Assembly (NCBI RefSeq): GCF_003334335.1
Contig: NZ_QOWQ01000108.1
Direction: 5' to 3' (one strand)
Origin: Escherichia coli
Lineage (GTDB): Bacteria > Pseudomonadota > Gammaproteobacteria > Enterobacterales > Enterobacteriaceae
Length of the DNA stretch: 1,364 bases
Below the pieces are notes generated by a model. That model saw nothing but the letters and a program-made list of their open reading frames with translations. It searched no databases and had not been told where the DNA came from. How positions within the stretch are numbered: position 1 is the first letter of the stretch; the number at the start of each line of letters is the position of its first letter. Shown here piece after piece: positions 1 through 1,364 of this stretch. The translations under genes were made by a program, and so were the position numbers.

Positions 1-1364
1 GTATGCGCCCCGGTGTTATTCGTGGATTTGGTTCCGTAATCAAACGACGATGTGTTTTTCGTCCCCAAATCCGTACTGGATGCGCTGGCGCTGTGGGTGT
101 GCGATTTAATGCCGTCCTGTTCCTGAGACAATACGGCACGACCACTGGCGGGTTTGCCCTTAATCGTCCAGCCACGCATATCAGGGATCACGGCTGACGG
201 ATAAGCGGCTGCAAGTTTCGGGTATGCAGATTTGTCAAAAGTCTGCCCCTGCATCAGGGCATAGCCAGACGGAACGGTATCTGATGGCCACGGGATTGGT
301 GCGCCAGGCGGATAAAACTGCTCTGATGGCGTATAGAGTGAATAAACTGTACCGTCCGTTAACCCTTCCGGCTTATTAGCAGAATATGCTGGTGACGTAT
401 GAATCGTCACGCTGGCATTACTGGTATAATCCCATTGAATATTTACACCAGTCGCATAATTTCCGATTGCAACGTAAATATCGTAAGTATCACCAGATGT
501 ATTGACCCAGGCAAAATTTGTAAACCCTGTCGATGTGCGCTGCCATAAAGCACCAGTAATCCCCTTCGGATTACCATTACCTGCACGCAAAACAAGTTCA
601 GATATACCTGCCTGTTGAGGTGACCCCACGTTAAATCCCGCACCACCAATCAACGTAATTGAAACAACAGAACTCGCCTGTGGCATGGTTACCGTTGCTA
701 ATTTGAACCAACCAGCACCACCGCTGAATGACATTGTTGTTGAGTTAAGCGTACCAATATCTTTCGGCGTCAGTGTTATATCCGCTGAAAGCGCCTTACC
801 ATTCACCTTACGGGCAGAAGGTACCCGACCATTCGCATTATCATTAGCTGCTTTCACTGCTTTCGGTGTCGCGGCAAGCGTTTCAGATGCGCTGTTGGTT
901 GCACTACTGAGCTGGACAATTCCTTTTTGTGCTGTCGTAGCGTCCTGAGCAGTATATTTCCCGTTAGCAAGGTCATAGGCTGCCTTTACCGACTTTGGCG
1001 TTGCCGCCAGCATTTCAGATGTGCTGTTGGTCGCGTTGCTAAGCTGAACTATCCCTTTCTGTGCTGTCGTTGCATCCTGTGCGGTGTATTTCCCGTTAGC
1101 CAGCTCATACGCGGCCTTAACGGCTTTTGGCGTTGCCGCCAGTGACTCGGAAGTGCTGTTAGTCGCACTGCTGAGCTGTACTATCCCCTTTTTCGTCGTG
1201 CTCGCATCCTCAAGCGCCACGGCGGATGCAATATCCTCTGCCCGTTTTGCCGCTGTCTCAGCGCGCGTTGCCGCGGATTCCGCCGTACTTTTGCTCTGAG
1301 CTGCCGCCGTCGCACTGCCAGCTGCCTCTGTCGCCTTCGTGGATGCCGTCGTGGCGCTGCCCTT
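1..1364 (-). CDS. stf: Side tail fiber protein, lambdoid Stf family; internal fragment, incomplete at both ends (N-terminus beyond 1364, C-terminus beyond 1)
   Basis: Seen in sequence: the minus-strand frame with codons 1362-1364 down to 3-5 has no stop in 454 codons (bases 1-2 are a partial Thr codon). Translation begins [102 protein letters not shown]... and ends ...[99 protein letters not shown]. Established knowledge: KGIVQLSxATNS repeats, the NGKALSxDITLT motif, the tail-collar motif and HxH boxes are hallmarks of lambda Stf and related prophage side tail fibers (StfR/StfE-like) and the T4 gp37 distal fiber. Match is from memory, not from a search. Confidence 0.9.
3..104 (-). other. Start of the His-rich distal fiber region: HxH motif SHTHSA (87-104) and the terminal GAH(T) that probably opens a second H-x-H box
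   Basis: Seen in sequence: His codons at 99-101 and 93-95 (minus strand, H-T-H) and at 3-5. Established knowledge: repeated HxH boxes occur in the distal parts of T4 gp37 and lambda Stf, and coordinate metal ions in the gp37 tip structure. Only the first box lies inside the window. Confidence 0.55.
93..311 (-). other. Phage tail-collar-like domain
   Basis: Seen in sequence: [73 protein letters not shown]. Established knowledge: the pattern P-x-G-(W/Y)...(Y/F)P.L......PD(L/M)RG....G....(H-x-H) is the signature of the phage tail collar domain found in T4 gp12 and lambda Stf-like fibers. Assignment is by motif recall. Confidence 0.65.
315..746 (-). other. Gly/Thr/Ser/Asn-rich central domain of the fiber, function unassigned, probably beta-rich
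   Basis: Seen in sequence: translation [145 protein letters not shown]-richer DNA than the flanking stalk and repeat region. Structure is inferred from composition. Confidence 0.5.
753..806 (-). other. Conserved tail-fiber motif [18 protein letters not shown] directly after the repeat array
   Basis: Seen in sequence: aa 187-204 of the fragment. Established knowledge: NGKxLSxxITLTxxDxG-type motifs recur in long and side tail fibers of lambda, P2 and T4-like phages. Confidence 0.6.
846..1190 (-). repeat. Three tandem in-frame coding repeats of about 132 bp (44 aa): copy 1 at 1059-1190, copy 2 at 927-1058, copy 3 (partial, diverging after KAA) at 846-926
   Basis: Seen in sequence: copy 1 [44 protein letters not shown]; copy 2 [44 protein letters not shown]; copy 3 [27 protein letters not shown] then NDNANGR. 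Copies 1 and 2 are about 90% identical in protein but only about 80% in DNA, the differences being mostly synonymous third-position changes. Established knowledge: this resembles the phage tail fiber repeat of Stf-like proteins. Confidence 0.85.
1200..1364 (-). other. Ala/Thr/Ser/Lys/Glu-rich low-complexity segment of the fiber (aa 1-55 of the fragment), probably helical stalk
   Basis: Seen in sequence: translation [55 protein letters not shown]. Locally GC-rich DNA: 41 of 60 bases (about 68%) are G or C at 1261-1320, against about 35-50% in 421-720. A helical or coiled structure is inferred from composition only. Confidence 0.55.

Follow-up and report, generated by a model that had tools for sequence, protein, structure and literature searches.

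A 1,364-nucleotide segment of Escherichia coli DNA assigned to the middle and distal part of a lambda-type side tail fibre gene

A single minus-strand frame and its modules

The window, i.e., the whole 1,364-nucleotide stretch of E. coli DNA analyzed here, is occupied from end to end by one frame on its minus strand. When we translated all three minus frames, the frame running from 1364 to 3 consisted of 454 sense codons with zero stops, and the frames starting at 1363 and at 1362 showed stops throughout. Given the base composition of the window, the probability of 454 consecutive stop-free codons is 4e-10. In 500 shuffled versions of the window, the longest open frame over all six frames measured 115 codons on average and 230 at most. 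Neither the start nor the stop of the gene is in view, the window being purely intragenic, as had been proposed in an earlier note on this DNA made from the letters alone. That note was also right about the length and the strand of the frame but placed it at 1362..3, which is wrong, since a frame literally beginning at 1362 holds many stops and the correct coordinates are 1364..3. The length of the frame (454 x 3 = 1362 nt) was probably mistaken for a coordinate. Stops in the literal 1362..3 frame were dismissed as a refutation because the 454-codon frame that the note meant is the one at 1364..3. The features that we recognized in the window are as follows.

3..1364, minus strand: internal fragment of stf, 454 codons, no start or stop (translation, nucleotide identity to annotated prophage genes, PHROG 295)
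1206..1364, minus strand: distal end of the Ala/Ser/Thr-rich stalk, window aa 1-53 (composition, StfR identity)
810..1205, minus strand: three tandem 44-aa (132-nt) Phage_fiber_2 repeats (Pfam PF03406, TRF)
1074..1205, minus strand: repeat 1, aa 54-97 (PF03406)
942..1073, minus strand: repeat 2, aa 98-141 (PF03406)
810..941, minus strand: repeat 3, aa 142-185 (PF03406)
768..803, minus strand: NGKALSxDITLT-type motif, aa 188-199, linker between the repeats and the central module (translation)
318..767, minus strand: central module, predicted all-beta, aa ~200-349 (~150 aa), without a Pfam family
120..317, minus strand: tail-collar domain, aa ~350-415 (Pfam Collar PF07484; alignment to 2XGF)
3..119, minus strand: start of a gp37-like needle (full-length relative aligned to 2XGF; motif positions)
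93..101, minus strand: HTH, the first HxH, aa 422-424 (translation)
27..47, minus strand: SFDYGTK (translation)
3..11, minus strand: GAH (translation)
193..193, minus strand: single base differing from the best-matching genomes; G on the plus strand, giving an Ala codon (alignment)

All of the tail-fibre hallmarks listed in the earlier note were found by translation and Pfam searches, in the order in which it had given them. The fragment opens on the end of a stalk, with 20 Ala, 8 Thr, and 7 Ser in about 54 residues (window aa 1-53). In relatives, this stalk occupies about aa 100-460 of the full protein, and the residues A, S, T, E, K, and Q make up 87% of aa 101-460 in a full-length relative. 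It is followed by the repeats, for which Pfam returned three PF03406 (Phage_fiber_2) matches at aa 55-95, 99-139, and 143-183 (E = 1.5e-19 to 4.6e-19) and TRF an array with a period of 132, 2.4 copies, and 80% matches. The copies are alike at 30-37 of 44 residues and at 79-100 of 132 nt. In a search of PDB sequences with the full-length relative, they resembled residues 100-157 of the tail fibre protein S of phage Mu (5yvq, E = 6.5e-8). Pairwise comparisons of the copies gave 18 silent vs 7 amino-acid codon changes, 24 vs 14, and 21 vs 12. This excess of silent over replacement changes fits selection on, and translation of, the minus-strand frame from 1364 to 3.

Beyond the repeats, the linker motif is conserved in aligned homologues as NGKAL(S/T)ADI(T/K)LTPKDIG and leads into the central module. 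The Collar match proper (PF07484) covers aa 354-401, nt 162-305, with E = 1.5e-11. The start of the needle contains a weak Pfam match to Phage_fiber (aa 417-430, E = 0.15), and the window ends at aa 454 on a His with which, in relatives, the second HxH begins. Taken as a whole, the fragment matches PHROG 295 "tail fiber protein" with E = 6.5e-147. No NCBIfam family matched at E up to 0.001, whether the query was the window protein, the full Stf, or Tfa.

The plus strand also contains ORFs of 64-87 aa, e.g., at 685-948 (87 aa), and the lambda record annotates an antisense "orf206b" inside orf-401, so we considered whether one of these ORFs might be a real antisense gene within stf. We regard this as extremely improbable. 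The ORFs reach at most 87 aa, well below the 115 codons that the longest open frame of a shuffled window has on average, and being shorter than chance expectation they were rejected as genes. RefSeq annotates nothing on that strand there in four genomes. Furthermore, Ala/Ser-rich, GC-biased coding sequence leaves the opposite strand open. A scan of the window for sigma-70-like promoters gave 0 sites, and terminator-like sites are at chance level (2 vs 1.6 expected). Rfam gave no match on either strand of the window at E up to 1. Together, these scans for Rfam families, promoters, and terminators revealed no hidden RNA or regulatory feature in the window. A 9-nt tandem repeat at 473-491 (TRF score 31, 2.1 copies) was taken as chance.

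The full-length gene and its prophage in near-identical relatives

What lies on either side of the fragment was read from near-identical relatives, which match all 1364 bases at 99.8-99.9% nt identity and differ by 1-3 bases. By megablast against 5426 complete E. coli genomes, the whole window was found at 99.9% identity, with one mismatch, in more than 25 genomes, and a 100% identical copy of the whole window in none. Of these genomes, 1314 contain 80% or more of the window and 4083 contain some part of it. The segment is found at 99-100% identity across hundreds of E. coli genomes.

In Ecol_AZ155 (locus L001), the window corresponds to bases 9001-10364, inside a 2976-nt gene. Its product is the 991-aa WP_046464134.1, named "prophage tail fiber N-terminal domain-containing protein" by RefSeq, of which the window encodes aa 408-861. 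The protein is thus much longer than the 454 residues in view, as had been anticipated. In relatives, the gene encodes 988-991 aa, with 407 stf codons upstream of the window and 130 downstream. At the N-terminal end of a full-length relative, aa 1-94 form the tail-attachment domain (StfN), matching the 94-residue "Tail fiber protein" chain of PDB 9e7m with E = 1.6e-48. At the other end, aa 744-991 align with the receptor-binding tip of T4 gp37 (2XGF) with E = 1.5e-81 in the PDB sequence search. The full-length relative carries seven HxH (aa 829, 861, 875, 931, 945, 954, and 963). The window holds the first of these plus the first His of the second, and six lie in the 130 downstream residues, which agrees with the His-rich distal tip that the earlier note had expected past position 1.

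The neighborhood is that of a tail-morphogenesis cluster in a lambdoid prophage, again as had been suggested. Upstream of stf in L001 are genes for the tape measure, minor tail, J (3480 nt), and Lom proteins. Across relatives, the genes preceding stf are intact (tape measure, L, K-like peptidase, I, J, and lom), and both stf and tfa are full length. The gene order J-lom-stf-tfa was found in four near-identical relatives (loci L001, L004, L005, and L007), whose strains represent two separate chromosomal prophage sites. In L001, the prophage adjoins a truncated ompW, near yciE and trp, and two more strains are arranged likewise. By PHROGs, the neighbors are Lom (phrog_108) and tail fibre assembly (phrog_105). 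A tfa gene had been expected just beyond the 3' end of the window. It does follow stf directly, with overlapping stop and start codons at L001 10755, but begins ~390 nt past window position 1 and hence not immediately beyond it. The encoded Tfa has 194 aa, is 94% identical to lambda Tfa, and matches PHROG 105 with E = 1.2e-100.

The match to PHROG 295, together with similarity to StfR and to lambda orf-401 and orf-314, upholds the identification of a Stf-type fibre. We are highly confident that the window is the middle-to-distal part of stf of a lambda-like prophage of E. coli. The gene itself is already known: it is annotated in RefSeq, is very common in E. coli, and is assembled from known modules.

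A less favorable reading is that the prophage behind the fragment is defective (cryptic) and that the gene is decaying and no longer gives a working fibre, like stfR of the Rac prophage in K-12. The Rac site is one of the two loci bearing the window segment (ompN-uspF ... pinR-tfaR-stf-lom-J), the annotation of K-12 calls its Rac prophage cryptic and shows lomR interrupted by IS5, and pseudogene debris (partial tfa, DUF4376, and DinI) adjoins the prophage at the ompW site. However, the 454 visible codons are intact, as are the tail genes before stf in relatives, in which stf and tfa are full length. The conservation of the segment at 99-100% in hundreds of genomes and the excess of silent over replacement changes among the repeats likewise argue against decay. 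We therefore consider a remnant unlikely, though by some way the most plausible of the alternatives, and favor a fragment of an intact stf.

The central module and the variable head

The central module (aa ~200-349) is the sole uncharacterized element of the fragment. It showed no significant match to Pfam-A profiles or to solved structures, and lambda Stf, K-12 StfR, and PhiR26_1 Stf lack it. A homologue search with aa 184-353 returned 104 related proteins from E. coli, E. albertii, Salmonella, and one Pseudomonas, all shorter than 300 aa and mostly labelled partial, which makes them usable for alignment and not for whole-protein architecture. In the alignment, the core of the module is conserved and its flanks are variable. 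The domains that follow it vary, being either a collar, as in the window, a Gp34_trimer-like piece (P0005), or a Gp10_C-like piece (P0078). With 19 aligned sequences as input, AlphaFold2 gave an all-beta monomer model of nine strands at only moderate confidence (pLDDT 64.7, pTM 0.64). Foldseek found zero matches to this model in the PDB at E up to 0.001. Its matches in BFVD are other phage fibres, including Gp37 of Shigella phage JK38, and these fold matches are generic. We read the module as a putative portable beta-sandwich knob on the fibre.

Base 193 is the one position at which the window departs from its best-matching genomes. The window encodes Ala there, while Gly is found in AZ155, lambda-type relatives, and T4 gp37, within AYPSGVIPDMRG. 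The Ala allele is real, since an exact 61-mer match to it is present in 36 E. coli records, e.g., CFSAN061771. In that strain, the stf at the Rac site (ompN-uspF ... pinR-tfaR-stf-lom-J), which encodes 988 aa, contains the window with 99.8% nt identity.

Comparison of the AZ155 and CFSAN061771 genes showed where the fibre begins to vary. The two are ~100% identical over the span of the window, drop to 23-43% nt identity beyond it, at aa ~871-925, and agree again at 84% or more in tfa and in the part encoding the returning needle strand. By analogy with gp37, the divergent block at aa ~871-925 would be the receptor-binding head. The hypervariable tip begins a few codons past window position 1. 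The earlier note had placed the probable receptor-binding tip downstream of the window, and outside the window it is, with the addition that the head varies even between the nearest relatives. Since heads differ between relatives whose windows are nearly identical, the window does not fix receptor specificity.

Proposed working of the fibre and comparison with known fibres

By analogy with Ur-lambda Stf and T4 gp37, three ~990-aa copies would assemble into one thin fibre. Among lambda-type fibres, trimeric side fibres on virions are known for Ur-lambda only, in which Stf combines a coiled-coil shaft with a gp37-like distal part (PMC12617516). The N-terminal ~94 residues, which are outside the window, would dock on the tail tube just above its tip, much as the N-terminal domains of Ur-lambda Stf fix the trimers around the tail where gpV and gpM join (PMC12617516). 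The Ala/Ser-rich segment would form a coiled-coil shaft, the end of which is within the window; in lambda Stf, a model assigns residues 102-393 to a proximal coiled coil (PMC12617516). The shaft may be lengthened and decorated by the 44-aa repeats, of which there are three, together with the beta-sandwich module.

The collar would open the distal receptor-binding tip, a putative six-stranded needle that metal ions on stacked HxH would hold together. In the 2XGF structure, from the 2010 PNAS work of Bartual et al., the stacked HxH motifs of gp37 reportedly bind iron ions. The variable head on the needle, just outside the window, would contact the cell-surface receptor, and Tfa, encoded immediately downstream, would aid folding of the tip. 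In lambda, the Stf C terminus is built like gp37, with a collar, a needle of six strands, and a head that binds OmpC, and Tfa assists trimer assembly (PMC7291167). The fibre as a whole would hasten an initial, reversible encounter with the host that precedes binding of the central J fibre to a receptor of its own. This is modelled on Ur-lambda, where the distal part of Stf binds OmpC reversibly and adsorption is 10-30-fold faster before J-LamB binding (PMC12617516).

The gene is a routine prophage structural gene, and roughly one in four complete E. coli genomes has most of the window. The practical value of the gene is modest: it adds a further natural example of exchangeable Stf modules (shaft, repeats, beta-sandwich knob, collar-needle, and variable head), a modularity that is exploited by chimeric STFs on engineered lambda particles for DNA delivery (PMC11338833). 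The occurrence of an identical 1.36-kb segment with two different heads at two prophage sites marks a natural module junction.

Among known systems, lambda Stf has the same gene position (J-lom-stf-tfa) and the same plan, with a tail anchor at the N terminus, then a coiled-coil shaft, and distally a collar, needle, and head of the gp37 type (PMC12617516, PMC7291167). Ur-lambda Stf has 774 aa, and a frameshift in laboratory lambda splits the gene into orf-401 and orf-314. The former is 85% identical to aa 1-286 of the full-length relative and 77% identical to window aa 10-92, the latter 82% identical to window aa 351-454. There are nevertheless clear differences: 1) the full-length relative is ~215 aa longer than Ur-lambda Stf, 2) the window has three Phage_fiber_2 repeats where a single repeat-length stretch of lambda aligns, 3) the ~150-aa module at window aa ~200-349 was not found in lambda, and 4) the head region of the relative's tip differs from lambda in sequence. 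OmpC is the K-12 receptor of both lambda Stf and T4 gp37, but with a head sequence unlike that of lambda, OmpC binding cannot be assumed here.

StfR of K-12 (b1372), a 1120-aa putative side tail fibre of the cryptic Rac prophage, is 94% identical to aa 1-494 of the full-length relative. Within the window, it is 91% identical to aa 1-92 (StfR aa 408-499) and 96% identical to aa 351-454. Its middle (StfR aa ~500-900), which stands where the window has aa ~93-350, is different and longer, and its tip is only 78% identical to that of the full-length relative. PhiR26_1 has the same J-lom-stf-tfa order, and its Stf shows 92% aa identity at window aa 1-136 and 343-454, with an unrelated ~240-aa segment in place of the window's middle ~200 aa. 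In pairwise comparisons, no match to window aa ~137-343 was found in lambda, StfR, or PhiR26_1 Stf. Tfa of the relative is 94% identical to its lambda counterpart, 95% to that of K-12, and 97% to that of PhiR26_1.

T4 gp37 resembles the fragment at its distal end. The collar and the HxH needle align closely with the gp37 tip (2XGF), the window spanning the collar and the first ~45 needle residues. The insert that forms the head, placed where the needle strands turn from outgoing to returning, is unlike that of T4 gp37 in length and sequence. T4 is a contractile-tailed lytic phage in which gp37 joins gp36, not the tail tube, and requires gp57A and gp38, not a lambda-type Tfa.

Versions of the middle were found outside lambdoid phages. 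The P1-like phage JL22 is 77% identical in amino acids over aa 62-448, the middle and distal modules of Salmonella phage STYP1 are 56% identical, and the long tail fibre distal subunit of the T-even phage F2 is 55% identical over aa 180-454. Together with the likeness of the repeats to Mu gpS and the BFVD match to JK38 Gp37, these shared modules raise the question whether the fragment comes instead from a long tail fibre (gp37-, gpH-, or gpS-like) of a contractile-tailed or P1/P2/T-even-type phage. This is very improbable in our view because every full-length match at 99.8-99.9% sits in a J-lom-stf-tfa prophage cluster and because window aa 1-92 are so close to the lambdoid StfR. Moreover, no phage record searched reaches 80% coverage of the window in DNA comparisons: the lambdoid phages PhiR26_1, PhiR68_2, and mEp460, whose Stf is annotated as "side tail fiber protein", cover 52%, the last two at 94-95% nt identity.

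As judged from sequence comparisons, the gene is a mosaic in which a lambdoid shaft and tip flank an imported middle shared with P1-like and T-even fibres. Since that middle consists of two extra repeats and the all-beta module, which are found in P1-like and T-even relatives, the arrangement is a typical tail-fibre mosaic.

Sequence just past the window's edge

We compared the side tail fibre genes (stf) of two prophages carrying the window segment, those of E. coli Ecol_AZ155 (L001, the best match) and CFSAN061771 (L007), in the following region.

L001 10364-10650 compared with L007: region with the head insert, stf aa ~862-930, just past window position 1

While the window segment itself is ~100% identical between these prophages, which occupy different chromosomal sites (ompW in AZ155 and the Rac site in CFSAN061771), their head inserts are unrelated, with 23-43% nucleotide identity. 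In both genes the insert separates the outgoing strands of the needle from the returning ones. A natural recombination junction, and a sharp one, lies a few codons beyond the window edge.

The prophage end and ompW

Beyond stf, two regions of the AZ155 locus were of interest.

L001 11312-12753: region 3' of the tail fibre assembly gene tfa, likewise in two further strains (L004 and L005)
L001 12976-13101: ompW remnant, only the C-terminal part annotated

In all three strains, a 138-nt "hypothetical protein" gene overlaps the 3' end of tfa, and a convergent gene for a class I SAM-dependent methyltransferase, whose counterpart in phage PhiR26_1 is called YbcY-like, lies downstream. Next there are remnants of three genes (another tfa, one for a DUF4376 protein, and DinI), followed by the truncated ompW. 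This debris points to past turnover of tail-fibre modules at the prophage end. The AZ155 prophage sits in ompW, beside yciE and the trp operon, and since ompW is annotated only as a C-terminal remnant, the lysogen probably lacks an intact OmpW, unless the gene is rebuilt by the other prophage end.

Antisense ORFs, a short repeat and database names

The window also contains the following features.

685-948, + strand: antisense ORF
927-1145, + strand: antisense ORF
1084-1299, + strand: antisense ORF
473-491: 9-nt tandem repeat CGTAAATAT (TRF, 2.1 copies, score 31)

The ORFs (71-87 aa) face the Ala/Ser-rich and repeat-coding part, fall below chance expectation in length, and are not annotated in four genomes. 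A comparable antisense "orf206b" is annotated within orf-401, the N-terminal part of lambda Stf (L002 5148-5768). The CGTAAATAT repeat, within the coding region of the central module, is most likely due to chance. Five database proteins that include part of the window's tail-fibre segment (P0008, P0018, P0033, P0041, and P0089) have among their names or Pfam domains "terminase small subunit, partial," "antitermination protein, partial," and "phage holin family protein, partial"; rather than genuine fusions, they appear to be gene calls at contig ends that are chimeric or misassembled.

A collar-motif substitution

Only one base distinguishes the window from its best-matching genomes.

193, + strand G: single-base difference, affecting residue 391 of the minus-strand frame

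The window has no 100% identical counterpart among the complete E. coli genomes of the collection, but 36 records contain an exact 61-mer with its Ala allele. The change replaces Gly with Ala within the AYPSGVIPDMRG collar motif, where both AZ155 and T4 gp37 have Gly, whereas the window has Ala.

Follow-up and report, generated by a model that had tools for sequence, protein, structure and literature searches.

Is a repeat array within a phage tail fiber gene the record of a duplication that happened in place, or are its units members of an older stock held in common with other fiber genes? The question is raised by a stretch of Escherichia coli DNA (1,364 nucleotides of NZ_QOWQ01000108.1; below, "the window" means this whole stretch) in which a coding unit of 132 bp is repeated head to tail. 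An earlier note on this DNA, made from the sequence alone, had proposed that the array resulted from an old duplication held under purifying selection, that the silent differences between its copies would reduce their recombinational loss, and that copy number plausibly sets the length of the fiber's stalk. We assessed these proposals against the gene in which the array lies, the alleles of that gene in other strains and phages, and the related units of other fiber families.

The window's gene and its repeat array

One minus-strand frame is open over the whole window (454 codons in 1364 bases), whereas each of the other five frames contains 14–32 stops; a mechanical listing of open reading frames gave plus-strand ORFs of at most 87 aa. 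The earlier note had been silent on strand; the coding strand is the minus. The window is an internal piece of the side tail fiber gene (stf) of a lambdoid prophage. This identification follows from a near-identical genome copy in which the genes stand in the order J-lom-stf-tfa. DNA like that of the window, at 99.9–100% identity, recurs in many of the complete genomes of E. coli; of 5426 such genomes, 1314 have matches that cover 80% or more of the window. In strain Ecol_AZ155, stf has 991 codons, occupies its place in the order J - lom - stf - tfa, and lies next to ompW and trp. The order in NZ_CP019005 is gpJ, a Lom family gene, the window's gene (991 aa), and the gene for a tail fiber assembly protein; that of phages PhiR26_1 and PhiR29_1 is the same as at the NZ_CP019005 locus. 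RefSeq names the product of the full gene "prophage tail fiber N-terminal domain-containing protein".

By several marks, the gene is a lambda-type stf. It is located between lom and tfa, downstream of J. The full gene, which extends beyond the window (locus L001), encodes an N-terminal collar domain homologous to residues 1–91 of lambda Stf; its first 60 residues are MAVLISGVLKDGAGKPIQNCTIQLKARRNSTTVVVNTVASENPDEAGRYTMDVEYGQYSV, as compared with MAVKISGVLKDGTGKPVQNCTIQLKARRNSTTVVVNTVGSENPDEAGRYSMDVEYGQYSV in lambda. The C-terminal receptor-binding tip resembles that of T4 gp37: the last 118 residues of the window's protein (aa 337–454) match the gp37 receptor-binding tip (PDB 2xgf) with an E value of 2.3e-52, and the Pfam Collar domain (PF07484) was detected at aa 354–401 (E 1.5e-11). 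When NCBIfam was searched with the full protein, no model matched. The repeat region by itself matched 26 PHROG families, the majority of which carry tail or tail-fiber annotations. The features of the window, in gene order, are these:

1197–1364, minus strand: distal end of the Ala/Ser/Thr-rich proximal shaft of Stf (aa 1–56), from the open frame and collinearity with lambda
1065–1196, minus strand: repeat unit 1, the "first" type (aa 57–100); Pfam PF03406 at aa 55–95, E 1.5e-19
933–1064, minus strand: repeat unit 2, the "inner" type (aa 101–144); Pfam PF03406 at aa 99–139, E 4.6e-19
801–932, minus strand: repeat unit 3, the "last" type (aa 145–188); Pfam PF03406 at aa 143–183, E 3.6e-19
801–932, minus strand: parts of unit 3, a conserved core (846–932) and then an exit tail, from comparison with other fiber genes
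357–800, minus strand: distal module after the array, from the open frame and matches to tail-fiber PHROGs, e.g., phrog_3299 and phrog_21552; a Pfam scan of this module found no domain
3–356, minus strand: start of the T4 gp37-like receptor-binding tip, from the match to PDB 2xgf
162–305, minus strand: Collar domain (aa 354–401), Pfam PF07484

The repetition is not in doubt. Tandem Repeats Finder returned a period of 132 with 2.4 copies, 80% matches, and a score of 405 over positions 877–1187 of the window. The self-alignment that had been suggested as a check exhibited the 132-nt periodicity: the best 120-nt self-match was 98/120 at an offset of 132, whereas 40 codon-shuffled controls averaged 53.9 and never exceeded 58. 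Significant, nearly full-length matches to the PF03406 (Phage_fiber_2) profile were obtained for all three units, each being aligned over model positions 1–41 of 42; these are units of about 40 residues in tandem within a tail fiber protein, as the family would have them. The proposal of three tandem 132-bp coding copies (44 aa each) is thus borne out. The span initially assigned to the array, 846–1190, was correctly placed, but it clips 6 nt at the start and omits the 45-nt divergent tail of unit 3; its limits are the KGIVQL of unit 1 and the point at which the conserved core of unit 3 stops. Copy 3 had also been said to leave the consensus and to mark the end of the array. It does both: its first 29 codons are kept, and its last 15 are unrelated to those of copy 2, with 11/15 residues different.

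The array is the long-known "phage tail fibre repeat" (PF03406) in the stf gene of a very common E. coli prophage and, as such, is an already known kind of feature in this gene. According to Ghosh et al. (2012; PMC3368898), PF03406, or Pf2, was first recognized in lambda stf, and little was known of its structure and function.

Silent divergence and the relationships of the units

Between units 1 and 2, 29 of the 132 nucleotides are different, 23 of them at third codon positions, and so are 6 of the 44 encoded residues. The expectation that these copies had diverged mostly at silent sites was therefore sound, although the number of differences had been put too low (20–25 nt). By the method of Nei and Gojobori, about 21.7 of the changes are synonymous and 7.3 non-synonymous (pS 0.67, pN 0.074), and dN/dS between the two copies, an estimate that the earlier note had called for, is about 0.05. 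The core of unit 3 (its first 29 codons) has 4 amino-acid differences from either of the other units. The units are thus anciently diverged and under strong purifying selection. The same method yielded a pS of 0.99 for units 1 and 3; we considered this value as a sign of excess divergence and discarded it as a small-sample artefact.

Codon choice was analyzed at degenerate positions where two units encode the same residue, the expectation being that of independent draws from the codon usage of the gene and its neighbors. Units 1 and 2 have 38 such positions and use the same codon at 21 of them, where about 14 were expected. For units 1 and 3, the codon was the same at 6 of 25 positions (about 8–9 expected), and for units 2 and 3 at 9 of 25 (about 9–10 expected). 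Unit 3 thus shares codons with units 1 and 2 at the level of chance, while the sharing between units 1 and 2 is above it, indicating that some common DNA ancestry is left in that pair. Because no pair of units is more different in its codons than chance would make it, there is no sign of selection for silent divergence per se; the divergence looks like a product of age and not like a selected device.

We examined the provenance of the units in 80 related loci from viral contigs, a sample that is biased toward multi-copy arrays, since the query held three units. These loci had arrays of 2–8 units at a strict spacing of 44 aa; the counts may be low, as the composition-bias filter of HMMER works against the Ala/Ser-rich shaft. 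The three-unit arrays among them belonged mostly to fibers of the P2 gpH type (with HEQSRRHPDASLTAKGF upstream). Overall, the window's units are 90–100% identical to same-position units elsewhere, including those of P2 gpH-type fibers, and only 58–78% identical to their own neighbors. Unit 1 is identical or 95–98% identical to the first units of other Stf alleles (own neighbors, 78% and 58%). Unit 2 is 95.5% identical to two units (4 and 6) of L015, an array of seven, and 90% identical to unit 3 of L007, L009, and L010 (own neighbors, 78% and 62%). The core of unit 3 is 97–99% identical to the last units of several genes, for example unit 4 of L007 and L009 (own neighbors, 70% and 74%). The class of a unit (first, inner, or last) was nearly always also that of its nearest relative in another locus, a count that is inflated by near-duplicate loci.

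The mosaic character of these genes extends to finer scales. One allele (L006), about 98% identical to the window on both sides, has 16 mismatches crowded into 66 nt, all within the core of unit 2, and the exit sequence of the window's array recurs in two P2 gpH-type fibers (L016 and L017). As judged from these sequence comparisons, first, inner, and last units are shown to behave as position-specific types, common to lambdoid Stf, P2 gpH-type, and Mu S fibers. A simple duplication in place is not supported as the apparent origin of the array. The proposal of an old duplication accordingly survives in part. Its age, the purifying selection, and the absence of recent slippage agree with a dN/dS of about 0.05 and with the chance-level silent sites of unit 3; the simple in-place origin fails, the units being closer to same-position units of other genes.

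Copy number, hybrid units, and the origin of the array

Proteins for a second sample were selected by their Stf N-terminal domain and hence independently of the repeats; units in them were counted with HMMER --max. Among 60 distinct complete Stf proteins, 26 had no unit, 23 had one, 8 had two, 2 had three, and 1 had five. The array in these proteins started most often at residue 464. The prediction that relatives would differ in repeat count was accordingly correct, with 0–5 units in these Stf proteins and up to 8 in other fiber families. Among close relatives, the array is constant. In alleles drawn across the whole ranking of E. coli matches, the span was unchanged in 16/16 (95–100% identity, full coverage, one aligned piece); alleles shorter by one or two units were encountered only among the more diverged ones sampled (92.8% and 96.5% identity).

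Several natural alleles differ by whole units or carry hybrid ones. The array of PhiR26_1 comprises two units; that of PhiR29_1 is a single unit, which follows unit 1 of PhiR26_1 to about nt 57–72 and unit 2 from there on, in register. E. coli IH5 (L084) carries the window's allele with units 1 and 3, unit 2 being exactly missing. The O55:H7 strain USDA5905 has one hybrid unit, of the unit-1 type to about nt 42 and of the unit-3 type thereafter, between the same shaft and distal module as in the window's gene. The crossover in this hybrid falls where units 1 and 3 of the window share just 6–8 nt; its parents may have been other alleles, or a non-homologous event may have produced it. The hybrids fit either loss or gain of units, and the two cannot be told apart from them. 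In other E. coli alleles, homology to the window ends at query positions 239–260, 393–399, or 518, corresponding to nt 71–99 of unit 1, 2, or 3, and further matches start at unit nt 16–19; as these breakpoints are the ends of BLAST alignments, they mark mosaic boundaries rather than proven crossovers. Taken as aligned, the alleles are shown to differ by whole 132-nt units, with homology appearing to start or stop inside the conserved core of a unit. Identical adjacent units are present in related arrays (units 4–6 of L063, units 2–3 of L065, and a two-unit duplication in L015), and expansion in the family is therefore still under way.

How readily could the window's units recombine with one another? 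In register, they are identical over no more than 17 nt in a row (units 1 and 2), 8 nt (units 1 and 3), and 9 nt (units 2 and 3). The minimal segments for efficient pairing, as quoted by De Paepe et al. (PMC3945230), are 23–27 bp for Red-beta and 31–34 bp for RecA. Protection against the loss of units is thus a plausible effect of the silent divergence, as far as run lengths can suggest one.

We put a probability of about 0.7 on the following reading of these data: the units would be ancient, position-typed PF03406 modules in the Stf shaft, their core would act as a recombination seam, and this particular array would be stabilized by its silent divergence. The account closest to that of the earlier note has the array arising by duplication and then triplication in place, with the peptide under purifying selection and silent divergence favored since it blocks the recombinational loss of copies. 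A dN/dS of about 0.05 with high silent divergence, identical runs (17 nt or less) under the published pairing lengths, and constant copy number in the sampled close alleles would all agree with it. We nonetheless deem it unlikely, as the units resemble their positional counterparts elsewhere (90–100%) and not their neighbors (58–78%); unit 2 differs between alleles that are otherwise about 98% identical; codon sharing is below chance for no pair and above it for units 1 and 2; and identical neighboring units are tolerated in other arrays. A variant of our own reading adds selection at the level of DNA, by which the first, inner, and last types would be kept silently diverged within an array, preventing loss, and each type would be held almost identical in unrelated phage families, making the core a universal in-register docking site for swaps of receptor-binding modules. 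The same-codon fraction across units is 0.81 in the linker half and 0.71 in the core, and in this variant the silent conservation of the linker half would be a footprint of DNA-level selection rather than of recent spread. We regard this addition as quite improbable.

Other accounts fare worse. Recent expansion by slippage or unequal crossover would make the array a hypervariable, contingency-type repeat that changes within populations; it would accommodate the identical neighbors in L063, L065, and L015, but the units here differ at 22–42% of positions, and the three-unit DNA recurs at 98–100% identity, with constant span, across many unrelated E. coli strains. Units of a hypervariable repeat should be near-identical, and those of the window are not (58–78% identity, longest identical run 17 nt); nor does copy number vary among near-identical strains (16 alleles, same span). 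Divergence between the units and constancy of the array across strains exclude a recent slippage product, and we find the broader account barely credible. Modules might instead be exchanged by site-specific invertases of the Gin/Cin/Pin family and not by homologous recombination. Such a role in tail-fiber genes was proposed by Sandmeier in 1994 (as cited in PMC3945230), and the O55:H7 prophage has a recombinase gene, pinQ, immediately downstream of its tfaQ. The observed junctions, however, are in register inside conserved coding sequence, as homology-guided exchange predicts, and a search with the Gin/Cin/Hin-type crossover-site consensus TTCNNNNAAACCNAGGTTTNNGATAA (which may be too strict) at up to 3 mismatches found no match in L001 (13.4 kb) or in the O55:H7 locus (L085). 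We attach little credence to the role of invertases here. There is, finally, next to no chance that the periodicity belongs to a non-coding or antisense element, be it RNA or regulatory DNA, and not to a protein repeat. Short plus-strand ORFs (87 aa or less) do overlap the array; yet most differences between units (23/29) fall at third positions of the minus-strand frame, which is open for 454 codons and encodes a product that matches tail-fiber families. An Rfam scan at a permissive threshold (E up to 1) gave no matches. With this empty scan and the third-position pattern, an RNA or antisense element was excluded.

Place in the fiber and comparison with known systems

In Stf (991 aa), the array separates the Ala/Ser-rich proximal rod from the distal, receptor-binding half. 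The Stf of Ur-lambda, a trimeric virion fiber that confers faster adsorption, has been modeled from cryo-EM, cryo-ET, and segment-wise AlphaFold3 predictions (Yu et al. 2025, PMC12617516). In that scheme, a collar (residues 1–91) is followed by a linker, a proximal coiled coil (102–393), a hinge (394–422), and a distal region (PMC12617516). The gene is intact in Ur-lambda; in lambda PaPa, Stf is encoded as orf-401/orf-314. From the translation of orf-401, the single unit of lambda falls at residues about 359–400, abutting the hinge, and aa 1–56 of the window's protein are collinear with lambda Stf to about residue 358, within the proximal coiled coil. By this alignment, the three units of the window likely hold the equivalent place, at the junction of rod and hinge. 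Extra units would, by analogy, lengthen the segment just before the knee.

Structural predictions added little. The AlphaFold2 model of the three-unit segment, made with a 37-sequence alignment, had a mean pLDDT of 41, and a trimer mimic (three two-unit segments joined by 50-residue Gly/Ser linkers, with a replicated alignment) had a mean of 30; both values are too low for the models to be used. Consistently predicted in these low-confidence models were a short strand at GIVQL and, after it, two short helices, the first of which would cover SExLAAT. When a single-unit profile was compared with the chains of solved structures, only the Mu fiber S/S' was matched, at residues 116–156 (E about 1e-16). 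In the cryo-EM study of Mu, only the N-terminus of the fiber protein was modeled, the C-terminus being taken from an earlier crystal structure (PMC11915804). Rotary shadowing of a collagen-like prophage fiber revealed a globular bead at the position assigned to Pf2 (PMC3368898).

Under our preferred reading, that of ancient, position-typed modules, each unit would be a self-contained structural module of the trimeric fiber; for that reason, the gain or loss of a unit should make the stretch that immediately precedes the knee longer or shorter and leave the fold intact. The core, because it is conserved across fiber families, could serve as an in-register seam at which homologous recombination would swap distal receptor-binding modules and change the number of units. 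The three-unit array of the window would remain stable because its silent sites, with a longest shared run of 17 nt, are too diverged for efficient unequal crossing-over by RecA or Red.

As a discovery, the array carries small weight: its family has been in Pfam for decades, and the gene is annotated in more than 1000 complete E. coli genomes. Mosaic tail fibers, built from segments exchanged by lambda, P2, Mu, P1, and T4, have been on record since 1989–1994, and the sharing of such segments by these phages counts as textbook mosaicism (references 71–74 in PMC3945230). The present analysis contributes the position-specific types of unit, the finding of in-register hybrids in natural alleles, and a likely place for the array where rod and hinge join. 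The core of the unit would also be a natural in-register splice point for chimeric side tail fibers, and the natural alleles with 0–5 units suggest that the segment before the knee tolerates changes in length. Together, the splice point and this tolerance could be of use in the engineering of lambda-based delivery particles.

The nearest known counterpart is the Stf of phage lambda. The two have in common a place in the order J-lom-stf-tfa, an N-terminal collar domain, an Ala/Ser-rich rod, a matching repeat motif that comes after matching upstream sequence, a T4 gp37-like C-terminal tip, and a gene for a Tfa chaperone. They differ in that lambda has one unit where the window's gene has three, in that the latter has a shaft longer by about 100 residues, with the array starting at aa 464, and in the module that follows the array, which reads MDETNRKAPLDSPALTG in Ur-lambda Stf.

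Fibers of the P2 gpH type likewise contain tandem 44-aa units of first, inner, and last types. The DNA of their units is 90–99% identical to that of units 2 and 3 of the window, and L016 and L017 have both the exit sequence of the window's gene and its downstream module. In contrast to Stf, these fibers have another N-terminal domain for attachment to the baseplate (upstream HEQSRRHPDASLTAKGF), belong to contractile-tailed phages, and carried 3–8 copies in the viral-contig sample; P2 H itself reportedly has two units.

The Mu tail fiber S/S' (PDB 5yvq, 9ki1, 8ju3) carries a PF03406-family unit within the stretch of chain that S and S' share. Unlike the window's product, it is a short fiber with a single unit, and its distal half is switched by the G-segment invertase. 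The collagen-like fiber EPclB of EHEC (PMC3368898) resembles Stf in its PfN N-terminal domain and in having a Pf2 (PF03406) module set between rod-like segments; its rods, however, are collagen triple helices, and its C-terminal domain is a different one.

Unit composition and silent-site divergence in related arrays

Among the related loci from viral contigs (L004–L083), several arrays were found to contain identical units. In L063, units 4, 5 and 6 are perfectly identical; in L015, unit 3 equals unit 5 and unit 4 equals unit 6, a two-unit duplication; and units 2 and 3 of L065 have identical cores. These look like recent expansions, unlike the diverged array of the window.

A different composition was observed in three related proteins from contigs of approximately 95–97 kb (P0002, P0003 and P0034), in which the 44-aa unit alternates with a 56-aa unit to form a 100-aa super-repeat, with up to seven units. 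The linker of the 56-aa unit, APSSHTHPWNQITGVPTASL, replaces an 11-residue sequence. One of the three is labeled as plasmid-borne, a hint of phage-plasmids.

In the non-terminal units of L004–L083, silent sites are better conserved in the linker half (nt 91–132) than in the core: codon identity at positions with identical amino acids was 0.81 in the former vs. 0.71 in the latter. This conservation could stem from recent spread, gene conversion, or a constraint at the DNA level.

Detection and annotation of the repeats

The default composition-bias filter of HMMER hid single-unit matches in Ala/Ser-rich Stf proteins. In the set sampled via the N-terminal domain (L086–L165), only one single-copy protein was detected with the default settings vs. 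23 with --max. Database homologues carrying these arrays, as retrieved by protein searches, are mostly “partial” proteins lying where short contigs end; several bear the wrong name “short-chain fatty acid transporter”. Evidently, the repeat arrays break short-read assemblies and mislead automatic naming.

Regions flanking the array

The shaft upstream of the array (window 1197–1364 and its upstream continuation in the full-length locus, L001) is extremely abundant in Ala, Ser and Thr. Self-matches of this shaft at offsets of 21 and 54 nt reveal weak internal periodicities. In lambda, the annotated hypothetical ORF orf206b lies antisense to the Ala/Ser/Thr-rich shaft region; it is probably an artefact of composition. 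The opposite end of the window contains the following feature:

3–356, minus strand (aa 337–454): start of the receptor-binding tip, a close match to the T4 long tail fibre protein gp37 (PDB 2xgf, E 2.3e-52)

This segment contains the Collar domain as well as the first of the His-rich GAH motifs.

Inactivated stf genes in E. coli IH5 and lambda

The two-unit version of the window allele in E. coli IH5 (L084; NZ_CP168269, 1502–3592) is a truncated stf pseudogene. It sits in a prophage remnant directly adjoining prpB, and a fibre assembly gene is retained downstream of it. In laboratory lambda (L166; NC_001416, 251–1456), the frameshift that inactivates stf occurs directly after the single repeat unit of this phage, at the end of orf-401 (...MDETNRKA/HWTVRH*).

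Follow-up and report, generated by a model that had tools for sequence, protein, structure and literature searches.

Homology and GC3 steps along a modular side-tail-fibre gene of a lambdoid Escherichia coli prophage

The window analysed here, a stretch of 1,364 nucleotides from an Escherichia coli contig (NZ_QOWQ01000108.1), is an internal part of a single gene. The minus strand is the coding strand: frame 0 of the reverse complement is open over all 1364 bases (454 codons), and no long open reading frame was found in any other frame of the window. Apart from one mismatch, at window position 193, the window agrees with part of a gene of 2976 nt in E. coli Ecol_AZ155 (99.9% identity); the gene's product (WP_046464134.1) bears the RefSeq name "prophage tail fiber N-terminal domain-containing protein". 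In the Ecol_AZ155 annotation, this fibre gene follows gpJ and Ail/Lom and precedes the tail fibre assembly gene tfa, and the lambdoid prophage that carries them adjoins a truncated ompW, yciEFG and trpAB. Of 5426 complete E. coli genomes, 1314 cover 80% or more of the window's length, those of O157:H7 EDL933, 042 and the type strain among them. A search of the full protein against NCBIfam assigned no family, a search of the window against Rfam gave no match, and the repeats in the window besides a 132-nt tandem repeat are short and at chance level only.

Side tail fibres (Stf) are trimeric virion fibres that bind a receptor on the host surface. The gene studied here follows the tail-tip gene J and lom and is itself followed directly by tfa; its nucleotides 1–908, a region outside the window, are 85% identical to lambda orf-401; and its three Phage_fiber_2 repeats (PF03406) are followed by a C-terminal part with a gp37-type collar and needle (PF07484; PDB 2XGF). 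Sequence and gene order thus place the window in the side-tail-fibre gene, modular in build, of a lambdoid E. coli prophage, and the product of this gene is predicted to form receptor-binding fibres of this kind. The features of the window are collected in Table 1.

Table 1. Features along the window, with the homology junctions J1–J3 that fall in or between them
Feature	Window position	Strand	Basis and remarks
Stf-type lambdoid prophage side tail fibre gene, internal part (aa 408–861 of 991)	1..1364	-	translation and 99.9% identity to WP_046464134.1
Ala/Thr/Ser-rich shaft segment, lambdoid-specific backbone, holding the 68% GC peak	1203..1364	-	GC2 0.8; Ala 33–43%
Repeat R1, 44 aa, Phage_fiber_2, lambdoid backbone, GC3 0.57	1062..1193	-	PF03406, E = 1.5e-19; TRF period 132; repeat register
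Repeat R2, holding junction J1, GC3 0.52	930..1061	-	breakpoint and identity steps
Repeat R3, distal half diverged, in low-GC3 block, GC3 0.36	798..929	-	PF03406
Linker, ending in a conserved motif; J2 at about 690–700	700..797	-	divergence patterns of CP53, GDSC2239PM and JL22
Central globular domain, predicted beta-sandwich, lowest GC3 (0.34)	320..699	-	identity to JL22 and others; AF2 model
Junction zone J3, start of the collar domain	305..340	-	identity onset in several relatives
Collar domain (Pfam Collar, window 162–305) and start of the HxH needle (window 75–104), GC3 0.56–0.57	1..319	-	PF07484, E = 1.5e-11

On the window protein, Pfam places the three Phage_fiber_2 repeats at residues 55–95, 99–139 and 143–183 and the Collar domain at residues 354–401. 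The shaft segment is about 98% identical to the Stf of PhiR26_1 and 79% identical to lambda orf-401, R3 resembles the Mu tail fibre protein S (PDB 8JU3/5YVQ), and the last 118 residues match the receptor-binding tip of T4 gp37 (PDB 2XGF, E = 2.3e-52). One E. coli allele has a fourth copy of the repeat. The central domain is a module common to P1-like, P2-like, Mu-like and T-even fibres, with 54–94% amino-acid identity across six carriers. AlphaFold2, run on a small alignment of these six carriers, modelled it as an all-beta sandwich (pLDDT 77.7 and pTM 0.77, the other four models scoring 58–61), and the top PDB match of this model in Foldseek was a domain of the tailspike-like WceF (6TGF, E = 3.6e-7, TMq 0.62). 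A beta-sandwich fold of the central domain is therefore predicted with moderate confidence.

The GC content of the window is 0.683 at 1261–1320, 0.350 at 421–480 and 0.45–0.48 over 481–720, exactly the figures (68%, 35% and 45–50%) from which an earlier note on this DNA had proposed a compositional discontinuity over 740–1364. The GC-rich stretch, which that note had ascribed to an N-terminal stalk, corresponds to residues about 408–460 of 991 and hence to the middle of the shaft. GC at third codon positions (GC3) is not uniform along the gene: the best fit with two change points puts the borders at 959 and 296, giving a GC3 of 0.60 (1364–960), 0.35 (959–297) and 0.58 (296–1), and segmentation at borders set by homology gives 0.594 (1364–966), 0.397 (965–760), 0.340 (759–320) and 0.566 (319–1). 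The step claimed for 740–1364 is thus present, but those coordinates miss the second step, a return to high GC3 at about 296–320 (support 425–119). The earlier placement of the transition at about 750–850 does not hold either, since the support interval of the first GC3 step is about 1019–929, inside the repeat array, and moving the step to 750–850 lowers the fit by 3.9–5.0 lnL units from its optimum; the GC3 step and the main homology junction both lie at about 960–1050. The best step position, 959, is 60–90 nt from that junction (J1, 1020–1049), and a step at 1049 itself costs 3.3 lnL units. The homology junction nearest to 750–850 is the one at about 690–700, for which BLAST alignments end at 759 and GC3 contrast is little.

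The nearest relatives of the window change from segment to segment, and in the phage collection searched no record covers 80% of it. For 966–1364, the best phage matches are the lambdoid siphoviruses PhiR68_2, PhiR26_1, SPF_0923 and mEp460 at 93–95%, with lambda at 80%; the P1-like phage JL22 is missing from this segment's list of the 40 best records, and the JL22 fibre gene aligns here over short repeat stretches only, at 73–78%. For 320–965, by contrast, the best phage match is this same P1-like Punavirus, JL22, at 92% over 332–759, followed by Cyrano, phi458 and Yersinia phages at 75–77% and then by ST64B, SJ46 and T-even gp37 at 66–70%, and no high-identity copy of the segment was found in the lambdoid phages of the collection. 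The terminal segment, 1–319, matches 265 phage records, with both lambdoid phages and JL22 at 95–98% and lambda at 87%. JL22 as a whole carries window 27–759 at 92%. The H-type fibre gene that a P2-family prophage carries in strain 165 has 97.4% identity over 1–1019, against 78% over 1020–1181. Within the central domain, nucleotide identity to JL22, taken per 20 codons, is mostly 92–98%, and overall nucleotide identity is about 76% to Cyrano, phi458 and YpM_39 and 68% to Sf24 gp37. Both the HSP maps and the 20-codon sliding identities are step functions along the window.

These steps define three junctions, at each of which identity changes abruptly, from 0–3% to about 20% divergence and then to no homology. 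J1, at about 1020–1049 within R2, parts sequence like lambdoid Stf upstream (toward higher window positions) from sequence like the P2-family prophage fibre downstream. The gene upstream of about 1050 is 98% identical to lambdoid Stf genes; against PhiR26_1 there are 6 mismatches in 315 positions upstream of 1049 and 16 in 84 over 1049–966, beyond which homology ends, and the MaxChi breakpoint against this phage, at 1049, was reached by none of 2000 permutations. In strain IAI1, a divergent patch at 930–1049 is confined to R2. J2, at about 690–700, lies at a conserved motif. CP53 has no mismatch in 690–929 and about 23% divergence in 370–689, and GDSC2239PM and JL22 show the reverse, with about 1–3% divergence below 700, about 20% in 700–759 and no homology above 759, where the BLAST alignments end; the GC3 contrast across J2 is small (0.39 vs 0.34). 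J3, at about 305–340, lies five residues before the start of the Pfam Collar domain. High identity begins at 319 in PhiR26_1, at 305 in ev099 and CP53 and at 312 in lambda, and JL22 has a hyperdivergent patch at 310–339, in which 13 of 30 positions differ. Every junction sits at the border of a repeat or domain. In other E. coli alleles the breaks are at 1105–1114 and 966–972. A candidate junction at 824, suggested by E. coli EC0026B (100% identity over 600–824), was rejected as a deletion in a decayed prophage with no module swap.

Taken together, the GC3 segments, the segment-specific relatives and the sharp breakpoints bear out the mosaic module assembly that the earlier note had suggested. 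Searches with separate segments returned different nearest relatives outside the same allele, and pairwise breakpoint tests, together with near-identical E. coli relatives, led to about 1020–1049, 690–700 and 305–340. We consider it very probable that the gene is a mosaic of modules common to unrelated phages and that the GC step is a footprint of their ancestry. A lambdoid shaft with the first repeat, high in GC3 (1364 to about 1050), would have been joined to a distal block (about 1020–1) that is probably itself composite, made up of a low-GC3 repeat and linker (about 965–700), the low-GC3 central domain (699–320) and the high-GC3 collar and needle (319–1). Modules from gene pools of differing base composition would thus have been brought together, their synonymous sites still being short of equilibrium. 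Because each junction shows a near-identical side, a zone of about 80% identity and then no homology, the joins may have been made by homologous recombination in short conserved stretches at domain borders, the candidate crossover stretches being the Phage_fiber_2 repeat, the conserved linker motif and the start of the collar. From what is established for Stf and gp37, such module swaps would re-assort the receptor-proximal parts of fibres onto other virion attachment domains and thereby alter host range.

The carriers of the central module and the neighbouring genes bear on how the low GC3 is to be read. In all its carriers the central module has a low GC3 (JL22, 0.34; YpM_39, 0.35; Cyrano and phi458, 0.41; Sf24 gp37, 0.15), and synonymous-site composition differs between modules of the gene, in a prophage backbone in which J has a GC3 of 0.67 and lom one of 0.575. 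The P2-like carrier displays the same step, with 0.53 in its N-terminal part, 0.61 in the repeats and 0.41 in the shared block. The central modules of the reference gene and JL22 are identical in GC, GC1, GC2 and GC3 despite 43 differences, with zero net GC change; this equality is a coincidence. Low values also occur elsewhere, in the alternative central module of PhiR26_1 (0.46), at the 3' end of the gene itself (0.33–0.39) and in tfa (0.44), and a general or position-specific property of distal fibre DNA could contribute to the low GC3 beside module history.

Taken further, this last point becomes an alternative in which local selection or mutation bias on synonymous sites keeps GC3 low in the central and distal parts, for example through translation kinetics for trimer folding or the avoidance of mRNA structure, and the low values are not of foreign origin; steps and borders would then coincide as modules are also folding units. 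Such a reading would account for the non-homologous or divergent modules that occupy the same position in PhiR26_1 (0.46, against 0.54–0.55 in its flanks) and CP53 (0.44), as well as for the low values of the 3' end and tfa. However, the GC3 of the module tracks the carrier genome, from 0.15 in the T-even phage to 0.34–0.41 in temperate phages, the collar and needle, which also form a distal folding unit, have a high GC3 (0.57), and the homology breakpoints are sharp; we therefore regard local selection or bias as an improbable substitute for foreign origin. A related proposal is that the low distal GC3 is more than a foreign relic and is actively maintained, for instance by supporting co-translational trimer folding or by favouring recombination. 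The thought arises because non-homologous modules in this position also have a low GC3, with the collar island staying high, and we give such maintenance only a rather slight chance.

The GC shift might instead be a mere by-product of amino-acid composition, in a gene of one ancestry with an Ala/Thr-rich shaft and an Asn/Ile/Tyr-rich globular domain. At the extremes, composition does account for much: for the two extreme 60-nt stretches, amino acids predict a GC of 0.652 vs 0.412, about 72% of the contrast, and the 68% peak, with a GC2 of 0.8 and 33–43% Ala, fits the caveat of the earlier note that Ala codons may inflate GC. The caveat fails for the segment-level step, of which only about 35% is explained (expected from amino acids, 0.544 vs 0.495; observed, 0.586 vs 0.445). 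GC at codon positions 1 and 2 shows no significant segment structure (reached in 444 of 1000 shuffles), and the observed value for total GC was reached in 23 of 1000 whole-codon shuffles, whereas the two-change-point GC3 signal was matched in 1 of 1000 whole-codon shuffles and in 1 of 300 synonymous shuffles, in which codons are permuted among positions with the same amino acid so that the protein sequence is held fixed. With borders set by homology, the flank-minus-centre difference in GC3 is 0.22, a value reached in none of 20000 synonymous shuffles (Fisher p = 3.5e-6). The repeats provide an internal control, since at the 26 positions with the same amino acid in all of them GC3 falls from 0.69 in R1 to 0.58 in R2 and 0.42 in R3. 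The GC discontinuity is thus real, beyond chance and located mostly at synonymous sites, and amino-acid composition as a complete explanation is refuted by the synonymous-shuffle tests and the non-significant signal at positions 1 and 2. Given also that the nearest relatives differ by segment, shared ancestry with a purely compositional shift is highly improbable. That the pattern is a chance fluctuation, as the 454 codons and the wide change-point support intervals might suggest, can be practically dismissed in view of these permutation tests, of the independently set homology borders that part the same high- and low-GC3 segments and of the P2-like carrier in which the step is repeated.

Both tail-fibre mosaicism and the gene itself are already known, the former having been documented since 1989–1994. 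The exchange of stf among unrelated temperate and virulent phages is a well-documented case (De Paepe et al. 2014, PMC3945230, citing Montag 1989, Haggard-Ljungquist 1992 and Sandmeier 1992/1994), and P1 S, Mu S and P2 H are the classical example of tail-fibre genes that have exchanged segments horizontally (Haggard-Ljungquist 1992; Sandmeier 1992, 1994, as cited in PMC3945230). Experimentally, lambda gains stf/tfa DNA from the defective prophages Rac and Qin by homologous recombination in regions 88–95% identical, and ancient stf exchange has been ascribed mainly to stf-associated invertases (PMC3945230). The mosaic described here is a clean, quantitative example of this textbook phenomenon, with little significance beyond annotation, and opens no new question. 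It adds that in a very common E. coli prophage fibre allele the module junctions sit in conserved linkers at domain borders, and that one and the same distal block is carried by lambdoid, P2-like and P1-like backbones; the junction map may be useful for predicting host range and for engineering it by module swaps.

Among known systems, the fibre genes P1 S, Mu S and P2 H resemble the present gene through the shared segments of JL22 and the P2-family prophage and through R3, which is Mu S-like. In P1 and Mu, the variable fibre parts lie within an invertible segment accompanied by an invertase. At the Ecol_AZ155 locus, the 6 kb to each side contain no annotated invertase and no annotated S/U pair in inverted alternative form, in contrast to JL22, which has an oppositely oriented S/U pair; with no invertase annotated at the locus, assignment to the invertase-linked (Cin/Gin/Min) class was rejected. 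The gp37 of T4 and other T-even phages is similar in its collar and in the start of its HxH needle, as the match of the window to T4 gp37 demonstrates, and the central domain shares 54% of its amino acids and 68% of its nucleotides with gp37 of Tequatrovirus Sf24. However, T-even gp37 differs from the present gene, a siphovirus side fibre, in its N-terminal attachment part and in virion context, and GC3 is 0.15–0.18 in Sf24 gp37 vs 0.34–0.57 in the window. The relationship between the window and T-even gp37 is ancient, not recent. With lambda Stf (orf-401/orf-314) and Tfa, the gene shares its location, with J and lom ahead of it and tfa behind, the N-terminal 908 nt noted above and shaft, repeat and collar segments that are 79–87% identical. 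Lambda Stf nevertheless differs in its repeat number and 3' end and is without a homologue of the central low-GC3 domain at this position, the match jumping from the repeats directly to the collar.

In E. coli strain 165, a decayed P2-family prophage has an H-type fibre gene in which the distal block (window 1-1019) recurs at 97.4% identity; within E. coli, lambdoid, P2-like and P1-like backbones thus all carry this block. Alignment of the P1-like phage JL22 with the window revealed 13 mismatches in a 30-nt patch (window 310-339), which sits immediately ahead of the collar domain and both flanks of which are at least 97% identical. A small conversion tract might explain the patch, as might an alternative linker; it was absent from the E. 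coli allele GDSC2239PM when compared at window 310-339.

Coordinates of the features described in the window and in related E. coli loci
Feature	Location	Strand
Three tandem repeats, 132 nt each	window 798-1193	
Antisense ORF, 87 aa	window 685-948	plus
Antisense ORF, 72 aa	window 927-1145	plus
Antisense ORF, 71 aa	window 1084-1299	plus
H-type fibre gene, decayed P2-family prophage (strain 165)	L017 829-2940	
J remnant fused to fibre gene by deletion (EC0026B)	L011 3314-3501	

Along the tandem repeats, GC3 at positions encoding the same amino acid falls in a gradient (R1, 0.69; R2, 0.58; R3, 0.42). The number of copies differs among alleles, with four in E. coli SF-088, and half of the mismatches between IAI1 and the window (21/42) lie within window 930-1049, mostly inside R2. 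BLAST output for EC0026B suggested a recombination junction at window ~824; this is actually a deletion in a heavily degraded copy of this prophage, which brings a remnant of the tail-tip gene J against the fibre gene.

The central domain (window 320-699) is predicted to be a beta-sandwich, and the predicted fold is similar to one domain of WceF, a tailspike-like enzyme (6TGF, TMq 0.62). Of five AF2 models, just one reached good confidence, with pLDDT 77.7; the remaining four scored 58-61.

In E. coli Ecol_AZ155, a truncated ompW pseudogene (L003 9976-10101) adjoins the prophage bearing the fibre gene and yciEFG-trpAB also lies alongside, suggesting integration at or in ompW.

Three records in the phage collection are probably mislabelled or contaminated: MW057783.1 ('Campylobacter phage CJLB-4') has exactly the match pattern of lambda, OR844957.1 ('Enterococcus phage Efm 3-10') follows the pattern of Salmonella phage ST64B, and in MT713136.1 ('Aeromonas phage AP1') a stretch of 119 nt matches at 95% where no feature is annotated.

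The 87-, 72- and 71-aa antisense ORFs face the repeat and shaft region of the fibre gene and probably arise as a side effect of a coding strand rich in Ala, Ser and Thr codons. They occupy the place homologous to that of orf206b, the antisense ORF annotated opposite stf in lambda.

Follow-up and report, generated by a model that had tools for sequence, protein, structure and literature searches.

The window, by which we mean the whole 1364-base stretch of E. coli DNA that was analyzed, encodes on its minus strand part of a phage tail fiber, and positions 3 to 311 very probably specify two parts of the receptor-binding tip of a side tail fiber of the lambda type (Stf), namely, the tail-collar and the first ascending strand of the needle. 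The evidence for this assignment consists of sequence identity, domain matches, the count and alignment of HxH boxes, and the gene neighborhood in near-identical genomes, all of which were observed directly. That lambda Stf and T4 gp37 are homologous and that their tips are swapped has been established for decades, and a structure of the T4 tip is available. The fragment is nothing new in kind: it belongs to a long-known family whose mechanism is well described and which includes a close homolog of solved structure.

Reading of the ORFs showed that positions 3–1364 of the minus strand form a single open frame of 454 codons without a stop; the remaining two minus-strand frames contain many stops. 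Plus-strand ORFs, which reach at most 87 amino acids, were not taken as genes, because nothing supports them and the strand opposite them carries a strongly conserved coding sequence. The 454-codon frame is open at either end, so that the window represents an interior portion of a larger gene. Because this gene lies on the minus strand, sequence "beyond position 1" is sequence in the 3′, or C-terminal, direction. The earlier note had described a tail-collar motif followed by a first HxH box at 3–311, and all of the peptides it quoted were located in the 454-codon frame: the 48-residue segment PIPWP...WTIKG at 156–299, SHTHSASAS at 78–104, a 22-residue S/T-rich stretch at 9–74, and GAH at 3–11. 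Seventeen further residues, absent from that quotation, lie between WTIKG and SHTHS (105–155). Only one complete HxH box is found inside the window (HTH, 93–101), together with the first His of a second (3–5).

The frame corresponds to residues 408–861 of a 991-residue protein of E. coli strain Ecol_AZ155, whose gene is annotated as a prophage tail fiber; the window thus holds an internal fragment of a lambdoid prophage stf, open at both ends (3–1364, minus strand). On the same strand, the fragment begins with the end of an Ala/Ser/Thr-rich shaft (ORF residues 1–54; 1203–1364), the translation of which aligns to its counterpart in lambda orf-401. Together with orf-314, orf-401 makes up the frameshifted stf of laboratory lambda, each being one half. 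The shaft is followed by three tandem 44-residue Phage_fiber_2 repeats (ORF residues 55–183; 816–1202), which gave three matches to Pfam PF03406 with E values from 1.5e-19 to 4.6e-19. They are encoded by a DNA tandem repeat with a period of 132 at 877–1187, and the three 132-base units are about 80% identical to each other in DNA. Because orf-401 aligns to one Phage_fiber_2 unit only, the number of repeats differs between fibers. An exchangeable all-beta middle module, discussed below, occupies ORF residues ~190–346 (327–797). It is followed by the tail-collar domain (ORF residues 354–401; 162–305), which matched Pfam Collar (PF07484) with an E value of 1.5e-11, providing the collar-domain HMM match that the earlier note had named as a check, and which aligns with the collar of the T4 gp37 tip structure, 2XGF. 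The last segment, ORF residues 402–454 (3–161), was assigned as the first ascending strand of the His-box needle by residue-by-residue alignment to the needle of T4 gp37. Weak matches to Pfam Phage_fiber (PF03335) fell on the His boxes, and tail fiber families of PHROG matched the window ORF, with phrog_295 giving an E value of 6.5e-147. The Rfam search gave no family on either strand of the window, and the NCBIfam scan gave none for the window ORF, the full Stf, or Tfa.

To place the fragment in its gene, the sequence past the window end was read from genomes that are 99.5–99.9% identical to the window. The whole window is present at this level of identity in E. coli chromosomes, the best of which has one mismatch; none of the genomes compared was 100% identical to the window, and the exact 454-residue product had no record in the assembly collection. 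In 1314 of 5426 complete E. coli genomes, at least 80% of the window was covered at a place. The gene order in Ecol_AZ155 is tape measure, L, K-like peptidase, I, J, lom, stf, tfa. The J-lom-stf-tfa context was found in five to six annotated genomes whose window region is 99.9% identical, and also in phage PhiR26_1. In the near-identical genomes tfa lies directly downstream of stf, outside the window, and overlaps the stf stop codon. Its product is 94% identical to lambda Tfa and matched phrog_105, "tail fiber assembly," with an E value of 1.2e-100; the search for a downstream tfa that had been proposed was therefore positive. Residues 1–134 of the full Ecol_AZ155 protein, also outside the window, matched the prophage tail fiber N-terminal domain (PF08400) with an E value of 1.3e-71. 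By its sequence and that of its relatives, the gene is a lambda-type prophage side tail fiber gene, stf.

Several other features were seen around the gene. In the Ecol_AZ155 prophage, an oppositely oriented gene for a class I SAM-dependent methyltransferase is located 3′ of tfa (L001:11394–12753), and beyond it are remnants of dinI, a second tfa, and a DUF4376 gene. This prophage adjoins a truncated ompW beside yciE and the trp operon. In several genomes the stf allele has become a pseudogene (L012:905–2107, L015:705–1907, L016:705–1907, and L018:1–1907). Three of these four copies are 5′-truncated and abut a fragment of the terminase large-subunit gene; the fourth is annotated as frameshifted, with its N-terminus missing. 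All four of these heavily decayed prophage remnants still retain an intact tip and tfa. With pseudogenes among its relatives, the gene in the source genome is only putatively functional.

The likeness to lambda Stf and T4 gp37 that had been pointed out from the peptides alone proved to be close. When the last 284 residues of the protein, extended from a 99.9% identical genome, were searched against all PDB sequences with phmmer, the T4 gp37 tip was matched with an E value of 9.9e-84 (2XGF_A). Like the Pfam match of the collar, this lies well outside what chance would give. Of the residues flagged in the window, 83 of 99 (84%) are identical to T4 gp37, and between the extended C-terminus and lambda orf-314 the identity is 70%. 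The 99.9% identical genomes have 130 residues past the window end. In the Ecol_AZ155-type protein the complete tip contains seven HxH boxes, at residues 829, 861, 875, 931, 945, 954, and 963, all in the same alignment columns as the seven of T4 gp37. Six of them, including the one split by the window end, lie past the window, which gives, for these near-identical genomes, the count of boxes beyond position 1 that had been proposed. Boxes 3 and 4 are separated by a spacer of 53 residues, which contains the head. Outside this spacer 141 of 178 positions (~79%) are identical to T4 gp37, whereas within it only 11 of 53 are identical. The collar of gp37 is reported in the 2XGF paper to comprise residues 811–861 plus 1016–1026 and the head residues 933–959, which fits our alignment.

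The same division into constant and variable parts was seen when this protein was aligned with lambda Stf, K-12 StfR, and PhiR26_1 Stf. The collar, the ascending strand, the return strand, and the C-terminus were almost invariant; the head was different in all four proteins, and the module upstream of the collar was unrelated in all four. Every E. coli prophage variant examined has seven HxH boxes, lambda has eight, and the length of the head spacer ranges from 36 to 53 residues across the variants. Of 5426 E. coli genomes, 3482 contained a cassette of collar, needle, and tfa at a coverage of at least 80%; the alignment was usually in two pieces, with the head left out between them. The S/T-rich stretch after the first HxH box represents the conserved first needle strand and is not a linker.

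Because the flagged region is 84% identical to T4 gp37, we considered whether the fragment might come from the gp37 long tail fiber of a T4-like lytic myophage instead of a lambdoid prophage Stf. This origin is extremely unlikely. The rest of the window resembles lambda Stf, with its Ala/Ser-rich shaft and Phage_fiber_2 repeats, and aligns to orf-401; the best full-length DNA matches, at 99.5–99.9% identity, are E. coli prophages with the J-lom-stf-tfa order; and the phage collection contains no record with a coverage of the window above 53%. A second alternative would make the collar that of a short-tail-fiber protein like T4 gp12, leading into a knitted receptor-binding domain instead of an HxH needle. 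A solved chain described as "short tail fiber" (9CUY) does match the collar region, with an E value of 5.2e-08, but this value is some 75 orders of magnitude poorer than that of the gp37 match, and the match is confined to the collar. Moreover, box 1 and the first strand of the needle are already present in the window in a form nearly identical to that of T4 gp37, which leaves a gp12-like protein barely any probability. We therefore return to the assignment to the tip of a lambda-type Stf, against which nothing in the window speaks.

In the gp37 tip, a collar is followed by a needle, where HxH motifs coordinate Fe, and by a receptor-contacting head; there the chain reverses its course, so that the needle comes to have six strands, with seven di-histidine motifs (PMC12609058). 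The C-terminus of lambda Stf has been likened to the gp37 tip and binds OmpC (PMC7291167; PMC12617516). Reversible binding of the Ur-lambda Stf to OmpC results in faster adsorption (PMC12617516). By homology to the T4 gp37 tip, three chains of the protein studied here would form the collar, from which a six-stranded beta needle would rise. Metal ions, which in T4 are iron, would hold the core of the needle together, and every ion would be coordinated by three HxH boxes, one per chain. Each chain would ascend the needle by way of boxes 1–3, a small hypervariable head at the needle end would contact the host receptor, and the chain would then return by way of boxes 4–7 to the collar. The adjacent Tfa chaperone would be needed for folding and trimerization of the tip. 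In this mechanism trimer formation, metal binding, chain reversal, and receptor binding are all carried over from T4 and lambda. By the same analogy, the head is an internal loop about 15–70 residues beyond the window end, and the last ~60 residues are the return strand to the collar. The flagged segment would then be the constant scaffold 5′ of the variable head, and it probably also serves as a homology arm for the exchange of heads between phages.

The continuation past position 1 was not the same in all relatives of the window, and its type was correlated with a single base inside the window. At position 193 (minus strand) the window has a single-base polymorphism that places Ala for Gly in AAYPS[G/A]VIPDMRG, and this is its sole difference from the 99.9% matches. 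Gly is otherwise invariant at this position in lambda Stf, StfR, PhiR26_1 Stf, and T4 gp37. An exact 71-mer containing the base found at window position 193 was present in 36 E. coli records, demonstrating that the Ala form is a real allele. Two types of head, designated A and B, follow the window end. The continuation reads ...THSLSGSTGSAGDHTHG... in the head A type and ...THSISGTANSAGAHQHK... in the head B type. All five of the sampled intact records with the Gly allele have head A, and all eight of the sampled records with the Ala allele have head B; in the carriers of the Ala allele the protein continues as ...AHQHK SSGAFGGTNTSIFPNGYTAISNLSAGIMSTTSGSGQTRNAGKTSSDG AHTHS..., again with seven HxH boxes. 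Four of these eight carriers match all 1364 bases of the window, at 99.5–99.8% identity. The genes adjoining stf in the Ala-allele relatives are annotated as tfaR or tfaQ and pinR or pinQ. Queries of 1 kb spanning the junction, counted at 80% coverage, do not separate head A, head B, and a deleted form described below, since a match in two pieces with the head left out also reaches that threshold.

The earlier note had placed the host-range tip just past position 1, and in the 99.5–99.9% identical genomes 130 residues with a head do follow there. Its caution that receptor specificity cannot be read from the window was well founded, since the window sequence is followed by at least two distinct heads, depending on the genome. 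The head A and head B lineages are polymorphic at the first base beyond each end of the window (L001:9000 and 10365 versus L011:364 and 1729). The last 640 bases of the window are identical to the head B lineage, and three variant sites upstream are as in the head A lineage. The coincidence of the window ends with points of allele divergence, together with the mixture of variant sites, suggests either that the assembly was broken where the alleles branch, leaving the window as one unit, or that the window is a collapsed repeat. Because the last 640 bases are shared exactly with the head B lineage, head B is, from the sequence, the better guess for the continuation of the window.

Comparison of Tfa between the lineages gave a different pattern from that of the head. 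Tfa is about 94% identical among head A genomes, head B genomes, and lambda (L001:10755–11339, L011:2107–2682, and L002:3074–3658); thus, the chaperone does not track the head. This absence of covariation is consistent with an action of Tfa on the conserved needle or the C-terminus.

A deletion found in two genomes raised the question of whether the source gene might be a truncated remnant. In strains HSP425 and AF58, whose window regions are 99.9% identical, the sequence continues for 20 bases past the window end and then jumps to the dinI/tfa remnant, and the frame stops 26 codons later. This deletion removes the needle, the head, tfa, and the methyltransferase gene (L006:2984–3053 and L007:2984–3053) and fuses stf just after HxH box 2, with no further box beyond the completion of that one. 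If the source genome carried the same deletion, just past the window end, its gene would lack needle, head, and tfa. We consider this very unlikely. Among 5426 complete E. coli genomes, a 160-base query spanning the deletion junction was fully covered in these 2 alone. Furthermore, both of the deletion genomes have Gly at the polymorphic collar position, unlike the window, and the Ala allele of the window leads into an intact needle and head in eight of eight sampled records. The outcome that the earlier note had named as evidence against its interpretation, a near-immediate stop with no more His boxes, therefore does occur in E. coli, but only in those two genomes. The preferred reading remains that of an stf whose tip continues past position 1.

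The middle module (327–797), whose exchange is independent of that of the head, contained no Pfam domain, and a search with the module alone against PDB sequences gave nothing up to an E value of 10. Its G+C content is 0.43–0.48, in comparison with 0.55–0.59 in the flanks. Homologs with 46–91% identity are found in fiber fragments of E. coli and Salmonella, where they are joined either to the collar or to other fiber modules. An AF2 model of the module, of moderate confidence (pLDDT 62), resembles beta sandwiches that are associated with tailspikes or bind carbohydrates; we treat these fold matches as a lead and not as a result. It is conceivable, though doubtful, that the module is an accessory glycan-binding domain conferring a second specificity, for example for O-antigen or capsule, in addition to that of the head. 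If so, two cassettes on either side of a constant collar, each exchangeable without the other, would together determine host range.

The results have two consequences for the study of host range. The collar and the first needle strand are a constant scaffold that carries no host-range information, and sequences with 99.5–99.9% identity are linked to different heads, so that host range should be deduced from short contigs only with caution. The scaffold also shows where chimeric fibers can be joined in host-range engineering.

One of the closest known systems is the Stf/Tfa pair of lambda (Ur-lambda). The near-identical genomes have the same J-lom-stf-tfa order, the N-terminus of the protein is 85% identical to orf-401, and its C-terminal tip is 70% identical to orf-314; Tfa is 94% identical to that of lambda, and the lambda Stf collar and both needle strands are nearly invariant. 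Unlike lambda Stf, the present protein has three Phage_fiber_2 repeats and a different module between the repeats and the collar. It also lacks an additional 10-residue repeat of lambda Stf, SFDYGTKTTG, and with it one box of the return strand, giving seven HxH boxes in comparison with the eight of lambda. Because the head segment differs from that of lambda Stf, binding to OmpC need not hold here.

The T4 gp37 tip (2XGF) is homologous in collar, needle, and C-terminus, and both proteins end in IVRLA. The head is longer here, however, with 53 residues between boxes 3 and 4 in comparison with 34 in gp37, and everything upstream of the collar is unrelated. The systems also differ in that T4 is a myovirus that uses gp38 as the counterpart of the chaperone, whereas the gene studied here belongs to a siphovirus-type prophage with Tfa. 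The StfR/TfaR pair of the E. coli K-12 Rac prophage and the related fibers of cryptic prophages (StfQ/TfaQ) share with it the collar, the needle strands, the Tfa family, and the seven HxH boxes, but in StfR the middle module is another one and the head, at 36 residues, is shorter.
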